A stretch of DNA of 64,000 nt, from sequence record MW269952.1. One strand, written 5' to 3'. The DNA is from Escherichia phage P479. The notes under the pieces are model-generated. The model searched no databases. It worked only from the letters and a program-made list of their open reading frames with translations, and had not been told where the DNA came from. This document shows, in pieces, positions 1 through 64,000 of this stretch. How positions within the stretch are numbered: position 1 is the first letter of the stretch; each line of letters starts with the position of its first letter. A program made the position numbers and the translations under genes.

Positions 1-2
1 TA

Positions 3-89
3 GATAAATCTGGCAAAGAAGTGGATTATTTGTTTAATCAGAAATTGGGTGATATCGCTAAACTTATGGGTCAATACTCTAAGAAATGA
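3..89 (+). CDS. 3' end of an upstream gene (partial), product not recognised
   Basis: Open frame from window edge to TGA at 87-89 (...DIAKLMGQYSKK*). Confidence 0.3.
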   Translation, partial: DKSGKEVDYLFNQKLGDIAKLMGQYSKK

Positions 90-140
90 TGTACATCTCC
101 AAATGATAGGGTTATAATGACCCTATCAACTACGGAGAAC
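90..140 (+). promoter_or_regulatory. T4-type early promoter, -10 in hairpin loop (PeSL-like)
   Basis: TGTACA 90-95, 17-bp spacer, TATAAT 113-118 flanked by inverted repeat GATAGGG/CCCTATC, then conserved ATCAACTAC..GGAG leader. Confidence 0.6.
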
Positions 141-144
141 AAAC

Positions 145-561
145 ATGACTCGCATTAATTTAACCCTGGTATCTGAACTTGCTGACCAACATCTTATGGC
201 CGAATACCGTGAGCTTCCTCGCGTTTTTGGCGCTGTTCGTAAGCATGTACAAAATGGTAAAAAGGTTTCTGACTTTAAAATCCCATCATCTTTTCTTTTA
301 GGGACTGGTCATGTCACCTTCTTTTATGATAAACTTTTGTTCCTTAAAAACCGCCATCAAGAACTTATTGCGGAATGTTTAAAGCGAGGATTTAACATAA
401 AAGATATTTCTACCCAAGATTTAAATGATATTCCTGATGAATGGAAGAATGATTATCAACCATCAATCTGGTCAATTGAAATCAGTCAAGCCAGACTGAA
501 TGAGAAAATTTCTCAAAAGCCTACCTGGTACAAATACTATGGGAAAGCTGTGTACGCTTAA
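145..561 (+). CDS. denV: Endonuclease V, pyrimidine-dimer DNA glycosylase/AP lyase
   Basis: 138 aa, N-terminus [27 protein letters not shown] matches T4 endonuclease V almost residue for residue. Confidence 0.95.
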
Positions 562-609
562 CTAAAAAGGTTGTATAATGATTTTATCAACCAAACAATG
601 GAATATAAA

Positions 610-873
610 ATGAAAACGTATCAAGAATTTATTACTGAATCTGCTAAAGCTCCTGCTGGTTCCTTTAAAGTCCGCGCGTTTGCTGGTGATGCTGAAGACT
701 TTGGCACCATGAAGCGCAATGGTTATTCTTTCTTTGGCGGCGATGGTAAAGAAATTGTCACCTATGCAAAACGTCGCGAAATCGCATTCGTGGTTGCTGG
801 TAAGAAAGTTGATGTTGACGATATTGAATGGGACTTTGAGACCTTTGGTATTGTTTCTGGCGGTAAAGCATAA
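610..873 (+). CDS. ipII: Internal protein with capsid-targeting sequence (IPII-like)
   Basis: N-terminus MKTYQEFITE matches the T4 internal-protein CTS (cleaved after I-x-E); ATG 610 chosen over the TTG at 571 because a TATAAT box lies at 574-579. Confidence 0.65.
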   Translation: MKTYQEFITESAKAPAGSFKVRAFAGDAEDFGTMKRNGYSFFGGDGKEIVTYAKRREIAFVVAGKKVDVDDIEWDFETFGIVSGGKA

Positions 874-875
874 CT

Positions 876-925
876 GTTTACTTTTTGATGGGATAGTGTA
901 TAATTATCCCATCAACTTGGAGAGA
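876..925 (+). promoter_or_regulatory. T4-type early promoter (PeSL-like)
   Basis: GTTTAC 876-881, 17-bp spacer, TATAAT 899-904 within GGGATA/TATCCC inverted repeat, GGAG Shine-Dalgarno before ATG 930. Confidence 0.65.
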
Positions 926-929
926 ATAA

Positions 930-1229
930 ATGAAAACTTATCAAGAATTTATCACAGAAGCTAAAGCTCCTAAAGCATTTCAAATTGGGGTTCAAGGCAA
1001 TTTAGACCAACAATATGTTGATGCCATTGTAGCAAGCCTCGGTAAACAGGGCGTACAAGTGGATTCGGTTGATTTTACTAAAGGCAATACTTTTAATATT
1101 GTCACATCTAAAGGTTCTTTAGCTAAAGTTAAAAAGGCCTTTGGTGTAGCACAAGCATATGAAATCGACCACTCTGAATTAGAAAATAAAGGTCGCCAGA
1201 ACACAATTAAAGGTTCTGGTTCTTTCTAA
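930..1229 (+). CDS. ipIII: Internal protein with capsid-targeting sequence (IPIII-like)
   Basis: N-terminus MKTYQEFITEAKAP; 99 aa; adjacent paralogue of the previous ORF. Confidence 0.65.
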   Translation: MKTYQEFITEAKAPKAFQIGVQGNLDQQYVDAIVASLGKQGVQVDSVDFTKGNTFNIVTSKGSLAKVKKAFGVAQAYEIDHSELENKGRQNTIKGSGSF

Positions 1230-1389
1230 TAAAGGCAAGCCGACCCTCTCCTCATGAACGTCGCGTCCTCTGAGTGATGGACCTTTCCCTACCTGTAATA
1301 AGGTCGAGCCCAAGTGCGGTAAAGGGTTTACATACGGATACATGGACGAATTATGTGCCAAGGAATGGCCCCACAACTAAGAGACAACT

Positions 1390-1917
1390 ATGAAATTTTT
1401 AACTCCCATTTATCTAACCTTAATGCACGCCTTCGCTGAACGCGCCATTGAACGCTTAGATTCAGACCAATATACCTGGTATGAACCCGCTTCAAGAATG
1501 CAAGAGTTTGGTACTCTGAGACTTGACGGTGGAAGACAAACAGGTAAAACAAGTGCCATTGCACAGTTTGCTGCGGATTGGGTTTCCAAAGGTAATGATG
1601 TGATTGTTATGTCGAGTTCTTCGCATCGCTCACGAGAAATCTGTAATATAATAAAGCGGGTTTCTAAGGCACAACCACATCTTAATGTTGAACGACCTGG
1701 ATTCGTTGTCTATGATACTGTACGCAGTTTCCTTGATGAAGATAATTTCCATAAGTACCGTGGATTGCGTTTTACGCGTCTTTTAATCATTATTGAAGAA
1801 CCTATTCGCCTCCCTGCAATGGATAAGTTCTATGAAGCTTATCAGGTAATGATGAATAAATTTATGTGTCAAGGTGATAAGCCTTTGCCACTGTTCTTTG
1901 TGATAGGAATGCAATGA
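1390..1917 (+). CDS. Hypothetical P-loop NTPase-like protein
   Basis: 175 aa; Walker-A-like GGRQTGKTS and Walker-B-like LLIIIEEP; first of five overlapping ORFs. Confidence 0.45.
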   Translation: MKFLTPIYLTLMHAFAERAIERLDSDQYTWYEPASRMQEFGTLRLDGGRQTGKTSAIAQFAADWVSKGNDVIVMSSSSHRSREICNIIKRVSKAQPHLNVERPGFVVYDTVRSFLDEDNFHKYRGLRFTRLLIIIEEPIRLPAMDKFYEAYQVMMNKFMCQGDKPLPLFFVIGMQ

Positions 1918-2210
1918 TGACTGATGAAGAACTTTTTGAGTTCTGTTATTTCTCACGTAAGGTCCGAAGAGAGGACCTTACTACAAATTTTGAATATGCT
2001 TATTTCTATCCATTAGAATATGTATTCATGTCAGGGCCCTTTAAGGGCTCTCGTTTTAGATGTCATGCTCCAAGTATCCGATTAATGAAACAGGTTCCTT
2101 ACTTTACTCTCGAGTTCATCTCTGGGCCTTGTAAGGGTATTATTACTCGTAGTCTCTTGACTTATGACCAAGAGATTCATATGATTTCTGATTGGAAAAA
2201 ATATGTCTAA
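1914..2210 (+). CDS. Hypothetical protein
   Basis: 98 aa; ATGA overlap with upstream stop; internal repeat SGPFKGSRF / SGPCKGIITRS. Confidence 0.4.
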   Translation: MMTDEELFEFCYFSRKVRREDLTTNFEYAYFYPLEYVFMSGPFKGSRFRCHAPSIRLMKQVPYFTLEFISGPCKGIITRSLLTYDQEIHMISDWKKYV

Positions 2211-2417
2211 ATTGACTATTGAAGGTTCTGACGAAGCTCTGAAAAGATTTGTTGAATGGTTTAATGGACCAGGTGAACAAGACTTTCTGGAAGTCTGGGA
2301 TGGCGGTCGGTGGAATGGTAAAGAAATGATTTACCCGACTACCTATATCTCCGTGCAAGGTTGGACTGAAGGCCTTCGTTTGGTAGAATATGATATCGCA
2401 ACTGGCGAGGAAGTGAA

Positions 2418-2421
<4 letters not shown>
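2203..2421 (+). CDS. Hypothetical protein
   Basis: 72 aa; overlaps neighbours. Confidence 0.4.
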
Positions 2422-3001
<580 letters not shown>

Positions 3002-3045
3002 TGTACAAGCAGGTTGAAATGAGTTATGATTATCCCATCAAACAA
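3002..3045 (+). promoter_or_regulatory. T4-type early promoter (PeSL-like)
   Basis: TGTACA 3002-3007, 17-bp spacer, TATGAT 3025-3030, TATCCCATCAA leader, AAGGAG Shine-Dalgarno before ATG 3058. Confidence 0.55.
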
Positions 3046-3057
3046 AAGGAGATAATC

Positions 3058-3516
3058 ATGACTACTATCGATTCAAGTGTTTACATTCGCCGCAATAAAC
3101 TTCGTCGCATTTTTGAAACGGAGTTCCTCAAAATTAATAATGCTATCAACAAGGCTTGTAAAGAAGCAGGCCTTGAGGCATTCTTCATTAAGTACAGTCC
3201 GCACCTGTTGGACCGTGCAATCCAACGTGAAATTGATGAACAATATGTTTTTGACTTGTTTGGAAAAATCACACCACATGTAAAAGAAATCGTTGAATTC
3301 CTGGAGATGAAACCACTCCCGGAAGTTGAAGCACAAATTGACCCGAATGTGAACTATCGTCCACTTCGTCTGGAAATCACAGACAAGAACCTATGGTTAG
3401 GAATGACAGTTAACCCAGCTCTTCCTGGGAAGTCTCCGACCATGTGTTGTCGTATGGCGTTTGTTAACTCTAATCGTCTGGAAGGAAAAATTAGCACAAA
3501 AGTGATTTATATCTAA
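3058..3516 (+). CDS. regB: RegB sequence-specific endoribonuclease
   Basis: 152 aa; VYIRRNKLRR..HLLDRAIQREIDE..RLEITD..NLWLG..CRMA motifs match T4 RegB. Confidence 0.9.
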   Translation: MTTIDSSVYIRRNKLRRIFETEFLKINNAINKACKEAGLEAFFIKYSPHLLDRAIQREIDEQYVFDLFGKITPHVKEIVEFLEMKPLPEVEAQIDPNVNYRPLRLEITDKNLWLGMTVNPALPGKSPTMCCRMAFVNSNRLEGKISTKVIYI

Positions 3517-3526
3517 TGGGGAATTC

Positions 3527-4069
3527 ATGAAAAAAGTAATCGCCACCTTACTATTGACAGTTAGTATGTCTGCCCATAGCGTAGAGCCTACTTTCAGTAA
3601 TGAACAAATGGGGAACCTCCAGTATGCTTATGCGTTTGGAGAACAGTTCCAGAAAAATGGTAAGTACAAAGAAAATCCGCACCAACATAATGGTTTGGGA
3701 TATATCATGGCTGGTTTAGCCTGGCAGGAAAGTTCTGCTGGGATTAATACTGGATTAAATAAAGATAAGCATCATGCATATGGTATATTCCAAAATTATC
3801 TTCCAACCGTGCGCGAACGCGTGAAACAGGTTGGGTGGACAATGACAGATAAAGAAATAATCAAGATGATAAGCAAGAGAGAGAACAGTACACGCTGGGC
3901 TTATATTGAGCTTTCATACTGGTTGAATATTCATAAGGGGGATATAAGGAAAACACTATCATCATATAACGCAGGGTGGAATGTGAAAGCTGGTAATACG
4001 TATGCTTCACAGGTCCTAGAAAAAGCTAACTACTTAAAATCACGAGGCCTATTAAAAACGGTGGATTAA
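3527..4069 (+). CDS. Secreted lytic-transglycosylase-like protein (SLT fold)
   Basis: 180 aa; N-terminal signal peptide; ES...AYGIFQ motif typical of SLT domains; lies next to regB. Confidence 0.5.
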   Translation: MKKVIATLLLTVSMSAHSVEPTFSNEQMGNLQYAYAFGEQFQKNGKYKENPHQHNGLGYIMAGLAWQESSAGINTGLNKDKHHAYGIFQNYLPTVRERVKQVGWTMTDKEIIKMISKRENSTRWAYIELSYWLNIHKGDIRKTLSSYNAGWNVKAGNTYASQVLEKANYLKSRGLLKTVD

Positions 4070-4071
4070 AA

Positions 4072-4431
4072 ATGGTAAGAGTTATCACTTTAGCCATAGG
4101 GTTAGTATTCAGCATGGGAGGAATAGCTTCAGTACAGAGCGACGACAACAACAGCATCATAGAATATGCAACGAGGACGGCTAAAGATTATTGTGCAGCA
4201 AGCAATGTGGATTGTATAATCCAGTTCAGTGCCAAGCTCACCGCAGCCTATAAAGATGGTCAAAATGATGTTGAACATACGCTTTTGAAAAAGAATGTAT
4301 TATCCAACAAATATGAAAAGAAATTATTTGAAATGGATTGCATTCTATCAAGTGCAAAATACAAGGCGGCCTGCACCAGTATGGTTGACAGGTTAGTGGA
4401 TTCATATAATAGAGGATTGAACTCTAAATGA
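4072..4431 (+). CDS. Hypothetical secreted protein
   Basis: 119 aa; hydrophobic N-terminus, several Cys. Confidence 0.4.
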   Translation: MVRVITLAIGLVFSMGGIASVQSDDNNSIIEYATRTAKDYCAASNVDCIIQFSAKLTAAYKDGQNDVEHTLLKKNVLSNKYEKKLFEMDCILSSAKYKAACTSMVDRLVDSYNRGLNSK

Positions 4432-4907
4432 TTACCCAGTATATTAAGGGCGATATCGTCGCCCTCTTTCTTCAAGGCAATATTATTGCACATGGTTGCA
4501 ACTGCTTTCACACAATGGGTTCCGGTGTAGCTGGACAGTTGGCGAAGGCTTATCCAAAAGTTTTAGAAATAGATAAAACCACTACTGAATACGGTTCTCG
4601 TGATAAATTAGGCGATATGTCTATTGTTTTTAAACATAAGCCTACAGGTTTTGGCATGTGCTATAACTTGTATACGCAATACGAACCAGGCCCTAATCTT
4701 GATTATGGTGCTTTAGTAAATTGTATGATAGAATTAAATCTACAAGCAGAAACCCTTTTGTTTAAACCGGTAATTTATATTCCTCGTATTGGTTGTGGTA
4801 TTGCAGGTGGAGATTGGGATAAGGTATCTCAATTAATTGATATGTTTACTCCTGATATTGATTTAATAGTGGTGGATTATGAAAGCACATTACCCGCATC
4901 CGTTTGA
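4428..4907 (+). CDS. Macro-domain protein (putative ADP-ribose binding/hydrolase)
   Basis: 159 aa; GDIVALFLQGNIIAHGCNC...MGSGVAGQL...IGCGIAGGDW matches the macro-domain nucleotide-binding signature. Confidence 0.65.
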   Translation: MITQYIKGDIVALFLQGNIIAHGCNCFHTMGSGVAGQLAKAYPKVLEIDKTTTEYGSRDKLGDMSIVFKHKPTGFGMCYNLYTQYEPGPNLDYGALVNCMIELNLQAETLLFKPVIYIPRIGCGIAGGDWDKVSQLIDMFTPDIDLIVVDYESTLPASV

Positions 4908-5091
4908 CCCTAAAAACAAAGCGGAAATTATTCGACGCTGGACCGAAACTCGAGTAACCAAATGTCCTATAAAAAGTCAACACAACACTGATAAATGGTA
5001 TATCGGTGAATATGTTGAATATACTTTTATAGATAAAAATAAACGCAAACAGCACGTAGAAGAATATTGCTTAAAGGTGCAATGGTTATGA
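4879..5091 (+). CDS. Hypothetical protein
   Basis: 70 aa; GGTGGA Shine-Dalgarno; overlaps the macro-domain gene 3' end. Confidence 0.3.
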   Translation: MKAHYPHPFDPKNKAEIIRRWTETRVTKCPIKSQHNTDKWYIGEYVEYTFIDKNKRKQHVEEYCLKVQWL

Positions 5092-5294
5092 GCCAAGCCC
5101 GAATTCTTAAAACGGCCAAATGTGAAAAATGTGAATGGCCGGTAATCGCAGCTTTATGCAACGATGAAATGAATTGCGAATATGATTACTGGTGGTACTG
5201 TTCTAATAAAGGATGTTCTAATCATAAGGGTGAAGGTTTTCATTCTGGTTATTGCGAACATCCTAAATTTGTGCGATATGGGGAACCGAAATGA
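5088..5294 (+). CDS. Hypothetical Cys-rich (zinc-binding?) small protein
   Basis: About 68 aa with 10 Cys (CEKCEW, CNDEMNCEYDYWWYC, CSNHKGEGFHSGYCEH); AAGGTG Shine-Dalgarno. Confidence 0.4.
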   Translation: MSQARILKTAKCEKCEWPVIAALCNDEMNCEYDYWWYCSNKGCSNHKGEGFHSGYCEHPKFVRYGEPK

Positions 5295-5476
5295 GTTTAA
5301 GCATTAGTCAGAAAAGTAGATTATTTGAGCTCATCCATGAGCTTTTGGATGAGCATACAGAAGCAAACGCCTTTTATGATGAATACGGTCCAATAGATGC
5401 CGAACATCAGGAAGAATTTGCCAATCGATTTGATGCGAAAGAAAACGAATTAATAGCTTATGTGAATACGCTTTAA
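5291..5476 (+). CDS. Hypothetical acidic protein
   Basis: 61 aa; overlapping start. Confidence 0.35.
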   Translation: MSLSISQKSRLFELIHELLDEHTEANAFYDEYGPIDAEHQEEFANRFDAKENELIAYVNTL

Positions 5477-5485
5477 GAAGGTGAT

Positions 5486-6058
5486 ATGGCGAGTTTAATT
5501 TATCATTACGCAGCAATGAATGCAGGCAAAACAGCTTCATTGCTGACTGCAGCTTATTCCTATAAAGAGCGTGGAATGAGTGTGCTTTTGCTAAAACCTG
5601 TTATTGATAATCGGGACTCGGAAGGCGAAATTAAATCACGCATCGGTATTAGCCAGGAAGCAAACCTGGTAACGGCCGACATGAACCTGTTTGAATTCTA
5701 TAAATGGGCCGAGTCTCAAAAGGATATCCATTGTGTCCTGGTCGATGAAGCTCAATTTTTGTTACCAGAGCAAATTGACCAGTTAGCTCAAGTGGTTGAT
5801 AATTACAATATCCCCGTTATGTGTTACGGGTTAAGAACAGATTTTCGGGGTCAATTATTTCCCGGTTCGGCCAGACTTCTGGCTATTTCGGATAAACTGG
5901 TTGAATTAAAGGGCGTCTGTCATTGCGGCCGGAAAGCAACCATGACCGCTCGAGTAATCGACGGTGCTGCTGTAAAGGACGGCGAGCAAGTATTGGTCGG
6001 TGGGAATGAATCGTACGTATCTTTGTGCAGAAAACATTGGCTCGAATTAACAAGCTGA
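5486..6058 (+). CDS. tk: Thymidine kinase
   Basis: 190 aa; P-loop NAGKTASLL, VDEAQF, C-terminal zinc ribbon CHCG...LCRKH; matches T4 Tk. Confidence 0.95.
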   Translation: MASLIYHYAAMNAGKTASLLTAAYSYKERGMSVLLLKPVIDNRDSEGEIKSRIGISQEANLVTADMNLFEFYKWAESQKDIHCVLVDEAQFLLPEQIDQLAQVVDNYNIPVMCYGLRTDFRGQLFPGSARLLAISDKLVELKGVCHCGRKATMTARVIDGAAVKDGEQVLVGGNESYVSLCRKHWLELTS

Positions 6059-6065
6059 GGTTCAC

Positions 6066-6341
6066 ATGGTATACAAGGTTTGGACGTATATCTCTATTTT
6101 GATATTCCTGGTTTTGGTTTTTGTTCCTATGCAACAGGACCAGGAAAGGTATGAGCGCGAAGTCGAAATCGTTGCAAGTACCTATCACTCGTTCAACAAA
6201 GAGTGCCCCAATAAAAACGGAATAAGCCTGCAACAAGCATACTATTTGTCAACGATTACCAGCCCAAAACAACGGGTCTGGGTTGAACGTAATTTTGCAG
6301 GTTTATTTTCAGAGTACTGCTTTAATTTTAAACGTCTATAA
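6066..6341 (+). CDS. Hypothetical membrane protein
   Basis: 91 aa; N-terminal transmembrane helix; GAGG Shine-Dalgarno. Confidence 0.4.
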   Translation: MVYKVWTYISILIFLVLVFVPMQQDQERYEREVEIVASTYHSFNKECPNKNGISLQQAYYLSTITSPKQRVWVERNFAGLFSEYCFNFKRL

Positions 6342-6344
6342 ATA
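6337..6344 (+). promoter_or_regulatory. T4 late promoter (TATAAATA)
   Basis: Exact TATAAATA about 70 bp upstream of the rI start. Confidence 0.45.
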
Positions 6345-6413
6345 CAGTTACTAACTAGTATTCCGCTATGTTAAGGCTGCAAAGCGTAATCATGACCAAC
6401 AATAGGAGTCCTT

Positions 6414-6707
6414 ATGGACCTTATTCGAGGACTTTCATTAAGTCTAATAATCCTGGGCTGTTTAGGCCCAAATCTGTCCTCTGCAACAGAGGGGAAGTTT
6501 ACCCAATATGCAGATAGTGCGATGAAGATTTATTCGCAATTCAAAGAACCAAGCGTGCACCAATCCGAACAGTTCTGGGCGTTTATCAAGACTGAATGGA
6601 ACAACAAAAGCCAATGCGAAACTGAAATTACCTGCAAAAGCGATGGTAAAGCTGCGGCGAGAGAGTACGCTAAATTAATGAAGGTAAAATTGGAAGATGA
6701 AATTTGA
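6414..6707 (+). CDS. rI: Lysis-inhibition regulator membrane protein RI
   Basis: 97 aa; N-terminal signal-anchor; SEQFWAFIKT...C...AREYAKLMKVKLE resembles T4 RI C-terminal domain. Confidence 0.7.
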   Translation: MDLIRGLSLSLIILGCLGPNLSSATEGKFTQYADSAMKIYSQFKEPSVHQSEQFWAFIKTEWNNKSQCETEITCKSDGKAAAREYAKLMKVKLEDEI

Positions 6708-7080
6708 TGATTTCGTAACGGGTCGTGGGTCTGAGGTGGATTCATATATTGGGTGGTTGTTAGTCTCTTTGGCTTATTTTAAGTCCGCCCATCTTGAAAC
6801 CAAAAGTTACGCCCGCCATAAAGCTTATGATTTCTACTTCACAGAAATCCAAGGTCCACTCGACCAGTTCAGTGAGCAATGGTTAGGTTACAGCGGGAAA
6901 CAATACAAAGCTGCATTACCGTCCGCCTCGGACTTGCCGAAAGATACAATTTTGTTTTTAGATGAAATGATTAAAAGCTCGGAAAGAGTCTATAAAGTTG
7001 TACCCAAGGCTATTCAATCGACTCTGGACGATATCGTTGGAGTTTTCTTTCAGACTAAGTATCTGTTAACATTAGAGTAA
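6697..7080 (+). CDS. Hypothetical protein
   Basis: 127 aa; overlaps rI stop. Confidence 0.4.
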   Translation: MKFDDFVTGRGSEVDSYIGWLLVSLAYFKSAHLETKSYARHKAYDFYFTEIQGPLDQFSEQWLGYSGKQYKAALPSASDLPKDTILFLDEMIKSSERVYKVVPKAIQSTLDDIVGVFFQTKYLLTLE

Positions 7081-7105
7081 TTCAAAAGGTCTGCCTTCGG
7101 GTGGA

Positions 7106-7174
7106 CCTTTTTTCATTTAGGGGTTTACAACACCATAAAAAGGGTGTACTATTATCCCATCAACTACTGAGGAG
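7106..7174 (+). promoter_or_regulatory. Early promoter cassette (PeSL), near-identical copy at 38369-38438
   Basis: GTTTACA..GGGTGTACTATTATCCCATCAACTACTGAGGAG, preceded by UUCG hairpin 7087-7113. Confidence 0.65.
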
Positions 7175-7180
7175 AACACA

Positions 7181-7384
7181 ATGAGAATTAAAAATATCAA
7201 GATTGATGCAGTTAATACTGGTGATGAGGTTGTTATCTATCTTAATGATTATGCAATCTTTATGGACAGTGCCACTGATGAAGAAGTGGTTGAACTCTTA
7301 CAGAAAGCTCCATTTGAACTGTGTGAAGAAGATGCTACCCATCTTTCATCAGCAATTTTCTCATTATCATATGTGGTGGAATAA
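7181..7384 (+). CDS. Hypothetical acidic protein
   Basis: 67 aa; starts just after the PeSL cassette. Confidence 0.4.
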   Translation: MRIKNIKIDAVNTGDEVVIYLNDYAIFMDSATDEEVVELLQKAPFELCEEDATHLSSAIFSLSYVVE

Positions 7385-7620
7385 TGAAACTTACAAATAC
7401 CATGGTTTCATTGGAATATGAAACCAATAATCATATTCTTGAAATTAAGATATTTGATGACGGAAGCATATTTGCTGATTACAGAGGATATAGAATCCGC
7501 CTGGAAAAGGACGAGCTCAAGGAACCATGGCTCCTTAAAGACACCTTAAAAGGTTGTGGGTGCAAGCTGAAGAACACTCAAGTCCAAGAATTAATTTCTA
7601 CCATCAAAAAATACTGGTGA
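7384..7620 (+). CDS. Hypothetical protein
   Basis: 78 aa; start overlaps upstream stop. Confidence 0.4.
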   Translation: MKLTNTMVSLEYETNNHILEIKIFDDGSIFADYRGYRIRLEKDELKEPWLLKDTLKGCGCKLKNTQVQELISTIKKYW

Positions 7621-7624
7621 TATT

Positions 7625-7807
7625 ATGTTAACTACTGAACAGATTGAAAAAATTATCAAACTCGCCTGGCACATTGAAAATGCATCCAATGACCTGGCTG
7701 TTGAATATTGTGAAGGTTATTCATATTCTGGAATAGAACAGTGTAAACGAGATTTGGCTAACTCTAAAGCAGCCTTGGTTGAGTATCTGAATGAGTTGAA
7801 AGAATAA
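7625..7807 (+). CDS. Hypothetical protein
   Basis: 60 aa. Confidence 0.35.
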   Translation: MLTTEQIEKIIKLAWHIENASNDLAVEYCEGYSYSGIEQCKRDLANSKAALVEYLNELKE

Positions 7808-8064
7808 TGGCTGTTGGATTTGCAAAAGATGGTGCTGAACAGTTAGAGATGGAAGCGGTTGTACAGGCCGCCATCACCCATGCGAGAGCACAAGTTGCAG
7901 TTGAAAGGGAGTCTGCTGAATTCTGTTTTGACTGCGACGAAAAAATTCCTGAAGCGCGGAGACAAGCGATTAAAGGCGTGATATATTGTGTTGGTTGTCA
8001 ATCAATGCATGATGAAATTTTTAAACGTGAGCCAAGAAACTGTTGGCACAGGAGCATGAGATGA
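7807..8064 (+). CDS. DksA/TraR-type C4 zinc-finger protein
   Basis: 85 aa; CFDCDEKIPEARRQAIKGVIYCVGC is a Cys-x2-Cys-x17-Cys-x2-Cys finger of the TraR/DksA type. Confidence 0.5.
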   Translation: MAVGFAKDGAEQLEMEAVVQAAITHARAQVAVERESAEFCFDCDEKIPEARRQAIKGVIYCVGCQSMHDEIFKREPRNCWHRSMR

Positions 8065-8155
8065 TTTACTATCTTGAACCTTGGGCTTGGTTAACAATGG
8101 CTGTAGGGCCTGTTTTAATTGGTTTATTCTTTTCATGGTTAGCGAGGAAACTGTA

Positions 8156-8371
8156 ATGTTATATGACCCAAGTGGTAATTCTGAAAATGGTGTGATTGTT
8201 CTGGAGCCTGAGCATCCAGTTGGTGACGTATACCGCCCAGTTGAAGTGTGCGAATGTAATTTTGTTAAAGGTAATACTGGTGGGATTTCCATTGAGCAAG
8301 ATGATGATGTTATTTACCTGGATGCAAGCCAAGTAGAAGCTCTTTATAGTATTTTAAAACATAACCGTTGA
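8156..8371 (+). CDS. Hypothetical protein
   Basis: 71 aa from ATG 8156 with GAGGAA Shine-Dalgarno. Confidence 0.35.
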   Translation: MLYDPSGNSENGVIVLEPEHPVGDVYRPVEVCECNFVKGNTGGISIEQDDDVIYLDASQVEALYSILKHNR

Positions 8372-8381
8372 GGAACAGAAA

Positions 8382-8942
8382 ATGATTATTGAAACAACTG
8401 AATTGTTTGGCGAACTGACCGCTGAAGTAGTTAATAACGCAATTGAGCTTTGTCAAGAAGACGATAAAATCGTACTGACTATCGCTGATATTAAACCGCT
8501 TTACGATTTAAAGGTTTTGGACAGACACGATTATCTTAATGGTCGTGCTAGTGCTCCTGTTGATATCAATGATGATATGTATGCCTATATCTATAAAAAT
8601 GAAAACGGGTTTAATCTGGAAAATGGTATTGAATGTCTGAGCATCAGCGATTCTGATAAATTCTTTGATTGTATTTTCAAACTCTTCCAGGAAGAATGCA
8701 AGCCAGAAGTTGAATGGAAAGTCCCTGGTCAAGACGCACTGATTCGCTCTAGCGAAACGTTTGAAGGCGATGAAGAGGAATTAGATTATAATACTGAACT
8801 GACTGTGTATCAACATAACGGCCGTGACTTGTTGTCCATTGTCCAAAGACATGACGGTGAAAGTGAAGTTGTATTTACTAAAGACGAGCTAAAAGTTTTA
8901 GTCTCTTATCTGAACTCTGTTATCCCAACTATGAACTCTTAA
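8382..8942 (+). CDS. Hypothetical strongly acidic protein
   Basis: 186 aa; Asp+Glu far exceed Lys+Arg by eye. Confidence 0.45.
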   Translation: MIIETTELFGELTAEVVNNAIELCQEDDKIVLTIADIKPLYDLKVLDRHDYLNGRASAPVDINDDMYAYIYKNENGFNLENGIECLSISDSDKFFDCIFKLFQEECKPEVEWKVPGQDALIRSSETFEGDEEELDYNTELTVYQHNGRDLLSIVQRHDGESEVVFTKDELKVLVSYLNSVIPTMNS

Positions 8943-8952
8943 GGAAAATATT

Positions 8953-9405
8953 ATGATTATCAATGCAAACTCTTGGCATGCTCGTTTCCACGATAAATTT
9001 TATGACCGCCATTCTCGTCCGCACTCATTGTGTGCTTACTTTTGGAAAATGGTTTGGGCCTGTTTTGTTTGTGCCATTTTTATCGGTAGTATGGTTTTTG
9101 GATTAACTGTCGCGGGGGCTGGTGTATTAGAGCATTTCTTTGTATTAAGTACCCCGGTTGGTTTAGGTTTAGGGTTTATTTTAGGACTAGCTACACTGGC
9201 TCTTATTCTGGCGGTAGCATTTGGTTTAATGTATGGTCTAATGAATTTATGGTCCTGGTATGATTTACGTAAAGAAGAAAAGGAATGGCAACGTATTCTA
9301 GCCAAACGTGAAGGAAAGGAAACTAAAGAAAACATCGTTATTCAATACATTAAAGCTCGTAAATCTAAGATGTGTCCTGTAATCCACTTCGAGGACAAAA
9401 AATGA
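8953..9405 (+). CDS. Hypothetical multi-pass membrane protein
   Basis: 150 aa; hydrophobic helices in residues 30-110; overlaps the next gene. Confidence 0.45.
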   Translation: MIINANSWHARFHDKFYDRHSRPHSLCAYFWKMVWACFVCAIFIGSMVFGLTVAGAGVLEHFFVLSTPVGLGLGFILGLATLALILAVAFGLMYGLMNLWSWYDLRKEEKEWQRILAKREGKETKENIVIQYIKARKSKMCPVIHFEDKK

Positions 9406-10412
9406 GAACAGTTATGAAAGGCTACTTCGGTAGCCACCTTTATGGAACAAGTACCCCAGAATCTGATGTCGATTTTAAAGAAATCTTTGTTCCACATCCT
9501 CGTGATATTCTACTTGGGACGGCGATGAACCATACCAACCTGAACACAAATAACACGGCCACCAAAAATACAAAAGATGATGTTGACCATGAACTTTATA
9601 GTCTGAAATATTTCTTTAAACTGGCAGCCGAAGGCGAAACCGTTGCTCTGGACATGATTCACACCCCGGCTGACCTGGTAGTCAAATCCGATTTACCAGA
9701 TGTATGGAAGTTTATTCAAGACAACCGTTCACGGTTTTATACAACTAACATGAAAGCCTATTTAGGGTATGTCCGTAAGCAAGCTTCTAAATATGGTGTT
9801 AAAGGTTCTCGTCTGGCTGCTCTGCGTGGTGTACTGGCTATTGTTAACCAGATTCCTGAACAGTGGGTCGATTATCAAGAAGACGGTTCGACTAAGCAAC
9901 GTCGCACTAAGGTAGAAGATATCAAACATCGACTCCCTGAAAATGAGTTCTGTGAATGGGTATTCCATAACCACGAGAAAACAGGTCCTCAAACGTTCTA
10001 TACTGTTCTTGGACGTAAGTACCAAACCACCTTGTCTTTAATCGAGCTCAAGCAATCTCTGAATAAGCTCGATGCGGAATATGGTGAACGTGCTCGTAAG
10101 GCTGAAGCCAATGAAGGTATTGACTGGAAAGCATTGAGTCATGCTTACCGAGCTGGATATCAGCTGAAGGAAATTTATATGACCGGTGACCTTCAGTATC
10201 CTTTACGAACAGCACCGTTTATCCTTGAAATCAAACAAGGGCTACATGCTTTTAAAGATGTACAGGCTGAACTTGAAGCTATCGTTGATGAAGTCGAAAC
10301 TAATGCCATCTGGGCTGCTAAGAACGGTATGCCTGCGAAGGTGGACATGAAGTTCTGGGACAAGTTTGTTGAAGAGGTATATCTTGACAACCACAATTCC
10401 TATTATCGTTAA
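9402..10412 (+). CDS. Pol-beta-superfamily nucleotidyltransferase-like protein
   Basis: 336 aa from ATG 9402 (GAGGA Shine-Dalgarno); GSHLYGTSTPESDVDF fits the G[SG]-x9-D-x-D nucleotidyltransferase motif. Confidence 0.55.
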   Translation: MRTVMKGYFGSHLYGTSTPESDVDFKEIFVPHPRDILLGTAMNHTNLNTNNTATKNTKDDVDHELYSLKYFFKLAAEGETVALDMIHTPADLVVKSDLPDVWKFIQDNRSRFYTTNMKAYLGYVRKQASKYGVKGSRLAALRGVLAIVNQIPEQWVDYQEDGSTKQRRTKVEDIKHRLPENEFCEWVFHNHEKTGPQTFYTVLGRKYQTTLSLIELKQSLNKLDAEYGERARKAEANEGIDWKALSHAYRAGYQLKEIYMTGDLQYPLRTAPFILEIKQGLHAFKDVQAELEAIVDEVETNAIWAAKNGMPAKVDMKFWDKFVEEVYLDNHNSYYR

Positions 10413-10418
10413 ATTCTA

Positions 10419-10442
10419 AGGACCCTTCGGGGTCCTTTTTTA
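10419..10442 (+). terminator. Rho-independent terminator (UUCG tetraloop)
   Basis: AAGGACCC-TTCG-GGGTCCTT followed by a T-run. Confidence 0.7.
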
Positions 10443-10455
10443 TTTTAAAAAGTAG

Positions 10456-10510
10456 TGTACAACCAGATGGTCATGAGGCATAATGTTCCCATACTGAGTT
10501 ACCAAATAAA
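10456..10510 (+). promoter_or_regulatory. T4-type early promoter (family with CCATACTGAGTTACCAAA leader)
   Basis: AAAAGTAGTGTACA, 17-bp spacer, CATAAT 10479-10484, then GTTCCCATACTGAGTTACCAAA. Confidence 0.6.
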
Positions 10511-10525
10511 CAAACGGAGAATAAA

Positions 10526-10732
10526 ATGTTAGAATTAATCAAAGCTGCTGGTGAAAAAGGTCTGATGGTTAACACTCGTGACCCAGAACAACGTCAAGCA
10601 TTTGGTGAGTTAAAAGCCAAAGGTCTGGTTAAAGCATCCCTTGGTATTGGTAATGCTTTGCGTGTGACTTTGACCCCTGCGGGTAAAGCAATGTTCTTCC
10701 CTAAACCATTACCAAAACGTCGTCGCAAGTGA
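10526..10732 (+). CDS. Hypothetical small basic protein
   Basis: 68 aa; C-terminal KRRRK tail; GGAG Shine-Dalgarno. Confidence 0.4.
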   Translation: MLELIKAAGEKGLMVNTRDPEQRQAFGELKAKGLVKASLGIGNALRVTLTPAGKAMFFPKPLPKRRRK

Positions 10733-10738
10733 GGAATT

Positions 10739-11041
10739 ATGAAGAAGTATGAACTTGACATGATTGATGCATGTCTGAAATCTGCTGACCATTTTAAGTT
10801 GAAAATGCACAAGTTAAGAGGAATGGTCAAAACTCCAGAAGAGAAGAAGCGATATGCTCTGAAGGAGAAATGTAAAGCTCTTATCATGATGGATAAGCTG
10901 CAAATGGTCGCCGCAGAAGCTCACAGGACACGTAAAGCTGAGGCCCTTGGTGTTTATATGGCAGAGCAGCTCCATCGCGCCCAGCAAGCCGTTAAGAGCG
11001 TCTGGTTCAGCGGTGAAAATACTGAAAGAACTTTTAATTAA
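10739..11041 (+). CDS. Hypothetical protein
   Basis: 100 aa; basic, helical. Confidence 0.4.
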   Translation: MKKYELDMIDACLKSADHFKLKMHKLRGMVKTPEEKKRYALKEKCKALIMMDKLQMVAAEAHRTRKAEALGVYMAEQLHRAQQAVKSVWFSGENTERTFN

Positions 11042-11044
11042 ATG

Positions 11045-11095
11045 TGTACATAGTATGGGGATAGACGTATAATGTTCCCATACTGAGTTACCAAA
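11045..11095 (+). promoter_or_regulatory. T4-type early promoter (same family as 10456)
   Basis: TGTACA 11045-11050, 17-bp spacer, TATAAT 11068-11073, GTTCCCATACTGAGTTACCAAA leader. Confidence 0.6.
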
Positions 11096-11109
11096 TACTG
11101 GAGAATAAA

Positions 11110-11634
11110 ATGGAAGCTAAATCAATCTTTAATCTGATTAATTACAATAATGGTAATTTTAAATCAGAATCGCAAAGCAAGTTCTTTAATGATGTTGCTT
11201 GTGCGGGTGAGATTACAGTATCAGGTGGTCAGACTTATAAAAACGCCTGGAACTGGATTGTGACTGTTGATTCAGTTGGTATTGTTGATGTGTATAAAAA
11301 CACCAACAAAAACCACTCTTTGTTCTGGTCAAGAGAGACTAATGCAGAATATCAAGCGGCAAGAGCGAAGAAAAATATGCCTACTGAATCTGATGTACAA
11401 AACATCAAATCAGATATCCAATATTATGATGGTCTGATTGCTGAACAACAAGCGGTGCTTGATAAGTTTAATGAAATCAAGGCATGTAAAGAGATTCCTG
11501 AATTCATGCGGGAATCAGTTAATGAACAATACAATCTCACTTCAGAGCGTATTGAAACCTATACCAAACAAAGAGCAGAGCGCCAGGTACTCCTTCAGAA
11601 GTTTGAAGAGCGTTTAAAGACGGTTCTCGCATAA
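11110..11634 (+). CDS. Hypothetical protein
   Basis: 174 aa. Confidence 0.45.
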   Translation: MEAKSIFNLINYNNGNFKSESQSKFFNDVACAGEITVSGGQTYKNAWNWIVTVDSVGIVDVYKNTNKNHSLFWSRETNAEYQAARAKKNMPTESDVQNIKSDIQYYDGLIAEQQAVLDKFNEIKACKEIPEFMRESVNEQYNLTSERIETYTKQRAERQVLLQKFEERLKTVLA

Positions 11635-11697
11635 ACGCTTTATACCAAGGATGGTATAATGGTTCTGACCTTTGATTAATCTATTGAGGAAATTATT

Positions 11698-12543
11698 ATG
11701 TCGCAAGCAATTAATGAAATTCGTTCTGAAGTTAAAAAAGTTGTTAAATTTAACAGTATTCCAAGTACTAAAGATGTGGTTTTAAAGGTTCTATATATGA
11801 TGTGGGATAAGTTCAATGTTTGTACTAATTCTGCTGAATTCACTAAAATCTTTAATAAAACAACGGGATTGCTTACATTAGAAGACCGAGTCATGAAATC
11901 TCTTCATCGTTCAGGTATGTTGTCTCGTGCTAATGCTAAAATTCTACTTAAAAATTATAACAAAGGCTATGACCTTTATGGTCGTGCGATTAGCACCATG
12001 ACATTTGATGAAGTGGTCAAAGACCTTTGGAAGAACCAACGTCGTTTACTGGCGCTTGGCGCGCGTCTTGCAAGTGGTCAAGATAAACAAATGACCTTTA
12101 AAACCAATAATTCTTTAGATTATAAACTATTTAATGTTATTAAAGGTCAAAATGAAGGTGAATACAGTATTTCTTCTTTTAGTGGATGTCAATACGAAAA
12201 CTGGAAATTCCATCTTCGTTTGGCGTTGTCTGTACTGGAATGTCATGGTGTTCTTACCTTTTATGATGTTCAAACTGGAGGCGTCCAGCGTATTAAATTA
12301 TGTCAAATTAAAGACCAAGTTGAAGTCAGTCCTTCAGAACAAGCTCCTAAAATGGAACCTGTTCCAGTGCGAAGCAATGAAAAATATTCAGAGCAAATTG
12401 AGCTTTTCACTAAACAGATTGAAGAGCTTAACATCACCATCCAGCAGCAAGATGATGAAATTTTCCGCCTGTCAGGACTGAACGGCGCGGCAAAAGCTGA
12501 ACGTCAGAAACTGATGGACGTTATTAAATTGCTTAAGGCTTAA
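11698..12543 (+). CDS. Hypothetical protein with C-terminal coiled coil
   Basis: 281 aa; heptad-like C-terminus (...EELNITIQQQDDEIFRLSGL...KLMDVIKLLKA). Confidence 0.45.
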   Translation: MSQAINEIRSEVKKVVKFNSIPSTKDVVLKVLYMMWDKFNVCTNSAEFTKIFNKTTGLLTLEDRVMKSLHRSGMLSRANAKILLKNYNKGYDLYGRAISTMTFDEVVKDLWKNQRRLLALGARLASGQDKQMTFKTNNSLDYKLFNVIKGQNEGEYSISSFSGCQYENWKFHLRLALSVLECHGVLTFYDVQTGGVQRIKLCQIKDQVEVSPSEQAPKMEPVPVRSNEKYSEQIELFTKQIEELNITIQQQDDEIFRLSGLNGAAKAERQKLMDVIKLLKA

Positions 12544-12544
12544 T

Positions 12545-12760
12545 ATGACCATTTTGATTATCAGTATTATTTTTGGTTATCTTGTGACGGGTTTTATTAC
12601 TACCCTGTTGCTTCACAAGTTTGATAGTCCCTACGAAAGTGGGGACGAGTATGATGCGGTGTTCACAACATTTTGCTGGCCTATATTCTGGGTAGTCGCT
12701 GTTATAATGTGTGTGACCTGGCCTTTTGCTAAACTCTATGAAAAATTATTTGGACTATGA
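12545..12760 (+). CDS. Hypothetical small membrane protein (CWP-motif family)
   Basis: 71 aa; two hydrophobic segments; FCWPIFWVVAV motif shared with ORF 15472-15633. Confidence 0.4.
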   Translation: MTILIISIIFGYLVTGFITTLLLHKFDSPYESGDEYDAVFTTFCWPIFWVVAVIMCVTWPFAKLYEKLFGL

Positions 12761-12761
12761 T

Positions 12762-13643
12762 ATGAACATTAAAACACGTAAAGAATATTCTCGATTTGAA
12801 CAGCGTGAAGGACGTGCAACCCGTCTTATCGCGATGAATTCTCTGGTTAACTTTGGCAAAATCAAATCAGGTTCTGCCACCCAGGGGTATGGACAACGTA
12901 TTGTAAGAATTAACTCTCTGAATGATTACTGCCGCCGCCCGGCGTTTTTGTTTGGTGCCACAGTTCGTAAGAGCATCAAGGAAATCCTGGCCGCTGGACT
13001 TCGTATTCGTAAAGCTCCAGTTAACATCAAGAACTATAATTTTACCTCCAGTAACTTGATTATCAATATCAAGAATGATGGTGTGCAGATTAAGTTCAAG
13101 CCAACCACCAAGGGTGATGTTGCTCTTTGTGATACCTTTAAAGAGGTTATGGGTATTGCGCTGTTTTATATGCGCCATGCTGTTGAAGCATACACGTTTG
13201 AAGAAGATACAAATTATATCCACCAAACGGAAAAATTCCTTAAAACTATAACCATTGATATTAAATTGACTAAAGAATATCTTTTGTCTTACGCTCCTTA
13301 TCAGGAGAAAAAGGAACCAGAAATGACAGAACGTATCCCTACCGCATCATATGGCCCAGCATTTGCAGGTCAGTTTAAATCTTACGACCAGGCTAAAATT
13401 TCACCGTTGGACGTTAAAAACATGTACAAATGGAAAGTTCAACCATCCAGCTCTCTTGAAATCTTTAACCCACCAATGAAGCCTATTGAGAGCTATCATG
13501 CTGATGCTATCCAGGAATCAGTCAACCGCTTAAATGGTCTGATTGAAGATGAGAAAAAGGGTATCCAGGATGTTCTGAATCGCATCAAGAACATGGAAAC
13601 ACAACGCAATAAATTGCAGGCGGCGATTTTAGCATTAAAATAA
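12762..13643 (+). CDS. Hypothetical protein with C-terminal coiled coil
   Basis: 293 aa from ATG 12762; C-terminus ...LNGLIEDEKKGIQDVLNRIKNMETQRNKLQAAILALK. Confidence 0.45.
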   Translation: MNIKTRKEYSRFEQREGRATRLIAMNSLVNFGKIKSGSATQGYGQRIVRINSLNDYCRRPAFLFGATVRKSIKEILAAGLRIRKAPVNIKNYNFTSSNLIINIKNDGVQIKFKPTTKGDVALCDTFKEVMGIALFYMRHAVEAYTFEEDTNYIHQTEKFLKTITIDIKLTKEYLLSYAPYQEKKEPEMTERIPTASYGPAFAGQFKSYDQAKISPLDVKNMYKWKVQPSSSLEIFNPPMKPIESYHADAIQESVNRLNGLIEDEKKGIQDVLNRIKNMETQRNKLQAAILALK

Positions 13644-13644
13644 T

Positions 13645-13690
13645 GTTTACTTCCAAGGATGGAGGGAGTATAATGAATTCCTACTTTATG
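13645..13690 (+). promoter_or_regulatory. T4-type early promoter
   Basis: GTTTAC 13645-13650, 18-bp spacer, TATAAT 13669-13674; GAGGAG Shine-Dalgarno before ATG 13702. Confidence 0.55.
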
Positions 13691-13701
13691 AGGAGAACAC
13701 T

Positions 13702-14691
13702 ATGACACGTAACGAATATATCCAGGCCTTTAACGCAACTATCGACACAAAAGTAAAACCATTGACAGGCGAATCGGCTATCCTTTTAATTATCAATTAT
13801 TGGTTAAATCAGATTGATTCGACGATTGTTGCATCTGGTCGCTTCAAGAAAGACATTGCAACTATTGCGAGTCGTGCCGGTAATGATGATATCAAGAAAA
13901 CTTTTAAAGGTTCCAGAGTCCTGGCGTACCTGGTTAATAAAGACCTTCTTCATAAGTTTGGTGTTGAATCCAACCGCGGTAAAGGTACAATTGGGTATCA
14001 TTGGTTTGGCGATGTTGAAAAATACTACCTTGATAAACAAGGCTATACTGTTTCTGAATTCGCACATTGCTGGGCTCGTGAATTCAGAGATAACAAAATG
14101 TCTATCATAAAATCAGCGACAAAATTGATGGGCGGTGATTTTCGCACTATCTCCCATTTGGCTGAGCACATGATAAAGGTTAAAGAGTCTGGTGAAAACC
14201 AGGTAATTATTACAGTTAAGCATGAGTTCTTTACGCCGGTGGCTACTCCAGAAAATGTCAAAAAGTATCTTGATGTTGCCTGTACGCTTACTCATCAGCT
14301 GGTGTGTGCCCTTAACTATATGCGCACTGTTGAAAAAATTAAAGTAGACCCTATCACCAGTGCTCATGGTTGGAAAGGTTGGAAAATTGTGGTGACATTA
14401 CGCGAAGTTAAATGTGCAAAACAACCAACTGATGCAGAAATTTATAAAAAGAAAAGTGAGGAAATTATGAATGCACCACAAGAAACCACCCTTGAAGACC
14501 TGATTGATAATCTGAATAATGAGCCAGCGGAACAAAAAGCGCCTGAAATTGTTGCTCTGGAAATGGCGTATAATAAAGCTCTTGCTGTTAATAAAAAGGC
14601 AACTGAAGACTATACTAAAGCCAAGCGACTTTGGGAAGAATCAACCAATCGTCTGGATAAACTGGAACAAGCTCTGGAGCTGCTGAAATGA
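13702..14691 (+). CDS. Hypothetical protein with C-terminal coiled coil
   Basis: 329 aa; C-terminus ...[32 protein letters not shown]. Confidence 0.45.
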   Translation: MTRNEYIQAFNATIDTKVKPLTGESAILLIINYWLNQIDSTIVASGRFKKDIATIASRAGNDDIKKTFKGSRVLAYLVNKDLLHKFGVESNRGKGTIGYHWFGDVEKYYLDKQGYTVSEFAHCWAREFRDNKMSIIKSATKLMGGDFRTISHLAEHMIKVKESGENQVIITVKHEFFTPVATPENVKKYLDVACTLTHQLVCALNYMRTVEKIKVDPITSAHGWKGWKIVVTLREVKCAKQPTDAEIYKKKSEEIMNAPQETTLEDLIDNLNNEPAEQKAPEIVALEMAYNKALAVNKKATEDYTKAKRLWEESTNRLDKLEQALELLK

Positions 14692-14981
14692 AACAACGTT
14701 TAGCTGAAGATATTGCAGAAACTGCATTTCCAGAATGGACCCCCGCAGCGGGGGTTAATAAAGGTCTTATAAACTGGACTGATGATTATAGTCAGGTTCC
14801 TGATTGGGATATGGTAATGGCTATGGTTCGCCGCCGGGAACGTGCTTCTAAGAGCGTTCCAAACTGTCCAGAATGTGGAACTGAACAGGTCCAGTTAGTC
14901 CATTGGCAGACTAGTAATCTTCGTTATAAATGCAGACATTGCAAACACAAATTTGAGCGAGAAGAAAATGGCAAAGCGTAA
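14688..14981 (+). CDS. Hypothetical zinc-ribbon protein
   Basis: 97 aa; CPECG...CRHC Cys4 pair. Confidence 0.4.
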
Positions 14982-15210
14982 AGAATATCTTGAGACTGCT
15001 GATAAGGCGGTCCGTGAATTAACTCTGGCCTATTATAAAGAACACGGTAAACTTCCGGATAGTTATTCAGTATTGAAATCTGCTTTAACTCGTTCATATA
15101 ATAATATGCGTTCAGAAGTTTATGGTATTATGGTCAAACATAAAGAACAAACCGGTCAATACCCCGATTATACTGAGACCTTCAAACAAGTATTAGGAAT
15201 TAAGGAATAA
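14968..15210 (+). CDS. Hypothetical protein
   Basis: 80 aa from ATG 14968 (alternative TTG at 14953). Confidence 0.35.
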
Positions 15211-15211
15211 T

Positions 15212-15475
15212 ATGTTTAAAGTATATGGTTACGATTCATCTATTCATCGCTGTGTTTTCTGTGATAATGCAAAACGTTTACTTGACGTTAAAAAACATCC
15301 TTATGAATTCATCAATGTTATGCCGGAAAAAGGTGTGTTTGATGATGAGAAGATTGCTCAACTCCTGGTTGCGCTTGGTCGCGAATCTCAAATTGGTTTG
15401 ACCTTGCCACAGGTATTTGCCCCTGATGGAAGTCATATTGGTGGCTTCGACCAACTGCGGGCATATTTCAAATGA
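15212..15475 (+). CDS. nrdC: Thioredoxin/glutaredoxin NrdC
   Basis: 87 aa; MFKVYGYDS.IH.CV.CDNAKRLL...PQVFAPDGSHIGGFDQLR.YFK nearly identical to T4 NrdC. Confidence 0.95.
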   Translation: MFKVYGYDSSIHRCVFCDNAKRLLDVKKHPYEFINVMPEKGVFDDEKIAQLLVALGRESQIGLTLPQVFAPDGSHIGGFDQLRAYFK

Positions 15476-15633
15476 TTGAATTAATGTTGGTTGTTTTGTA
15501 TCTTATCATCGGTATTGGTTATGCTAAGACCCTAGCTAAATTAGATGATTCCGGTGATTTTTGTTGGTGGCTGACGTCTATGATTTGTTGGCCTTTATTT
15601 CTGGTTGGTGCTTCATTCTGGAACTTTAAATGA
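15472..15633 (+). CDS. Hypothetical small membrane protein (CWP-motif family)
   Basis: 53 aa, below the ORF-track cutoff; ATGA overlap with nrdC; MICWPLFLVGAS motif paralogous to ORF 12545-12760. Confidence 0.4.
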   Translation: MIELMLVVLYLIIGIGYAKTLAKLDDSGDFCWWLTSMICWPLFLVGASFWNFK

Positions 15634-15938
15634 ACGAATTAAGTGGACAAACCATTTATCTGGGTGATGGTAAAGAAGACGACCTGGAATTTAAACTCTA
15701 CGAATATATGGTTGCATTAGCTAAAGAAGAAGGTATTGACTTCGCTGTAGCTAATCCGTATGGCGAGAACACTGTTGTAATCGGTGACACCGCTTATGAA
15801 GTCCAATGGCAATACGTTGGTCTTGAATCTGAAGAATATGACGTTACTGATGATGGTAAATGGTATCCTATAGGTCCTTGGTACTGGGACAACGGTGAAC
15901 CCGATTTTGAAGTATCGAGTTGGTGGTGTGACCGTTAA
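15630..15938 (+). CDS. Hypothetical strongly acidic protein
   Basis: 102 aa; rich in Asp/Glu and Trp/Tyr. Confidence 0.4.
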   Translation: MNELSGQTIYLGDGKEDDLEFKLYEYMVALAKEEGIDFAVANPYGENTVVIGDTAYEVQWQYVGLESEEYDVTDDGKWYPIGPWYWDNGEPDFEVSSWWCDR

Positions 15939-16069
15939 GCCATGGTATGTCGCTCGGTGGGATACGATAGAACCTACCGAGCCAGAGGAACCTGTTTACA
16001 ACGGTTCCGAAATAGAGTATAATGAACCTTCAAACAATGAGTTAATCGATATGGAGTTTGGGTTTTACT

Positions 16070-16246
16070 ATGAAAACTGGACTGATTTATACTGAAAAAC
16101 TAAATGGCACTAAGGTCTGGAAACTTCTTATCAAAGGAAGTCCAACTGACCAGTTTATGGCCACCTGTGTAGGATTATATACCCGTCCTACTAAAAAGAT
16201 GATTCGTCAATTTAAACGTTTGCATCGCTCGTTCTACGGGGTCTGA
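16070..16246 (+). CDS. Hypothetical small basic protein
   Basis: 58 aa from ATG 16070; start uncertain. Confidence 0.3.
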   Translation: MKTGLIYTEKLNGTKVWKLLIKGSPTDQFMATCVGLYTRPTKKMIRQFKRLHRSFYGV

Positions 16247-16376
16247 TATGGATGCTCTTATTACGGTATTTTGGGCCGGAGTTGCTTTATTCGGATTGTT
16301 GTTAGTGCTAAGTTGCACTGCTAAACTATTAGGATATTAATAAATACCCTTATCTAATAATGGTAAGGGTTTTATT

Positions 16377-16850
16377 ATGTTGTTGACTGGCAAATTATAC
16401 AAAGAAGAAAAACAAAAACTTTATGATGCACAAGCTGGTAAGTGTCCAATTTGCCACCGTGATTTGGACTCTGATGTTCAGGCCAACCATCTTGACCATG
16501 ACCACGAATTGAACGGACCAAAAGCCGGTAAGGTTCGCGGGTTACTATGCAATCTGTGCAATGGAACAGAAGGACAAATGAAGCATAAGTTCAGCCGTTC
16601 GGGTCTAAAAAGTCGCGATGTTGACTACCTGGAATGGTTAGAGAGTTTGCTTGTCTATCTGAAATCTGATTATACCGAAAACAATATTCACCCCAATTTT
16701 GTAACAGACAAAGCCAAAGAGTTTGGCCGCCTGGGGAAAGAAGAAATGATTCGGGAAATGCTTTTGAATGGTATGACTTATAATGAATCTGACACCAAAA
16801 CACAATTAATGGCTTCATTTAAGAAGCAGCTTAGAAAGAGTTTAAAATGA
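16377..16850 (+). CDS. 49: Endonuclease VII (Holliday-junction resolvase)
   Basis: 157 aa; MLLTGKLYKEEKQK.YDAQ.GKC.IC.R...HLDHDHELNGPKAGKVRGLLCNLCN nearly identical to T4 gp49. Confidence 0.95.
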   Translation: MLLTGKLYKEEKQKLYDAQAGKCPICHRDLDSDVQANHLDHDHELNGPKAGKVRGLLCNLCNGTEGQMKHKFSRSGLKSRDVDYLEWLESLLVYLKSDYTENNIHPNFVTDKAKEFGRLGKEEMIREMLLNGMTYNESDTKTQLMASFKKQLRKSLK

Positions 16851-18664
16851 CAATTGAAAACGAAATTGAAGGATTGATTCATAAAACTAATAAAGACCTT
16901 TTAAACGAGAATGCTAATAAAGATTCTCGTGTTTTTCCAACTCAACGTGACCTTATGGCTGGTATTGTATCTAAACACATTGCCAAAAATATGGTCGCGT
17001 CTTTTATTATGAAAGCACATGAAAGCGGAATTATTCATTTCCATGATATTGATTATTCCCCTGCTCTTCCATTTACTAATTGTTGTTTAGTAGATTTAAA
17101 AGGAATGCTTGAGAACGGATTTAAGCTCGGTAATGCGCAGATTGAAACTCCCAAATCAATCAGTGTTGCTACTGCAATTATGGCACAAATTACTGCGCAG
17201 GTTGCTTCCCATCAATATGGTGGAACGACTTTTGCGAATGTAGATAAAGTACTTTCTCCTTATGTTAAACGTACCTATGCGAAACATATTGAGGACGCGG
17301 AAAAATGGCAAATCACCGATGCATTGAATTATGCCCAATCTAAAACAGAAAAAGACGTATATGATGCATTCCAAGCTTATGAATATGAAGTAAATACTCT
17401 CTTTAGCTCAAATGGTCAGACTCCTTTTGTGACAATTACATTTGGTACCGGAACTGACTGGACCGAACGAATGATTCAGAAAGCAATTCTGAAAAATCGT
17501 ATTAAAGGGCTTGGTCGTGATGGGATAACTCCTATTTTCCCTAAACTTGTTATGTTCGTTGAAGAAGGTGTTAATCTTTATAAAGACGACCCGAACTATG
17601 ATATTAAGCAGCTTGCTTTAGAGTGTGCAAGCAAAAGAATGTATCCTGATATCATTTCAGCTAAGAATAACAAAGCTATCACTGGTTCATCTATTCCTGT
17701 TTCTCCAATGGGTTGTCGTAGTTTCTTGAGCGTATGGAAAGATTCGACTGGTAATGAAATTCTTGATGGACGTAATAATCTTGGTGTTGTAACATTAAAT
17801 CTTCCTCGTATTGCGTTAGATTCTTATATTGGAACGCAGTTCAATGAACAGAAATTTACTGAATTGTTCAATGAGCGAATGGATTTATGTTTTGAAGCTT
17901 TGATGTGTAGAATTAGTTCCTTAAAAGGAGTTAAAGCGACTGTTGCTCCTATTCTTTACCAAGAAGGTGCATTCGGGGTTCGTCTTAAACCTGATGATGA
18001 TATAATTGAGTTATTTAAAAACGGTAGAAGTTCAGTGTCCCTGGGATACATTGGTATTCACGAATTGAATATTCTTGTCGGTCGTGATATTGGACAGGAA
18101 ATTTTGACTAAAATGAATGCTCGTCTTAAGCAGTGGACCGAAAGAACCGGATTTGCTTTTAGCTTGTATTCTACTCCTGCTGAAAACCTGTGTTATCGCT
18201 TCTGTAAACTTGATACCGAAAAATATGGAAGTGTAAAAGATGTTACCGATAAAGGCTGGTACACTAATAGTTTCCATGTTTCAGTAGAAGAAAATATCAC
18301 TCCGTTTGAAAAGATTTCTCGCGAAGCACCATATCATTTCATTGCGACAGGTGGTCACATTTCTTATGTTGAACTTCCTGATATGAAAAATAACCTAAAA
18401 GGTCTTGAGGCTGCATGGGATTATGCCGCACAACATTTAGATTATTTTGGTGTTAATATGCCAGTAGATAAATGTTTTACGTGCGGAAGTACCCATGAAA
18501 TGACTCCTACTGAAAACGGATTTGTTTGTTCTATTTGTGGAGAAACTGACCCTAAAAAGATGAACACAATAAGAAGAACATGTGGCTATTTGGGGAATCC
18601 GAACGAACGTGGATTTAATCTCGGCAAAAATAAAGAAATCATGCATAGGGTTAAACACCAATGA
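16847..18664 (+). CDS. nrdD: Anaerobic ribonucleoside-triphosphate reductase
   Basis: 605 aa; glycyl-radical C-terminus and Cys4 zinc site (CFTCGS...CSICG); uninterrupted. Confidence 0.9.
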   Translation: MTIENEIEGLIHKTNKDLLNENANKDSRVFPTQRDLMAGIVSKHIAKNMVASFIMKAHESGIIHFHDIDYSPALPFTNCCLVDLKGMLENGFKLGNAQIETPKSISVATAIMAQITAQVASHQYGGTTFANVDKVLSPYVKRTYAKHIEDAEKWQITDALNYAQSKTEKDVYDAFQAYEYEVNTLFSSNGQTPFVTITFGTGTDWTERMIQKAILKNRIKGLGRDGITPIFPKLVMFVEEGVNLYKDDPNYDIKQLALECASKRMYPDIISAKNNKAITGSSIPVSPMGCRSFLSVWKDSTGNEILDGRNNLGVVTLNLPRIALDSYIGTQFNEQKFTELFNERMDLCFEALMCRISSLKGVKATVAPILYQEGAFGVRLKPDDDIIELFKNGRSSVSLGYIGIHELNILVGRDIGQEILTKMNARLKQWTERTGFAFSLYSTPAENLCYRFCKLDTEKYGSVKDVTDKGWYTNSFHVSVEENITPFEKISREAPYHFIATGGHISYVELPDMKNNLKGLEAAWDYAAQHLDYFGVNMPVDKCFTCGSTHEMTPTENGFVCSICGETDPKKMNTIRRTCGYLGNPNERGFNLGKNKEIMHRVKHQ

Positions 18665-19131
18665 ATTATGATAGATTTTATCCTTGCGATTTTGTGAATG
18701 GCCCTGGATGCAGGGTCGTTCTTTTCGTTACAGGTTGTTTGCATAAATGTGAAGGGTGTTATAATAAATCAACATGGAATGCTAGAAATGGTGTTCCATT
18801 CACTGGTGAAACACTAGAACAATTAATTGAATGTTTGAATAATGATTATATAGAAGGATTAACTATAACCGGGGGAGACCCTTTCTATCCCGATAACCGA
18901 GATGTTATTCACTCTGTGGTTCAAACTATTAAAAATCTTTATCCCAATAAAAGCATTTGGATGTGGACAGGATATAAGTTTGAAGATATTAAACAACTAG
19001 AAATGCTTAAATATGTTGATGTTATTATTGATGGGAAGTATGAGAAAAATCTTCCGACCAAAAAACTGTGGCGAGGGTCAGATAATCAGCGACTTTGGTC
19101 AAATACCGATGGGGTGTGGAAACATGATTAA
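18661..19131 (+). CDS. nrdG: Anaerobic RNR activating enzyme (radical SAM)
   Basis: 156 aa; CxxxCxxC radical-SAM cluster (CLHKCEGCYN). Confidence 0.9.
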   Translation: MNYDRFYPCDFVNGPGCRVVLFVTGCLHKCEGCYNKSTWNARNGVPFTGETLEQLIECLNNDYIEGLTITGGDPFYPDNRDVIHSVVQTIKNLYPNKSIWMWTGYKFEDIKQLEMLKYVDVIIDGKYEKNLPTKKLWRGSDNQRLWSNTDGVWKHD

Positions 19132-19245
19132 ATTGAATTACATTATGGGTACTATAAATGATATGATTTTTCATTTTGGTCCAGAATTTTATTCGCAGTA
19201 TAGTTTAGTGCTTATCAATGCTTGGTTAATCAATTAAGGGTAAAT

Positions 19246-19461
19246 ATGGATAAATTTAGAAATGCTGCAGCAGATATTCTGGCAAACATAACGCTTGTTT
19301 TGTTCATCGTTTGTCTGCTTATTCTGGCTATCCCGTTTGGTTTGCTGTTTGTTATCATCGGTTGGTTAAGCACCAATCCTGGCCTCGAAAGCTCTGAATT
19401 CAACAAACGAATCCAGGCTATCCATAGTACCATTGCAAAAATGATGAAGGTGAAAGAATGA
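19246..19461 (+). CDS. Hypothetical membrane protein
   Basis: 72 aa from ATG 19246; central transmembrane helix. Confidence 0.4.
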   Translation: MDKFRNAAADILANITLVLFIVCLLILAIPFGLLFVIIGWLSTNPGLESSEFNKRIQAIHSTIAKMMKVKE

Positions 19462-19757
19462 AACGTTTTGAAGAATATGTAACTACTAATTGGACCGCAT
19501 GGGACAAGTTCGGTGATGAATGGTACTTCCATGACTGTGACCTGAACCCGGAATTCTTTGTCGGTAAGGAAGAAGACCTTAAAGACATCTATGCTCTATC
19601 AGAGATTCATGGAATCAAACCGACGGTTTATTTCTCTTTCGATGACACGGGTTTCCTGGTACAGGTTTATGTCCCGTACGCAACTGCCAGCGATGAAGAA
19701 GTTATTAAAACCTGGAACTACCAAGGAGTGATTTCCTGTGGGCCAAAACTCGACTAA
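19458..19757 (+). CDS. Hypothetical protein
   Basis: 99 aa. Confidence 0.4.
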   Translation: MKRFEEYVTTNWTAWDKFGDEWYFHDCDLNPEFFVGKEEDLKDIYALSEIHGIKPTVYFSFDDTGFLVQVYVPYATASDEEVIKTWNYQGVISCGPKLD

Positions 19758-20055
19758 GATTGAAATCTATGGTATCCCCGAAGAAGTCGGTCGATGCCCC
19801 GGTTGTATGCACGTCAGGAGCCTTCTGGGCTCCTTAAACCTTCCTTATACATTCTATTCAGTCCTTAACAAACAAGGCTCTGAAATCGCTTATGACAGGC
19901 CTTTAATCGTGTCTCTGGCTAAGCGTGCTGGATATCCTACCCTTAACATTCGGTACCCGGTGATTTTTGTCAATGATGAAAAAATGACCAATATTCCTGC
20001 CTTTAAAACAAAACTGATATCCCTGGGGTATGACCAGGATTTAATTGAAGATTAA
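19738..20055 (+). CDS. nrdH: Glutaredoxin-like protein (NrdH-like)
   Basis: 105 aa with GTG start; CPGC active site after a beta-strand (KIEIYGIP); T4 has nrdH beside nrdG. Confidence 0.55.
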   Translation: MGQNSTKIEIYGIPEEVGRCPGCMHVRSLLGSLNLPYTFYSVLNKQGSEIAYDRPLIVSLAKRAGYPTLNIRYPVIFVNDEKMTNIPAFKTKLISLGYDQDLIED

Positions 20056-20056
20056 A

Positions 20057-20115
20057 AAAGGGGTGTACAAGCCCCTTTGAATGATGTATCATTATCCCAT
20101 CAACTACTGATGAGG
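20057..20115 (+). promoter_or_regulatory. Hairpin plus early promoter (PeSL)
   Basis: AAAGGGG-TGTACAAG-CCCCTTT hairpin carrying TGTACA (-35), TATCAT 20087-20092, leader TATCCCATCAACTACTGATGAGGAG. Confidence 0.55.
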
Positions 20116-20123
20116 AGAACATT

Positions 20124-20300
20124 ATGACTATCCAAGATAAAGAAATTAAAGTCAACCAGTATTATTCAATCAACGGCAAAGCTGTTCTAGTAACTGAAAT
20201 ATCTAGCCTGGATGTGTGGTATACCATAATTGACCTTAATATTAAAATGATTTGTGACCGTGGTGTATTTTGTTCGATAGCTAAGGAAATTAAATTATGA
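20124..20300 (+). CDS. Hypothetical small protein
   Basis: 58 aa, below ORF-track cutoff; immediately after PeSL leader. Confidence 0.35.
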   Translation: MTIQDKEIKVNQYYSINGKAVLVTEISSLDVWYTIIDLNIKMICDRGVFCSIAKEIKL

Positions 20301-20551
20301 GCCTGAAATTACATTCAATTAAAAATGTCGCCACCCTTAATCTGGATGATGAACGTTTGATTTTTATCACCGTCACTGATAAGAATATTGAAATTGCAAA
20401 TGGTCCTAAGACTTATTGTTGCCCAGTGAAGAATTGGAAACATGTAACCTTTTTGACCCTGGGTGACCGTCTGAAAGACCTTAAGTTGGATTTGGATGTC
20501 AAAGATATCCAGTACATTAAAAATCTTATTGGATATAAACTGCTGAGGTAA
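20297..20551 (+). CDS. Hypothetical protein
   Basis: 84 aa. Confidence 0.4.
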   Translation: MSLKLHSIKNVATLNLDDERLIFITVTDKNIEIANGPKTYCCPVKNWKHVTFLTLGDRLKDLKLDLDVKDIQYIKNLIGYKLLR

Positions 20552-20553
20552 CT

Positions 20554-20847
20554 ATGGGTAAAACTATTCGTCGCAAAGAATTGTCTGTAAAAGATTTTTA
20601 TTATTCAGGGCGTCGTCAGGCGCCTGATGGTGTAAGTCAGGAACAAGTTGAAGAAAATATCTTCCGTTCAGACAAATGGAAGCGTATGCGTGGTGTTGAT
20701 TCAGAAGTCAAGAATGAGATGAATCGTCAACTGCGTAAAGAAGTTCGTCAGTTGAAAAAAGATGTATACGTTGAGGATGATTTTGATTATAATACTTCTC
20801 ACCGTGTTGCAAAACGTAAATCAAACGAGTGCTATCGTTATAGCTGA
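20554..20847 (+). CDS. Hypothetical basic protein
   Basis: 97 aa; Lys/Arg-rich. Confidence 0.4.
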   Translation: MGKTIRRKELSVKDFYYSGRRQAPDGVSQEQVEENIFRSDKWKRMRGVDSEVKNEMNRQLRKEVRQLKKDVYVEDDFDYNTSHRVAKRKSNECYRYS

Positions 20848-20854
20848 GGAAAAT

Positions 20855-21052
20855 ATGAATCCTGAATCTAAATTATCACAGCGAATTGCTGAATCTCGTC
20901 GTCAGTTCTTTGAAAATATGATAGCTCAAGGTATTGATGACGAAGTTTTTCTAAACTGGTTTTGGAATCACAAATATTCAAGTTGCTCGGGTGCTTTGTT
21001 AATTTCCGCCGCAATGATGTATGAAGGCTGGAAAGCCGCTAAAGCGCAATAA
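20855..21052 (+). CDS. Hypothetical protein
   Basis: 65 aa from ATG 20855 with GAGGAAAATATG initiation context. Confidence 0.4.
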   Translation: MNPESKLSQRIAESRRQFFENMIAQGIDDEVFLNWFWNHKYSSCSGALLISAAMMYEGWKAAKAQ

Positions 21053-21110
21053 AAACCAACGGGGTCATGGTATAATGACCCCAGGATAATAAAATTTTAA
21101 TTGAATGAGA
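21048..21110 (+). promoter_or_regulatory. PeSL hairpin with -10 box in loop
   Basis: GGGGTCA-tggTATAATg-TGACCCC (21061-21081). Confidence 0.5.
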
Positions 21111-21124
21111 CTGAGGAATATATC

Positions 21125-21451
21125 ATGACTGCATCTATCACTAACACCATCGCTAATTTCGCATTTGCTAAAGTTAACACTCTGATGAAATCTGGTTTCG
21201 TCACCCCTGAGATTCTGGACCAGTGGGAAGGCGATGTACAGAAGTTGATTATTGCAGAAGGTCAGACAATGGGTAAAGCGCGTATTCGTGAAAGCCTTGT
21301 CCAGTATATCCTGAATGAATTTGATGTAGTAGCGTTTGGTCTACCGCTCCCACGTGAAAACAAAGAAGTTTCCGATAAAGCCATCAAGCGTATGAACTCC
21401 CAGCGCAAGAAAGGTTTTGTTGACCTGAAAATTATTAAGGGTGCGAAATGA
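21125..21451 (+). CDS. Hypothetical protein
   Basis: 108 aa from ATG 21125; GAGGAA Shine-Dalgarno. Confidence 0.4.
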   Translation: MTASITNTIANFAFAKVNTLMKSGFVTPEILDQWEGDVQKLIIAEGQTMGKARIRESLVQYILNEFDVVAFGLPLPRENKEVSDKAIKRMNSQRKKGFVDLKIIKGAK

Positions 21452-21711
21452 TGTGTCCCGCTATTGAATTACCTGAAGGTGTTGCGGTAATAGTATCATA
21501 CAAACATACGTATGCTAATGGAATTCGCCGAGCTCATAAAATTAGTCAAGGTTACTATTTACAAAGGACTTTAAATTATTTCATTTCAATGGGGTATGAA
21601 TTCAAAATCTATCCTATGTGTACTAAAACCAAGTACACTAAAATCGATGCTTGGGAAGCTTGGGCGGAAGGCATGACATTAGACGAATTCCTGGACTACT
21701 TAAATGATTAA
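21448..21711 (+). CDS. Hypothetical protein
   Basis: 87 aa. Confidence 0.4.
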   Translation: MMCPAIELPEGVAVIVSYKHTYANGIRRAHKISQGYYLQRTLNYFISMGYEFKIYPMCTKTKYTKIDAWEAWAEGMTLDEFLDYLND

Positions 21712-21970
21712 AATAAAACTCTCTAATTACGATAAAAACTTGGAAATGATTACTATGAAAGAAGAACTCCTGAATGATGTCCGCTTTACGGGTTATGCAG
21801 TTCAATTTAATGGTGATGGGGTTCTCCAGATTGAAGGTGACCACTTTATTATTGAATATGAATTCCATCAGTATTGGTTGTATGCCAAAGATGAAGTAGG
21901 TGGGATTGATTATGTTGACCAGTTTGATAAGCTTGACGATGTTTTAGAAGCTGCCCAGATGGTGTACTGA
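21704..21970 (+). CDS. Hypothetical acidic protein
   Basis: 88 aa; start uncertain. Confidence 0.35.
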   Translation: MIKIKLSNYDKNLEMITMKEELLNDVRFTGYAVQFNGDGVLQIEGDHFIIEYEFHQYWLYAKDEVGGIDYVDQFDKLDDVLEAAQMVY

Positions 21971-22236
21971 TGCACATCAATCATACAATGATATCCATCC
22001 AGGACCTGGGAACGTTTTGGGTGGATGAATTCATGAAAATAACATTCTTCCCACATGCAGAAGGGTATGGCTCTTGGGAGTCCCATATCGGCATGTTGAA
22101 TGAAGGGCAATACCGCAACGAGCATGACCGTCTGATGGAATTCATTAGTGATGCCGAGGTTATCCCTTATATTGATATTCACGAATTTAAGGCAATTATG
22201 GAGAAGGTCTTTCAGGCGTACTGTTTACTTCGCTAA
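21970..22236 (+). CDS. Hypothetical protein
   Basis: 88 aa. Confidence 0.4.
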   Translation: MHINHTMISIQDLGTFWVDEFMKITFFPHAEGYGSWESHIGMLNEGQYRNEHDRLMEFISDAEVIPYIDIHEFKAIMEKVFQAYCLLR

Positions 22237-22284
22237 TGCTTTGTATTAAGGATGATATAATATTCATATACTAAGTGAGGCGAT

Positions 22285-22842
22285 ATGAACGAAATTAAAT
22301 TAACCAAGAATAACTATGTAAATAATAAAGAGCTTTTGAAAGCTATTTCGGAGTGGAAACAGAAGCTGAATGCGAACACCGACCCGAACAAAATTATTCG
22401 CCAGAACGATGTTATCGGTCTGGCGATTATGCTTATAGCCGAAGGTCTTAGCAAACGTTTCAACTTCTCCGGATATACCCAATCCTGGAAGCAAGAAATG
22501 ATAGCAGACGGAATTGAGGCCGCAATAAAAGGTCTTCACAACTTCGACGAAACAAAATACGATAATCCACATGCTTACATAACAATGGCTTGCTTCAATG
22601 CTTTCGTTCAGCGTATCAAAAAAGAACGTAAAGAAATGGCAAAGAAATATAGCTACTTCGTCCATAACGTATATGATTCACGTGACGACGATATGGTGGC
22701 TCTGGCTGATGAAACATTTATCCAGGACATCTATGACAAAATGACACAGTACGAATCCTCTTTAGTTAAAGCGCCAGGGTCTGATAAGAGCGCCAAAGAT
22801 AAAGAAGGTGATTTGGATTTTTTATATGGAACATCAATTTGA
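22285..22842 (+). CDS. 55: Late-transcription sigma factor gp55
   Basis: 185 aa; NYVNNKELL...[36 protein letters not shown] matches T4 gp55. Confidence 0.95.
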
Positions 22843-23059
22843 TATTACCGATTTTTTAGATAAAATCGAGGAAGACTTTACGGCTCTCCCATATTTCATT
22901 AAACTTTATCTACGAGACATAAAAGGTCTTCCAATTGATATCGACCCTTTAAACGTCCGGAATCTGGAATTTACTTCACCGGATAATAACGTTGATTACC
23001 GTTATCATGTGGATAATGCTAATCTATATTTTACAATTGAGTTAACTCCCAAGGATTAA
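22826..23059 (+). CDS. Hypothetical protein
   Basis: 77 aa from ATG 22826; overlaps gene 55 end. Confidence 0.35.
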
Positions 23060-23060
23060 T

Positions 23061-23372
23061 ATGCAAGCTCCAGATATTTCTCAACTGACCGATAAGCAGA
23101 TTGAAGAAGCACAGGAACGTCTCGAAGAAGCGAACGCACTCGAAGCAACCAGTCAAGCCGCGAAGATTCTGAAAAAGAATGCTCGTGAAATTGCACGACT
23201 GAACAAGCATGCTCAAGGCGCAGTGCTGGAAAACAATTTTGAAGCATACAAATACGCTTTAGTTAAACTGCGTGGGATTTACCGCCAACCCGTTACGGAA
23301 GACCTGATTAAGTTGATGTGGGATTCTACTCGCAAACAAATTTGGGAAATCGTAAATGGCATTAGTAAATAA
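23061..23372 (+). CDS. Hypothetical helical protein
   Basis: 103 aa. Confidence 0.4.
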   Translation: MQAPDISQLTDKQIEEAQERLEEANALEATSQAAKILKKNAREIARLNKHAQGAVLENNFEAYKYALVKLRGIYRQPVTEDLIKLMWDSTRKQIWEIVNGISK

Positions 23373-23562
23373 ACCTTTTAAACGGCTTCTTATTGGAGCC
23401 GCTTTCAGACTTCGCTCATACGGTAATATCTGTATCAAGCAGTCCGAAACCGAATGTAAGCTCCTTGGCCCTTATGGTGTTCCAAAAGGTATTGTTAAAA
23501 TTGAGCCGACATCCAAAGTTTGGGTAGACTCACATCAACTTAAGAAATGGTGGCAACGATGA
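23356..23562 (+). CDS. Hypothetical protein
   Basis: 68 aa. Confidence 0.35.
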   Translation: MALVNKPFKRLLIGAAFRLRSYGNICIKQSETECKLLGPYGVPKGIVKIEPTSKVWVDSHQLKKWWQR

Positions 23563-23783
23563 TAACATGGACAGCAGGCTAATGAACGACGAATACGAAA
23601 AAGTTTAAGAGGTCATATGAATGACGAATTCGACGGATTTTGATAAGATTAAATCTGACAAAAATGAGATGATACTTCAATTTGAAGCCGCTCGCATTAA
23701 AGCAGAAAATGAAGGTACTATTACCTATAAGCCTATCAAGTTCAGGTCTTCTCACGAACCTCTGTACGGTGTATTAATTGGAA

Positions 23784-23808
23784 AGGAAGCCTAGCGCTTC
23801 CTTTTTTG
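23784..23808 (+). terminator. Rho-independent terminator
   Basis: AGGAAGC-ctagc-GCTTCCT followed by TTTTTT. Confidence 0.65.
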
Positions 23809-23991
23809 CTTTATATTCGGGATGATAAAATGAACCAACTGAGGAGAACATATGGAATTATTTTTAGGATATGTCGTGTTATTCATGGCATTCTACACAT
23901 TCACACGAGCTTGTTGGATAGGATTCTTTTCTACTCCTGACGGGTTCATTTCAATAATTTTATTTTGCACTGCGATAACGGCGCTTGGCTT

Positions 23992-25011
23992 ATGAAAATT
24001 TTAAATTTAGGTGATTGGCACTTGGGTGTCAAAGCTGACGACCCATGGGCTCAAAACATTCAACGCGATGGTATTTTACAGGCGATTGCATATTCCAAAG
24101 CGAATGGGATTAAAGTCTGGATTCAATATGGTGATATTTTTGACGTCCGTAAGGCCGTAACGCATAAGACGATGGAATTCAGCCGTGAGATTATGGAACT
24201 CCTTCGTGAAGCAGGAATTACTATGCACACGATAGTCGGGAATCATGACATGAATCTGAAGAATAAGATTCATCCTAATGCTATCACCGAACTCCTGAAT
24301 AAGTATGACCATGTTAAAATCTATGATAAGCCAACGACTGTTGATTTTGACGGTTGCCAGATTGATATGATTCCATGGATGTGCGACGAGAACGCAACTG
24401 ACATTCATCAACACATCAAAACTTCTGGGGCTGAATATTGCATCGGTCACTGGGAATTAACCGGGTTTTATTTCTATAAAGGATTGAAATCCCACGGGCT
24501 TGAGCCTGATTTCCTTAAGAAGTACAAGCAAGTTTGGTCTGGTCACTTCCACACAATTTCAGAAGCTGCAAACGTTAAGTACATCGGGACACCATGGACA
24601 TTAACAGCAGGTGATGAGAACGACCCGCGCGGGTTCTGGGAATTTGATACCGAAACCGAAGAGATGAAATTTATTCCGAATGAAACCACCTGGCATCGGA
24701 AGATTTTCTATCCAAACGAAACTATTAACTACGACGACTTCAAAGACTTATCAGTCCGTGTTATTGTAGAAAAAGTCGATAAAGACCTGACCAAGTTCGA
24801 ATCTGAATTAGAAAAGCGTGTGCATGAATTGCGTGTTGTCAATAAGGTTGATAACAGTGTTGATACGACTGACTCCGAAGAAGAGTTAGACATAAAACGC
24901 TTAACTGATATGATGGCAGAATATATTGATGCATTACCTGACACCAATGAGAAAGAATCAAAAGCTCTTAAAGCATTGGCCAACAAATTATATCTTGAGG
25001 TGCAACCGTGA
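23992..25011 (+). CDS. 47: Recombination endonuclease subunit gp47 (Mre11-like)
   Basis: 339 aa from ATG 23992 (MKILNLGDWHLG); phosphoesterase motifs GDIFD, GNHD, GHFH. Confidence 0.9.
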   Translation: MKILNLGDWHLGVKADDPWAQNIQRDGILQAIAYSKANGIKVWIQYGDIFDVRKAVTHKTMEFSREIMELLREAGITMHTIVGNHDMNLKNKIHPNAITELLNKYDHVKIYDKPTTVDFDGCQIDMIPWMCDENATDIHQHIKTSGAEYCIGHWELTGFYFYKGLKSHGLEPDFLKKYKQVWSGHFHTISEAANVKYIGTPWTLTAGDENDPRGFWEFDTETEEMKFIPNETTWHRKIFYPNETINYDDFKDLSVRVIVEKVDKDLTKFESELEKRVHELRVVNKVDNSVDTTDSEEELDIKRLTDMMAEYIDALPDTNEKESKALKALANKLYLEVQP

Positions 25012-25271
25012 AACTTTATGATTTTAATGAAGCGGGGCTTGAACATATCCGCGAATGTGATGTGGTTGACGACGATAATCAACCGAATACTATTAAGTAT
25101 TGGTTTGAAGCTATCACTGACCGGGAAACCGGTCAACTTATCAAAGTCTATGTAGTCACCGATTGGGCCGTAGAATTTAGCTTTAATGTAATGGAAGATG
25201 ATACCCCAGAGACATTAATTCATATGGCTGAATCATGCATCAAGGATGCTTATTATGATGAAGACTTTTGA
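25008..25271 (+). CDS. Hypothetical acidic protein
   Basis: 87 aa; between genes 47 and 46. Confidence 0.4.
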   Translation: MKLYDFNEAGLEHIRECDVVDDDNQPNTIKYWFEAITDRETGQLIKVYVVTDWAVEFSFNVMEDDTPETLIHMAESCIKDAYYDEDF

Positions 25272-25464
25272 ATTTAATCTTGATGATGAATTTGTAGCAA
25301 ATATTGATTATACCGAAGAAGATTCTAGATATGTCGGAATAATTTATATCACATCAAAAACGGCGCAGGGAGTGGTTTGCATGGCTGAATTTGATGAATG
25401 CTTTTTAGATTATGATGATATGATAGAATGGTCTAAAAGATACATTAAAAGGAATCTTTTGTGA
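25246..25464 (+). CDS. Hypothetical acidic protein
   Basis: 72 aa. Confidence 0.35.
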   Translation: MLIMMKTFEFNLDDEFVANIDYTEEDSRYVGIIYITSKTAQGVVCMAEFDECFLDYDDMIEWSKRYIKRNLL

Positions 25465-27143
25465 AGACTTTTAAGCTTAAGAAAGTTATCTATAAAAATA
25501 TTATGTCGGTTGGTGCTCAACCGATTACTGTTGAACTGGATAAAGTCCAGAAAACTCTGGTCACCGGCAAGAATGGTGCGGGTAAATCTACGTTCCTTGA
25601 AGCGGTTACCTTTGCTATGTTCGGTAAGCCTTTCCGTGATGTAAAGAAAGGCCAGTTGATTAACTCGAGCAACAAAAAAGATATGCTCGTTGAATTGTGG
25701 ATGGAATATGATGGAAAAGAATACTATATCAAACGCGGGCAAAAACCCAATGTTTTTGAAATCTCTTGTGGCGGTAAACGTCTTGATGAATCTGCCAGCA
25801 GTAAAGACTTCCAAGCGGAATTTGAACAGCTCATCGGAATGTCCTATGCAAGCTTCAAACAGATTGTCGTACTCGGCACAGCTGGATATACCCCTTTTAT
25901 GGGCCTATCCACTCCTGCAAGAAGAAAACTTGTCGAAGACCTTTTAGAGGTTTCTGTACTGGCCGATATGGATAAGCTGAACAAATCTCTTATCCGCGAA
26001 GTCAATAGTCAAATCCAGGTGATGGATGTGCAGCATGACGGGATTGTTCAACAGATTAAAATCTATCAGGACAACGAAGACCGTCAAAGAAAATTATCAG
26101 GTGATAATCTGTTGCGGCTGCAAACGATGTATGATGAACTTGCCACAGAAGCACGTGGAATCAAGACAACTATCGAAGAAGCAACGACAAGACTGACCGA
26201 GATAATCTTGGGAGAAGACCCTGAGCATGAACTCACGAAGTTAAAGCAGGAATCATTCCTGATTAAGTCGAAGATAGACGATTACCGAAAGGTTGTTGGT
26301 CTGTACGAGAAAGGTGGTTGCTGTCAGACTTGCGCCAGTCAGTTGCATCCAGGAGACCCTATTGTCGCCAGGATTGAGTCAAAGATTGAAGAATGTAATG
26401 TATCAGCTGATAACCATAAAGCTCGCCAGAACGCTGTTCAGGAGCAATTTGATGCGTATTCTGCTGCAAGACAAAAACAACGTACAATAGCTCAAGACAT
26501 TCAAACCAAGAAACAAACCTTAGTCCAGACTGTCGAAAAAGCTAAAAAGGTTAAAGCATTAATCGAGCAAGCTAAGTCAGAATTCATCGACCATGCAGCA
26601 GACATTAAAATGCTTCAAGACCAGCTTGATAAAATAGTCAAACAGAAATCCGACCTTGTGATGGAAAAATATCAACGTGGTATTCTAACGGATATGTTGA
26701 AAGATTCCGGTATCAAAGGCGCGATTATTAAGAAATATATTCCCATCTTTAATAAGCAGATAAACGCTTATCTTAAAGTTATGGAAGCTGATTATAGTTT
26801 TACGTTAGATGAAGAGTTCAACGAAACGATTAAATCTCGTGGACGTGAAGACTTCAGCTATGCATCATTTAGCCAGGGTGAAAAAGCTCGTATCGATATC
26901 GCATTGCTGTTTACATGGCGTGATATTGCTGCGAAAGTATCTGGTGTGCAAATTAGTACGTTGATTCTGGATGAGGTCATGGATTCAGCCACTGACGCCG
27001 AAGGCATCAAAGCTATCCAGGCAATTATTAATAAATTGGAAGGTCAAAACGTGTTTATCATTAGCCATCGTGAACACGACCCAGAAGCATATGGACAGCA
27101 TCTTCAAATGAAAAAAGTCGGTCGATTTACTGTTCTGGAATGA
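25461..27143 (+). CDS. 46: Recombination endonuclease subunit gp46 (Rad50/SbcC-like ATPase)
   Basis: 560 aa; Walker A GKNGAGKST, coiled-coil middle with CxxC zinc hook (CCQTCAS), signature FSQGE and Walker B LILDEV. Confidence 0.9.
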   Translation: MKTFKLKKVIYKNIMSVGAQPITVELDKVQKTLVTGKNGAGKSTFLEAVTFAMFGKPFRDVKKGQLINSSNKKDMLVELWMEYDGKEYYIKRGQKPNVFEISCGGKRLDESASSKDFQAEFEQLIGMSYASFKQIVVLGTAGYTPFMGLSTPARRKLVEDLLEVSVLADMDKLNKSLIREVNSQIQVMDVQHDGIVQQIKIYQDNEDRQRKLSGDNLLRLQTMYDELATEARGIKTTIEEATTRLTEIILGEDPEHELTKLKQESFLIKSKIDDYRKVVGLYEKGGCCQTCASQLHPGDPIVARIESKIEECNVSADNHKARQNAVQEQFDAYSAARQKQRTIAQDIQTKKQTLVQTVEKAKKVKALIEQAKSEFIDHAADIKMLQDQLDKIVKQKSDLVMEKYQRGILTDMLKDSGIKGAIIKKYIPIFNKQINAYLKVMEADYSFTLDEEFNETIKSRGREDFSYASFSQGEKARIDIALLFTWRDIAAKVSGVQISTLILDEVMDSATDAEGIKAIQAIINKLEGQNVFIISHREHDPEAYGQHLQMKKVGRFTVLE

Positions 27144-27900
27144 GCCTCTTATTGAGGCTTCATTTTGCAGTTATCAAAATGCCAACGTTTCATATTGGCT
27201 GGCGTACCGACTACATTACAATGTGGACACTGAATTTTGGGGTCCACCTTTTTCTTCCGGTTTGGATTGGATTTGCAGAATTGTTGGTGAGTGGATATAA
27301 CACACTTTTTACCTTCAAGACCACAAAATTCACAAGTTAAAATTTCATGTTTAGCTTGTTTTAATCCTACTGAAATTTTTTGCTTTTGTTTTTCTGGAAT
27401 AGTATGAACAACCTTGTTTGGACCTTTGGAACAGTTATCAAAATGCCAACGATTCATATTGCCAACGAGACCGGTTTTTCCACAGTGTGGACATTCAACT
27501 CTCGGTTTTAATTTGGCGGATTCTGACATTTTCTTTCTGGTTTCATCGGAGAAAATTTTATTTTGTTGAGCTTCCAAGTTTTTACGACGAAGCCATCCAA
27601 ATAATTTGTTTTTGCTTCTGTCGGCGTTTGGTGAGGAAACTGTCATCATGCGCGCGGCATAGACCAAAGAAGCATTATTTGGATGCATTTTGACCAACAG
27701 TTGATGACAAACGAAATGTTCCTCGGGAGTTAAATCAACAAGATTTGAAGCGTCGTCTGCCCCACCCATACAACGGGGTATAATGTGATGACTTTCAGAG
27801 TATGTGGTTAATTTGCGATTCAATGCTCTGCTAATAAGCTTTTGGTAAATGATGTTATAATTCATATCAGACCCTTGTTTGATACTGCAACGGATAATAT
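27144..27900 (-). mobile_element. Homing-endonuclease insertion between genes 46 and 45
   Basis: Only antisense gene in a co-directional replication-gene block; HNH family. Confidence 0.55.
27149..27865 (-). CDS. Free-standing HNH homing endonuclease with three zinc-ribbon repeats
   Basis: 238 aa from the internal Met (MNYNIIYQKL); HNH motif SHHIIPRCMGGADDASNLVDLTPEEHFVCH; three CPHCGKTG/NMNRWHFDNC-type repeats; AAGGG Shine-Dalgarno. Confidence 0.75.
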   Translation of the reverse strand: MNYNIIYQKLISRALNRKLTTYSESHHIIPRCMGGADDASNLVDLTPEEHFVCHQLLVKMHPNNASLVYAARMMTVSSPNADRSKNKLFGWLRRKNLEAQQNKIFSDETRKKMSESAKLKPRVECPHCGKTGLVGNMNRWHFDNCSKGPNKVVHTIPEKQKQKISVGLKQAKHEILTCEFCGLEGKKCVISTHQQFCKSNPNRKKKVDPKIQCPHCNVVGTPANMKRWHFDNCKMKPQ

Positions 27901-28121
27901 TATTTATGAGCAATTTTTTAACCGGGCAGCATTTACTGGCTGTCCCTGAAATTAAACGGTATGTGTTAGTTAATACCTTTTCGAAAGATGAACACCTTGT
28001 TACTGAACGTGACTTACAAAACGCTTTCGGTGAAGAATATGTTAAAATAATCGCGAACAGACACAATGCCTGGTTCGCATATGAATACTTTGATTAATTG
28101 ATAATGAATAGAGAGAATATT

Positions 28122-28529
28122 ATGAACAACGTAACTGCTAAAGATATCCAAGTTAAAACCATCCGCACCGACGCTAACCCACACAACCAAAACCGCATCC
28201 GCAAATCCTGGGTCCTGGCATGTGATGAAGCATCTGCTGCCCGTCTGCAGTCTCTGCCGCAAGAAGTTAAATTCATGCTGTACGGTGTGATTGATACTGA
28301 TGTATCTGATAAGTGGATTGAACTGATGCGTAATCACTACAACGATTCACTGGCTGCTGGTGCTAAACTGGTTATCGACCGTGACGGTTCCGAACGTCTT
28401 GAAGATGATTATTGTGTTAACTCTGACGACCATCTGGTGCAAGCTGGTTCTATTATTGCTGCGCAACTTCCAGAGTATATTGAATCTCTTCCAGAAGCTA
28501 TCCGCAAACAAATGGCAGTTGTTGCTTAA
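28122..28529 (+). CDS. rpbA: Hypothetical protein, RpbA-like by position
   Basis: 135 aa from ATG 28122; sits between genes 46 and 45 where T4 encodes RpbA; sequence not verified. Confidence 0.35.
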   Translation: MNNVTAKDIQVKTIRTDANPHNQNRIRKSWVLACDEASAARLQSLPQEVKFMLYGVIDTDVSDKWIELMRNHYNDSLAAGAKLVIDRDGSERLEDDYCVNSDDHLVQAGSIIAAQLPEYIESLPEAIRKQMAVVA

Positions 28530-28559
28530 TTAATTTTGATTTGAATAAAAGGTAATTAA

Positions 28560-29255
28560 ATGAAATTCTCTAAAGACACTATCGCAGTTCTGAAAAACTT
28601 CACTTCCATTTACTCTGGCATTATGCTTAAGCCAGGTAATACCATCCTGACTCGTTCTGTAACTGGAGCGTCATATGGTGAATCTGAAATCAATGATACA
28701 ATCGACTTTGAAGCTGCAATTTATGACCTGAACGGCTTCTTAAGTATCCTGGGCCTGGTAACTGACCAAGCCGAAGTATCTCTGGCTGAAGATGCATCGA
28801 ATATCATTATCAAAGACCAACGTTCAACGATTCACTGGCCAGCGGCTGACCCGAGCACTATCGTGTTCCCTGCTAAGAAGATTCCTTTCCCGGTAGCTAA
28901 GGTTATCTTCGACCTGAAAGGCAGTGACTTGCAGCAGCTTCTGCGTGTGGCTGGCGGTTTGTCTCTGGATACCTTTGCAATCACCAACAAAGACGGTAAG
29001 ATTGTTATCCATGGTTATAACCAGCTCGAAGATAAAGAATTAGCGCGCCCATTGTATTCCCTGGTGTGTGGTGATTATGAAGGCGATGCAGCGTTCAAAT
29101 TTATCATTAACAAACTGAACATGAAAATGATTCCGGCTGATTACCGTGTTATGCTTTGGGCGAAAGATGATAAATTTGCTACGAAGTTTGAAGGCACACA
29201 AGCAAGCTATGTGATTGCAATGGAACAAGGCTCTAGCCACGAATTCCAAGATTAA
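28560..29255 (+). CDS. 45: Sliding clamp gp45
   Basis: 231 aa; SGIMLK, IHWPAADPST, FPVA, LQQLLRV, KFEG match T4 gp45. Confidence 0.95.
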   Translation: MKFSKDTIAVLKNFTSIYSGIMLKPGNTILTRSVTGASYGESEINDTIDFEAAIYDLNGFLSILGLVTDQAEVSLAEDASNIIIKDQRSTIHWPAADPSTIVFPAKKIPFPVAKVIFDLKGSDLQQLLRVAGGLSLDTFAITNKDGKIVIHGYNQLEDKELARPLYSLVCGDYEGDAAFKFIINKLNMKMIPADYRVMLWAKDDKFATKFEGTQASYVIAMEQGSSHEFQD

Positions 29256-29258
29256 TAA

Positions 29259-29276
29259 ATGGGGCTTCGGCCCCAT
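29259..29276 (+). promoter_or_regulatory. UUCG-tetraloop hairpin between genes 45 and 44
   Basis: ATGGGGC-TTCG-GCCCCAT with no T-run after it. Confidence 0.45.
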
Positions 29277-29311
29277 GGAGTACAAAGTAGAAACTAATAT
29301 GAGGAAAATAT

Positions 29312-30271
29312 ATGTTAACGGTTAATGACAAAGAATTCATGTGGGAACAAAAATACCGCCCAGGTACATTATCAGAGTGTATTCTCCCGGCTCATGATAA
29401 AGAAACATTAGAGGCGATTGTTAAAAAAGGTTTGATTCCTAACTTGATTCTGGTCAGTAGTTCCCCTGGTACTGGTAAGACAACAGTTGCAAAAGCTATG
29501 TGCGCAGATACGAATTCTGATATGCTGTTTGTTAACGGCTCCGATTGTCGAATTGACTTTGTGCGTAATGAATTGACTCGCTTTGCATCATCCAAATCAA
29601 TCGAAGGTCGCCGCAAGGTAATCGTTATCGATGAGTTCGACCGTGCAGGTCTGGCTGAATCACAACGGCACCTCCGTAGCTTTATGGAAGCTTATTCGAG
29701 CAACTGTTCAATCATTATGACCGCGAACAATATCGATGGCATTATCACTCCGTTGCAGTCTCGTTGTCGCGTCATTAAGTTTGGTGAAGCAACTCCGGCT
29801 GACCAGACTACCATGATGAAAGAGATGATTCATCGTGCAGTTGCGGTATGTAAAAACGAAGGCGTTGAAATCGAAGACCTGAAAGTTGTTGCTGCTCTGG
29901 TTAAGCATAATTTCCCGGACCTGCGTAAGACAATTAACGAGCTTGACCGTTACTCTGCAAAGGGTGTTATCGATTCTGGTATTCTGAGCATCGTAACAAA
30001 CAATCGCACGCCAATTGATGATGTGATTGATGCCCTTAAGGACCGTAACTTTAAAGTTCTCCGTGGTCTGGCTCCTAAGCATGCAAATGATTATTCAAGC
30101 TTCATTGCAAAGCTGGCTGATGAAATGTATGGCAAACTGACTGGTGCAAGTATCATCCGTATGTATGAGATTGTGGGTGAGAACAATCAGTATCATGGCA
30201 TTGCGGCCAATACCGAAGTTCACTTGACTTATCTGTTTGCTCAACTGGCTGGGGAAATGAAATGGCTGTAA
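29312..30271 (+). CDS. 44: Clamp-loader large subunit gp44 (AAA+)
   Basis: 319 aa; Walker A SPGTGKTT, VIVIDEFDRAGLAESQRHLRSFMEAYSSNCSII and C-terminal EIVGENNQYHGIAANTE match T4 gp44. Confidence 0.95.
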   Translation: MLTVNDKEFMWEQKYRPGTLSECILPAHDKETLEAIVKKGLIPNLILVSSSPGTGKTTVAKAMCADTNSDMLFVNGSDCRIDFVRNELTRFASSKSIEGRRKVIVIDEFDRAGLAESQRHLRSFMEAYSSNCSIIMTANNIDGIITPLQSRCRVIKFGEATPADQTTMMKEMIHRAVAVCKNEGVEIEDLKVVAALVKHNFPDLRKTINELDRYSAKGVIDSGILSIVTNNRTPIDDVIDALKDRNFKVLRGLAPKHANDYSSFIAKLADEMYGKLTGASIIRMYEIVGENNQYHGIAANTEVHLTYLFAQLAGEMKWL

Positions 30272-30840
30272 GTCTCTTTGATGATGACGTTCAATTAAAC
30301 GAACATGAGGTTGCGTGGAAATCACGCGACTTTAACAAAATTCAGGAATTGTCCGATTCATACAAAGAGAAAGCAGAAAATGAATTGTTCGCGATTCTTA
30401 ATGACATAACCGTTAGCAAAAAACCACGGAATCTGATTCAATCGGAAAACTACAATAAATTCTGGCTGGATAACGCATTGAGTCAACATGTTGATTGCAT
30501 CATGCAGGTGAACGTGATGAACTTAATCGGTTCTGGGTTAACAGACCAACAGCATTATAATTATTTGCTGCATGCAGTTCCACAAGGCAAGCGTTATGGC
30601 AAATGGGCCAAGGCTGAACCGGATGTAGTCAACGTCCAGCTTGTGCTCAAGCTTTTAATGAAATATTATACAATTAATGCAGATGATGCTTTGATGTATA
30701 TGGAAACATTGAAAGTCAAAGGTAGTCTTAAAGATGTTTTGAAAAAGACAAAAGGTCTGGTAACGGATGAATTCTTAAAGACCGTTACCAGTAATGTGAA
30801 AGAACAAAAAGAAATTAAAAAACAAATATTGGAATGGTAA
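30262..30840 (+). CDS. 62: Clamp-loader small subunit gp62
   Basis: 192 aa; DDVQLNEH.VAW, FKEKAENE, MNLIGSGL, GKRYGKWAK, KGLVTD.FLK.VT.NVKEQK match T4 gp62. Confidence 0.9.
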   Translation: MAVSLFDDDVQLNEHEVAWKSRDFNKIQELSDSYKEKAENELFAILNDITVSKKPRNLIQSENYNKFWLDNALSQHVDCIMQVNVMNLIGSGLTDQQHYNYLLHAVPQGKRYGKWAKAEPDVVNVQLVLKLLMKYYTINADDALMYMETLKVKGSLKDVLKKTKGLVTDEFLKTVTSNVKEQKEIKKQILEW

Positions 30841-30841
30841 A

Positions 30842-31210
30842 ATGATTGAAATTACATTAAAGCAACCTGAAGACTTCCTGAAAGTTAAAGAAACTCTGAC
30901 CCGTATGGGCATCGCAAATAATAAAGACCGTGTGCTGTACCAGAGCTGCCACATCCTCCAGAAGCAAGGTCGTTATTATATTGTTCACTTCAAAGAAATG
31001 CTGCGCATGGATGGTCGTCAGGTGGATATTGACGGCGAAGACTATCAGCGCCGTGATTCCATCGCTCAACTGCTCGAAGACTGGGGCTTAATCGCTATTA
31101 AAGAAGAAGAGCATAATGAATTGTTCGCAGTAACAAATAACTTCCGTGTTATCTCCTTCAAACAAAAAGACGACTGGAAGCTCGTAGCCAAATATACAAT
31201 TGGTAATTGA
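30842..31210 (+). CDS. regA: Translational repressor RegA
   Basis: 122 aa; MIEITLK.PEDFLKVKETLTRMGIANNKD.VLYQSCHILQK nearly identical to T4 RegA. Confidence 0.95.
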   Translation: MIEITLKQPEDFLKVKETLTRMGIANNKDRVLYQSCHILQKQGRYYIVHFKEMLRMDGRQVDIDGEDYQRRDSIAQLLEDWGLIAIKEEEHNELFAVTNNFRVISFKQKDDWKLVAKYTIGN

Positions 31211-31427
31211 TATGAAGCATGAAATTGAAACATGTGAACGCCTTAAAGAAGTATACGGACTTTCCCCAACTCAAACTATTTTTGACCTTTCCGAAGAACT
31301 TCAAATAGAATTTCAAAAGGAACTCAATAAATTATTGCATCCTGGTCAGAGAGTCTTCCAGGCTATGGTTAGAACTAAAGATGAAAATGGTAATCCGACC
31401 ATCGAACGTCGTACAATAGAAATTTAA
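31200..31427 (+). CDS. Hypothetical protein
   Basis: 75 aa; between regA and gene 43. Confidence 0.4.
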   Translation: MVIDMKHEIETCERLKEVYGLSPTQTIFDLSEELQIEFQKELNKLLHPGQRVFQAMVRTKDENGNPTIERRTIEI

Positions 31428-31430
31428 AGC

Positions 31431-31452
31431 AAAGGGACTTCGGTCCCTTTTG
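31431..31452 (+). terminator. Rho-independent terminator (UUCG tetraloop)
   Basis: AAAGGGAC-TTCG-GTCCCTTT then TTG; followed by a TAGTATAAT promoter-like box. Confidence 0.65.
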
Positions 31453-31512
31453 TAGTATAATAGCGTCAAGTCATAAAACAAAAGTCAATCACTCGACTAT
31501 AAAGGAAACCAA

Positions 31513-34227
31513 ATGCAAGAATTTTATTTAACTATCGAACAAATCGGTGACAACCTACACGAACGATATATTGACAAGAATGGTCATGAACGTGTTCGTG
31601 AAATCCCTTATGCTCCATGCTTGTTTATGCACGCCCGTGAAGACCAGGCTGCAAAGTATACAGACATCTATAATAAAGGTTGTGTGAAAAAAGAATTCGA
31701 TTCCATGCGTGATGCATCCCAGTGGATGAAGCGAATGAATGACATGGGTCTCGAAGCTATGGGTATGGATGACTTTAAACTCGCATACTTGTCCGACCGT
31801 TACCCACACGAAATCAAATATGATTCAAGTAAAATCCGTGTTGCTAACTTCGATATCGAGGTGACATCTCCTGACGGGTTCCCTGAGCCGTCTGAAGCAC
31901 GTCACCCTATTGATGCCCTGACGCACTATGATTCGGTAGACGATAAATTCTATGTCTTTGACCTTTTGGGCTCACCATACGCCACTGTGGAGCAATGGTC
32001 TATTGATATTGCTGCTAAGCTGCAGGAAGACGGTGGTGATGAAGTCCCTGAAGAAATCCTGGAAAAAATTGTTTATATGGCTTTCGATTCAGAAGAAGAA
32101 ATGCTCCAGCAGTATTTGGTATTCTGGAACGAGAAAACTCCGGTTATGTTAACTGGTTGGAACATTGAGAAGTTTGATATTCCATATATCTACAACCGCC
32201 TTAAAAATGTATTTGGTGAAGCTACAGCAAAACGTCTGAGCCCACATCGTCGTACAAAAGTTAAGGTCATTAACAACGGCTTTGGTGAAGAACAAGAAAT
32301 CATTCAGATTCTGGGTATCTCTGTTCTGGATTATCTGGACCTGTATAAAAAGTTCAGCTTCACAAACCAACCGTCTTATTCGTTGGATTATGTTGCGGAA
32401 TCTGAACTGGGTGTTGGTAAACTCCCGTATGATGGCCCGATTTCTAAACTGCGCGAATCAAATCACCAGCGGTATATTTCTTATAACATCATCGACGTTT
32501 ATCGTGTTGTGCAGATTGACCGTAAGCGGCAGTTTATTAACCTGAGTCAGTCAATGGGTTATTATGCAAAGATGCAGATTCAGTCTGTATTCAGCCCAAT
32601 CAAAACTTGGGATGCGATTATCTTTAACAGCCTGAAGACTCAAAACAAAGTCATTCCGGAAACCAAATCGCATGTTCGTCAATCGTTCCCTGGTGCATTT
32701 GTTAAGGAACCGATTCCAAACGCGTACAAATATGTAATGAGCTGTGACTTAACATCTCTGTATCCGAGCATCATCCGACAGATTAACATCAGTCCAGAAA
32801 CGATTGCCGGTTCATTTGCTCCAGCCCAGATGTATGAATACATCGCAGGAACTGCTGACCGTCCATCTGATACATTTAGTTGTGCTCCAAATGGTATGAT
32901 GTATTTTAAAGATGTTGCGGGTATTATTCCGACAGAAGTCACCAAGGTGTTTAATCAGCGTAAAGAACACAAAGGCTATATGCTTGCGGCTCAACGTAAT
33001 GGTGAACTGATTAAGGAAGCTCTGCGTAATCCAGGAACTGGTACAACCGAGCCTGAAGTTGATTATCGTTATGACTTTGATGATAATATGAAAACAACCT
33101 TGCATGGTCTGAATCAAACAGTTCTGAATGGTATGTTGTACAAAGCGCAGATGGAAGAAGTTGCAGGCATGACCGCACAGATTAACCGTAAACTACTTAT
33201 CAACAGTTGTTATGGTGCTCTGGGTAATATCTGGTTCCGTTACTTTGACCTGCGAAATGCGACCGCGATTACATCTTTCGGACAACTTGCATTGCAGTGG
33301 ATTGAGCGTAAAGTTAACGAATACTTCGATAGTGTTTGTGGGACAAGCGGCGAAACTTATGTATTCTATGGCGATACTGACTCCATTTATATCCAGTGCG
33401 ATAACCTGATTAAAAAGGTTGGTGGCGAATCTAAATTCCGTGATACAAACCACCTGGTTGACTTCATGGACAAGTTTGCGAAAGACCGTCTGGAACCGGC
33501 AATCGATAAAGCTTTCCGTGAGCTGGCTGAATACATGAACAACAAACAGCACCTTATGTTTATGGACCGTGAAGCGATTGCATGTCCTCCGCTAGGTTCT
33601 AAAGGTGTGGGTGGATTCTGGACGGCGAAGAAGCGTTATGCGCTGAACGTGTACGATATGGAAGGCACACGATATGCTGTTCCGAAACTGAAAATCATGG
33701 GTCTGGAAACTCAAAAGTCGAGTACTCCAAAGGCATGTCAGAAAGCTCTGAAAGAATGTATCCGCCGTATGCTGCAAGAAGGTGAAGAATCTCTGCAGAC
33801 ATACTTCAAGGAATTCAATAAGGAATTTAATGAGCTTAACTACATGACCATCGCTGGTGTATCATCGGTTAACAACATCCAGAAATATAATGAAGGTGGT
33901 TTCCCTGGATTTAAGTGTCCGGCTCATATCAAAGGTGTGCTTGCATATATGCGTGCAACTAAAGGCCTGAAGACTGTTCCACAAATCATGGAAGGGGAAA
34001 AGGTGTATGTACTTCCTCTTAAAGTTGGCAACCCGTTTGGTGAAACCGTGATTGCATGGCCATCAGGGATTGAACTCCCGATTGAAATTCGTGACCAAGT
34101 CCTGCAGTGGATGGACTACAACACACTGTTCCAGAAGACTTTTGTTAAGCCATTAACAGGTTTCTCTGAAGCCGCAAAGGTTGATTACGAAAAGAAAGCA
34201 ACTCTTTTTGACATGTTTGACTTTTAA
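31513..34227 (+). CDS. 43: DNA polymerase gp43 (family B, with 3'-5' exonuclease)
   Basis: 904 aa; exo motifs FDIEV and YNIIDV, polymerase motifs SLYPSII, KILINSCYG and YGDTDS; no intron. Confidence 0.95.
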   Translation: MQEFYLTIEQIGDNLHERYIDKNGHERVREIPYAPCLFMHAREDQAAKYTDIYNKGCVKKEFDSMRDASQWMKRMNDMGLEAMGMDDFKLAYLSDRYPHEIKYDSSKIRVANFDIEVTSPDGFPEPSEARHPIDALTHYDSVDDKFYVFDLLGSPYATVEQWSIDIAAKLQEDGGDEVPEEILEKIVYMAFDSEEEMLQQYLVFWNEKTPVMLTGWNIEKFDIPYIYNRLKNVFGEATAKRLSPHRRTKVKVINNGFGEEQEIIQILGISVLDYLDLYKKFSFTNQPSYSLDYVAESELGVGKLPYDGPISKLRESNHQRYISYNIIDVYRVVQIDRKRQFINLSQSMGYYAKMQIQSVFSPIKTWDAIIFNSLKTQNKVIPETKSHVRQSFPGAFVKEPIPNAYKYVMSCDLTSLYPSIIRQINISPETIAGSFAPAQMYEYIAGTADRPSDTFSCAPNGMMYFKDVAGIIPTEVTKVFNQRKEHKGYMLAAQRNGELIKEALRNPGTGTTEPEVDYRYDFDDNMKTTLHGLNQTVLNGMLYKAQMEEVAGMTAQINRKLLINSCYGALGNIWFRYFDLRNATAITSFGQLALQWIERKVNEYFDSVCGTSGETYVFYGDTDSIYIQCDNLIKKVGGESKFRDTNHLVDFMDKFAKDRLEPAIDKAFRELAEYMNNKQHLMFMDREAIACPPLGSKGVGGFWTAKKRYALNVYDMEGTRYAVPKLKIMGLETQKSSTPKACQKALKECIRRMLQEGEESLQTYFKEFNKEFNELNYMTIAGVSSVNNIQKYNEGGFPGFKCPAHIKGVLAYMRATKGLKTVPQIMEGEKVYVLPLKVGNPFGETVIAWPSGIELPIEIRDQVLQWMDYNTLFQKTFVKPLTGFSEAAKVDYEKKATLFDMFDF

Positions 34228-34296
34228 GTGTTTACAACGGCAATGGATTGCCGTATGATTACCGCATCAACTGATGAATAACTTAAGGATATTAAA

Positions 34297-34539
34297 ATGG
34301 AAACATTAATTGCGGGTACTGTTGTTCTTGGGGCTGGTTCTTTCTTCCTGGCTGCACTGACATATTTTCTGCCGTGGATTATCGCGCTGCTGCGTGGTAC
34401 CAAAAGTAATTGCGGAATCTTCTTTGTTAACCTCCTGTTAGGTTGGACAATGGTCGGATGGTTTATTGCATTTATCTGGGCACTCGTTGCTGAACGTAAA
34501 TCAAACGCACAAGTAATTATCATCAAGGAAGCAAAATGA
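34297..34539 (+). CDS. imm: Small membrane protein, Imm-like by position
   Basis: 80 aa; two transmembrane helices; directly after gene 43 as in T4. Confidence 0.4.
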   Translation: METLIAGTVVLGAGSFFLAALTYFLPWIIALLRGTKSNCGIFFVNLLLGWTMVGWFIAFIWALVAERKSNAQVIIIKEAK

Positions 34540-34680
34540 AGATAATTACAATTATTGTACTGATTGCATTTTTTAGTATGTCAATCTACTGGGCAATAAT
34601 GACTCCACATATGATTCCAACTTTAATTTTGGGTTGGGTATTTTTGGGGCTCCAAGCCCGCTATGAATGTTTTAATTAGG
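34537..34680 (+). CDS. Hypothetical small membrane protein
   Basis: 47 aa (MKIITIIVLIAFFSMSIYWAIMTP...), below ORF-track cutoff. Confidence 0.3.
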
Positions 34681-34687
34681 AAGCAAA

Positions 34688-35191
34688 ATGAAAAAGTTAG
34701 CTATCGCAGCTGTTATGCTGCTATCTGGTTGTGCTTACCAGGGCGATGTTGTTAATGCCAACGAGATTGGTAAAGCGCGAATTGCTGCAGACCGTCAGGT
34801 GCACAATGGTTCCTTTGATTTCAAAGGTGGTACTGGACTTATCTACAAACGCGACAACAATCAATGTGGAAACAACTGCGCGAAATATGCTCAACAAGAA
34901 ATTGAGTACAAACGCGAGCAAGCTGCGAAGCATGACGAAATCATTGCCAAGCTGGAAGCAGAAACCAAGCGACAAAATGACCTGGATACTGTTAACCAGA
35001 TTTCACAGGTCTGCATGTCATACATCAATATGCAGATAAACATCATGCGCGCAGAAGCTTATCAGGCAGCAGAGACGGGTTCTCCAAAAGCTAATGAGTA
35101 CCGCGATATGTATCAGCGTTCTGCTCAAAACCGTCTGAGCTATATTAATAAATGTGTAGCTAAAGAGAAAGCACGCCAAGGTATTAACTAA
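34688..35191 (+). CDS. Predicted lipoprotein
   Basis: 167 aa; signal peptide with lipobox LLSGC; occupies the slot where T4 has gene 42 and beta-gt. Confidence 0.5.
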   Translation: MKKLAIAAVMLLSGCAYQGDVVNANEIGKARIAADRQVHNGSFDFKGGTGLIYKRDNNQCGNNCAKYAQQEIEYKREQAAKHDEIIAKLEAETKRQNDLDTVNQISQVCMSYINMQINIMRAEAYQAAETGSPKANEYRDMYQRSAQNRLSYINKCVAKEKARQGIN

Positions 35192-35420
35192 ACAAACTGC
35201 GAGAAGAATATTATGATTGGTATGTTATTGATTAGCCTATGGTTGTTGTCTGCATTTGGTATTGGTTTTATGTACTGGTGGGACAAACGTCAGACCCGGA
35301 AGATTGTTGAACGTGCAATTAATCGTGGATTCAATCGTTAATTGCTCTGAAAATACAGTGATATAATTATCCTATCTTAAACCTGTGAGAAAAATATAAT
35401 GGTGCCTATGGAAAAAATGA

Positions 35421-36599
35421 ATGTCTATTGCAGATTTGAAATCCCGTTTGATTAAAGCTTCTACATCCAAAATGACCGCGACTCTTACCAAGTCCAAGTT
35501 TTTTAATGATAAAGATGTAGTTCGTACAAAAATCCCGATGCTGAACATTGCAATCAGCGGTGCACTAGATGGTGGTATGCAGTCAGGTTTGACTATTTTT
35601 GCTGGTCCGTCAAAACACTTTAAATCCAATATGGGTTTAACGATGGTCTCTGCATATATGAACAAATACCCCGATGCAATCTGTTTGTTCTATGATTCAG
35701 AATTTGGTATCACAGAAGCATATCTTCGTGCAATGAAAGTTGACCCGGAACGTGTTATCCACACGCCAATCCAGTCGGTTGAACAATTGAAAGTTGATAT
35801 GGTTAACCAGCTTGAAGCAATTGAGCGTGGTGAAAAAGTCATTATCTTTATTGACTCAATCGGTAACATGGCGTCGAAAAAAGAAACAGAAGATGCGATG
35901 AACGAAAAAGTTGTTGGCGATATGACTCGTGCTAAATCCCTGAAATCTCTGTTCCGTATTGTTACTCCATATTTTAGCATCAAGGATATTCCTTGTGTCG
36001 CGGTTAACCATACAATCGAGACGATTGAGATGTACAGTAAAACCGTTATGACCGGCGGTACAGGTGTTATGTATTCCGCGGACACCGTATTCATTATCGG
36101 TAAACGTCAGATTAAAGAAACTGGTAAAGAACTTGAAGGCTTCCAATTTGTTCTGAACGCCGAAAAATCCCGTATGGTCAAAGAGAAAAGTAAATTCTTC
36201 ATTGATGTAAAATTCGATGGGGGTATTGACCCGTATTCTGGCCTGCTTGATATGGCAATGGAAATCGGATTTGTGGTGAAACCAAAAGTTGGTTGGTATA
36301 ACCGTGAATATCTTGATGTTGAGACCGGTGAAATGGTCCGCGAAGAAAAATCATGGCGTGCAAAAGATACTAACTGCACCGAATTCTGGGGCCCGCTGTT
36401 CAAACACGAACCTTTCCGTGATGCAATCAAACGCCATTACCAACTGGGTGCAATCGATAGCAATGCTGTTGTTGATGCCGAAGTTGATGCGCTTATTGCT
36501 TCCAAGGTTGAAAAATACACTGCTCCTGAAGGTAAGACAAAACCGTCCGCTGCAGATATCGAAAACGATTTAGATATGATGGAAGACCTTGATGAATGA
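35421..36599 (+). CDS. uvsX: RecA-like recombinase UvsX
   Basis: 392 aa; DLKSRLIKASTSK..., Walker A GPSKHFKS, close match to T4 UvsX along its length. Confidence 0.95.
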   Translation: MSIADLKSRLIKASTSKMTATLTKSKFFNDKDVVRTKIPMLNIAISGALDGGMQSGLTIFAGPSKHFKSNMGLTMVSAYMNKYPDAICLFYDSEFGITEAYLRAMKVDPERVIHTPIQSVEQLKVDMVNQLEAIERGEKVIIFIDSIGNMASKKETEDAMNEKVVGDMTRAKSLKSLFRIVTPYFSIKDIPCVAVNHTIETIEMYSKTVMTGGTGVMYSADTVFIIGKRQIKETGKELEGFQFVLNAEKSRMVKEKSKFFIDVKFDGGIDPYSGLLDMAMEIGFVVKPKVGWYNREYLDVETGEMVREEKSWRAKDTNCTEFWGPLFKHEPFRDAIKRHYQLGAIDSNAVVDAEVDALIASKVEKYTAPEGKTKPSAADIENDLDMMEDLDE

Positions 36600-36933
36600 T
36601 ATCGATTTATCTGATTTAGATAATTTCGAGAAAGATGCGGAGGGAGCTAAGGCTCCTTCTGTACCTTACTACGAAAAAAGTTTGGAGATTATCCGGCAAT
36701 CCATGGGAACTGTGCGACAGGAAATTCTGTTATCACTCCCTGATGGGTCCAGTCACATTGTGTACGTAACCGGAATTAAAATTGAACCATCTGGAAAAGT
36801 TTCAGTTGATTTCGGCACCCCTTCTGAAGACCGCAAAGCGGAGCTTGCAGTGCATGTAGAAAAGTGTGTTACAATGCAAATACAAGATGAAATTGATAAG
36901 ATTAAAATGAAAAAGAGGTGGTGGAAGTGGTAG
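36589..36933 (+). CDS. 40: Hypothetical protein, gp40-like by position
   Basis: 114 aa between uvsX and gene 41 as in T4; sequence not verified. Confidence 0.4.
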   Translation: MMNDIDLSDLDNFEKDAEGAKAPSVPYYEKSLEIIRQSMGTVRQEILLSLPDGSSHIVYVTGIKIEPSGKVSVDFGTPSEDRKAELAVHVEKCVTMQIQDEIDKIKMKKRWWKW

Positions 36934-38357
36934 AAACTATTTTATCCCAGCTACTCTTTAACAAGGAATATTTTGTTAAAGTCTGGCCATATCTGAATAA
37001 CACATATTTTGAAAAGGGTCCTGCAAAGACCCTTTTTAATACGATTAACGAACACGTAAAAGAATATCAAGCGGTACCAACTAAGACTGCACTTGATATC
37101 GCGCTCGACAGTTCTGACCTTTCTGAAGTCGAATATGAAGGCACAAAGAAACTCTTAGGAGTCCTGGCCGATACACCAGAAGACCAGGAATGGTTGGTTA
37201 AAGAAACCGAGAAGTATGTACAGAAGTCTGCGATGTTCAATGCCACATCCAGGATTATCGAAATCCAGAGTAATGCCGAACTTCCGAAAGACAAACGTGA
37301 TAAACGAATCCCGGATATTGGTGCCATCCCTGACATCATGCGCGATGCATTGTCTATCTGTTTTGACTCTGCTCTGGGCCATGACTGGTTAAACGATTAC
37401 GAAGCTCGATTCCAGACTTATCTGAACAAATCGAAGAAGGTTCCGTTCCGTATTAACATCCTGAATAAAATCACAAAGGGTGGGGTTGAGTACGGTACAG
37501 AGAATGTTTTACTGGCCGGGACGAACGTCGGCAAATCCCTTGGACTTTGTTCGTTAGCCGCTGACTATCTTCAGACTGGTCATAATGTGCTTTATATAAG
37601 CATGGAAATGGCTGAAGAAGTATGTGCCAAACGTATTGATGCCAACTTGCTGGATGTATCTCTGGATGATATTGATGAAGGTCATGTGTCATGGGCAGAA
37701 TACAAAAGTAAGATGGAAAAATGGCGCGCAGCAGGGACTCTTGGGACTCTGAAGATAAAACAATATCCAACTGGTGGTGCTCATGCGGATACCTTCCGCG
37801 CATTATTGAATGAATACAAACTGAAGCAAGGGTTTGTGCCGGATGTGATTATTGTTGACTACCTGGCAATCTGTGCAAGCTCAAGACTGAAAACGTTTAC
37901 CGAAAACAGTTACGGTCTGATTAAGATGGTTGCAGAAGAACTTCGTGGTCTGGCGGTCGAGAAAAATGTGGTCCTGTGGACTGCAGCACAGACAACCAGG
38001 GGTGCGAACGTTGCAGCTGAGATTGATATGGCTGACATTGCAGAATCCTTTGGTATTGCTCACACGGCCGACTTTATGTTGGGTGTTGTTGAGACCGAAG
38101 AATTCGCTCAAATGGGACTACAGTTAATCAAACAACTTAAGTCTCGTTATGGCGATAAGAACTACTATAATAAATTCAAGATGGGTGTTAAGAAAGGTAA
38201 TCAGCGCTGGTACGAGGTTGATGATGATTCAGCTCCTAAACAAGGCTCTACGGTTAAAGAAGCCACTGGTGAGATGAATCGCCAGGCTGAAATGAATAGA
38301 CAAACCAGGGTCAACAGGAGCGACCTGGACGACCTTGCTGCTCAAATGAAATTCTAA
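36918..38357 (+). CDS. 41: Replicative DNA helicase gp41 (DnaB-like)
   Basis: 479 aa with GTG start; Walker A GTNVGKSLGLCSLAADYLQ.GHNVLYISMEMAEEVCAKRIDAN matches T4 gp41. Confidence 0.95.
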   Translation: MVEVVETILSQLLFNKEYFVKVWPYLNNTYFEKGPAKTLFNTINEHVKEYQAVPTKTALDIALDSSDLSEVEYEGTKKLLGVLADTPEDQEWLVKETEKYVQKSAMFNATSRIIEIQSNAELPKDKRDKRIPDIGAIPDIMRDALSICFDSALGHDWLNDYEARFQTYLNKSKKVPFRINILNKITKGGVEYGTENVLLAGTNVGKSLGLCSLAADYLQTGHNVLYISMEMAEEVCAKRIDANLLDVSLDDIDEGHVSWAEYKSKMEKWRAAGTLGTLKIKQYPTGGAHADTFRALLNEYKLKQGFVPDVIIVDYLAICASSRLKTFTENSYGLIKMVAEELRGLAVEKNVVLWTAAQTTRGANVAAEIDMADIAESFGIAHTADFMLGVVETEEFAQMGLQLIKQLKSRYGDKNYYNKFKMGVKKGNQRWYEVDDDSAPKQGSTVKEATGEMNRQAEMNRQTRVNRSDLDDLAAQMKF

Positions 38358-38376
38358 AGACCTTCGGGTCTTTTTC
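38357..38376 (+). terminator. Rho-independent terminator (UUCG tetraloop)
   Basis: AAGACC-TTCG-GGTCTT followed by TTTTT. Confidence 0.7.
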
Positions 38377-38438
38377 ATTTTAGAGGTTTACATCACCATA
38401 AAAAGGGTGTACTATTATCCCATCAACTACTGATGAGG
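38369..38438 (+). promoter_or_regulatory. Early promoter cassette (PeSL), copy of 7106-7174
   Basis: About 92 percent identical over roughly 68 bp to 7106-7174 (GTTTACA..GGGTGTACTATTATCCCATCAACTACTGATGAGG). Confidence 0.65.
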
Positions 38439-38446
38439 ATAATAAA

Positions 38447-38695
38447 ATGTTATTAGTTAATGTGCATTACCAGTTCAAATCTGAAGAAGCTCTCCAAAAG
38501 TATGCTGATATTTGTGAGCATAATAAAAGAACAGCTGCCATTGTTGGTCTGAAGCCTTTTAAAATTTTGGATTGCTCCTTGAACAGAGCAAGGCGCTGGT
38601 GTAGTGTTGCCTGTCATGCTTCAGTTGAAGGGAATGATTATTTTTTCATTACTTTCAATGCACAAGATTTTCATTTAATTAATGAATTAAAATAG
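38447..38695 (+). CDS. Hypothetical protein
   Basis: 82 aa; first ORF of the 41-61 island. Confidence 0.4.
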   Translation: MLLVNVHYQFKSEEALQKYADICEHNKRTAAIVGLKPFKILDCSLNRARRWCSVACHASVEGNDYFFITFNAQDFHLINELK

Positions 38696-38750
38696 TGTAC
38701 AAGCCCCTTGTCTTAGGACATAATGATTTCATATTGAGTTACACAATAAA
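38696..38750 (+). promoter_or_regulatory. T4-type early promoter
   Basis: TGTACA 38696-38701, 17-bp spacer, CATAAT 38719-38724. Confidence 0.55.
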
Positions 38751-38773
38751 CCAACTGTTAAAAGGAAAACCAT

Positions 38774-39076
38774 ATGTTTAATCAAACCGACATGAATCGT
38801 TACTATTTTGGACAATTCGCTCGCCGTGATGAAAACTGTGCTGCTCTTATCGCATCAGGCATTCAAACTGGTAAATTAATAAAGCTCAAAAGCGATGTTC
38901 AACCTTCATCTGTTCGCAGCTCTCTTCGTGAATATCTGCTTGCAGGCGGTGAAGTATATGTTATCGCTGAACCTTTTGTTAATGTGTGCGATGATTACAC
39001 AATTAGTGTGACTGTTATGCACCCAACTACTGGGAAAATTCGTTGTCTGACTATGCACAACTATGAGTTGGCATAA
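38774..39076 (+). CDS. Hypothetical protein
   Basis: 100 aa. Confidence 0.4.
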   Translation: MFNQTDMNRYYFGQFARRDENCAALIASGIQTGKLIKLKSDVQPSSVRSSLREYLLAGGEVYVIAEPFVNVCDDYTISVTVMHPTTGKIRCLTMHNYELA

Positions 39077-39082
39077 GTGAAC

Positions 39083-39108
39083 AAAGGGGCTTACAGCCCC
39101 TTTTTCTT
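39083..39108 (+). terminator. Rho-independent terminator
   Basis: AAAGGGGC-ttaca-GCCCCTTT followed by TTC. Confidence 0.65.
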
Positions 39109-39144
39109 ATGTTATAATGACCCTATCAACTACTGGAGAATAAA

Positions 39145-39462
39145 ATGAAAACCATTGATTGCAAGGCAGAATACAAAGTTTATTATCATGGGTCAAGCTC
39201 TAATGCTGGAATCCAAAATATGCTTTGTCCTCCTGATGCAACTGGTGTTCTGTCAGAAGTTGGGCGTAAGAAAAATTTAGGGCGTGTGTTTTTTACTGAA
39301 GATATTGGTTTGGCGCGTATCTATGCAGGAAGAGCAGCTCGCTCATATGGAGGAGAACCCCGTCTTTATCGTGTGATTGCACCTGTTGACGTGGTTTGTT
39401 TAAATGATACTAAAGGCGCAACAGTTTATCATGCTGCCTGGGCGTTTTGTGAGGAAATCTAA
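39145..39462 (+). CDS. Hypothetical protein with H-G-S motif (possible minimal NAD-utilising/ART-like fold)
   Basis: 105 aa; YYHGSSSNAGIQNML...GRVFFTEDIGLARIYAG is reminiscent of H-G-S ... aromatic signatures of H-Y-E ADP-ribosyltransferases or Tpt1; speculative. Confidence 0.35.
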   Translation: MKTIDCKAEYKVYYHGSSSNAGIQNMLCPPDATGVLSEVGRKKNLGRVFFTEDIGLARIYAGRAARSYGGEPRLYRVIAPVDVVCLNDTKGATVYHAAWAFCEEI

Positions 39463-39666
39463 ATGTATAAATTAGAGAACGTAGTGTTTATTGGTTGGTT
39501 TGAAAATGGCAATATGTTTACCAAAGAAACTGCGCTGGATGTCAGTGACAAAAATATGATTGAATGGGTTACAGTGCAGTATGCAGAAGTGAATAATGCG
39601 CTGGTTAAAGCCTTTGTTAATGATAATAAAGTTTTTGAATATGATTATCGTTCTAACGAAAAATAA
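39463..39666 (+). CDS. Hypothetical protein
   Basis: 67 aa. Confidence 0.35.
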   Translation: MYKLENVVFIGWFENGNMFTKETALDVSDKNMIEWVTVQYAEVNNALVKAFVNDNKVFEYDYRSNEK

Positions 39667-39726
39667 CAGTTTACATCAAAGGGATAATGCTGTATATTAT
39701 CCCTATCAACTACTGAGGAGATTGAA

Positions 39727-40020
39727 ATGAAAAAGTTATTAATCGCAGCAATTCTTACCGTAGCATCATGTGGTACAGCTCCAGTTACTGCTGGACTTGA
39801 TAAAGACCTTTGTGAGTGGTCTATGACCGCCGACCAGACTGATGTTGAACATCAGATTTATGCTGATATCATGAACATTACTAAACGTGACCGTCCAGAT
39901 ATGGTTAAAGAAGTATCTGACCAACTGGCTTCTGGTGACGTTATGCAGTATAACTATGTTCTGTATTGCGATGCTTCATTTGACAACAGCAAGATTGTTC
40001 AATGGGTTACAGGTGAATAA
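39727..40020 (+). CDS. Predicted lipoprotein
   Basis: 97 aa; signal peptide with lipobox TVASC; AGGAG Shine-Dalgarno. Confidence 0.5.
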   Translation: MKKLLIAAILTVASCGTAPVTAGLDKDLCEWSMTADQTDVEHQIYADIMNITKRDRPDMVKEVSDQLASGDVMQYNYVLYCDASFDNSKIVQWVTGE

Positions 40021-40021
40021 A

Positions 40022-40459
40022 ATGATTAACAGAACTTTAGTTATCAAAAAACTTCGTTGTAAAAATCAAAATGCACAAGCATACAGGATGTTTTGGAGCG
40101 ACGAAATTCAATACCTGGGTTATTTTCTTGTTGATAGTGATAATAGAATTACGTTTGCTCATAAACTTCTTAACAAAGAATTAAACCATTGGCAAGAACT
40201 TATTGCGGTCAAGTCTAAATTATTTTCGCGCAATACAATGCACCAATTGGTTTATTTTTTCGCTGACGGTATTCCCGACAAGGTTGAGTTTGACGGGTTT
40301 GAATTTAAAGACATCAACCCTGATAATGAATTGAATGGCAGTATTGTTAATATGGGTATCCCAGGTAAGTACATCAAAAACAGTCTTTTGAAACTTCTGG
40401 AAACCCCTGTTTATTCAGTTGATGACCAGATTTTTAATGCCTTCATGAAGCGAGATTAG
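40022..40459 (+). CDS. Hypothetical protein (C-terminal DDQIFNAFMKR tag)
   Basis: 146 aa from ATG 40022; 3' end carries a 36-bp direct repeat shared with the next gene. Confidence 0.4.
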   Translation: MINRTLVIKKLRCKNQNAQAYRMFWSDEIQYLGYFLVDSDNRITFAHKLLNKELNHWQELIAVKSKLFSRNTMHQLVYFFADGIPDKVEFDGFEFKDINPDNELNGSIVNMGIPGKYIKNSLLKLLETPVYSVDDQIFNAFMKRD

Positions 40460-40460
40460 T

Positions 40461-40817
40461 ATGAGTTATTATAATTTTCTGAATTTTGAACTGGCGAGCA
40501 ATAATGATGGTAATGCCCATTATGAATTCCGTGAGCCTCGGTTTAATCAGGCGATTGGTTATATTATCGTCAAAGATGATGTTATCATAAAGGCTCGCTC
40601 ATTCATGGTAATGAATGGACCTTATGAAGATACTCGCGGCTATCCATTTGATAAAAAGAATGTGCGCGATTGTGCAGCATGGATAACCGGAAACCCTGAA
40701 ATTGGGGTCATGATATCTACTGAAGCGAATGACATTCTGGAAGGGGTCGTCAAAGCTCAAGAACCGCCTACTGATATTGATGACCAGATTTTTAATGCCT
40801 TCATGAAGCGAGGTTGA
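40461..40817 (+). CDS. Hypothetical protein (C-terminal DDQIFNAFMKR tag)
   Basis: 118 aa; last 11 codons are a near-exact DNA repeat of the previous gene's 3' end. Confidence 0.4.
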   Translation: MSYYNFLNFELASNNDGNAHYEFREPRFNQAIGYIIVKDDVIIKARSFMVMNGPYEDTRGYPFDKKNVRDCAAWITGNPEIGVMISTEANDILEGVVKAQEPPTDIDDQIFNAFMKRG

Positions 40818-40818
40818 T

Positions 40819-41040
40819 ATGTATGTTTTGACCCAATTCTCTAAAGCAATATATAGTTACTCTTGCCAGTGGGAAGTCTTTATTGATACCCCTTCGCCTA
40901 AGTATGGTGTTTTTGGGCGAGTAACTACGCAAGCTTACGTTGCGCGACCGACTAAACGTCAGATTCGTAAACTTAAAAAGGCACATCGTCAATTGATTAA
41001 AAGAAGGGAACAATATGAGTGCAATGTGTACGGGCTCTAA
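40819..41040 (+). CDS. Hypothetical basic protein
   Basis: 73 aa. Confidence 0.35.
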   Translation: MYVLTQFSKAIYSYSCQWEVFIDTPSPKYGVFGRVTTQAYVARPTKRQIRKLKKAHRQLIKRREQYECNVYGL

Positions 41041-41206
41041 GATTTCTGTCTTCCAGATTTTTGAAGAATATGAAATCGTGTCGCAAGACCAAGAAGCAAT
41101 CCATGTTATCGCTGATGATGGGGTTACCTGGATTATTCCGTTGTATCATGAAGACACTTATGAAGTGACTGATGCAAATGGTGATAAAGCTATCTTCGTT
41201 GTATAA
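41015..41206 (+). CDS. Hypothetical acidic protein
   Basis: 63 aa. Confidence 0.35.
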   Translation: MSAMCTGSKISVFQIFEEYEIVSQDQEAIHVIADDGVTWIIPLYHEDTYEVTDANGDKAIFVV

Positions 41207-41209
41207 ATA
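41202..41209 (+). promoter_or_regulatory. T4 late promoter (TATAAATA)
   Basis: Exact TATAAATA 17 bp upstream of ATG 41226, with AAGGGGG Shine-Dalgarno between. Confidence 0.6.
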
Positions 41210-41225
41210 GCGGAAAGGGGGTGTT

Positions 41226-41393
41226 ATGAAAACATTCAAAGATTTTATCAACGAAAATATGGTTGCCGGTGATGCAGGTGGAAACCCAACTAATATCGCA
41301 ACAGGTACCACTTCCGGGGCAGTTGTCAATAAAGGCCCTGAACAAATCCCATCAAAAAAGCGTAAGAACAAAGACGATAAACCTACAGTATAA
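41226..41393 (+). CDS. Small internal-protein-like peptide with capsid-targeting sequence
   Basis: 55 aa, below ORF-track cutoff; N-terminus MKTFKDFINE parallels the IP CTS MKTYQEFI(A/T)E with I-x-E cleavage motif; basic C-terminus SKKRKNKDDK. Confidence 0.5.
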   Translation: MKTFKDFINENMVAGDAGGNPTNIATGTTSGAVVNKGPEQIPSKKRKNKDDKPTV

Positions 41394-41425
41394 TGGTCCT
41401 TCGGGGCCATTGAAATGAGGAAACT

Positions 41426-42454
41426 ATGTCATATATTGATAAAGAATTTGCAGTCAGAGCTTTATCGTATCAACCACGTTATAGAGAAGTCACCGGGAGC
41501 ACATTTAAAGCAAACTGTCGTTGCAAGGTTTGTGGGGACTCCCAGAAAGATTCACACAAGGCTCGATTCTGGGCGTATACTAATCCGGCTGATGGCGCGG
41601 TTTACGTGAAATGTTTTAACTGTGACTACTCCACGCATATAAGCAAATACATAAAAGAGTTTGAGCCTGATTTACACCGGGAATATATGGTTGAGAAGTA
41701 CAAGGAGAACGCCTTCGGGCGACAACGTAATGAAGTTGCAGAAGCTCCGAAAGAACCAGAAAAAACTCCGGTTATCGAACAGCTTGCTTTTTGTGAAAGA
41801 CTCGATACTTTACCAGAAGCACATCCGATAGTTAAGTATGTAAAAAGTCGATGTATTCCAAGCAATGTTTGGAACCGACTATGGTTTACAAACCAATGGC
41901 CTGCATTAGTTAACTCCGTTAATCCTGGGACGTATAAGAATGAAACGAATGAACCACGCTTGGTTATTCCTATCTTCAACGGCAAAAAAGAAATCGAATC
42001 TTTCCAAGGACGAGCTCTTCGCAAAGATGCACCACAAAAATATATCACAATCAAAGCTCACCCAGAAGCTTCCAAAGTCTATGGCGTAGACAAGATTGAT
42101 GAGCGTAAACGCGTATGGGTAATGGAAGGTCCGATTGATAGTTTGTTTATCCCTAACAGCATTGCGATAACTGGTGGAACATTGTCATTGGAAGCCGTTC
42201 CTTATCCAGAAACCAGAGTATGGGTAATGGACAACGAACCAAGACATCCGGATACGATTAAACGTATGAAGAAGCTCGTTGAAGCTGGCGAAGCTGTTAT
42301 GTTCTGGGACAATGCACCATGGCATACGAAAGACATAAATGAGATGGTTAAATCAGAAGGAGCAACCCCTGAACAAATCGAATCATATATGGCCGATAAC
42401 GTTGCTCAAGGATTGATGGCGAGAATGCGACTTTCGAAGTACGCAAAAGTTTAG
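41426..42454 (+). CDS. 61: DNA primase gp61
   Basis: 342 aa; N-terminal zinc ribbon (CRCKVCGDS...CFNCDYS) and TOPRIM region (VMEGPIDS); matches T4 gp61 length. Confidence 0.9.
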   Translation: MSYIDKEFAVRALSYQPRYREVTGSTFKANCRCKVCGDSQKDSHKARFWAYTNPADGAVYVKCFNCDYSTHISKYIKEFEPDLHREYMVEKYKENAFGRQRNEVAEAPKEPEKTPVIEQLAFCERLDTLPEAHPIVKYVKSRCIPSNVWNRLWFTNQWPALVNSVNPGTYKNETNEPRLVIPIFNGKKEIESFQGRALRKDAPQKYITIKAHPEASKVYGVDKIDERKRVWVMEGPIDSLFIPNSIAITGGTLSLEAVPYPETRVWVMDNEPRHPDTIKRMKKLVEAGEAVMFWDNAPWHTKDINEMVKSEGATPEQIESYMADNVAQGLMARMRLSKYAKV

Positions 42455-42651
42455 GAAGGGATTCCGGTAAAGTAACCGATGATGGAATGGATATGTTCCA
42501 TTGTGACCTGGAGTAAGTGTACCCCTTGTGTTGCAGCGATAGGCACAACCAGTAAGTTCCACAGGAAAACATCAAGAGCTAAAAAGCCCATGATGAGCTT
42601 CTTGTCTTTCTTACTGGTTAATTTCCAAATCTGATAGAATAATGTTCCCAT
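42451..42651 (-). CDS. Hypothetical small membrane protein (paralogue B)
   Basis: 66 aa; AGGTGGA Shine-Dalgarno 8 nt after paralogue A stop; shares LWN(F/L)(I/L)V.P(V/I)A...GV motif with A. Confidence 0.5.
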   Translation of the reverse strand: MGTLFYQIWKLTSKKDKKLIMGFLALDVFLWNLLVVPIAATQGVHLLQVTMEHIHSIIGYFTGIPS

Positions 42652-42659
42652 AGTTCCAC

Positions 42660-42857
42660 CTATATAAGGCCGATTAATGCCAGTGAAACATCTACAACTG
42701 ATTCGAGCGCGACGACTGGTAATATAACACCATGTGCCATTGCAACTGGAGCAACAATGAAGTTCCAGAGTAGAACTAAACAGAGTACCGAAAGGACCAG
42801 AATCGTTCGCTTACGACTGCCTTTGATGGCTTGAATTAGACTAGATAGTTTTAGCAT
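42660..42857 (-). CDS. Hypothetical small membrane protein (paralogue A)
   Basis: 65 aa; AAGGGGGA Shine-Dalgarno; late-promoter-like CATAAATA upstream on the minus strand; one transmembrane helix. Confidence 0.5.
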   Translation of the reverse strand: MLKLSSLIQAIKGSRKRTILVLSVLCLVLLWNFIVAPVAMAHGVILPVVALESVVDVSLALIGLI

Positions 42858-42941
42858 ACATCCCCCTTTCTTGTATTTATGCTTTAAACCAATACGATAT
42901 AATTAACATACAAACAACATGAATTGATAAGGAAAAATATA

Positions 42942-43457
42942 ATGGCTCATTTTAATGAATGTTCTCAACTGATTGCTGGTGTTGATAAAGCTCAGGGCGC
43001 TTATGATAATGCAATTTTTGAAGGCACTGACCCACTGCAAGTTATGCTTGATATGCAGAAATCATTGCAGGTTCGTCTGGCTAATGACCGTGATTATTGC
43101 TACCATCCAGATAAATTAGCGACTGCTGGTGATGTTGTTGCTTGGATGCGCGAACAAAAAGACTGCATTGACGATGAATTCCGTGAACTGATTACTTCAT
43201 TGGGTGAAATGTCTAAAGGTGAAAAAGATGCATCTGCTGTCTGGAAAAAATGGAAGGCTCGTTATACTGAAGCGCAAGCTAAACCAATTTCAGAAATGTC
43301 CCCAGAAGACCAGCTTGAAATTAAATTTGAATTAATTGATATCATGCATTTCGTATTCAATATGGCTATTGGTTTGAATATGTCTGCGGAAGAATTGTTC
43401 AAACTGTATTATCTGAAAAATGCCGAGAACTTTGCGAGACAGGACCGTGGCTATTAA
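42942..43457 (+). CDS. 56: dCTP pyrophosphatase gp56 (MazG-like)
   Basis: 171 aa from ATG 42942; MAHFNEC...DPLQVMLDMQ...YCYHPDKL.TAGDVV.WMREQKDCIDDEFREL.TSLGEMS.GEK.ASAVWKKWKARY nearly identical to T4 gp56. Confidence 0.9.
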   Translation: MAHFNECSQLIAGVDKAQGAYDNAIFEGTDPLQVMLDMQKSLQVRLANDRDYCYHPDKLATAGDVVAWMREQKDCIDDEFRELITSLGEMSKGEKDASAVWKKWKARYTEAQAKPISEMSPEDQLEIKFELIDIMHFVFNMAIGLNMSAEELFKLYYLKNAENFARQDRGY

Positions 43458-44103
43458 GGCAAGATTTCATAGGACGTATATAATTAAAGTTAAAACGCCG
43501 AAAGGCGTTTTTTGGTATGGTGGTAAACACGAAACCAATGTACTAGACCCATATAAAGACCGATATTCAGGCTCCGGAAAAATACTCTGGAACATATATA
43601 AAAAGTATGGAGTCAAATATCAAATTCGCTGGTTTGTTGGTCACCAGAATAGGGAAATGGCGTTTGAACATGAAAGATATCTAATATCATTATTAAATTC
43701 TAAACATGGTTCAAACTGTATTAATATTTTACCTGGTGGGCAGGGCGGAGGCGGATATGAATGGACTGATGAAATGAAGTTGGCCCAAACACTACGTTTA
43801 AATAAGCCCGAAACTAAAGCTAAAATGAAAAGCGCCCAATGTGTTGCTCAAAATCGCCCTGAACGCAAATCCAGACAATCAAAAGCAATGAGCGAGTTTT
43901 ATGCAAATGGTGGAAATAAAATCGTATCAGAAGCCACATCTAAAGCGCAAAGAACTGCAGCTCATTGGCATGAACCATTGAAAAGTGAAATCTATCAGAT
44001 TTGGCTTTCATTAGGTAAACCCGGTGGAGCTTCTGCTGTGGTTAAAGCACTTAAGGGAAAATACGAAACAACCCCCAGCGCACTTAAACTTTTAATATAT
44101 TAA
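43420..44103 (+). CDS. segF: GIY-YIG-like homing endonuclease (SegF-like by position)
   Basis: About 227 aa; YIIKV...VFWYGGKH, HERYLISLL and NILPGG resemble GIY-YIG elements; between gene 56 and soc as T4 segF; start uncertain, overlaps gene 56 end. Confidence 0.5.
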   Translation: MPRTLRDRTVAIKARFHRTYIIKVKTPKGVFWYGGKHETNVLDPYKDRYSGSGKILWNIYKKYGVKYQIRWFVGHQNREMAFEHERYLISLLNSKHGSNCINILPGGQGGGGYEWTDEMKLAQTLRLNKPETKAKMKSAQCVAQNRPERKSRQSKAMSEFYANGGNKIVSEATSKAQRTAAHWHEPLKSEIYQIWLSLGKPGGASAVVKALKGKYETTPSALKLLIY

Positions 44104-44117
44104 TTTAGAGGCATTTA

Positions 44118-44345
44118 ATGAAAAATAAATTACGCTTGGTTATAGACGCAGAAATTGATGAAAACATAAATTATGATTTTCAGCAAGTCACAATTGAAAA
44201 TTTTAAATCATCTCTTATGCGCACTGGATATGAAGTCAAGGAACACGAAGGTGTATTGTCCTTTATCAAAGATGCGAAAGCAACTATTGACTTTAGCGTT
44301 AGTTTAAATGGGGTTGAAGAAAAAGAAACATTTAAAATGTATTGA
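44118..44345 (+). CDS. Hypothetical protein
   Basis: 75 aa. Confidence 0.35.
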   Translation: MKNKLRLVIDAEIDENINYDFQQVTIENFKSSLMRTGYEVKEHEGVLSFIKDAKATIDFSVSLNGVEEKETFKMY

Positions 44346-44353
44346 TATAAATA
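44346..44353 (+). promoter_or_regulatory. T4 late promoter (TATAAATA)
   Basis: Exact TATAAATA 32 bp upstream of the soc start; AAGGAG Shine-Dalgarno. Confidence 0.7.
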
Positions 44354-44384
44354 CACCTGTAATTAAACAACAAAGGAGTTAATT

Positions 44385-44618
44385 ATGGGTGGTTTCGTTA
44401 ATATCAAAACCTTTACGCATCCAGCTGGTGAAGGTAAAGAAGTTAAAGGTGTTGAAGTATCAGTTCCGTTTGAAATCTATTCGAACGAGCACCGTATTGC
44501 GGATGCACACTATCAGACTTTCCCTTCGGCCGTTGCAGCCTATACTACTGTAGTGACTGATGCAGCCGATTGGCGAACTAAGAACGCGGCGATGTTTACG
44601 CCTACCCCAGTAGTTTAA
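44385..44618 (+). CDS. soc: Small outer capsid protein Soc
   Basis: 77 aa; VNIKTF, AHYQTFPS and AAY motifs match T4 Soc; late promoter upstream. Confidence 0.85.
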   Translation: MGGFVNIKTFTHPAGEGKEVKGVEVSVPFEIYSNEHRIADAHYQTFPSAVAAYTTVVTDAADWRTKNAAMFTPTPVV

Positions 44619-44622
44619 TTAT

Positions 44623-44647
44623 AGGGAACCTTCGGGTTCCCTTTTTG
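44623..44647 (+). terminator. Rho-independent terminator (UUCG tetraloop)
   Basis: AGGGAACC-TTCG-GGTTCCCT followed by TTTTT. Confidence 0.75.
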
Positions 44648-44694
44648 CTTTTAATAGAGATGGTATAATTATCTCAACTACAGAGGAGAATACT

Positions 44695-44892
44695 ATGTTA
44701 AACCGTTGGATTAAACCAAACAAAACTTTAGACGAAGTTATTGCCCATGATGTACATTTTAAGTATGGTCTGGGTGCGTTTGATGAGGTTGTCGTACATT
44801 CATTCATGATGCACGATGATGATTCTTTAGAATTCAATATTGAAATCCGTTGTGATGATGGTAAAGTTGAATTTAAACGAGGTTTCCTATGA
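44695..44892 (+). CDS. Hypothetical protein
   Basis: 65 aa; preceded by early promoter with GAGAT/ATCTC hairpin around TATAAT. Confidence 0.4.
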   Translation: MLNRWIKPNKTLDEVIAHDVHFKYGLGAFDEVVVHSFMMHDDDSLEFNIEIRCDDGKVEFKRGFL

Positions 44893-45248
44893 TTAGTTGG
44901 CTCAAGAATTTATTCAAGACCAAAGCAGGCGAAGGTGTGGTTCCTGTTAGCCTACCAGATGTCAAGCTAAGAGAATATGTTTACATGGGCGATGGTATGA
45001 TGGAAGAAGTTCGTCGCCGACCAGAAAAAGCCGGTAATGTCGGACCAGGTGCATTGCCATTGAATTCGAAAAAGTTAAAAGAGCATCTGGATTCAAGACG
45101 TTCTACGAGTCATGTTGATACTACACCACATATCGATACTACTTCGATTGTGGTTACTGCAGCTGCAGTTAGTTCGTGGACTGGTGATTCGTCTTATTCC
45201 TCCTATGATTCAGGAAGCTGTGATTCGTCTTCCAGCTCGTGTGATTAA
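44889..45248 (+). CDS. Hypothetical protein with Ser/Cys-rich C-terminus
   Basis: 119 aa; low-complexity tail SSYSSYDSGSCDSSSSSCD and repeat HVDTTPHIDTTS. Confidence 0.4.
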   Translation: MISWLKNLFKTKAGEGVVPVSLPDVKLREYVYMGDGMMEEVRRRPEKAGNVGPGALPLNSKKLKEHLDSRRSTSHVDTTPHIDTTSIVVTAAAVSSWTGDSSYSSYDSGSCDSSSSSCD

Positions 45249-45443
45249 ATGAGAATTACAAGTTGGCTTAAAGATTGGTTGGTTACTCCAGGGATTGATG
45301 ATTCCTGGGTGGCCAGAGCCGAGGAAGAAATGCAGCGCGAAGCTGAAGAATGGGCCGCCGCAAGCGTCAAAGATATGCAGGAAAAGAAGACCGAACGAGC
45401 TGCGCTTAAACTGATGCGTGATATCTACGGAGATAAATCATGA
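45249..45443 (+). CDS. Hypothetical protein
   Basis: 64 aa. Confidence 0.35.
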
Positions 45444-45585
45444 CACAAGAAGAAGCTGAACGTCAGGCAAAAGAAGCACTGGATTTGCTTTTGAAAATTG
45501 GCAGTAAAATGATGGAAGAAAATGAAAAGTACATCAAGGAAAATAAAGTTCCTGATGGTCCATTAGTTGGTAAGAGGAAAACATT

Positions 45586-46068
45586 ATGAAAGTATATGAA
45601 TTAGAATTCTATATCCGTGATTCATCCGGCCAAACACGACCTTACGATGCAACAGCCTGTCTTATCATGGTTTACAATGGCATGGATTCGGTTACTGAGT
45701 TGGAAACAAAATTAATGAACCTGACGATGCCAGAAAATGTCACGATGAAGGTATTTCATAACAAAAACGTTAATGTGGCTGAAGGGTGTCCGTTTACTGT
45801 TTCCGAAGCTCTGCATATCAAAGGCTATCGCCACCCGGACCTTTATGGCGAAGATATCATTTTCTATAAAGATAGAGATAAAATGGCCACTGAACGCCTT
45901 AAAGGTCGCACATATCTGATTTCCACTACCGACGACCTTGCTGAAGTTGAACGTCAGATTTGGAAGCACTTTGATATCGGCTTGCGCTTTACTTTAACAG
46001 AAGAAGCTATTCAAGATACTAAAATGCGTGCTCGTATGTATGGTTACGGTCCTATCGGTGGCTACTAA
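45586..46068 (+). CDS. Hypothetical protein (Mrh-like by position)
   Basis: 160 aa; between soc and the mod-like genes where T4 encodes mrh; not verified. Confidence 0.35.
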
Positions 46069-46243
46069 TGGATTTATTTGAACTTTTTGAAGAGCCTAAA
46101 GCTCCCACAGAAGCCCGTGTGGACCTATTTGACGAACTTGATGCGATTATACAGAAGCATGGTTTTAGTCTCCCAATGGAAGTTCTACGCGACCTGGCCT
46201 CATATTACGACGACCCACCTCCATGGGCACCATGGGTGAAACG

Positions 46244-46477
46244 ATGAACTGGTTAACAAATATTCCCACATCGGCGCTGGATATCGACCGTAAACACGCT
46301 CATAAGGAAATTGAGCAACAAAAAATTAATCGCTTACAAAGGATTAAGACTGAATCCGAGACAATTAAAGTCAAACGCCCGACAGAATCGAAAAGTTCTT
46401 ACTCATCATATCAATCTCCGATTGGCATGGCCGCAGACATTGCAGTCTTTGGCGTCCCACTTGGAGTATTTAAGTAG
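46244..46477 (+). CDS. Hypothetical protein
   Basis: 77 aa from ATG 46244. Confidence 0.3.
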   Translation: MNWLTNIPTSALDIDRKHAHKEIEQQKINRLQRIKTESETIKVKRPTESKSSYSSYQSPIGMAADIAVFGVPLGVFK

Positions 46478-46533
46478 TTTACTTACTCCCCTCCTAATGA
46501 CATAATGGTCTTTCTTACAACAGAGAGGCCATT

Positions 46534-47094
46534 ATGAACATCATCAAATCTGATACCGAACCCAACCAGTTAAAATTTAGTGAAATGGAGATAGCTTCAT
46601 TATTTGAATGCCGCACATCAAAAGTCGATAAGACCTTGCATTCAAACGTTAACTCAATCATCAAGTCAAGGTTATCTGTACCTGATACAGTCTTGTATCG
46701 TGGGGTTACCCAGCAAGAGATTGATTTGTTAGATGAAGCAAAAGAATCAATGCAACCTTTTGAATTTGGAAGGATAACCTCCTTTACAGAAGACTATGGT
46801 ATTGCCAGGGATTTTGCTGCAATGGAATATGTGTCAAGGACTATCATCAGATTGAATCATACAAAAGCTTTTTGTTACCATGATGCGATGCGCAAAATCG
46901 CGCTTGATGTTCCACTGGAATTCTTCAATACAGCCTCTGGTTCCAAACAGGCAGCAACGTTAAGACGTGAAGAATACATGGACATGATTGATTCTGAGCT
47001 TGAATGGTTTGTTCCAGTTGACCAGAAATTCGTGGTGGTTGATGCTGGATTTGTTGGTGATTATTATGTTCTTGACTGTGTACAAGAGCAATAA
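46534..47094 (+). CDS. modB: Mono-ADP-ribosyltransferase, ModB-like (R-S-E class)
   Basis: 186 aa; LYRG, SFTEDYGIARDFA and ELEW fit the R, S-x-S, E-x-E triad; position matches T4 modB. Confidence 0.5.
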   Translation: MNIIKSDTEPNQLKFSEMEIASLFECRTSKVDKTLHSNVNSIIKSRLSVPDTVLYRGVTQQEIDLLDEAKESMQPFEFGRITSFTEDYGIARDFAAMEYVSRTIIRLNHTKAFCYHDAMRKIALDVPLEFFNTASGSKQAATLRREEYMDMIDSELEWFVPVDQKFVVVDAGFVGDYYVLDCVQEQ

Positions 47095-47138
47095 GACACG
47101 TTAAGATGTTCCTATCAACTACTGATGAGGATAATAAA

Positions 47139-47753
47139 ATGCTGTACGCAAGTCACCAATTAGCAGAGTACATCAATGCAGTTAAATGTGAATATTTTCG
47201 TGAAAATACCCAGATTGAAATTGATGAAATTTACTCTGAGTTGGAACAGAGTACACTCTGGCAGTGCATGGAAAATAAGCCAGACACTATCCAGGAAACT
47301 TTGAACAAAATTATTCGTAAGAATTTGACTTCTGTTGTGCCTGGTAAGTTATATCGCGGGATTTCTAAGAAAACTTTGGCATATCTTGAAACCGTAGGAT
47401 GTGTTGGTGCTACGATTGAGTTTGACCGTGTAATGAGTTTCTCCAAAGATTTCAGTGTTGCGCGTAACTTTGCTTCCTTTAGCTTCTATGGAACCAAAAA
47501 TATTTTCTGTATTAATGATGCACCATTCGCATTTGATTATCAGGAAGCGATTTTTAAAATGATTTGTGCGGCACCTCCTGAAGAGTTCAACGGACTATAT
47601 CCTGAAATAACTCGTTCTTCAAACTTGCAATTAGTAAATGATGAAGATGAGATGATGTTCCCTGCGGGAACTACGCTACGCGTGGACTCTATTGAGAGCA
47701 TTTATAGATGGGAAGACTATAAATTATGGAATCTTTCCGTTCTTTCTTACTGA
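47139..47753 (+). CDS. modA: Mono-ADP-ribosyltransferase, ModA-like (R-S-E class)
   Basis: 204 aa from ATG 47139; LYRG, SFSKDFSVARNFA and EDEMMF; paralogue of the upstream gene. Confidence 0.5.
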   Translation: MLYASHQLAEYINAVKCEYFRENTQIEIDEIYSELEQSTLWQCMENKPDTIQETLNKIIRKNLTSVVPGKLYRGISKKTLAYLETVGCVGATIEFDRVMSFSKDFSVARNFASFSFYGTKNIFCINDAPFAFDYQEAIFKMICAAPPEEFNGLYPEITRSSNLQLVNDEDEMMFPAGTTLRVDSIESIYRWEDYKLWNLSVLSY

Positions 47754-47834
47754 AGTATTCTGGGTTAACAAAAGGCCAAAGACCTTAGAACCATTATACA
47801 CAGTAAAAATAAAAGCGTTAAAGGCTAAAAAGTA

Positions 47835-47885
47835 GTGTACATAAAAGATGTATAGTGTATAATGAATCCATACTGAGTTTTCAAT
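47835..47885 (+). promoter_or_regulatory. T4-type early promoter (AAAAGTAGTGTACA family)
   Basis: TGTACA 47835-47840, 16-bp spacer, TATAAT 47857-47862, then CCATACTGAGTT. Confidence 0.55.
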
Positions 47886-47909
47886 CGTCCGTAAGATGAG
47901 AAAAATATC

Positions 47910-48653
47910 ATGAATATGTCAAAAGAAGAGTTTGAATTAAAAGTTTACAAACGTCGCGAGCATACCAAAACGTCTGCAAAACGTCGTAACAAGGATTTCA
48001 ATCTGTCTAGTAAGTATATCGCCAATCTTTTGAAACAAGAATTCTGTGCGTATTCTGGTGAACGTTTTGATGAAAATTCAACTCAAGATAAAGTTTCCTT
48101 TGAACGCTTTAACAATGATATAGGTTATATTGAAGGCAATGTTATCCCTGTCAAAACTAAGTACAACGGTTTACGTGCTGATTTATCTCTTGATGAACTT
48201 AAACGTGCGCAGACTCGTTTGGCGGTGCGTATTAATGGCGGTTCTAAGATGCCCAATAGTTTTAAAGTAACTCCTGCTGACTATTATAAAATTCGCAAAA
48301 TTGTTAAAAATATTAAAGATACCGAACGTGGAATCAAGAAACGTCAAAAACATTTAAAAGAGCTTTATAAAAGTGGCGCTAAAGATACCACCCCTTCTGT
48401 GATTGCAGTCAAGGCTCGTATCCATGGACAAATGGCTTCCATCGGAACTAGTCAACGTGGGCTGAAAATGGTTATGGGTGGTCCTGACTGGCGTCTGAAA
48501 ATGAAATCATCTGACGCTGAAACGCGTTACGATATGTATGATAAAATTATTCAAGGTCTGGAGCGTTTAGATAAGTTGTCATTCATTGACCGCCTTAAAC
48601 TGAAACGTGGTCTACCTTTGAACGCGTCAATTTTTAAACTGATTAGAGGTTAA
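47910..48653 (+). CDS. Hypothetical basic protein (Srd-like by position)
   Basis: 247 aa; Lys/Arg-rich; between the mod-like genes and dda where T4 has srd; not verified. Confidence 0.35.
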   Translation: MNMSKEEFELKVYKRREHTKTSAKRRNKDFNLSSKYIANLLKQEFCAYSGERFDENSTQDKVSFERFNNDIGYIEGNVIPVKTKYNGLRADLSLDELKRAQTRLAVRINGGSKMPNSFKVTPADYYKIRKIVKNIKDTERGIKKRQKHLKELYKSGAKDTTPSVIAVKARIHGQMASIGTSQRGLKMVMGGPDWRLKMKSSDAETRYDMYDKIIQGLERLDKLSFIDRLKLKRGLPLNASIFKLIRG

Positions 48654-48654
48654 T

Positions 48655-48954
48655 GTGATGTACTACGCATATGTGCTGGTTCACAAAGATAAAGATGGTT
48701 TTGAACGCCCATTGGAGTATGATGGAAAGGTTACCTTATACACCACAAAAGCGGGCGCAGAATATGAACTTGCCAACTATTCATATACTACAAACCGCTA
48801 TTTACGCATGGGACGTATTGAAACACGGTATACTCCCAGAAAATGGTGGTTTGATAAGCGGGAAACAAAAACTGTTTTTCCTACTGAAGAACACGCACGA
48901 GAATTGAAATTAGTTTTAGATACTTTATATGTTAAGCGAGTAAAATTGGCATGA
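48655..48954 (+). CDS. Hypothetical protein (dda.1 position)
   Basis: 99 aa. Confidence 0.4.
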   Translation: MMYYAYVLVHKDKDGFERPLEYDGKVTLYTTKAGAEYELANYSYTTNRYLRMGRIETRYTPRKWWFDKRETKTVFPTEEHARELKLVLDTLYVKRVKLA

Positions 48955-50279
48955 TTAAATTTGAAGACTTGAACACAGGACAAAAAGAAGCTTTTGATTA
49001 TATCACTGAAGCTATTCAGCGACGTTCAGGGGAATGTATCACTCTGAATGGTCCAGCTGGTACAGGTAAAACTACTCTGACAAAATTTGTCATTGACCAT
49101 TTAGTGCGTAATGGAGTTATGGGAATTGTGCTTGCTGCACCAACTCACCAGGCGAAAAAAGTTTTATCTAAATTGTCTGGTCAAACAGCGAATACAATCC
49201 ATAGTATCTTGAAGATTAACCCGACCACATATGAAGACCAAAACGTTTTTGAACAGCGCGAAATGCCTGATATGTCAAAATGTAATGTTCTGGTTTGTGA
49301 TGAAGCGAGTATGTATGACGGGTCTCTGTTTAAGATTATTCTTAACTCTGTTCCTGAATGGTGTACTATTCTTGGGATTGGTGATATGCACCAGCTGCAG
49401 CCAGTTGACCCAGGAAGCACACAACAAAAGATAAGCCCATTCTTTACGCATCCTAAGTTCAAACAGATTCATCTGACTGAGGTCATGCGAAGCAATGCTC
49501 CTATCATTGAAGTGGCGACAGAAATTCGTAATGGTGGCTGGTTCCGTGATTGTATGTATGAAGGTCATGGCGTACAGGGGTTTACCTCACAAACCGCTTT
49601 AAAGGATTTCATGATAAACTATTTCGGTATTGTAAAAGATGCTGATATGTTGATGGAAAACCGGATGTATGCTTACACGAATAAATCAGTTGAAAAACTG
49701 AACAATATTATTCGTCGCAAGCTCTATGAAACGGATAAAGCATTTTTACCGTATGAAGTCCTGGTTATGCAAGAGCCGCACATGAAAGAGCTGGAATTTG
49801 AAGGCAAGAAATTCAGCGAAACCATTTTTAATAATGGTCAGTTGGTTCGCATCAAGGATTGCAAATACACTTCCACCATTCTCCGTTGTAAAGGGGAATC
49901 ACACCAGTTAGTGATTAATTACTGGGACCTGGAAGTTGAGTCAATTGATGAAGATGAAGAATATCAGGTTGACCGCATCAAAGTTTTACCAGAAGACCAG
50001 CAACCAAAATTCCAGGCATATCTGGCTAAAGTTGCTGACACATACAAACAGATGAAAGCCGCTGGTAAACGTCCAGAGTGGAAAGACTTCTGGAAAGCTC
50101 GCCGGACCTTCTTGAAAGTTCGTGCTCTTCCGGTCAGTACAATCCACAAGGCCCAGGGCGTTTCAGTGGACAAAGCATTCATCTATACTCCATGCATCCA
50201 TATGGCCGAAGCTTCATTAGCGAGCCAGTTGGCTTATGTTGGAATCACACGAGCGAGGTACGACGCATATTATGTATAA
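48951..50279 (+). CDS. dda: DNA helicase Dda (SF1B)
   Basis: 442 aa; Walker A GPAGTGKTTL, ILAAPTH.AKK.LSKL and FHKAQG..VD.AFIYTPCIH match T4 Dda. Confidence 0.95.
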   Translation: MIKFEDLNTGQKEAFDYITEAIQRRSGECITLNGPAGTGKTTLTKFVIDHLVRNGVMGIVLAAPTHQAKKVLSKLSGQTANTIHSILKINPTTYEDQNVFEQREMPDMSKCNVLVCDEASMYDGSLFKIILNSVPEWCTILGIGDMHQLQPVDPGSTQQKISPFFTHPKFKQIHLTEVMRSNAPIIEVATEIRNGGWFRDCMYEGHGVQGFTSQTALKDFMINYFGIVKDADMLMENRMYAYTNKSVEKLNNIIRRKLYETDKAFLPYEVLVMQEPHMKELEFEGKKFSETIFNNGQLVRIKDCKYTSTILRCKGESHQLVINYWDLEVESIDEDEEYQVDRIKVLPEDQQPKFQAYLAKVADTYKQMKAAGKRPEWKDFWKARRTFLKVRALPVSTIHKAQGVSVDKAFIYTPCIHMAEASLASQLAYVGITRARYDAYYV

Positions 50280-50511
50280 GGTACATAAAGAAGATTTAGA
50301 TAATCTTATCTATGGTATTCAGGACGCGGTTGAATTTTTCGAAGATAATCCGACTATCGTCGTGCAGGGTAATTACGTTTTACTGGAACTGAATCTTATT
50401 CGGAAACGTATGGCCGCGATTGAATATTTTAACAATGAAGAGCCAGGGATTTTTATCTCCGACTATGTTGCTGGCGAAATTCAGAAATTAAAAGAGATGT
50501 GCGATGATTGA
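50272..50511 (+). CDS. Hypothetical protein
   Basis: 79 aa from ATG 50272. Confidence 0.35.
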   Translation: MYKVHKEDLDNLIYGIQDAVEFFEDNPTIVVQGNYVLLELNLIRKRMAAIEYFNNEEPGIFISDYVAGEIQKLKEMCDD

Positions 50512-51187
50512 TGCTATTATTGACTTTGAAACTCTGGGAAACGGCTCGAAGGGAGCCGTTATTGACCTGGCTCTGATTACATTCGAATCTGACCCTGCTA
50601 TTGTAGAATCATTCGAAACTCTGGTTAATCGCGGCAAACGCATTAAGTTCAGCCTTGAATATCAAAAAGGTAAGCGGCTGTTCGACACAACAACTATGGG
50701 TTGGTGGAAAAAGCAATCAGCCGAAGCACGTGTTAACCTGGTCCCTTCTGCGCAAGATGTTGATACTTTAACTGGTATCCAACAGGCGATTGACTATCTG
50801 AATGGTAATGGAATTAACAAATATGAAAGCCTTATGTGGTGTCGTGGAATGTCTTTTGACTTCCCGTTATTTGTTGACCTTATCCGTGACCTGCAGCGCA
50901 ATGAGGGCATTCCCGAGCGTGAATTGAATACCTATAACCTGGAGCCGGTTGTATTCTGGAACCAGCGAGATATCAGAACCGCAATCGAAGCCCTGTCACT
51001 CGTCCGTAAAATGTGTGAAACTCCATTACCAAAGGGGACTTTAGATGGATTCGTGGCACACGATTCGGTGCATGACTGCGCGAAAGATATTTTGATGTTG
51101 AAGTATGCCCAGCGCTATGCTCTTGGTTTAGATGAAGTTCCTTCCGAAGAAGATGCAGACCCATTATCTTTGCCGAAAAAACGATAA
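50504..51187 (+). CDS. dexA: Exonuclease A (DEDDh 3'-5' exonuclease)
   Basis: 227 aa; IIDFET.G.G.K.AVIDLA, WCRGMSFDFP and GFVAHDS.HDCAKDI match T4 DexA. Confidence 0.9.
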   Translation: MIDAIIDFETLGNGSKGAVIDLALITFESDPAIVESFETLVNRGKRIKFSLEYQKGKRLFDTTTMGWWKKQSAEARVNLVPSAQDVDTLTGIQQAIDYLNGNGINKYESLMWCRGMSFDFPLFVDLIRDLQRNEGIPERELNTYNLEPVVFWNQRDIRTAIEALSLVRKMCETPLPKGTLDGFVAHDSVHDCAKDILMLKYAQRYALGLDEVPSEEDADPLSLPKKR

Positions 51188-51194
51188 AAAGTAG

Positions 51195-51250
51195 TGTACA
51201 AGGCCAATGGAAAGAGACATAATCATCTCATCAACTACTGATGAGGATAA
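51195..51250 (+). promoter_or_regulatory. T4-type early promoter (PeSL)
   Basis: TGTACA 51195-51200, 17-bp spacer, CATAAT 51218-51223 within GAGA/TCTC hairpin, leader CATCAACTACTGATGAGGATAA. Confidence 0.6.
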
Positions 51251-51254
51251 CAAA

Positions 51255-51512
51255 ATGATTACTTCTTTTGAAATTGGCCAACAATATGAAATGTCTGCTC
51301 TTCAAGCTGCTGAAGCAGGTCTGACTAAAGCGTTTGAATGCGCATTTACAAATATTCGTGGTAAAATCTTTACTGTCAATAAAATTGCGGTATATGATAA
51401 AGAAACAGACATGAACAAAGGCATCTACCTGAACGTGTCAAATGCAAAAGGTCGTCGTGAAATTATGGTTGTACAACCTAATCAACTGGCGATGTTCAAT
51501 AAGGTTGCATAA
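51255..51512 (+). CDS. Hypothetical protein
   Basis: 85 aa from ATG 51255. Confidence 0.4.
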   Translation: MITSFEIGQQYEMSALQAAEAGLTKAFECAFTNIRGKIFTVNKIAVYDKETDMNKGIYLNVSNAKGRREIMVVQPNQLAMFNKVA

Positions 51513-52267
51513 TGAAACCAGAATTTATTGACTTTGATGTTGTAAGTATGTATGTTCGCCCAATTAAACCATTAAAACTTGAGAAACAAAATATGACTAT
51601 TGAAATTAACAAAACTTATCAACTGATTGAACCTATTATTCAAAACGCAGCTATGGTTTCTGGGTATAATACTCTGGCTGATGCTTTAGGTGAAGGTGAA
51701 TTTATTGTTGAAACTTTTGTAAAAAGTAACTGGTTTGATAAAGCATATATTCTGCATGCACGTCGCCTTGATACAAATGAAGTAGAAAAAATTATGGTTT
51801 ATGAAGCTGAGATTGAACTCTTCAAAGAAGTTGAAGAAACTCCTATCAAAGTTGGTAAAACCTACCAGCTTATTGAAGATGATAGTCAATTTGGAAAGAC
51901 TGTCGCAATGCATGCTGGTTGGCGGGTACTGAAAGGTATTTTTGGATTTACTCCATTTACCGTTAAAACAGTTAAGTACCACAATCACCAAAGCATCTTT
52001 GAATTTACTGCAGTCAATGAATCAGGTGACAATCTTGAAGCTATCCTTTATCCGCGTGAATCTGTACTGCTGGAAGAAGTTAGCGAACTGGGCGACCCTA
52101 TTGACTTGCTATGTAAACCAGTTCAAATCAAACGCCCATTTAACAGTTCCATTTGTGGTTGGGTAACAGACCAGTGGATTGAAGATGGTGTTGAACTCCT
52201 GAACGTTGTCCATGCTGGTGAATTTACTGTTGTACCACGTTCCATGGTTGTTGAAATTTTTAATTAA
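51512..52267 (+). CDS. Hypothetical protein with repeated domain
   Basis: 251 aa; C-terminus (ICGWVTDQWIEDGVELLNVVHAGEFTVVPRSMVVE) paralogous to the C-terminus of ORF 52347-52838. Confidence 0.45.
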   Translation: MKPEFIDFDVVSMYVRPIKPLKLEKQNMTIEINKTYQLIEPIIQNAAMVSGYNTLADALGEGEFIVETFVKSNWFDKAYILHARRLDTNEVEKIMVYEAEIELFKEVEETPIKVGKTYQLIEDDSQFGKTVAMHAGWRVLKGIFGFTPFTVKTVKYHNHQSIFEFTAVNESGDNLEAILYPRESVLLEEVSELGDPIDLLCKPVQIKRPFNSSICGWVTDQWIEDGVELLNVVHAGEFTVVPRSMVVEIFN

Positions 52268-52273
52268 ATTTAA

Positions 52274-52317
52274 AGTGTACAAACTCATGGGGTCAGAGTA
52301 TAATGACCCCACTGGAG
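52274..52317 (+). promoter_or_regulatory. Early promoter cassette with -10 in hairpin loop (PeSL), copy at 63304-63347
   Basis: AGTGTACAAACTCaTGGGGTCAGAGTATAATGACCCCACTGGAG; GGGGTCA/TGACCCC stem around TATAAT. Confidence 0.65.
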
Positions 52318-52346
52318 AATAAACTTATTAATCAAGAGAGAAAATT

Positions 52347-52838
52347 ATGAAAGTTGAAGAAGGTGATATTGTACGTGTTTCTAAAGAATCTCGTTCTAAA
52401 GCTGCTGGTCGTTTTGTTGAGGTTGTGAGTCTTCGCACTAATTTAGTAGGTGGAATTAAAGAAGTTAAAGTGCGTATTATTCCTAAACATGGTCATGCTG
52501 AAACTCAATTGGCTTATGTACATCCTAAATTCCTGGAATCAACTGAATTTACTGGATACATCGCTCCAGTAGTTGAAGAAGTTGAAACCATCGACCAGTC
52601 TCATGTTGGGGTTGATTTTAAATGGAAATTAGGTAAAGGTGTCTTTTTCGTTTCACCTAAACCGTTTGAATACAATTGCATGTACGGTCCGACTTATGAA
52701 ACCACTAGTATGTCCGGTTACATCACCGACCAGTGGGTTGAAGAAGGTGTTAAGCTGTATAATATCGTGTTCCTTGGAACCTTTAAAGTAGTTCCTGAGA
52801 GCTTTATCGTTGAGTATGCCGATATTCATTTTGCCTAA
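52347..52838 (+). CDS. Hypothetical protein (MotB-like by size and position)
   Basis: 163 aa; C-terminal domain shared with ORF 51512-52267; T4 has 162-aa motB near dexA; not verified. Confidence 0.35.
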   Translation: MKVEEGDIVRVSKESRSKAAGRFVEVVSLRTNLVGGIKEVKVRIIPKHGHAETQLAYVHPKFLESTEFTGYIAPVVEEVETIDQSHVGVDFKWKLGKGVFFVSPKPFEYNCMYGPTYETTSMSGYITDQWVEEGVKLYNIVFLGTFKVVPESFIVEYADIHFA

Positions 52839-52884
52839 ATTATAAAATAATGATAGGGTTTGCCCTATCATTGAGGAGAATATT

Positions 52885-53109
52885 ATGTTTAATGAAGATT
52901 GTGTGACCACTTCCCTGACCGCTGAAGAGTTTTGGGAAACCGCTGAAAGTGATAAAGTGATTGTGAAGAAAAACATCAATGAATTTCTTTGTACCACTGA
53001 TATCATTTATGTGTATGCGTATGAAGGTGCGGAATTACCTAGCTATGCATTGTTCCGCGAAGAATCAGAAGATGGTACAGATTTCTGGAAGGAGACTTAT
53101 AATGTCTAA
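52885..53109 (+). CDS. Hypothetical acidic protein
   Basis: 74 aa; GAGGAG Shine-Dalgarno. Confidence 0.4.
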   Translation: MFNEDCVTTSLTAEEFWETAESDKVIVKKNINEFLCTTDIIYVYAYEGAELPSYALFREESEDGTDFWKETYNV

Positions 53110-53473
53110 ATTTGAAACTGACAAGTGGTATTATTTTAAAGATAATGTTGCTGAAAGCAGATTCCGTTTGTTATGCACAGATAATGATAATATAGCTGAT
53201 GCTATAATCAATGGCGAGGGATTTAGACCAGTCAGAATTGAAGGCGGTGATGTGTATAAAATGGAATTATCAACTGGTGAATTTGTGAGCCTATTCATAA
53301 AGGAAGATGAATTCCGTTTCTTTGAAGAAGAAAAAGATGGCGATACTGAAGATGAATGCGAAGACGCAGCTCCATCTGAGCCAAGCGAATTCCCTTTGAC
53401 TAAAATCACCATTTCTAATAACTCTGAAGCCTGGACCGTTTACCAGATGTTGAAAGCACACTTTAAGGAATAA
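53102..53473 (+). CDS. Hypothetical acidic protein
   Basis: 123 aa from ATG 53102 overlapping upstream stop. Confidence 0.4.
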   Translation: MSKFETDKWYYFKDNVAESRFRLLCTDNDNIADAIINGEGFRPVRIEGGDVYKMELSTGEFVSLFIKEDEFRFFEEEKDGDTEDECEDAAPSEPSEFPLTKITISNNSEAWTVYQMLKAHFKE

Positions 53474-53475
53474 CA

Positions 53476-53652
53476 TGCCACTTTATGACTATAAATGCCA
53501 ATCCAATGACTGCGCGAAAGAATACGAAAAAATCAAGAAAATCTCTGAAAGAGATAATGATGTTTGCCCTGATTGCCATCGGCTGGCTGTTCGGTTAGTC
53601 TCGGCTCCTAAACATGTTAATGGTGGTTTTTACGACCTGCTGACTAAGTGAG
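53476..53652 (+). CDS. FmdB-type zinc-ribbon protein
   Basis: 58 aa, below ORF-track cutoff; MPLYDYKCQSNDC...CPDCH is the FmdB-family CxxC...CxxC ribbon. Confidence 0.45.
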
Positions 53653-53657
53653 AAATT

Positions 53658-53918
53658 ATGAAGTACATTAATCGTTCTATTGCAGCGCTGGTTCTGGCAG
53701 TTTCATTGGCTGGCTGTACTGATACAGATAATGCTATTCGTGTGTTAGATGCAAACGGCTATGAACAAATCCAAATCACCGGATATAACTGGTTCTCTTG
53801 CGGTAAAGATGATTTCCAACATACAGGCTTTACGGCCGTGGGTCCAACTGGTAAGAAAGTTGAAGGAACTGTTTGTTCTGGTTTGCTATTCAAGAACAGT
53901 ACCATCCGATTTGAATAA
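53658..53918 (+). CDS. Predicted lipoprotein
   Basis: 86 aa; signal peptide with lipobox SLAGC. Confidence 0.5.
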   Translation: MKYINRSIAALVLAVSLAGCTDTDNAIRVLDANGYEQIQITGYNWFSCGKDDFQHTGFTAVGPTGKKVEGTVCSGLLFKNSTIRFE

Positions 53919-53937
53919 GGCCTTCGGGCCTTTTTGC
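53917..53937 (+). terminator. Rho-independent terminator (UUCG tetraloop)
   Basis: AAGGCC-TTCG-GGCCTT followed by TTTTG. Confidence 0.7.
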
Positions 53938-53981
53938 TTTAAAATATGTGACTTATAATACCTCCATACACAAGAGGAAAG

Positions 53982-54782
53982 ATGATGATTAATGAAGTAT
54001 TCGGGATAATAAAAAATAAATTTCCTGATTATATTCCACCATCGAGTGGAAATAGTGGGATTTATATAATTTATAATTTAATATCTCAAAAATATTATAT
54101 AGGAAGTTCAAATGATTTTCATCGTAGAATTGCCACGCATTTTCGGAATTTATCCAAAGGTGTTGGCATAAACAGCCATTTACAGTTTGCATATGACAAA
54201 TACGGTAAAGAATCATTTGTATGCGAACTAATAGAAAATATAGAAGTTTATAATAAAAAATATTTCTTGAAAAGAGAAAGTTTCTGGATAACTGAATTAA
54301 ATTCTATCAAAAACGGTTATAATATAACGTTGGCGGATTTTGGTGGTGACACAATGTCCAATCATCCAAGAAAAGCGGAAATTAATTTACTTAAAGGCGA
54401 AGCCGTTAAAAAACGGAATAAACTGTTAGATAAAACCGAATATAATAGAATATATGGAACTGGTGTTAAAAGAAAGCCATACCCCGATGATTTTGGTTAT
54501 AATGTCTCCCTGCGTAAAGCAGGCGAAAATCATCATTTCTTTGGCAAACATCTTTCTCTTGAACACAAAGATAAATTATCAAAATTATTCTCTGGTGGTA
54601 AAAATCCCGAGGCTAAAACGTACTCTATAAATGGGGTCATATTCACAACCCGAAAAGAAGCCGCCGAAGTTCTTGGTATTAGTTATCCTACATTACGAAA
54701 ACGCTGCAAATCCGATGATGTAAAATGGTCCAGTTGGAAATGTTTAGGTTATACTAAAAATTTAGAGGTCAAAAATGATTAA
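53982..54782 (+). CDS. GIY-YIG homing endonuclease (Seg-like)
   Basis: 266 aa; GIYIIYN...YYIGSS GIY-YIG motif, catalytic R/E/N spacing like I-TevI; AT-rich coding; immediately upstream of gene 39. Confidence 0.75.
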   Translation: MMINEVFGIIKNKFPDYIPPSSGNSGIYIIYNLISQKYYIGSSNDFHRRIATHFRNLSKGVGINSHLQFAYDKYGKESFVCELIENIEVYNKKYFLKRESFWITELNSIKNGYNITLADFGGDTMSNHPRKAEINLLKGEAVKKRNKLLDKTEYNRIYGTGVKRKPYPDDFGYNVSLRKAGENHHFFGKHLSLEHKDKLSKLFSGGKNPEAKTYSINGVIFTTRKEAAEVLGISYPTLRKRCKSDDVKWSSWKCLGYTKNLEVKND

Positions 54783-56607
54783 GAATGAAATTCAAATCCT
54801 TTCTGATGTAGCTCACGTAAAAGCTCGCCCATCAATGTACATCGGTAGTGTTACCAATGAAGACAAAGAAATTTTTCTGTTTGGTGAATATAAAAAGGTT
54901 CAATACGTTCCAGGTTTAATTAAATTAATCGAAGAAATTGCAAATAACTCTATTGATGAAGCTATTCGCACCAATTTTAAATTTGCAAACAAAATTTCAT
55001 TGAATATTGATATCAAAACAAACGAAGTGACCGTTGAAGATAATGGTCGAGGCATTCCACAGGCGATTGTTGTAACCCCAGAAGGCGAAGAAATTCCTGG
55101 GCCGGTCGCTGCATGGACCAAGGTTCGTTCGGGTGGAAACTTTAGTGATGATGCAAATCGTGTTACCACTGGGATGAACGGAGTGGGGTCCAGTCTTACC
55201 AACATTTTTTCAATATTGTTCACAGGCACCACATCAGATGGGAAAAATGAATTAACCGTTAATTGTTCAAATGGACTTGATAATATTTCATGGAAATCAA
55301 AACCATCAAAGTTGCAAGGAACTAAAGTTAAATTTATTCCGGATTTTTCGAATTTTGAAACGTCTGGTTTTGACGAAACATATGTCCAAATTATGCTTGA
55401 CCAAATCCAGACTCTTGCAGTCATTTATCCGGATATCGAATTCAAGTTCAATGGTAAAAAAGTGCAAGGTCACTTTAAAAAATATGCCAAGCAATACGAT
55501 GATGAAATCATTATTCAGGAACAAGATAATTGCTCAATTGCAATTGGTCGGTCACCCGATGGTTTCCGTCATGTGACTTATGTTAACGGAATCCATACAA
55601 AAAATGGTGGTCACCATATTGAATGTGTTATGGATGAAATGTGTGATGTGTTAATCCCGGCGATTAAACGCAAGTATAAAATTGAAGTAACCAAAGCACG
55701 CGTTAAAGAATGTATTACATTGTTGATGTTTATTCGCAATATGAAGAACATGCGATTTGATTCCCAGACCAAGGAGCGATTGACTTCTCCGGCTGGCGAA
55801 ATCAAATCACATATCCAGGTTGATGGCAAAAAGTTAGCTGGTTCGTTGTTAAAATCAGAAGCTGTTCTGATGCCTATTATTGAAGCTGCATTAGCCCGTA
55901 AATTGGCTGCAGAGAAAGCAGCAGAGACTAAGGCAAATAAGAAAGCTTCAAAGGCCAAGGTACAAAAGCATATCAAGGCCAACGAATGGGGCAATGATAA
56001 GCTGGAAACGACTCTATTCCTGACCGAAGGGGATTCTGCAACTGGTCCATTTATCAAGGTTCGCGACCGTGAATTGCAAGGTGCTTATCCATTACGTGGT
56101 AAGTTTAAAAACACATGGGGTTTGAAAGCGGTTGACGTTATGAAGAACGCTGAAGCCTTTGATGTGTGTGCAATTACTGGATTAACGATTGGACAACCAG
56201 CCGAGAATATGAATTACCGAAACATTGCTATCATGACAGATGCGGATGTGGATGGCGTCGGTAGTATCTATCCATCGTTATTGGCGTTTTTCAGTAACTG
56301 GCCAGAGCTGTTCCATGAAGGGCGAATTCGCTTTGTGAAAACTCCTGTTATTATTGCACAGCTCAAAGATAAACAAGAATGGTTCTATTCTCTTCCTGAC
56401 TATGAAGAAGCTAAGGATAAACTTCCGAAGCACACCATCCGATATATCAAGGGGCTTGGTTCTCTGGAAGATTCCGAGTACAAACGCGTATTGCTCGAAC
56501 CAGTATTCGAAGTTGTTCAATTACCTGACAACTGGAAAGAACTGTTTGAAATGTTATTCGGTAAAGATTCCCAGCAGCGTAAAGACTGGATGAATGCGAC
56601 GCTATAA
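54775..56607 (+). CDS. 39: DNA topoisomerase II large subunit gp39 (ATPase plus TOPRIM in one frame)
   Basis: 610 aa; GHKL ATPase N-terminus, TOPRIM LTEGDSA and IMTDADVDG; single continuous frame with no gene-60-style split. Confidence 0.9.
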   Translation: MIKNEIQILSDVAHVKARPSMYIGSVTNEDKEIFLFGEYKKVQYVPGLIKLIEEIANNSIDEAIRTNFKFANKISLNIDIKTNEVTVEDNGRGIPQAIVVTPEGEEIPGPVAAWTKVRSGGNFSDDANRVTTGMNGVGSSLTNIFSILFTGTTSDGKNELTVNCSNGLDNISWKSKPSKLQGTKVKFIPDFSNFETSGFDETYVQIMLDQIQTLAVIYPDIEFKFNGKKVQGHFKKYAKQYDDEIIIQEQDNCSIAIGRSPDGFRHVTYVNGIHTKNGGHHIECVMDEMCDVLIPAIKRKYKIEVTKARVKECITLLMFIRNMKNMRFDSQTKERLTSPAGEIKSHIQVDGKKLAGSLLKSEAVLMPIIEAALARKLAAEKAAETKANKKASKAKVQKHIKANEWGNDKLETTLFLTEGDSATGPFIKVRDRELQGAYPLRGKFKNTWGLKAVDVMKNAEAFDVCAITGLTIGQPAENMNYRNIAIMTDADVDGVGSIYPSLLAFFSNWPELFHEGRIRFVKTPVIIAQLKDKQEWFYSLPDYEEAKDKLPKHTIRYIKGLGSLEDSEYKRVLLEPVFEVVQLPDNWKELFEMLFGKDSQQRKDWMNATL

Positions 56608-56610
56608 ATA
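56603..56610 (+). promoter_or_regulatory. T4 late promoter (TATAAATA)
   Basis: Exact TATAAATA followed by 16-bp perfect palindrome GGGAGAATATTCTCCC (56616-56631) and a small ORF. Confidence 0.5.
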
Positions 56611-56649
56611 GATGTGGGAGAATATTCTCCCGTCTTATAGGAGAAGTCC

Positions 56650-56802
56650 ATGAAAAAGTGGTGGGTTACGTTGTCAAATGGCGAATACGGTTATCTGTGG
56701 GCCGATACTAAACCTTTGTTTGCATCCTTTGTCACCATTATGTGCGAGACCTGGGATGGCGAATACTATACCGCATATGGGCAAGTCTATAAAGTTGAGT
56801 AG
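56650..56802 (+). CDS. Hypothetical small Trp/Tyr-rich protein
   Basis: 50 aa; TAGGAGAAG Shine-Dalgarno; late promoter upstream, terminator downstream. Confidence 0.4.
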   Translation: MKKWWVTLSNGEYGYLWADTKPLFASFVTIMCETWDGEYYTAYGQVYKVE

Positions 56803-56804
56803 CC

Positions 56805-56829
56805 AAAAGGACCTTCGGGTCCTTTTTTA
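56805..56829 (+). terminator. Rho-independent terminator (UUCG tetraloop)
   Basis: AAAAGGACC-TTCG-GGTCCTTTT followed by TT. Confidence 0.75.
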
Positions 56830-56878
56830 TTATGTACAAGCCATAAAAATTGTGTTAAGATGTCCTTGAGGTGAAAAT

Positions 56879-57163
56879 ATGATTATGTCCGACGGAAGTT
56901 TAGTTAATCTGCAGAATGTTGCACGTTGTATTATGGAAGCTGGTCTGAGGAAGGTGCAGGAGCTCCCAGATAGCGACAGGAAGCGAAGTTACTTGTTAGC
57001 TGTAAGAACAGCAGCCATGAGCATTAAGGCTGGCCAGAAGGTCCCTGAGGAGCGAATTGAAGCACTCCTTGCATTGATATACCATGACCAAGAACATAAA
57101 GCTACCATGCGTAGTATGAGAAAAATATTACAGGAGATTGGAAATGACGAACTTCAAAGTTAA
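56879..57163 (+). CDS. Hypothetical protein
   Basis: 94 aa; upstream of rIIA. Confidence 0.4.
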   Translation: MIMSDGSLVNLQNVARCIMEAGLRKVQELPDSDRKRSYLLAVRTAAMSIKAGQKVPEERIEALLALIYHDQEHKATMRSMRKILQEIGNDELQS

Positions 57164-57347
57164 TATGGAACTGTTTGATAAAGCTGTTCATAAAGAATAC
57201 CGCGTTATCCAACGATTTTTTGATATAAGAGAAGCTGAAGAGTTTAAAGAACGCTTCAAAGAAATCCGTATTAAAATAGCTTCAGACACCGCAACAAAGG
57301 ATGAACTTCTTGAAGTTGCAGAATTAATCAAACGTAACATAAAGTGA
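57138..57347 (+). CDS. Hypothetical protein
   Basis: 69 aa. Confidence 0.35.
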   Translation: MEMTNFKVNMELFDKAVHKEYRVIQRFFDIREAEEFKERFKEIRIKIASDTATKDELLEVAELIKRNIK

Positions 57348-57354
57348 GAAAAAC

Positions 57355-59589
57355 ATGATTTTAGAAACTGAAAAGGAAACAATCCTTGGTAATGGTGCCA
57401 AGGCATCAGCATTCACAATCCAGGCATCTCCGAAGGTGTTTAAGATTCTGACCAGCGACCTTTATACAAACAAGGTGCGCGCGGTTGTCCGTGAGCTGAT
57501 TACCAATATGATTGATGCTCATATGCTCAATGGCTGTCAGGATAAATTCATTGTGCAAGCTCCTGGTGAACTGGACCCACGTTTTGTATGTCGTGACTTT
57601 GGTCCGGGTATGAGTGATTTCCAGATTCGTGGTGATGAAAATACCCCAGGTCTGTATAACAGTTTCTTTGCATCATCCAAGGCAGAATCCAATGATTTTA
57701 TTGGTGGCTTTGGTCTGGGTTCTAAATCTCCGTTTAGTTATACAGAGACGTTTAGCCTGATTTCATATCATGATGGACAAGTTAATGGTTATGTCGCTTA
57801 TATGGACGGCGATGGTCCACAGATTAAGCCAACCTTTAGCGAACCAATGAAACCTGGTGACCGGACGGGGATTGAAGTTGTTGTCCCGGTTGATAGTAAT
57901 GATTTTGGTAAGTTCCGCCACGAGATTGCATATATCATGCGCCCATTTGCCGGACTGGCTGAAGTACAAGGCGTAGGCGAAATTAATTACTTCCCAGAAT
58001 TTGATGATTATTATGCTCCAGCGCGTATTGATTATAGCAGCCCAGAACGTTATGGACTTTATGCAATTTATGGTGGAATTGTTTATCCGATTGGTGATGG
58101 TTATACAAAGAAAACCTGGATGACTGCCAAAAATGATGTTGTCTTTATTAAGTTCCCGATGGGTTCGCTGGATATTGCACCTTCTCGCGAAGCGTTATCA
58201 CTGGACAAACGTACGGTCGCAAATATCGTTGAACGTATTGAAGCCCTTGATAAGAAAGTCATGGAAGATGATTGTAAGAAATGGCAGGAATCAGAATGTA
58301 TCCGCCATACGTATCGCGAATTGCAGAGTCTGAGTTATGAAGCTCGTAATTTTCTGAAAGCTCGTAATGCTGAAACGAAATTTACAAAATCACAATTGAC
58401 TTTTAACCAGATGTACGAAATGTTCGAGCTGGACAAAGACCTTATTAATGCCGGGGTTGTCTATGATATCTATAGCACCACCCGTCTGAAACGTCTGCGT
58501 AACTCAAGCTCGAACACGAATACTGCAAGCCTGACAAGCATGTTTGGTATTCATAATGATACCTTGAATATTGTTATTGACGATGCTAAAGGGCGAATTG
58601 CGATGATTCGTGGTATCAGTTCAATGCTGTATGACACCAGCGCGAAAGCCAAAAAGCTCAAAGCATCTGGTAAAGTCCCGACTGTACAAGGTAGCAGTCT
58701 ATTGTTCGTTGACCCAACCAGCGAAATTCAAACACGTCTGATGGTTCAACTTCAAGAACGATTTAAAGGCGATACAGTTAATATCTATCGTACGTCTGAA
58801 CTGACCGCCCTTGTAAAAGACTGGATTCCGGTTGCGGACCCGAAAGAGCGTGTTAAGTCAAAGACTCCATCGGTGATTCGTTGGACTAAAACCAATGGTC
58901 GCTGGCAGTCTGTTGAAGAATTTACATGTGCAGCTGATGCAGAGGAAATCGATGGTTATGCTGTATTCATTAACCGCAGTAGCATTTCCCCGTTGAATCA
59001 AGAATATGGCACCACGACCTTCGGGACTCAAACATTATGCAAACTGGCAAACCTGTTGGAAATCAATGAATTCTGTGTTATTCGTCCACAGCTTCAGAAA
59101 AAGGTTACCAAGCTGGCACAGTGCGATTGTCTGATTGAAGCTGCAGTCAATCGTTATGTGGAATTGATTGATGCGGTTGATGTGGACCAGTACATTGCCG
59201 CTTCAAGCCGTTCGCGTTATTATATTCCTATCCTGTCTGAATATGCAGAACTGAATTTTATGTTCAAGTATTTTTATGCAAAAGACGTTCAGAAAGATGT
59301 GAATACTGACTATGCTGAACTAATGCAGTTCAATAAGTTCTTTGCTTATAACGCATATAACAGTGGAACAGTTGATAAGACCATGCAGGAAACTCTGGTC
59401 CTTTGCAATAAGATTTATGACGACCTGACCAAAAACGCTTCGGTAACAAGCGATAAAATGGTTTTTGAATTTGAAAAGAATCACCCGATTGTTTCACACT
59501 TTTTATATAACCGTAACGCTATGTCAACTGAACAAGTACAGAACGTTGCTCAAATCATGAAGGCCGTGGAAGCGGCCAATAAGGAATAA
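57355..59589 (+). CDS. rIIA: Membrane-associated protein RIIA
   Basis: 744 aa; ETEKETILGNGAKA, KVFKIL.SDLYTNK.RAVVRELITNMIDAH, GGFGLGSKSPFSYT and GSLDIAPSREALSLD match T4 rIIA. Confidence 0.95.
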   Translation: MILETEKETILGNGAKASAFTIQASPKVFKILTSDLYTNKVRAVVRELITNMIDAHMLNGCQDKFIVQAPGELDPRFVCRDFGPGMSDFQIRGDENTPGLYNSFFASSKAESNDFIGGFGLGSKSPFSYTETFSLISYHDGQVNGYVAYMDGDGPQIKPTFSEPMKPGDRTGIEVVVPVDSNDFGKFRHEIAYIMRPFAGLAEVQGVGEINYFPEFDDYYAPARIDYSSPERYGLYAIYGGIVYPIGDGYTKKTWMTAKNDVVFIKFPMGSLDIAPSREALSLDKRTVANIVERIEALDKKVMEDDCKKWQESECIRHTYRELQSLSYEARNFLKARNAETKFTKSQLTFNQMYEMFELDKDLINAGVVYDIYSTTRLKRLRNSSSNTNTASLTSMFGIHNDTLNIVIDDAKGRIAMIRGISSMLYDTSAKAKKLKASGKVPTVQGSSLLFVDPTSEIQTRLMVQLQERFKGDTVNIYRTSELTALVKDWIPVADPKERVKSKTPSVIRWTKTNGRWQSVEEFTCAADAEEIDGYAVFINRSSISPLNQEYGTTTFGTQTLCKLANLLEINEFCVIRPQLQKKVTKLAQCDCLIEAAVNRYVELIDAVDVDQYIAASSRSRYYIPILSEYAELNFMFKYFYAKDVQKDVNTDYAELMQFNKFFAYNAYNSGTVDKTMQETLVLCNKIYDDLTKNASVTSDKMVFEFEKNHPIVSHFLYNRNAMSTEQVQNVAQIMKAVEAANKE

Positions 59590-59590
59590 T

Positions 59591-60565
59591 ATGTTTAATA
59601 TTAAAGCTTTATCCAAATTTGACCAAAACCAGGTAGTTTCTCTTTATAAAACTGGTAATTATACCCAACAGGAACTAGCAGATAATTTCGGTGTATCGGT
59701 TGACACCATTCGCCGCGTTTTGAAAAATGATAAAGAATCAAAATTAGCTAAAACCATTTCTGCATCATTGAAAGCCGCTGTCGGGGTGGCGATTAATGCT
59801 CCAGTGACAGTAACGGTTGAAGTTCCGGTTGTTGAAGATACAATCGGCGGTAGCCGTCCAGAAATCGTATGGAACGCATCAAGCAAATTCGTTTCCATCA
59901 CTGAAGGTCGTACAGTCTGGAACGCAACAAAAGACCATAAACACTTTGATGATATTATTCAGGCATTGATTGAATTCCGTTATGAAGATGCTATCGAGTT
60001 TATTTCAATCAAAGCTGCAGTACAAAAATATGTGAAAGGCGATGTGCGTATTGAAGGTGGTAGTCTGTTCTATCAGGGAATTGAACTGCGCTCCGGCCTG
60101 GTTACTCGTATCATTGATTCAATGCAAAATGGCGAAGACTTTGAATTCTATCTGCCGTTCCTTGAGAATCTCCTTGAGAACCCGAGTGAGAAAGCTGTAC
60201 AGCGTTTGTTTGACTTCCTGGTTGCAAACGATATCGAAATCACCGAAGACGGTCATTTCATCGCATGGAAAATGGTTCGTTCAACCTACAAAGATTGCCA
60301 CTCAAACACATTCGACAACAGCCCTGGCCAATATGTTAAAATGCCGCGCTCTCGTGTGAATGACAATGACGAACAGACCTGTTCAACTGGGCTGCACGTT
60401 TGTTCTAAAGGTTATATCGGAAGTGGCTTTGGCCATGGTGATGGCCGCATCGTATCCTGTAAAGTTCACCCGCGTGATGTTGTAAGTATCCCGGTGGATT
60501 ATGGGGATAGTAAGATGAGGGTCTGTGGTTACCTGGTTCTTGATGATGTAACTGAACAATTCTAA
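59591..60565 (+). CDS. rIIB: Protein RIIB
   Basis: 324 aa; GNYTQQELAD..GVSVDTIRRVLKN, IEGGSLFYQ.IELRSGLV and CSTGLHVCSKGYIG match T4 rIIB. Confidence 0.95.
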   Translation: MFNIKALSKFDQNQVVSLYKTGNYTQQELADNFGVSVDTIRRVLKNDKESKLAKTISASLKAAVGVAINAPVTVTVEVPVVEDTIGGSRPEIVWNASSKFVSITEGRTVWNATKDHKHFDDIIQALIEFRYEDAIEFISIKAAVQKYVKGDVRIEGGSLFYQGIELRSGLVTRIIDSMQNGEDFEFYLPFLENLLENPSEKAVQRLFDFLVANDIEITEDGHFIAWKMVRSTYKDCHSNTFDNSPGQYVKMPRSRVNDNDEQTCSTGLHVCSKGYIGSGFGHGDGRIVSCKVHPRDVVSIPVDYGDSKMRVCGYLVLDDVTEQF

Positions 60566-60598
60566 ATTAATCGGGGCTTCGGCCCCTAATGAGGCTTT

Positions 60599-60796
60599 AT
60601 GTTAGGTTTCCAAGCACGTGCAGTTGAAGAACATGACCAGCTGGTTTTGAAAATCAATGCTCTTGAAGAATTTATTAAGGGCGGTGTTTTTGAAACTCTC
60701 GATGCTCGTCAACAAGGTCTTTTGATTGCCCAGTTAGACGCGATGGGCGCATATGCTCATGTACTGGCAACTCGTATCTCTTATTTTGGTGAATAA
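60599..60796 (+). CDS. Hypothetical protein
   Basis: 65 aa. Confidence 0.35.
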   Translation: MLGFQARAVEEHDQLVLKINALEEFIKGGVFETLDARQQGLLIAQLDAMGAYAHVLATRISYFGE

Positions 60797-60799
60797 ATT

Positions 60800-61069
60800 A
60801 TGATTAAGCATTTCAATGTGTCAGACCGTGACATCAAAGTTTCAAATCTCCGGGGTCATCATTATGCAGGAATAGTTTACTGCGGTAAGCTCATCAAGCA
60901 TGAAGGTGATGTTCACTATGGTTGGTTGGAATGTGATGAAGTAGTTGTTGGGGAATTCCCTGACCCGGATTCTGATACATTTGATGCTCATGACCGTTTG
61001 TATTATGGCGAGCTTCACATCCGTGGAATCGTCGGTATCGATGAGGTCGTAAATGATTCAGAAGAGTAA
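60800..61069 (+). CDS. Hypothetical acidic protein
   Basis: 89 aa. Confidence 0.4.
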   Translation: MIKHFNVSDRDIKVSNLRGHHYAGIVYCGKLIKHEGDVHYGWLECDEVVVGEFPDPDSDTFDAHDRLYYGELHIRGIVGIDEVVNDSEE

Positions 61070-61646
61070 AACATGGGAGCATCTGAAAAAGATGCCCTCC
61101 TTTCTTTATACAAAGGAAGACTTAAACCCCGAATCCCTGCAGAAGATTGTAGATACTGCCAGGTATTCATTGCGTAAAGACCCAGGTCAGGACCGTGAGC
61201 AAGTCATGCAAAGATGCATGGTTGCTACAATGGCTGAACAAGCTATTGCTAAATGGACCTCCGGTTTTTTATGTGGCGGCGATGAAGATTACGATAATCC
61301 TTACTCCTTTGCATTTGATGTAGTTTCGAAGGAAGGGGTAAGAATCGAAGTCAAGACCCACCAGTCTGGTTCCAAATGGATATCCGTGCATACTGGCCAC
61401 CAGGGCGATTATCCGCATGGTTACGGGATTAATCTTGGGCCATTTATGCAGCACAAGCTTGCTGACCTTATGATTATGCTCGATGTAAAAGAGACTCACA
61501 AAGGTTATAGATTTAAACCAAAATTCCTTGCTGGGCCTGGTGCTTTCGTTCCTGAGTCTGGTCTTGTGCAGAAGTCACAAGGGGATGGTTGGTACCTCCG
61601 TTCTTGTTCAGAAGAAAAATTTCCCTATCACCGGTTTACAAGCTGA
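61053..61646 (+). CDS. denB: Hypothetical protein, DenB (endonuclease IV)-like by position
   Basis: 197 aa; lies between rIIB and ndd where T4 encodes denB; sequence identity not verified from memory. Confidence 0.4.
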   Translation: MIQKSKTWEHLKKMPSFLYTKEDLNPESLQKIVDTARYSLRKDPGQDREQVMQRCMVATMAEQAIAKWTSGFLCGGDEDYDNPYSFAFDVVSKEGVRIEVKTHQSGSKWISVHTGHQGDYPHGYGINLGPFMQHKLADLMIMLDVKETHKGYRFKPKFLAGPGAFVPESGLVQKSQGDGWYLRSCSEEKFPYHRFTS

Positions 61647-61693
61647 ACCAACTGTGTAATAATGTCCTCATACCAACAAATGAGGACATTATC

Positions 61694-61969
61694 ATGGAAC
61701 ACGTTACTACTCACAACATCAAACAAATTCTTATCCAAGCACTCAAAAACAACAACATCAATTTTCCAACTCATGAAATTTTTGATGTAACATTCAACGA
61801 AGTCCAGGGTCAAGTTGCATATTATGACGTTATTGTTTATCTTTCAGAATTTGAAGTCTACCACCTGACTGAAATTGCTTTATATCTCTATCGCGGGACT
61901 GCAGATTTTACTGGGGTTGTGAATGCGGTTGGTGCATATAAAGAAGTTAAAGAACAAATGCACAATTAA
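61694..61969 (+). CDS. Hypothetical protein
   Basis: 91 aa from ATG 61694; GAGGA Shine-Dalgarno. Confidence 0.4.
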   Translation: MEHVTTHNIKQILIQALKNNNINFPTHEIFDVTFNEVQGQVAYYDVIVYLSEFEVYHLTEIALYLYRGTADFTGVVNAVGAYKEVKEQMHN

Positions 61970-61976
61970 AAAGTAG

Positions 61977-62030
61977 TGTACATCAGTATGGAGTCAGTGC
62001 ATAATGGCTTCATACTGAGTTACCAAACAG
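61977..62030 (+). promoter_or_regulatory. T4-type early promoter (AAAAGTAGTGTACA family)
   Basis: TGTACA 61977-61982, 17-bp spacer, CATAAT 62000-62005, then CTTCATACTGAGTTACCAAA. Confidence 0.6.
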
Positions 62031-62044
62031 TCTGGAGAAACAAA

Positions 62045-62308
62045 ATGAAATTTAAATTTTACTATGTCAAGCATAAAGTTACTGGGGAATTTGTTGCATC
62101 CGCGACCTTTGTCACCGGCGAAGGCGATACATACACCACAATGTTTTTATCAAAATGGGAATCAGACCAACCATATCTGTCAACTCGCGAAGACCTTCAA
62201 CGTTTGATTGATGGGCAATATAATAATTCCTGGTCCATTGATGTGTATAAATGTATTCAACATGCAATTGTTGAAAATCAACTTGAAATCATTGAGGTGG
62301 AATTGTGA
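62045..62308 (+). CDS. Hypothetical protein
   Basis: 87 aa from ATG 62045. Confidence 0.4.
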   Translation: MKFKFYYVKHKVTGEFVASATFVTGEGDTYTTMFLSKWESDQPYLSTREDLQRLIDGQYNNSWSIDVYKCIQHAIVENQLEIIEVEL

Positions 62309-62399
62309 GCAGCAGAACCTGGTGTTTTATCTGGATGTTGTGCATCCCAGTAATTTGTGTTTGTTTTAGTTTATTATTATTGAAACTTGCATAAAAGAG

Positions 62400-62452
62400 T
62401 GTACATCTCCGGTGGTTGTAGTATAATGAACCTATCAACTACTGGAGATGAT
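62400..62452 (+). promoter_or_regulatory. T4-type early promoter
   Basis: TGTACA 62400-62405, 16-bp spacer, TATAAT 62422-62427, leader CCTATCAACTACTGGAG. Confidence 0.55.
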
Positions 62453-62563
62453 TATGAAAAAGTTACTTAAAGCCATTTGGAACATGTTTGTACTGTTTGT
62501 TGTCCTGAGCATTTTCCCAATTGTTTTTATGATTGACCATGTGCGTGTTTACTTTAACTTCTG
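62453..62563 (+). CDS. Hypothetical small membrane peptide
   Basis: 36 aa (MKKLLKAIWNMFVLFVVLSIFPIVFMI...), below ORF-track cutoff. Confidence 0.3.
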
Positions 62564-62574
62564 AGGAAAATATT

Positions 62575-62721
62575 ATGGGTAATCGAATTTATAAAGTAAA
62601 GCTGCATGGTAAAGTGATTAAAACCCTTAGCTTTAATGCTTATATCAGTGCTGATTGTGCTCGTGATATCCTCATTGAGGAAGGTTATAGCAAATACATT
62701 CAAATTGAAGAAATTCTTTAA
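62575..62721 (+). CDS. Hypothetical protein
   Basis: 48 aa; TGAGGAAAATATTATG initiation context. Confidence 0.3.
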   Translation: MGNRIYKVKLHGKVIKTLSFNAYISADCARDILIEEGYSKYIQIEEIL

Positions 62722-62738
62722 TTACTGAGGAAAATATT

Positions 62739-62942
62739 ATGAAACTTTTTAAAGATGTGGTAGTCGGTGAGAGCTTTGTATTGCATAATGGCCAACAACT
62801 GATTCGTATTTCTCCTTTGCAAGTTGGGACCGAATTACAACCTGTTAATGCTACAGACCTCAATGATTCAACTAAGCGTTTTTGCGTAGGTCCTAGTGTA
62901 CAGTGTCTTACTGTTGATGAACTGATGGCTATTTCTGAATAA
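62739..62942 (+). CDS. Hypothetical protein
   Basis: 67 aa; same GAGGAAAATATTATG context. Confidence 0.4.
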   Translation: MKLFKDVVVGESFVLHNGQQLIRISPLQVGTELQPVNATDLNDSTKRFCVGPSVQCLTVDELMAISE

Positions 62943-62952
62943 GGAAAATATT

Positions 62953-63297
62953 ATGTCTAAAGTATTTTTTGGTAATCGCAACATTATGTTCTTTAAACAG
63001 ATTAGCATATCAGAAGCATTTGATTTAAGTTATTCAGGTGGTACAAAAGCTGTTAGCCTTAAAAATTTGATGTCTGCAGAATTTGCATTCTATCAGGACC
63101 CTGAAACTGGTTTCTACAAATTTATTAAGTTCCGCATGACTATGGACCGCGATTATCGTGACGTTTATTATACAAGTTATGAAAGTGTTATCAATGCAAT
63201 TCGTGAAGCTTATGGATTGGATTCGTTGTCTCTTGACCGCCTGTACAATGCAAGCCTTTACACCAGCGGATTTATTTTAGAACAGCTTCAAAAATAG
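62953..63297 (+). CDS. Hypothetical protein
   Basis: 114 aa. Confidence 0.4.
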   Translation: MSKVFFGNRNIMFFKQISISEAFDLSYSGGTKAVSLKNLMSAEFAFYQDPETGFYKFIKFRMTMDRDYRDVYYTSYESVINAIREAYGLDSLSLDRLYNASLYTSGFILEQLQK

Positions 63298-63303
63298 TGT
63301 ACA

Positions 63304-63347
63304 AACTCTTGGGGTCAGAGTATAATGACCCCACTGGAGCACAAAAC
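63304..63347 (+). promoter_or_regulatory. Early promoter cassette (PeSL), copy of 52274-52317
   Basis: 44 bp with one mismatch relative to 52274-52317; GGGGTCA/TGACCCC hairpin around TATAAT. Confidence 0.65.
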
Positions 63348-63370
63348 TTTAACTTATTGAGGAAATTAAT

Positions 63371-63820
63371 ATGTCTACTTACATGACCCGTCGTGACGTA
63401 CTGAATGCTGGCGCTACTACTGTTGCTTACATCCATAATGGTAATTATGTTGCAGGGCGCCCAACTAAAGAAGCTGTCACTCAACCAGGTTTTTATTTCG
63501 TGGTTAAAGGCGAAGGCGAATCACGTATTGTTGCTGCACGTTTTTATGTTGGTAACCAACGTTCACAACAAGGGTTTGACACTGTATTAAGTCACATCCG
63601 CAAACAACGTTCACAACTGTCGCGCACAATGGCGAACAATGGTGTTATCTATGAAGTCCTGTTTGTTCCAGTTTCTAAAATGAAACCTTTGACAACTGGT
63701 TATGGTAAAGGTCAAATTGCGATGGCGTTCACACGCTCACATAGTTCTGATTGTCAGACCCTTTCAGAAATGAATCGCATGCTTGCTGATAACTTTAAAT
63801 TCATTCTACAGAGCTATTAA
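63371..63820 (+). CDS. ndd: Nucleoid disruption protein Ndd
   Basis: 149 aa; [39 protein letters not shown] and C-terminal [15 protein letters not shown] match T4 Ndd. Confidence 0.9.
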
Positions 63821-64000
63821 TATGAGTAATTTCCATAATGAACATGTGATGCAATGGCATCGTCATAATCTGAAATTAACTGGCGTCTTTGGACGCCTGT
63901 GAGGAAAATATGCAATCAGTTTTTACTTTTATCTGGCTTGTAGCTGTTATCGTTGCTGTGACTCTTTTTGCTACAGGTGTATGGGTCCCAAGTACTCTTT

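Follow-up and report, generated by a model that had tools for sequence, protein, structure and literature searches.

A predicted lipoprotein gene in the imm unit of a Gaprivervirus phage: probable kinship with T4 imm.1 and a possible part in superinfection exclusion

Introduction

Superinfection exclusion in bacteriophage T4 is a classic system. T4 Imm (PF14373), an inner-membrane protein with two hydrophobic segments, acts at that membrane, and to our knowledge the molecular mechanism by which it blocks DNA entry is still not understood. Lu and Henning reportedly showed in 1989 that plasmid-borne T4 imm alone confers exclusion, from which it follows that Imm needs no partner. T4 Spackle (Sp, gp61.3; PF25676) loses 22 residues, as seen by N-terminal sequencing, and is released as a soluble periplasmic protein with a disulfide between Cys29 and Cys81; T4 sp mutants show rapid lysis. 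Between gene 43 and imm, T4 also carries imm.1, whose product is an uncharacterised protein of 125 aa (Pfam DUF5481; PHROG 1754). In the literature searched, we found no relevant or functional reports on imm.1, DUF5481 or gp39.1. Phage lipoproteins have a described role in T5 Llp and in Cor of phi80, N15 and others, which are small outer-membrane lipoproteins that block FhuA, and Llp is a known precedent for receptor masking (PMC9586334).

The DNA considered here, called the window, is a 64,000-nt stretch from a Gaprivervirus, a VR7/SP18-like T-even phage of E. coli. A first-pass annotation had predicted three lipoproteins in it, had placed one of them, a protein of 167 aa, directly after an Imm-like gene in a combined exclusion module, and had drawn an analogy with Llp and Cor.

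Results and Discussion

The three open reading frames lie exactly where they had been placed, all on the plus strand (Table 1), and all three carry a lipobox, LSGC in the 167-aa protein, VASC with Cys15 in the Spackle ORF and LAGC in the gp39.1 homologue. Their signal peptides, MKKLAIAAVMLLSGC, MKKLLIAAILTVASC and MKYINRSIAALVLAVSLAGC, each combine a K/R-containing N-terminus with a short hydrophobic stretch, and all pass both a loose PROSITE-type rule and a strict box (strict lipobox [LVI][ASTVI][GAS]C; criterion of a positive N-terminus, a hydrophobic stretch 7-22 residues long and a Cys at roughly position 15-35). Because each ORF can be aligned over its whole length with a phage protein family (phrog_1754, Spackle PF25676/phrog_1586 and phrog_902), we regard all three as real genes.

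Table 1. Lipobox genes of the 64,000-nt window and the features that surround them
Feature	Position	Strand	Remarks
Candidate T4 early-type promoter, GTTTACA-17 nt-TATGAT	34230..34259	+	between gene 43 stop and imm; consensus match only
imm, superinfection immunity inner-membrane protein, 80 aa	34297..34539	+	PF14373, phrog_1039; two hydrophobic segments
47-aa hydrophobic membrane ORF, T4 Y02C / '42.1'-like	34536..34679	+	phrog_3610, E 7.6e-27
167-aa predicted outer-membrane lipoprotein	34688..35191	+	PHROG 1754; signal peptide aa 1-14, LSGC, Cys15 codon 34730-34732
Variable 42-aa ORF	35213..35341	+	one hydrophobic segment, aa 1-23; no family match
Candidate T4 early-type promoter, GTTTACA-17 nt-TATATT	39669..39698	+	upstream of sp; consensus match only
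sp (gene 61.3), Spackle, periplasmic inhibitor of tail lysozyme gp5	39727..40020	+	PF25676, phrog_1586
gp39.1 homologue, 86-aa predicted lipoprotein	53658..53918	+	phrog_902, E 5e-36; LAGC, Cys20

The occurrence of three lipobox genes in 64 kb is by number alone unremarkable. Of the 1,918 combinations of start and ORF that reach 35 aa in the window, 9 passed the loose rule, five of them in alternative frames or antisense as read from the ORF map; the ninth is the lysis-inhibition gene RI (6414-6707), which does not pass the strict box and was rejected as a false positive. What makes the motif credible is not the gene count but the conservation of the Cys in homologues. The lipobox is kept in 21 of 22 members of the 167-aa family, in 23 of 23 Spackle sequences and in 86 of 95 gp39.1 sequences, five of the remaining nine still keeping the Cys, and Asp never stands at position +2 wherever a lipobox was scored. 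Matches to Pfam LPAM_1 were sub-threshold only. The prediction of three lipoproteins thus holds as far as a lipobox with a conserved Cys is concerned, but one of the three, Spackle, is published as a soluble periplasmic protein.

Could the 167-aa ORF be no functional lipoprotein at all, its lipobox arising by chance in an ordinary signal peptide or in an ORF that is not expressed? The capture of RI by the loose rule, and the recovery of Spackle as a signal peptidase I (SPase I) product despite its lipobox, would speak for such an origin. We nevertheless consider it very improbable, as 21 of 22 relatives retain the Cys, at identities as low as about 25% and with variable residues around it, dN/dS is 0.05-0.21, no AxA-type SPase I site is seen between the Cys and the conserved mature region, and both operon geometry and an AGGA ribosome-binding site are present, with the preceding stop 8 nt away. 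That this is a real lipoprotein gene we hold with high confidence.

Across the 167-aa family the residue at position +2 of the lipobox is A, V, Q or H. The family has two conserved Cys pairs, an arrangement that would fit the oxidising periplasm. The joint loss of C60 and C64 in P0021 and in loci L023, L024 and L027 suggests that these two residues pair with each other, and in a joint alignment with Imm.1 the lipobox and the C-terminal pair C109/C156 are invariant. An AlphaFold2 model (pLDDT 83), for which the prediction rests on a 17-sequence alignment, has a predicted short tether, a small head of helix and beta-hairpin, a helix some 70 residues long and a returning helical hairpin. Family members differ from one another in the length and sequence of the stalk. 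Pfam and NCBIfam scans of the protein gave matches that were sub-threshold or confined to the signal peptide, PADLOC gave nothing, and a word-indexed protein search returned close relatives only. Searched exhaustively with an HMM, 1.84 billion representatives yielded no more than 17 clusters, none of T4 Imm.1 length. At the level of structure, a PDB sequence-profile search (E up to 10) gave no lipoprotein match, Foldseek against the PDB gave no match with E <1, and Foldseek against BFVD gave nothing beyond the family's own members and no structural relative of known function.

The closest described relative of the protein is probably T4 Imm.1. Both match PHROG 1754 over nearly the same span of the profile, the 167-aa protein with E 6.6e-47 (aa 1-161 against positions 2-147) and T4 Imm.1 with E 6.1e-43 (aa 1-124 against positions 2-146). 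Aligned by hhalign with the 167-aa family alignment, T4 Imm.1 gives a probability of 96.8% and E 2e-10 over the N-terminal 51 columns, and the comparisons with T4 and Mosigvirus Imm.1 give 96.7-96.8% and E 2-3e-10 over the signal peptide and some 16-36 mature residues; with signal and tether removed, the E-value for these small profiles is 0.17, which is not significant. In the joint alignment the C-terminal Cys pair aligns. The two proteins have in common a lipobox ending in GC with Cys15, followed by QG(D/P)VVNxx(D/E)(V/I)GK (the motif just after Cys15 in the 167-aa protein, AYQGDVVNxxEIGK, matches T4 Imm.1 VAQGPVVNQSDVGK), as well as a conserved C-terminal Cys pair and a gene 43/imm neighbourhood. 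They differ in that the 167-aa protein has 42 more residues, a GTGLxY...NQCGxNC head and a longer predicted helix, and in that the gene order is reversed relative to T4, with imm first and the 47-aa ORF between imm and the lipoprotein gene. Pfam DUF5481, which T4 Imm.1 matches with E 5e-72, has no match to the 167-aa protein (E up to 1) or to 16 of its relatives (17 family members in all, E up to 0.1). On balance we think it likely that the 167-aa protein belongs to the imm.1 family as a divergent member, the Gaprivervirus counterpart of Imm.1; it would then add one more member to a family that is known but has yet to be studied.

The Imm-like neighbour has turned out to be a genuine Imm, with a PF14373 match of E 7.5e-18 (64.6 bits against a gathering cut-off of 27.9), a phrog_1039 match of E 2.5e-30, two membrane segments and 50-52% identity to Tequatrovirus Imm proteins by tblastn. 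The lipoprotein gene does not follow it directly, as had been supposed, because the 47-aa membrane ORF intervenes; its start overlaps the imm stop (ATGA), and 8 nt separate it from the lipoprotein gene. An identical product of this small ORF on a metagenome contig carries PF26865 (Phage_T4_Y02C), its equivalent in VR7 is annotated 42.1, and a homologue lies near the lipoprotein gene in phage EcS1. The lipoprotein gene is the last of this tight unit of imm, 47-aa ORF and lipoprotein gene behind a candidate early-type promoter. The promoter site is also listed by a generic sigma-70 scan with 10/12 matches, and the pattern GTTTAC-N17-19-TATNNT occurs six times in the window, always on the plus strand, against 0.67 expected from shuffles. 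Judging from this sequence layout, imm and the 167-aa lipoprotein gene are co-oriented and probably co-transcribed.

The unit seems to end there. Present in some close relatives and absent in others, the 42-aa ORF that follows is probably outside the conserved unit; on metagenome contigs it is absent or replaced, and many relatives with 95-98% identity lack about 12% of the query. A foreign origin by base composition is unsupported, GC and GC3 being ordinary.

An imm.1-type lipoprotein gene stands beside imm in Tequatrovirus, Mosigvirus, Gaprivervirus and Dhakavirus, in three arrangements. T4 has the order 43, imm.1, imm; Mosigvirus ST0 has imm.1-like, imm, sp, so that the pair adjoins sp and lies away from gene 43; and JS98 and all Gaprivervirus loci examined have imm, then a small ORF or an unannotated gap, then the lipoprotein gene. 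This synteny is drawn from one to few genomes per genus, and from eight loci in the survey of close alignments. In representatives of Kanagawa-, Winkler-, Kagamiyama- and Mosugukvirus the lipoprotein gene is alone after gene 43, and representatives of five groups outside the four genera with imm beside it have it directly after gene 43 with no imm within 2.5-4 kb. The complete EcS1 genome yielded no Imm by tblastn, phmmer or a six-sequence Imm HMM, nor did a Pfam scan of its two-segment membrane ORFs. The occurrence of the lipoprotein without imm, and of EcS1 without a detectable imm, means that the link between the two genes is frequent but not obligatory. In phage records, imm was found 1,472 times, against 121 for the 167-aa subfamily and 657 for the T4-type protein.

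The alleles of the lipoprotein gene have a history of their own. The protein is 75-81% identical between genomes whose flanking genes share 98-99% at the protein level, and the gene has a dS of 0.8-2.1, where that of the flanks is about 0.2, and a dN/dS of 0.07-0.21. As far as the compared sequences can tell, this is a pattern of old-allele exchange, one that we tend to associate with genes for interaction with hosts or other phages. Alleles of imm and of the lipoprotein reassort independently. The proposal of a combined exclusion module has therefore stood in part: the tight early-type unit with imm and the recurrent adjacency in four genera agree with it, whereas the lipoprotein is independent of imm in that it occurs alone in several genera and its alleles reassort.

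The same distribution bears on the idea that the gene is an accessory one, unrelated to exclusion between phages and residing in an insertion-tolerant region after gene 43, where it might for example protect from a colicin, a type VI effector or an envelope defence of the host, or disturb one of the host's periplasmic processes. What follows gene 43 does vary between genera, being imm.1 and imm, gene 42 and beta-gt, arabinose-pathway genes or uvsX directly, the lipoprotein lacks imm in several genera, and its residues 4-35 have a weak NCBIfam match to a type VI immunity lipoprotein (E 0.0045, below cut-off). However, that match covers little beyond the signal peptide, PADLOC found nothing, and in Mosigvirus imm.1 and imm occur together at a different genomic place, beside sp, for which chance insertion is a poor explanation. 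We regard an accessory role of this kind as unlikely.

The analogy with Llp and Cor has found no backing in sequence or fold. The Cor family phrog_1119 matches the 167-aa protein with E 0.022 over residues 1-17 only, that is, in the signal peptide, and there is no PDB match. What the proteins share is that they are phage-encoded, predicted or known outer-membrane lipoproteins with a short signal peptide and a proposed action at the envelope; the 167-aa protein is much larger and mostly helical. A lipoprotein that masks a receptor in the manner of Llp and Cor would attach from the periplasm to a phage receptor in the outer membrane, keep later phages from adsorbing or from being triggered, and spare progeny from being wasted on debris. 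The predicted outer-membrane location and very short signal peptide, the place of the gene in an early-type operon and the allele islands in otherwise near-identical genomes are all in keeping with such masking. Several observations run against it: PDB profile and Foldseek searches gave no Llp match, the Cor similarity stops at the signal peptide, and the predicted long helix differs from Llp, a compact protein. Moreover, 502 records contain a T4-type Imm.1 of at least 95% identity, and since Tequatrovirus phages differ in receptor use, such uniformity speaks against a receptor-specific partner. Receptor masking consequently appears to us distinctly improbable.

A role in envelope mechanics or lysis timing seems no less improbable. 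Here the lipoprotein would be an Lpp-like strut, or a partner of the lysis-inhibition or spanin machinery, that stabilises the infected envelope or sets the time of lysis. A helix of about 70 residues, comparable in length to Braun's lipoprotein, is predicted to be suspended from a lipid anchor; the periplasmic Cys pairs are conserved; and RI and sp, the latter with its rapid-lysis mutants in T4, are in the same early gene set. Set against this are the absence of a C-terminal membrane segment and of a conserved C-terminal Lys, the variable stalk, and the spanin pair of the relative EcS1, which is annotated elsewhere (ORF243, ORF244). A reading of the protein itself as a spanin was rejected, as it has no C-terminal hydrophobic segment and its neighbours are imm, the 47-aa ORF and uvsX.

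For the second lipobox gene, the suspected link to exclusion is borne out, as its product is Spackle, an established superinfection-exclusion protein. The ORF matches PF25676 with E 1.4e-43 over positions 1-96 of 96 and phrog_1586 with E 3.3e-43, and is a full-length family member 66% identical to T4 Sp. The lipobox-like VASC lies inside a signal peptide that also has an SPase I-type site, VTA/G, at 22/23, and in an alignment of 19 sequences S14, C15, P19 and A22 are invariant. In the family C29 is invariant and C81 nearly so. Because the T4 orthologue loses 22 residues and is released, the lipobox is probably not the main processing site, and the removal of 22 residues suggests that SPase I processes the released fraction of Spackle, if not more of it. 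The invariant lipobox-like Ser-Cys is not addressed in the Spackle literature examined. Spackle is unrelated in sequence to the 167-aa lipoprotein, but the units of both lie behind the same candidate early-promoter motif.

The third gene, for the gp39.1 homologue, has the FmdB-like gene 39.2 on one side and, on the other, a GIY-YIG endonuclease gene, after which comes gene 39. It is a full-length form of the T4 gp39.1 family (PHROG 902), 74-77% identical to the Tequatrovirus versions, whereas the T4 reference gp39.1 is annotated without a signal peptide and, relative to T2 and the window, has the lipobox Cys changed to Ser and a one-base insertion. At least 90% of the homologues aligned have the lipobox Cys, C48 and C73 never vary, and an AlphaFold2 model (pLDDT 74) has a helix and a four-stranded sheet. 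The gene is strongly conserved and essentially confined to phages, with 1,066 phage records by tblastn and a single MAG contig in a scan of bacterial genomes. Its conservation, which spans phages of unrelated hosts, is too strong for it to resemble a receptor-specific exclusion factor.

Conclusions

We propose that the 167-aa protein would be exported by Sec, lipidated by Lgt and cleaved by LspA. Because its +2 residue is Ala and not Asp, the Lol system should place it in the inner leaflet of the outer membrane, from which its helical part would reach into the periplasm. There it may act early in infection at the cell envelope, within the T-even superinfection-exclusion set, by making it harder, from the side of the outer membrane, for a second phage to penetrate with its tail tip or to pass its DNA through. 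In the same set Spackle blocks the tail lysozyme and Imm acts at the inner membrane; the lipoprotein would work alongside Imm rather than through it.

T-even phages repeatedly keep imm.1 beside imm, and this makes the 167-aa protein a candidate further exclusion factor. An exclusion role for it is plausible on comparative grounds, if somewhat doubtful. An imm.1-type lipoprotein that acts in exclusion at the envelope is the best explanation overall for the locus, and one that we favour tentatively. A more far-reaching idea, which we would call unlikely, is that the imm.1-type lipoprotein is an unrecognised outer-membrane-side part of a three-layer barrier with Imm and Spackle, with the linked possibility that Spackle is partly lipid-anchored. 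Partial anchoring of Spackle in infected cells would explain its invariant Ser-Cys and, if the three-layer barrier is true, the imm.1-imm-sp cluster of Mosigvirus would be a compact form of the system.

Should tests of exclusion prove negative, the finding would reduce to ordinary annotation of three small envelope proteins. As it stands, the imm.1-type genes encode conserved predicted lipoproteins, lie beside imm in several genera and with both imm and the Spackle gene in Mosigvirus, and have their alleles swapped, a pattern that offers a concrete and inexpensive hypothesis on superinfection exclusion. The invariant lipobox of Spackle and the gp39.1 family are further leads on how T-even phages alter the envelope of their host.

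Predicted lipoproteins in the window

The three open reading frames for which the first-pass annotation had predicted lipoproteins are present at exactly the coordinates claimed, and each combines a Lys or Arg close to its N-terminus with a short hydrophobic stretch and a lipobox that passes the strict rule. All three match phage protein families over their full length and are therefore genes: a gene for a 167-aa protein, sp (encoding Spackle) and 39.1. The number of lipobox matches in the window is unremarkable. Under a loose PROSITE-type rule, 9 of 1,918 start/ORF combinations pass, and by our reading of the ORF map five of the nine sit in alternative or antisense frames. The RI lysis-inhibition gene, our false-positive control, passes this loose rule and not the strict box; the RI homologue encoded in the window starts with MDLIRGLSLSLIILGC. 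T4 RI has a signal-anchor-release domain, so the RI lipobox is likely a false positive.

The motif is credible because its Cys is conserved, not because of the number of matches. Of 22 relatives of the 167-aa protein, 21 have a lipobox; so do all 23 database relatives of Spackle and 86 of 95 relatives of gp39.1, and five of the other nine gp39.1 relatives retain the Cys. Among relatives with a scored box, Asp never occurs at position +2 in any of the three families. Since retention in the inner membrane of E. coli through Lol avoidance needs Asp at +2, whichever of these proteins is lipidated should reach the outer membrane.

Coordinates of the features discussed
Feature	Position	Strand	Remarks
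RI gene	6414-6707		phrog_1246
Gene 43	31513-34227	+
imm	34297-34539	+
47-aa ORF	34536-34679	+	hydrophobic; phrog_3610; PF26865 on identical metagenome product
Gene for 167-aa protein	34688-35191	+	lipobox LSGC, Cys15
42-aa ORF	35213-35341	+	one N-terminal hydrophobic segment
uvsX	starts 35421	+
sp	39727-40020	+	lipobox VASC, Cys15
39.1	53658-53918	+	lipobox LAGC, Cys20; phrog_902
GIY-YIG homing-endonuclease gene	53982-54782	+	GIY-YIG, NUMOD3 and I-TevI DNA-binding domains
Gene 39	54775-56607	+	610-aa product; C-terminal TOPRIM-associated domain
Candidate early-type promoters (motif match)	876, 13645, 15994, 34230-34259, 39669-39698, 62547	+	34230-34259 just upstream of imm; 39669-39698 just upstream of sp

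Genomic setting

The window derives from a T-even phage belonging to Gaprivervirus. Around the gene for the 167-aa protein, Escherichia phage DK-13 is 99.4% identical to it, and VR7, VR20, VR26, SP18 and others are 92-98% identical. The T4 early-gene order is kept on the + strand: 46, 45, 44, 62, regA, 43, imm, two small ORFs and the 167-aa gene, uvsX, 40, 41, dmd, sp, 61, then 39.2, 39.1, an endonuclease gene, 39, rIIA and rIIB. The lipoprotein gene had been placed directly after the Imm-like gene; this needs correction, as the 47-aa ORF intervenes. The start of that ORF overlaps the imm stop (ATGA), and the lipoprotein gene begins 8 nt past the preceding stop, with an AGGA ribosome-binding site before its start. 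The motif GTTTAC-N17-19-TATNNT, which matches the T4 early-promoter consensus, occurs six times in the window, always on the + strand; chance would give 0.67 matches. The spacing of the imm/47-aa ORF/lipoprotein unit can be read from the sequence itself, and we infer from the motif that the candidate promoters are active. The spacer of the one upstream of imm contains an inverted repeat, ACGGCAA...TTGCCGT.

The stretch between gene 43/imm and uvsX (34540-35420) varies from genus to genus. In T4 it holds gene 42, beta-gt and segA; in JS98, EcS1, PEi20, CBH8 and PM2 an arabinose-5-phosphate-isomerase-type gene cluster precedes uvsX. The window has neither set, and uvsX comes directly. The 42-aa ORF between the lipoprotein gene and uvsX, for which no family match was found, is missing or substituted in many relatives of 95-98% identity.

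A probable divergent relative of T4 Imm.1

In T4, gene 43 is followed directly by imm.1 and then by imm. T4 Imm.1 begins MKIAILVIALGLAGC-VAQGPVVNQSDVGK and the 167-aa protein MKKLAIAAVMLLSGC-AYQGDVVNANEIGK, and both match PHROG 1754 end to end (E 6.1e-43 and 6.6e-47, respectively). By hhalign, T4 Imm.1 and the family of the 167-aa protein align over the first 51 columns with 96.8% probability (E 2e-10). Only five columns are invariant when the sequences are aligned jointly: L12, G14 and C15 in the lipobox, and C109 and C156. However, Pfam DUF5481, which T4 Imm.1 matches at E 5e-72, is matched neither by the 167-aa protein nor by its relatives, and once the signal peptide and tether are left out, the profiles no longer match significantly (E 0.17). 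Weighing these results against each other, we class the 167-aa protein with the imm.1 family, as a divergent member or a sister group: both have the N-terminal module and the locus in common, and a C-terminal relationship is probable.

Scans of Pfam, NCBIfam and PADLOC gave no curated family match for the 167-aa protein, and when 1.84 billion representative proteins were searched exhaustively by HMM, only 17 clusters turned up. By tblastn, 121 phage records carry it, those inspected being T4-like phages of Enterobacterales. Family members share four features: the lipobox, a motif immediately following its Cys, a head motif (F..GTGLxY.R..NQCGxNC..YA), and the cysteines C109 and C156. C60 and C64 are lost jointly in one family sequence (P0021) and three comparison loci (L023, L024 and L027), which suggests a C60-C64 pair, leaving C109-C156; two such disulfides would fit a periplasmic location. 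AlphaFold2 (pLDDT 83; alignment of 17 sequences) predicts a disordered tether (residues 16-23), a helix (24-38), a beta-hairpin (41-55), a single long helix (61-129) and a returning helical hairpin (135-163). Foldseek searches with this model found nothing at E <1 in the PDB and only members of its own family in BFVD.

Linkage to imm

In T4, Mosigvirus ST0, JS98 and eight Gaprivervirus loci, imm has an imm.1-type gene no more than about 400 bp away. Three arrangements occur, that of T4 being 43, imm.1, imm. In Gaprivervirus and Dhakavirus the order is 43, imm, a small ORF or unannotated gap, and the lipoprotein gene. In ST0 (L019, 1495-2530) it is dmd, one ORF, imm.1-like, imm and sp, so that the imm.1-like gene and imm lie away from gene 43 and adjoin sp, the other known exclusion gene. 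The three contiguous ST0 genes, all envelope genes, form one cluster.

The link is clearly not obligatory. No imm was found within 2.5-4 kb of the lipoprotein gene in IME523 and PEi20 (both Kanagawavirus), CBH8 (Winklervirus), EcS1 (Kagamiyamavirus), PM2 (Mosugukvirus) or five IMG/VR contigs; in the five named phages the gene is immediately 3' of gene 43. The complete EcS1 genome encodes Spackle, gp39.1 and the 47-aa ORF, and tblastn, phmmer, a six-sequence Imm HMM and a Pfam scan of two-segment membrane ORFs found no Imm in it. Among phage records, imm occurs in 1,472, T4-type Imm.1 in 657 and the 167-aa subfamily in 121. Lu and Henning reportedly found in 1989 that plasmid-borne T4 imm alone excludes T4.

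Relative to three Gaprivervirus loci (L008, L009 and L010), window positions 34297-35191 form a divergence island with breakpoints between genes. The flanking gp43, UvsX and gp41 are 98-99% identical as proteins (dS about 0.2); inside the island, identity falls to 75-81% for the lipoprotein (dS 0.8-2.1, dN/dS 0.07-0.21) and to 53% for the 47-aa ORF. For Imm the figure is 67% in two of these genomes; in the third it is 96%, beside a lipoprotein at 75%. The high dS and the discordant identities indicate that old alleles of each island gene have been swapped independently, with imm and the lipoprotein gene reassorting.

Spackle and gp39.1

ORF 39727-40020 encodes Spackle (PF25676, E 1.4e-43); the protein shares 66% identity with T4 Sp, the sequence of which was confirmed in the T4 record. 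T4 Spackle binds the lysozyme domain of gp5 and inhibits it (PMC7677548, PMC7650644). When it was overexpressed, the soluble fraction released by freeze-thawing lacked the first 22 residues, so that, under such conditions at least, processing occurs mainly at a site other than the lipobox. Across 19 Spackle sequences down to 48% identity, S14, C15, P19 and A22 are invariant and the remaining positions of the signal peptide (window 39727-39795) vary. Lipidated Spackle would be membrane-bound and N-terminally blocked, so the release experiment would have missed any; dual processing or a lipid-anchored fraction may exist.

ORF 53658-53918 is T4 gene 39.1 in its full-length form. The gene is present in 1,066 phage records, among them phages that infect Klebsiella, Serratia, Burkholderia, Sinorhizobium and Agrobacterium, and, among 185,579 bacterial genomes, on a single contig of a MAG. 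Conservation is strong over the 66 residues of the mature protein, two Cys of which are invariant. That the protein is so conserved in phages of unrelated hosts speaks against exclusion specific to a receptor, and suggests a conserved periplasmic target. Compared with the window (53640-53918) and T2, which both encode the full 86 residues, the T4 reference gene (L003, 5398-5720, - strand) carries AGT (Ser) for the TGT codon of the lipobox Cys and an extra T that shifts the frame. These changes explain its annotation as 65 aa from an internal ATG without a signal peptide, and by this comparison the T4 reference gene has lost its lipoprotein signal. The homing-endonuclease gene lies between 39.1 and 39; gene 39 appears unsplit in the window, whereas T4 has a 39/60 pair.

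A possible role in exclusion

T5 Llp and Cor had been offered as analogues, and we found no resemblance to either beyond the signal peptide; bar two corrections, the observation on the sequence was right. The proposal that the three predicted lipoproteins act in exclusion is supported in part: one is the known exclusion protein Spackle, and gene context favours the imm.1-type lipoprotein as a candidate for a part in that process. In several lineages the imm.1-type gene is clearly independent of imm. We rate the 167-aa protein as new and as a divergent addition to a family that is known but unstudied.

Follow-up and report, generated by a model that had tools for sequence, protein, structure and literature searches.

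T4-type phages are known to contain hyperplastic regions with PeSL (promoter-early stem-loop) cassettes (Arbiol et al. 2010, PMC2839356; Comeau et al. 2014, PMC4122927). The AdfA proteins (gp61.2) of T4 and RB69 have been shown by experiment to bind and neutralise DarT1 (PMC11825919). For an ADP-ribosyltransferase (ART) of the p0068 family and Dmd, encoded side by side, Iyer et al. (2022, PMC9503650) predicted a toxin-antitoxin relationship in phages. In T4 itself, the genes dmd, 61.4, sp, 61.2 and 61.1 separate genes 41 and 61. An earlier note on the DNA studied here had given 41 and 61 as adjacent in T4 and had read the 3 kb between them in this phage as inserted; neither statement is correct, since T4 has a homologous five-gene cluster at the same place.

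Results

The window analyzed here (64,000 nucleotides) belongs to a Gaprivervirus-type phage with ∼97% identity to SP18 and UPEC01; the genes and elements of the island all lie on its plus strand. The island is anchored on the left by the gp41 replicative helicase (479-aa ORF, 36918–38357; 65% amino-acid identity to T4 gp41 and annotated as such in SP18, VR7 and UPEC01) and on the right by the gp61 primase (342-aa ORF, 41426–42454; 60% identity to T4 gp61), both outside the island. The gp41 stop lies at 38357 and the gp61 start at 41426; between them, ten ORFs, all small and all real, fill 38447–41393, in line with an earlier count of roughly ten. The set comprises a goF-like gene (o1), o2, an ART-fold protein (o3), Dmd, Spackle, o6, o7, a 61.4/DUF7279 protein (o8), o9 and 61.1. 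The island has a G+C content of 0.34–0.41 compared with 0.43–0.45 in gp41 and gp61, and the interval has roughly double the length of its T4 counterpart. Both features would fit a foreign island recently inserted between genes that were adjacent in the ancestral T4 layout. We find this most improbable, as T4 has five homologous genes at the same place, other Straboviridae genera likewise have small genes between 41 and 61, every island ORF falls into a phage-only family (PHROGs), and no integrase, transposase or homing nuclease is found inside the island. The island is this phage's expanded version of the T4 dmd-to-61.1 cluster, which has grown from five genes to ten.

Two variable cassette genes stand at the left end. 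o1 (82 aa, 38447–38695) matches phrog_2980, labeled “goF mRNA metabolism modulator” (E 3.6e-20), and its putative function is just this family label, goF-like. The gene is missing from VR20, VR25, VR26, VR7, MN01, EAWsc9 and YenP8, and RB6 has a 57% identical homologue between 61.4 and sp. o2 (100 aa, 38774–39076; phrog_17014, E 2e-69) is missing from EAWsc9, YenP8 and MX01. Farther right, sp (39727–40020) encodes Spackle (97 aa; Pfam PF25676, E 1.4e-43, 147.8 bits compared with a cut-off of 27, covering 1–96 of 96), an inhibitor of the tail lysozyme of superinfecting phage. The full-length match and the 66% identity to T4 Sp, N-terminal signal region (...ASC...) included, identify as Spackle what had been taken for a lipoprotein. 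o8 (73 aa, 40819–41040) belongs to the T4 gp61.4 family (DUF7279; Pfam PF23945, E 3.3e-20) and is 39% identical to T4 gp61.4 (E 8e-14); the family is found between dmd and sp in T4, MN01 and YenP8, and both copies are present in VR7 and VR25. o9 (63 aa, 41015–41206; phrog_3249, E 2.5e-33) overlaps o8 by 26 nt and occurs in every Gaprivervirus and Dhakavirus locus examined. No ORF could be recognized as the “CTS peptide” listed previously, the nearest being o9, which begins MSAMCTGS. The last gene codes for a gp61.1 homologue (55 aa, 41226–41393), which over 42 aa is 83% identical to the T4 protein (E 1e-25). With Dmd, Spackle and putative AdfA relatives (see below), the island contains anti-defense genes, as had been anticipated, and exclusion genes. 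Its products would be small accessory proteins that act against the host or against rival phages.

o3 (105 aa, 39145–39462) had been singled out as an H-G-S-motif protein. The gene is real, and its product has a minimal ART fold; a protein of this kind has been predicted previously to be a Dmd partner. Within the ADP-ribosyltransferase superfamily, it is a candidate member of the H-Y-[EDQ] clade. Across 34 sequences, His-15, Gly-16 and Tyr-60 are invariant and Glu-103 is kept in at least 90%, and these residues may represent the conserved H...Y...E/D/Q catalytic positions; we regard o3 as an enzyme-like candidate, a predicted ART. Dmd, the antitoxin against the RnlA and LsoA RNases, is encoded by the next gene (67 aa, 39463–39666; Pfam PF17587, E 1.1e-20; 58% identity to T4 Dmd), which starts directly after the o3 stop codon (0-nt gap). 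The same arrangement, a small H-Y-E-type ART gene immediately 5′ of dmd, is found in Escherichia, Shigella and Salmonella T4-like phages: in 14 of 15 cases dmd comes next after the ART gene, at a gap of 0 nt except for a 4-nt overlap of the ORFs in IMGVR_2974739009. Co-occurrence is not obligate in our sample, because VR26 has the ART gene without dmd, and T4, OE5505 and RB6 have dmd but lack the ART gene.

The gene content of the interval varies strongly. Twenty genomes yield 17 gene orders (interval length 507 to 3509 bp across the genomes compared), and the 11 Gaprivervirus-type genomes with at least 99% identical gp41 yield eight. Two families, 61.4 and goF-like, occupy alternative slots in different phages. 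Mosaic identity levels along the island point to lateral exchange: compared with Dhakavirus MX01, identity is 87% in the HGS-to-o6 block and 73% in the flanking gp41, and ABTNLsp5 contains a second dmd 95% identical to the window in a background of 78%. The earlier note had proposed a shuffling hotspot, to be given up if all relatives had the same ORFs in the same order; the order is not constant in the relatives, and the hotspot reading therefore survives. A conserved operon, with content and order fixed by function and no hotspot, would account for the exact window order shared by SP18 and RZ, for the backbone of dmd, sp, tail gene and 61.1, which is collinear from T4 to Gaprivervirus and in most T-even genera, and for six genes packed as tightly as if translationally coupled. 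For the whole island this very unlikely alternative is refuted by the gene-order counts, and the alternative slots and mosaic identity likewise speak against it, but it might yet apply to the sub-block sp-o6...61.1, should this block prove invariant in a larger sample. Because the backbone is collinear, much of the “shuffling” at this hotspot is presence or absence of genes, not reordering.

We next describe the regulatory elements, with promoters and terminators defined as consensus matches plus conservation. The repeated cassette consists of GTTTACA or GTGTACA, 17 nt, TAnnAT, then CCYATCAACTACTG and GAGGA, followed by the ATG. With one mismatch allowed, the 11-mer ATCAACTACTG has 11 matches in the window (8 exact) compared with 1.16 expected; nine of the 11 lie on the plus strand and head promoter cassettes, three of these nine in the 3-kb island. 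Directly 3′ of the gp41 stop, the terminator scan located a terminator-like UUCG-loop hairpin followed by UUUUUCAUUUU (38356–38373; −8.1 kcal/mol, z −2.07), and hairpin and subsequent promoter together span 38356–38415. Early-promoter cassette 1 (TTTACA, 17 nt, TACTAT, conserved leader CCCATCAACTACTGATGAGGA; 38387–38446) is nearly identical over ∼75 nt to the cassette at window position 7159. The weaker promoter in front of o2 (TGTACA, 17 nt, CATAAT; 38696–38724) represents a PeSL-type hairpin reduced to its right half, the left GGGG arm being replaced by the o1 3′ end; folding gave no stable structure for this element in the window. In MN01, the hairpin in this place (aaaaGGGGtgtacaaGCCCC) is intact, with the same sequence downstream. 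The PeSL-type element before o3 (AAAGGGG-CTTACAG-CCCCTTT, U-run, then TATAAT; 39083–39118) carries its −35 hexamer in the loop of a GGGG/CCCC hairpin (39083–39103; −15 kcal/mol, z −3.46) and stands directly after gp41 in EAWsc9 and YenP8. The cassette in front of sp (TTTACA, 17 nt, TATATT, leader CCCTATCAACTACTGAGGAG; 39670–39726) is without a stem, and T4 sp is also preceded by a homologous promoter-like spacer. A second UUCG-loop hairpin without a U-run is located 13 nt upstream of the gp61 start (41391–41412; −11.8 kcal/mol, z −2.69); in relatives its stem is conserved, and the loop and one stem base vary.

A full cassette precedes only o1, o3 and sp, and o2 has the weaker one; the remaining six genes are packed tightly, with gaps of 0 to 1 nt, one 26-nt overlap and one 19-nt gap. 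The repeated cassette reported previously is thus real, but a promoter for almost every ORF is not, as only four of the ten genes have one. Similarly, the “several UUCG terminators” come down to two UUCG hairpins, both at the island borders and that at gp61 lacking the U-run; the sole internal hairpin is the GGGG/CCCC one. Instead of ten transcription units, the island seems to have four. Early in infection, host sigma-70 RNA polymerase would read it from the four promoter cassettes as approximately four units (o1; o2; o3-dmd; sp-o6-o7-o8-o9-61.1), the last probably reading on into gene 61.

Indel breakpoints in the relatives were mapped to several kinds of sequence. The o1 indel (38358/38382 to 38695/38714) and the o1+o2 indel (38358, in the hairpin after gp41, to 39083, in the GGGG/CCCC hairpin) both begin at hairpin 38356–38373 and have their endpoints within PeSL-type motifs, which is not the case for the o7, o8 and post-dmd events. 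o7 is missing from VR26, MX01 and ABTNLsp5, and in these genomes the endpoints (40463 to 40777) fall in a 45-nt direct repeat, the aligned blocks overlapping by 45 nt. Copy 1 (40419–40463) runs from the o6 3′ end through the o7 start codon, and copy 2 (40777–40821) runs from the o7 3′ end through the o8 start codon; they are 93% identical and form the 3′ ends of these adjacent genes, confirming the report of two genes sharing a 3′ repeat. The o8 indel extends from start codon to start codon (40821 to 41012), and no hairpin is found at its ends or at those of the post-dmd insertions. The exchange unit is not always “promoter plus gene,” because only four of the ten genes have a promoter cassette.

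Judging from these breakpoint positions, gene content would change by homologous recombination at short repeated sequences: o1 and o1+o2 would be gained or lost via the PeSL-type hairpin plus early-promoter cassettes, o7 via the 45-nt repeat encoding the shared tail, and o8 and the post-dmd insertions via gene-start junctions. Alternatively, illegitimate recombination or replication slippage may strike random sites, with selection filtering the products to gene boundaries and the cassettes being merely regulatory. This scenario agrees with the lack of hairpins at the ends of the o8 indel and of the insertions at the dmd 3′ end, and selection against broken genes alone would put surviving breakpoints between genes. 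We nevertheless consider it unlikely, as three independent junctions lie inside repeated sequence, beyond mere intergenic placement (the half-hairpin at 38696 compared with the intact one in MN01, the junction of gp41 to the o3 PeSL element in EAWsc9 and YenP8, and the 45-nt repeat for o7), and recombination at such elements has been experimentally shown in RB49/phi1 (PMC2839356).

The repeat encodes the C-terminal tail shared by o6 (145 aa, 40022–40459; phrog_8539) and o7 (118 aa, 40461–40817; phrog_4122), the latter a short AdfA-like protein. The AdfA-type tail of o6, SVDDQIFNAFMKRD, matches the C terminus of T4 gp61.2 in BLASTP. Neither protein gives a full-length AdfA match above the PF23813 gathering score: o6 does not match this Pfam AdfA profile, and o7 reaches 20.6 bits, below the cut-off of 27, over profile positions 198–211 of 211 only. 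With the tails removed, the o7 profile was compared with AdfA bodies; 0 of 3000 shuffles exceeded it in best score and 6 of 3000 in median score. The o7 body aligns with AdfA residues ∼29–74, a weak but non-random similarity. An o6 profile including P0163, a distant o6 relative, was beaten by 1 of 3000 shuffles. The hhalign probabilities are low, no AdfA-length protein is among the BFVD matches of the o6 structure model (pLDDT 62.8), and neither o6 nor o7 has a clear equivalent of the AdfA region around residue 164, which is critical for function.

The tail is kept where the bodies diverge. P0163 retains 27 of the 30 C-terminal residues of o6 (90%) compared with 24 of 105 in the body (23%), and the invariant peptide DDQIFNAFM is common to three diverged families of one slot (AdfA, o6 and o7), with 0 amino-acid changes and five synonymous variable sites across 26 genes. 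The tail is modeled, at low confidence, as a detached helix. Among the 463 window ORFs, a C terminus of the form [LIVM]F[DN]xF is found only in o6, o7 and the gp43 polymerase, a pattern chosen after viewing the sequences and hence a lead, not a test; the gp43 end (...TLFDMFDF) is a known clamp-binding end (PMC2988020). We speculate, and consider it doubtful at present, that (S/D)(V/I)DDQIFNAFM(K/N)R(G/D) may serve AdfA, o6 and o7, three fast-diverging families that would compete for one genomic slot or stack in it, as a portable tail for docking. It would tether variable bodies to one conserved partner, and its coding sequence would double as the stretch of homology at which alleles are swapped. 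Candidate partners are two clamps at the replication fork, where DarT attacks single-stranded DNA: the sliding clamp gp45 of the phage and the beta clamp of the host.

Discussion

The locus is very probably best explained as an enlarged T-even early cluster with accessory products, the content of which changes by recombination at short repeats. It clearly exemplifies a phenomenon already known and does not represent a new kind of element. Our understanding of T4-like genome plasticity is unchanged; what is added is a well resolved example from the Gaprivervirus group and one specific, testable idea on the conserved AdfA-family tail. The 3 kb gather two proven counter-defense/exclusion genes (dmd and sp), an ART-fold candidate and two putative relatives of an anti-DarT factor. 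From one natural variant to another a single cassette changes at a time, and the sequenced relatives therefore represent a ready-made deletion/insertion series, with which functions could be assigned from plating on defense-carrying hosts.

The island shares position, strand and anchors with the T4 dmd-61.1 cluster, and the homologues of dmd, sp and 61.1 appear in the same order. The sole exception is the 61.4 family, found here after the tail genes and in T4 between dmd and sp. Ten genes in 3.07 kb compare with five in 1.66 kb in T4, the additions being the goF-like gene, o2, the ART-fold protein and o9, and the single 208-aa gp61.2 of T4 contrasts with two shorter genes carrying its C-terminal tail. 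o6 and o7 thus share with AdfA (T4/RB69 gp61.2) the slot between sp and 61.1 and an identical C-terminal DDQIFNAFM, but at 145 and 118 aa they are shorter than the 208-aa AdfA, and their anti-DarT role is putative. As in the p0068-family ART/Dmd pair, a small H-Y-E-type ART gene lies directly upstream of dmd; in contrast to the pair of Iyer et al. (2022, PMC9503650), pairing here is frequent, not obligate.

The composite of hairpin and early promoter resembles the PeSL elements in being repeated in the genome and concentrated near variable small genes. Stem-loops lie beside or overlap sigma-70-like early promoters (39083–39118 and 38356–38415), nine plus-strand cassettes occur in 64 kb with enrichment in variable regions, and indel endpoints of close relatives fall inside the elements, hairpin loop included. 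Published descriptions of PeSLs (PMC2839356, PMC4122927) agree with the promoters of the form TTTACW, N17, TAYWAT and with the stems of G-run and C-run, and recombination at PeSL elements has experimental precedent in RB49/phi1 (PMC2839356). Our elements differ from PeSLs in that the −35 hexamer is located within the loop of the hairpin, the repeat includes a conserved 5′ leader (CCYATCAACTACTG...GAGGA), and some exchanges take place at a coding repeat or at gene starts.

Position and gene content of the 41-61 interval

The source phage is of T-even type and belongs to the Gaprivervirus group; its 36900-42500 stretch has 96-98% identity, over the full length, with the Escherichia phages UPEC01 and CJ20 and the Shigella phage SP18. 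uvsX (35421-36599), gp40 and the gp41 helicase (36918-38357) are followed by ten small plus-strand ORFs, by the gp61 primase (41426-42454) and by gp56. The complete gp41-gp61 intergenic interval is 38358-41425 (3068 bp), and the island as first delimited, 38447-41400, extends from the start codon of the first ORF to just beyond the stop codon of the last (41393). The earlier note took genes 41 and 61 to be adjacent in T4. The T4 reference record contradicts this: in the order of transcription it reads 41, dmd, 61.4, sp, 61.2, 61.1, 61, with five genes between 41 and 61 in an interval of 1.66 kb. Since T4 already has a dmd-61.1 cluster at this site, the island is not an insertion between neighbors but an expanded form of T4's own 41-61 cluster.

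The first ORF, o1 (38447-38695), encodes a goF-like small protein (PHROG 2980, E 3.6e-20) and is followed by o2 (38774-39076, PHROG 17014) and by o3 (39145-39462), a minimal ADP-ribosyltransferase (ART)-fold protein previously singled out for an H-G-S motif. Next come Dmd (39463-39666; Pfam E 1e-20, 58% identity with T4 Dmd) and Spackle (sp, 39727-40020; Pfam E 1e-43). The Pfam match of the latter and its 66% identity with T4 Sp identify the protein that had been read as a lipoprotein; an ...ASC... signal region is common to both Spackle sequences, and T4 Sp is a secreted periplasmic protein. o6 (40022-40459) and o7 (40461-40817) precede o8 (40819-41040), a member of the T4 gp61.4 family (DUF7279, 39% identity), o9 (41015-41206), which overlaps the end of o8, and gp61.1 (41226-41393; 83% identity with T4 gp61.1 over 42 residues). 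An NCBIfam search with the ten ORFs returned no matches, a sequence search of solved structures with o3 and o1 found none, and an Rfam search gave only two sub-threshold chance matches, both at the hairpin at 39083. We rejected a 137-aa antisense ORF (40997-41410) as a gene: it is frameshifted in UPEC01 and interrupted by stop codons in Dhakavirus loci while the sense genes stay intact, and is thus a shadow of o9 and 61.1.

Several features were noted in the neighboring regions. Just 5' of uvsX, a 167-aa plus-strand ORF (34688-35191) has a lipobox-like start (MKKLAIAAVMLLSGC...) and is annotated as hypothetical in SP18. Directly 3' of gene 61 the minus strand has two small ORFs in tandem (42451-42651 and 42660-42857), both with a hydrophobic core, at a site annotated as 'dam.1' in RB6 and as 'holin family protein' in EAWsc9 and occupied by one or two copies in relatives. 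The 3' end of gp56, the site of the GIY-YIG homing endonuclease gene segF in T4, is overlapped by a 227-aa plus-strand ORF (43420-44103). VR20 and VR25 lack 43458-44345 or have other sequence in its place, and RZ and YenP8 have a homing endonuclease instead, directly after gene 61.

Gene order varies among close relatives

For 20 genomes, the proteins encoded between genes 41 and 61 were clustered; relatives were drawn from the GenBank phage collection, a gp61 query in IMG/VR having given only 6 loci. Some 900 Tevenvirinae genomes encode a gp61 with at least 60% identity. The 20 genomes display 17 distinct gene orders, and the 11 with a gp41 at 99% identity or more to that of the window still have 8; the window's own order recurs among the 20 only in SP18 and RZ. 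This comparison bears out the proposal of a shuffling hotspot. The shortest interval, in Aeromonas phage Aes508, is 507 bp with two genes, the longest is 3509 bp, and in an Acinetobacter phage small ORFs extend over more than 4.5 kb 5' of gene 61. In the surrounding 15 kb, compared with three relatives, the island contains two to three of five breakpoints in each case.

Across T-even genera dmd, sp, one or two 'tail' genes and 61.1 form a collinear backbone. Around it o1, o2, a Dmd-like paralogue (F9), a second dmd, the 61.4 family, o7 and others are variably present. The 61.4 family occupies the dmd-sp gap in T4, MN01 and YenP8, follows o7 in the window and is found in both places in VR7 and VR25; a goF-like gene comes first after gp41 in the window, but in RB6 it is found between 61.4 and sp. 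Identity is mosaic, the o3-to-o6 block being 87% identical to Dhakavirus MX01 next to a gp41 at 73%. Dhakavirus ABTNLsp5, a Salmonella phage, has two adjacent dmd genes (locus L016, 3855-4253), the second, extra copy being 95% identical in DNA to that of the window against flanks and background of ∼78%; this points to a putative recent transfer between Gaprivervirus and Dhakavirus. F9 (110-113 aa) is inserted after dmd in UPEC01 (L009, 3067-3408), VR20 (L003, 4903-5244) and EAWsc9 (L012, 2361-2702) and contains a Dmd-like segment (HWYVQKTADNYNALVEAFVDD...), so that these relatives have Dmd-family genes in tandem, and the window one only.

Promoters and hairpins

Upstream of o1, o3 and sp we find a cassette of GTTTACA or GTGTACA, 17 nt and TAnnAT, followed by a leader (CCYATCAACTACTG...GAGGA) whose GAGGA lies a few bases 5' of the ATG. 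The 11-mer leader, at no more than one mismatch, has 11 matches in the window (8 of them exact) versus 1.16 in shuffles; all nine plus-strand matches head a promoter-like cassette, three of them in the island. A weaker promoter lacking the leader precedes o2. The remaining six genes are tightly spaced, with gaps of 0-1 nt, one 26-nt overlap and one 19-nt gap, and with four genes behind promoters and six packed, the island looks, from its sequence, like four transcription units and not ten. The statement that almost every gene has its own early promoter was therefore too strong, holding in full for three genes and in weaker form for o2. Likewise, the several UUCG terminators reduce to two UUCG hairpins: one directly after gp41 with a U-run (38356-38373, -8.1 kcal/mol) and one just 5' of gene 61 without (41391-41412, -11.8 kcal/mol). 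A further GGGG/CCCC hairpin (39083-39103, -15 kcal/mol) has a -35 hexamer in its loop and is followed by a U-run.

The hairpin before gene 61 occurs in the window and in the related loci L001, L003, L005 and L009 with its stem kept, one pair changing from U-G to U-A, and with a variable loop (UUCG, UCCG or UCUG); T4, with a gap of 11 nt at that site, is without it. It may influence how stable the primase message is or how well it is translated. The cassette at 38350-38446 (hairpin, promoter and leader) is nearly identical over ∼75 nt to 7085-7180, 31 kb upstream, and repeats so far apart could in principle give rise to large deletions or exchanges.

The ART-fold gene and dmd

The o3 family (∼105 aa) is tightly conserved and comprises 121 clusters, found in T4-like phages that infect many different hosts, with His-15, Gly-16 and Tyr-60 invariant and Glu-103 present in at least 90%. 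The association with Dmd was already reported by Iyer et al. (2022), who proposed that a p0068-family ART of Escherichia, Shigella and Salmonella phages and the Dmd paired with it form a toxin-antitoxin system (PMC9503650). dmd lies directly 3' of the ART gene in 14 of the 15 cases sampled, and in all 14 without a gap except for IMGVR_2974739009, where the two overlap by 4 nt. VR26 has the ART gene without dmd, and the reverse holds for T4, OE5505 and RB6; the pairing is thus common but not obligate. In VR26 a 188-aa signal-peptide protein takes the place of dmd directly 3' of the ART-fold gene (L005, 5035-5601).

A shared C-terminal tail in o6, o7 and AdfA

The two genes reported to share a 3' repeat are indeed o6 and o7: a 45-nt repeat, its copies 93% identical, encodes their last 13 residues. 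This tail, (S/D)(V/I)DDQIFNAFMKR(D/G), is also the C terminus of T4 gp61.2, now named AdfA, an anti-DarT factor that binds DarT1 (PMC11825919). It is carried by three body families, AdfA (∼208 aa), o7 (∼118 aa) and o6 (∼145 aa), and an IMG/VR scan with the back-translated tail yielded 16 loci, all in T4-like genomes and with no fourth body family among them. The sp-61.1 slot holds AdfA alone in T4, o7 alone in OE5505, o6 alone in MX01 and VR26, o6 and o7 in the window, o7 and AdfA in an IMG/VR contig, and no tail gene in RB6 and Marfa. The last 14 codons of T4 AdfA (L002) and of the o7-type 118-aa gene of Tequatrovirus OE5505 (L032) are identical in DNA while the bodies differ, consistent with a possible allele replacement bounded by the tail.

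The nine codons of DDQIFNAFM, compared in 26 genes that were found by position, have five synonymous variable sites and no replacements; selection thus acts on the peptide and not on DNA alone. In a distant relative of o6, identity is 90% for the last 30 residues and 23% for the body. As hhalign on shallow alignments was too weak for body homology, we used shuffle tests: once the tails are cut off, o7 outscores almost all shuffles against AdfA bodies, as does o6 more weakly, always at residues ∼15-55. A BFVD fold match ties o6 to a 118-aa protein, and the three bodies likely share a common ancestry. Neither o6 nor o7 reaches the Pfam AdfA threshold, so we do not class them as AdfA. A GNAT-like reading of o6, from weak BFVD matches, is not credible; its AlphaFold2 model is of moderate confidence (pLDDT 62.8).

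In that model the o6 tail is a detached low-confidence helix. The C-terminal pattern [LIVM]F[DN]xF, chosen after the sequences had been seen, occurs among the 463 window ORFs only in o6, o7 and the gp43 DNA polymerase (31513-34227, plus strand), which ends in KKATLFDMFDF. The TLFDMFDF type of end is a known clamp-binding end (PMC2988020), and the gp43 C terminus is of the same clamp-binding type as that of RB69. The likeness suggests, at low probability, that the tail would dock o6 and o7 on a sliding clamp.

Breakpoints and comparison with known systems

The o1 indel begins at the hairpin and promoter that follow gp41 and ends at the 38696 promoter. There MN01, without o1, has an intact aaaaGGGGtgtacaaGCCCC hairpin; the window has the 3' end of o1 in place of the left arm, so that the junction falls within the hairpin loop and -35 hexamer. 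EAWsc9 and YenP8 have neither o1 nor o2, and their gp41 leads directly into the GGGGcttacaGCCCC element found 5' of o3 in the window. The o7 indel ends within the 45-nt repeat (VR26, MX01 and ABTNLsp5), the o8 indel is bounded by the start codons of o8 and o9, and insertions after dmd are joined at its last few codons. From these junctions we infer that recombination would have occurred at the breakpoints.

The earlier observation is largely real despite its mistaken T4 comparison, and the reading as a shuffled cassette region with anti-defense genes is supported. Plastic regions with promoter and hairpin cassettes have been described, as has most of the content (Dmd, Spackle, the ART-Dmd pair and the AdfA slot), and near-identical genomes are public; the island is a well resolved added example of a known phenomenon. 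In the promoter-early stem-loop (PeSL) model, recombination takes place inside the element, even in its loop, and the window's promoter form (TTTACW-N17-TAYWAT) and G-run/C-run stems match those published (PMC2839356, PMC4122927). The o1 indel and the gp41-to-o3-element junction of EAWsc9 and YenP8 fit this model, whereas the o7, o8 and post-dmd exchanges differ from it in lying at a coding repeat or at gene junctions.

Follow-up and report, generated by a model that had tools for sequence, protein, structure and literature searches.

The small open reading frame (ORF) at 39145-39462 of the window, by which is meant the whole 64,000-nucleotide stretch of Escherichia phage P479 DNA that was analysed, encodes a 105-amino-acid protein that adopts a split beta-sheet ADP-ribosyltransferase (ART) fold in its predicted structure. 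The best explanation, to which a probability of about 0.55 was assigned as a whole, is that the product is a minimal NAD+-binding ART representing a phage-specific branch of the Arr (PF12120) lineage, which would be expressed early together with Dmd and would ADP-ribosylate a host target as an effector. Sequence comparisons placed the protein as a divergent ART member, outside Arr proper and outside Tpt1. The fold assignment itself is not new, since some GenBank records read '(rifampin) ADP-ribosyl transferase' and a 2022 survey lists the family; a literature search found no experimental work on it.

Gene, neighbours and upstream signals

The sequence read-out confirmed the frame that had been reported, 105 codons on the + strand from an ATG start to a TAA stop. 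The two segments quoted in the preliminary description, YYHGSSSNAGIQNML and GRVFFTEDIGLARIYAG, correspond to residues 13-27 and 46-62 of this ORF, respectively, and the separation of 'about 30 residues' given for them is right if it is counted from H-G-S (H15 to G46, 31 residues). The features of the locus are as follows.

39083-39103, + strand: hairpin resembling a terminator at the end of the upstream gene, AAAGGGGC-TTA-CAGCCCCTTT with a T run after it (consensus scan)
39090-39118, + strand: sigma-70 / T4-early-type promoter-like site (consensus scan)
39135-39138, + strand: Shine-Dalgarno sequence GGAG, 6 nt before the ATG (read from the sequence; conserved in related loci)
39145-39462, + strand: target ORF, ATG start and TAA stop, 105-aa minimal Arr-like ART-fold protein (PHROG 2110)
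39463-39666, + strand: dmd, antitoxin against RnlA/LsoA (PF17587, E 1e-20; phrog_2102, E 1e-33)
46534-47094 and 47106-47753: modB and modA (synteny with phage SP18)

The target ORF is a real gene rather than a chance ORF, because it matched PHROG 2110 ('unknown function') over its full length (E 1e-58), was found by tblastn in 609 phage records, and differs from its relatives, at 77-80% nucleotide identity, by codon changes that are synonymous over non-synonymous at about 3:1. The records were distributed over phages of Escherichia (215), Klebsiella (116), Acinetobacter (68), Aeromonas (62), Enterobacter (29), Shigella (17), Cronobacter (14), Vibrio (14) and other host genera.

The window is 97-99% identical to phages CJ20 and SP18 across the stretch and was assigned to Gaprivervirus (SP18-like) of the Straboviridae. 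The local gene order is uvsX, gp40, gp41 helicase, a goF-like ORF, a hypothetical ORF, the target ORF and dmd, followed by sp, two AdfA-like ORFs, more small ORFs and the gp61 primase. Counter-defence genes, namely dmd, sp and the AdfA-like ORFs, lie around the target ORF. Two other sets of NAD-utilizing enzymes had been proposed for the window, a Mod-like pair and a macro protein; the former agrees with the modB/modA genes identified by synteny with SP18, and no macro domain was found in the window by a crude motif scan.

The terminator-like hairpin consists of nine pairs, five of them G-C, with a predicted RNA folding energy of -20.4 kcal/mol (z = -2.7), and similar hairpins were found upstream of the gene in related loci. 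The promoter-like site comprises a -35 element CTTACA (39090-39095), a 17-nt spacer and a TG-extended -10 element TATAAT (39113-39118), matching the consensus at 10 of 12 positions in addition to the TG. The upstream regions of 24 related loci contained GTTTAC or TTGAC, a spacing of about 17 nt and TGnTAnnAT, at most about 60 nt from the ATG, and this arrangement was common to the loci of Tevenvirinae, Slopekvirus-like, Acinetobacter and Aeromonas phages. We take the arrangement at the target gene to correspond to the T4 early-promoter type (Pe consensus). The site at 39090-39118 presumably works as the promoter of the target gene, and, since a site of this kind is conserved across distant loci, the gene is likely to be expressed early. 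The dmd ATG directly abuts the ART stop codon (TAA|ATG), which suggests that the two genes are probably co-transcribed and translationally coupled.

ART fold, kinship with Arr and putative active-site residues

An AlphaFold2 model of the target protein was built from a 30-sequence alignment and had a mean pLDDT of 85.4 and a pTM of 0.77. The model contains six strands (residues 13-18, 48-51, 72-78, 84-87, 94-97 and 100-104) together with a long helix at residues 54-68 and a short one at 30-33; its confidence is reduced at residues 1-10 and 31-50, with pLDDT values of 67-73 in the loop E38-L45. Foldseek comparison of the model with the PDB retrieved Arr (2HW2; E 0.011, probability 1.00, TM 0.58) and KptA (9LDI; E 0.014), and comparison with BFVD retrieved a 94-aa viral 'Ms Rifampin ADP-ribosyl transferase' (E 3.9e-8, 34% identity, TM 0.72). 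DarT, ParT and RES were also among the fold matches. The preliminary description had suggested an ART-type protein from the H-G-S motif and an aromatic strand, and the matches to Arr 2HW2 and KptA 9LDI, together with the profile homology to Arr given below, support this suggestion; comparison of a predicted structure with ART and Tpt1 folds, which it had proposed as a check, found the ART fold.

The target protein alone gave no match in Pfam or NCBIfam, or in the PDB by phmmer, and the profile of the 30-sequence alignment found nothing useful in the PDB. Sub-threshold matches were obtained to PF12120 with four of the 30 close homologues (best E 0.084) and to NF033144 with two of the 30 (best E 0.011). 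When 1.84 billion representative proteins were searched exhaustively with an HMM of the same alignment, 250 relatives were returned at E<=1e-3, including 145 at E<=1e-10, many of which are modules within proteins of up to 3,924 amino acids rather than small proteins. Arr-ms was matched at E<=1e-4 by 27 of 50 multidomain homologues (best 1.8e-9), with only positions 1-67 of the 99 in the Pfam Arr-ms profile being matched in homologues. The Arr-ms gathering cut-off (25 bits) was exceeded in the matched region of P0131 (27.5), P0149 (29.4) and P0163 (35.2), and these intermediates were found by the phage profile at E 1e-20 to 1e-29.

Arr structures were reached by a sequence profile only once the polyvalent-protein homologues had been added to the 30 sequences; hmmsearch with the resulting 42-sequence profile reached 2HW2 and 9IAF at E 9e-4 and Arr-2 (9IBA) at E 0.03. 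Furthermore, hhalign against 28 bona fide PF12120 proteins gave a probability of 96.2% and an E-value of 2.2e-9 over 73 columns, covering residues 6-84 of the window protein. Homology to Arr is well supported by these profile comparisons for the N-terminal four-fifths of the target protein.

In larger homologues, the ART module is fused in proteins with a lambda-type portal (P0155) or a tape-measure domain (P0136), and other domains sharing proteins with it include ART-PolyVal, LPD23, ddrB-ParB, CHAP, GNAT and Toprim. Such domains belong to the set carried by polyvalent proteins, which are packaged into the virion and injected along with the DNA (PMC5512222). Among the 50 multidomain homologues, a NUDIX domain was fused to the ART module in three and a 2H phosphoesterase in one. 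Membership of the Arr-like module in PF18760 (ART-PolyVal / Tox-ART-HYD2) was rejected, as the PF18760 matches in P0132, P0135 and P0154 lie apart from the module and represent another ART domain, distinct from it, that these proteins carry in addition. A pattern-limited scan (KKNLD[KR]VF) of about 186,000 species genomes found three loci only, one of which is evidently a whole T4-like phage genome in a bacterial assembly, while two are in Patescibacteria MAGs. The family appears to be overwhelmingly viral; its rarity in cellular genomes is suggestive rather than firm, because the scan was limited to this pattern.

The likeness of the model to the NAD+ lobe of Tpt1/KptA (PF01885; 9LD3, 8TFI, 7KW9 and 6E3A) raises the question of whether the protein is itself an RNA 2'-phosphotransferase that, with phage RNA ligases, repairs tRNAs cut by host anticodon nucleases. 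This is very improbable. The phage protein lacks both the N-terminal winged-helix RNA-binding lobe and the R-H-R-R tetrad, most of which is lost with that lobe (12 residues precede beta1), and its alignment to E. coli KptA is limited to the NAD lobe (residues 97-154). The sequence relation is not significant, with an hhalign probability of 5.5% against KptA as compared with 96.2% for Arr, and no PF01885 (PTS_2-RNA) match was found among the 30 plus 50 family members. The second motif residue is His in Tpt1/KptA and Phe in the phage family.

A genuine Arr function, by which rifamycin-type antibiotics would be inactivated and the infected host made resistant, is the least probable of the alternatives considered, although Arr is the closest family by sequence and some depositors label homologues 'rifampin ADP-ribosyl transferase'. 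The phage protein ends about 30-40 residues before Arr and so has no helix alpha2, which forms a wall of the rifampin cleft (PMC8120803), and it also lacks the DDPN/Asp84 segment needed for Arr activity (PMC8120803, PMC13246000). In addition, resistance would be of little use to a virulent phage with a cycle of roughly 30 minutes, and the true phage Arr genes (of Microbacterium and Gordonia phages and PBC5) form a separate family in the survey of Iyer et al. (PMC9503650).

The segments of the target protein that are relevant to a putative active site are the following.

39187-39195, + strand: H15-G16-S17, H-x-[S/T] NAD-binding motif in strand beta1
39256-39279, + strand: E38-V-G-R41-K-K-N44-L45, acidic residue and basic loop between beta1 and beta2
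39289-39297, + strand: F49-F50-T51, strand beta2, with F49 at the position of Arr Tyr49
39322-39333, + strand: Y60-A61-G62-R63, helix after beta2
39415-39426, + strand: G91-A92-T93-V94, start of strand beta5, with T93 at the presumed place of the catalytic Glu of H-Y-E ARTs

Conservation was counted in 93 domain sequences, in all of which H15, G16, E38, F49, Y60 and G91 were invariant. Conservation of the H-G-S residues among homologues, on which the initial hypothesis depended, held in that H15 and G16 never varied and position 17 was always T (77) or S (16). Residues conserved in at least 90% of the 93 sequences were P29, P30, R41 (91/93), K43 (86/93), N44 (86/93), L45 (85/93), V48, T51 (91/93), A57, I59, A61 (92/93), R63 (85/93), A64, G69, G70, V94 (89/93) and A100.

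H15 aligns with H19 of Arr-ms and with the HGT motif of KptA, and F49-F50-T51 aligns to 'IYIT' of Arr and 'VHLS' of KptA. Y60, the second aromatic residue, is located 11 residues past F49 and aligns to a conserved Trp of Arr. The residue pairs that sandwich nicotinamide in diphtheria toxin (Y54/Y65) and PARP1 (Y896/Y907) have the same 11-residue spacing. Judging from the alignments of H15, F49 and Y60 and from this spacing, the target protein retains an intact NAD-binding half of the motif that characterizes ARTs. The loop E38-L45 is a putative active-site or substrate loop by analogy with diphtheria toxin, whose active-site loop (residues 34-52; PMC8120803) would be its topological equivalent; the loop is modelled with low confidence, and E38 and R41-N44 may lie near the NAD site.

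The position corresponding to the catalytic Glu of H-Y-E and R-S-E ARTs is probably residue 93, an assignment made from the strand order in the model rather than from superposition. This residue is Thr in the window protein and was T in 55, S in 18 and E in 17 of the 93 sequences (T22/S14/E3 in standalone proteins), Glu being found mainly in fused forms. No invariant acid was present within residues 70-105 among the 93 sequences. Three acidic residues were considered and rejected as catalytic residues: D82 (D/E in 59/93), D88 (D/E in 37/93) and E103, which is near-invariant in close relatives but D/E in only 23/93 family-wide. Position 87 was N in 65, S in 12 and Q in 7 of the 93 sequences. 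The alignments to Arr both end at Arr E82 / 'VEPTGPFE' ('VEPxGxxE'), just before DDPN.

Since there is no conserved counterpart of Arr Asp84 or of the H-Y-E Glu, by which the oxocarbenium intermediate is stabilized in those enzymes, the target protein could be inactive or could only bind NAD or ADP-ribose (ADPr). It might then be a catalytically dead ART fold that serves as a binder of NAD+ or of an immune signal derived from NAD or containing ADPr (a sponge or decoy) or as an inhibitor of a host protein, and the very small size of the protein and the position of its gene within a run of counter-defence genes are consistent with such a role. Sponge-type proteins of counter-defence are common in the early regions of phages. 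This possibility is nevertheless unlikely, and was rated below the toxin-antitoxin alternative described in the next section. Strict conservation of the NAD-contacting residues, the invariant Glu and the basic loop extends to members with as little as about 35% identity, and the domain occurs among enzymatic modules, beside NUDIX or 2H domains able to process a product. Furthermore, the H-H-h clade, which includes Tpt1 and CC0527, also has no catalytic acid at the start of strand 5, and ARTs of the Tpt1 and CC0527 types show activity even though their ART lobe carries no catalytic acid (PMC8120803).

Linkage to dmd and proposed function

A Dmd homologue was located within 4 kb of the ART gene in only 10 of 58 IMG/VR loci; in these 10 loci dmd always abuts the ART gene, and their ART proteins all share at least 79% identity with that of the window. 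The downstream ORF in other loci encodes a hydrophobic peptide of 55-60 aa (9 loci), a Cys-rich acidic peptide (3 loci), spackle-like lipoproteins or one of many singletons, and the downstream gene in annotated phages of Klebsiella, Acinetobacter, Aeromonas and Vibrio is likewise unrelated to Dmd. Dmd was present in 797 phage records, 595 of them from Escherichia, with Klebsiella, Acinetobacter and Aeromonas not among the leading genera. At least 380 Dmd-bearing Escherichia records were without the ART, and the ART was present in more than 350 records from genera in which Dmd was not found. The locus neighbourhoods and these only partly overlapping distributions indicate that the ART and Dmd are each common without the other, and the linkage of the ART to Dmd, as judged from the sequences compared, is restricted to one sub-lineage.

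The adjoining stop and start codons in the window and in the 10 related loci would fit a type II toxin-antitoxin system, in which the ART is a toxin neutralized by the adjacent Dmd and acts, for example, in superinfection exclusion or addiction. The same arrangement was described in phages of Escherichia, Shigella and Salmonella (section 3.7.1 of PMC9503650), and many ARTs, including the DarT, ParT and RES proteins recovered as fold matches, are toxins with cognate antidotes. This interpretation is compatible with the Dmd-linked sub-lineage and ranks second behind a host-directed effector, yet it is improbable: the genes downstream of the ART are mostly unrelated to dmd, Dmd occurs mostly in ART-less phages, and RnlA/LsoA is already established as the target of Dmd. 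The ART domain is also found inside virion polyvalent proteins without an antitoxin, and a strictly lytic phage and an early promoter-like site suit a host-directed effector better.

The host-directed early effector is therefore favoured, in view of the separate occurrence of the ART and Dmd and the presence of the module in polyvalent virion proteins, and we infer that the target protein is catalytic and that its action is directed at the host. In the proposed mechanism, the gene would be transcribed from its own sigma-70 early-type promoter right after infection, together with dmd, and NAD+ would be held by H15-G16-S17 with the nicotinamide sandwiched between F49 and Y60. ADP-ribose would then be passed to a host target, so that take-over of the host is favoured or a defence is blunted. 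The role of the protein would be that of a host-directed effector such as Alt, ModA and ModB, and not that of a self-poisoning toxin dependent on an antitoxin.

The nature of the acceptor is the weakest step of the proposal. Circumstantial evidence leans towards a non-protein acceptor, namely a phosphate or hydroxyl on RNA, on DNA or on a nucleotide-like small molecule, because the nearest relatives modify non-protein acceptors, the rifampin C23-OH in the case of Arr and 2'-phosphate or 5'-phosphate ends of RNA in the case of Tpt1 (PMC8120803). The absence of the canonical catalytic Glu/Asp, as in the H-H-h clade, and the presence of the invariant Glu and basic residues (R41, K42 and K43 of the loop, plus R63) presumed to lie near the predicted active site point in the same direction. 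So do the fusions to NUDIX and 2H domains, which act on ADPr derivatives or cyclic phosphates and which other viruses use as partners of KptA (PMC9503650), and the RNA-centred neighbours, which are the goF-like gene and dmd at this locus and, in phage Matisse, an RNA ligase 2 gene located about 1.4 kb downstream.

A more specific scheme, in which a Glu-less minimal ART modifies a non-protein acceptor in immediate-early counter-defence, is tentative, with the odds clearly against it. Candidate acceptors would be a terminal phosphate of RNA or DNA, or else a nucleotide-type immune signal or toxin co-factor, and catalysis would proceed via substrate assistance or via the invariant Glu38 in the active-site loop, instead of an acid in strand 5. 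In the Dmd-linked lineage, the ART might have in common with Dmd the RNA-targeting defence axis (RnlA/LsoA-type) on which it acts.

Comparison with known ART systems

The classic example of phage ADP-ribosylation is T4, with Alt, ModA and ModB. These enzymes belong to the R-S-E clade and act on host targets early, without an antitoxin. The target protein resembles them in being an ART of T4-like phages, and modA and modB are located in the same window, but it belongs to the H-[YF]-x rather than the R-S-E clade, has no sequence similarity to them and is roughly half their size. The favoured reading of a host-directed effector is analogous in its logic to Alt, ModA and ModB or to AcrIF11 (6KYF). 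AcrIF11 is an anti-CRISPR mono-ADP-ribosyltransferase that modifies a protein, the Csy complex (PMC8120803), and that showed no sequence similarity to the phage family in the searches run.

A 'p0068-like' family of viral ARTs was previously described as among the commonest ART families of viruses and as a predicted ART directly adjoining Dmd in Escherichia, Shigella and Salmonella phages; it was placed in the H-Y-[EDQ] clade and read as a TA toxin, with RNA substrates being speculated (PMC9503650). The target family is almost certainly this 'p0068-like' family of Iyer et al. 2022, matched by its description, since the target is the only ART-fold gene adjoining dmd in these phages and its abundance (609 records) fits. 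The two accounts differ in that H-Y-[EDQ] was assigned by those authors, whereas no conserved E, D or Q was found at the third position in this study.

Activity of Arr-ms requires His19, Tyr49 and Asp84 (PMC13246000; PMC8120803). In comparison with Arr (PF12120, NF033144; 2HW2, 9IAF, 9IBA), the phage family has kept H19 as H15 and has replaced Tyr49 by the invariant F49, while D84/DDPN is without a counterpart, nearby positions being variable. The chain of the phage protein stops behind strand beta6, at residue 105, and the protein is under the curated Pfam and NCBIfam cut-offs for Arr. The invariant Glu38 and the G-R-K-K-N-L loop are found in the phage family only. Arr is a bacterial or integron resistance gene, whereas the phage family consists of predicted early genes and of modules within polyvalent virion proteins.

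If the proposed reading is correct, a fourth, unrelated ART would be added to many T4-like phages (609 genomes; Escherichia, Klebsiella, Acinetobacter, Aeromonas and Vibrio phages), and proteins of this family, at 95-105 aa, would be among the smallest ART-fold proteins known. The antibiotic-resistance enzyme Arr would also be linked to a large phage-borne radiation, in keeping with a published proposal that the primary substrate of Arr is not rifampin (PMC8120803). Identification of the target could reveal a new host vulnerability or anti-defence mechanism, given the counter-defence neighbours and the presence of the module in injected polyvalent proteins. Another phage ART is no surprise in kind; it is the missing acid, the small size, the wide spread and the counter-defence setting that make this family stand out.

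Gene content of the gp41-gp61 interval

The interval between gp41 and gp61 looks like a counter-defence island, in which two AdfA-like open reading frames and a goF-like open reading frame accompany sp and dmd, the antitoxin gene against RnlA/LsoA that abuts the stop codon of the ART gene, which encodes the 105-aa minimal Arr-like ADP-ribosyltransferase-fold protein. The three open reading frames are as follows.

38447-38695, + strand: goF-like ORF, matching phrog_2980 'goF mRNA metabolism modulator' (E 4e-20)
39887-40459, + strand: AdfA-like ORF 1, with the C-terminal tail DDQIFNAFMKR[DG]
40461-40817, + strand: AdfA-like ORF 2, with the tail DDQIFNAFMKR[DG] and a faint Pfam AdfA match

The goF-like ORF is located directly 3' of gp41, and it looks like a second goF paralogue because the close relative SP18 also carries a canonical goF near gene 39. 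The two AdfA-like ORFs are neighbours downstream of dmd and have their C-terminal tail in common; the match of the second to Pfam AdfA (anti-DarT factor A) was sub-threshold (E 3e-4) and confined to this tail. Because the first AdfA-like ORF, as listed, overlaps sp (39727-40020), its true start probably lies near 40020, in line with SP18 gp036.

A mobile element was also identified within the early region.

53982-54782, + strand: homing endonuclease of the GIY-YIG family that carries NUMOD3 and a DNA-binding domain of the I-TevI type

This endonuclease is mobile, of the free-standing or intron type. The preliminary description had counted a 'macro protein' among the NAD-utilising enzymes of the window, and no such protein was found by Pfam analysis of the scanned window ORFs or by a crude macro-motif regular expression run over every ORF with a length of 90 aa or more.

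Copies in relatives and in cellular assemblies

Two close relatives have annotation gaps: dmd is present and unannotated in CJ20 (GenBank MT533174, 9691-9891), and the ART gene is present and unannotated in DCP80 (PQ671644, 58270-58584).

An ART copy with 91% identity was identified in an assembly of 'Flagellimonas marina' (locus L065, NZ_JBHSCL010000010.1), on a contig whose length of 178,077 bp matches a T4-like phage genome in size; this contig is probably a phage genome inside a bacterial assembly, through contamination or co-culture. The sole cellular-genome matches in the pattern-limited scan were standalone ART homologues of 143-148 aa in two Patescibacteria (CPR) MAGs (L066, 4902-5348, and L067, 4923-5354), which have approximately 45 additional N-terminal residues and a C-terminal helix, and one of which is adjoined by an rve-type transposase.

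Fusions of the Arr-like module

The profile search also identified the Arr-like module inside larger proteins, including a tape-measure-like giant protein (P0136, 3924 aa) and a protein that combines the module with a lambda-type portal and a 2H/Acb1-like phosphoesterase (P0155, 954 aa). A NUDIX domain is located immediately downstream of the module in P0154 (1955 aa) and in P0193 (310 aa), in the latter as assigned from an REx2EE motif. These fusions suggest that the module is delivered with the virion and that a product containing ADPr is subsequently processed.
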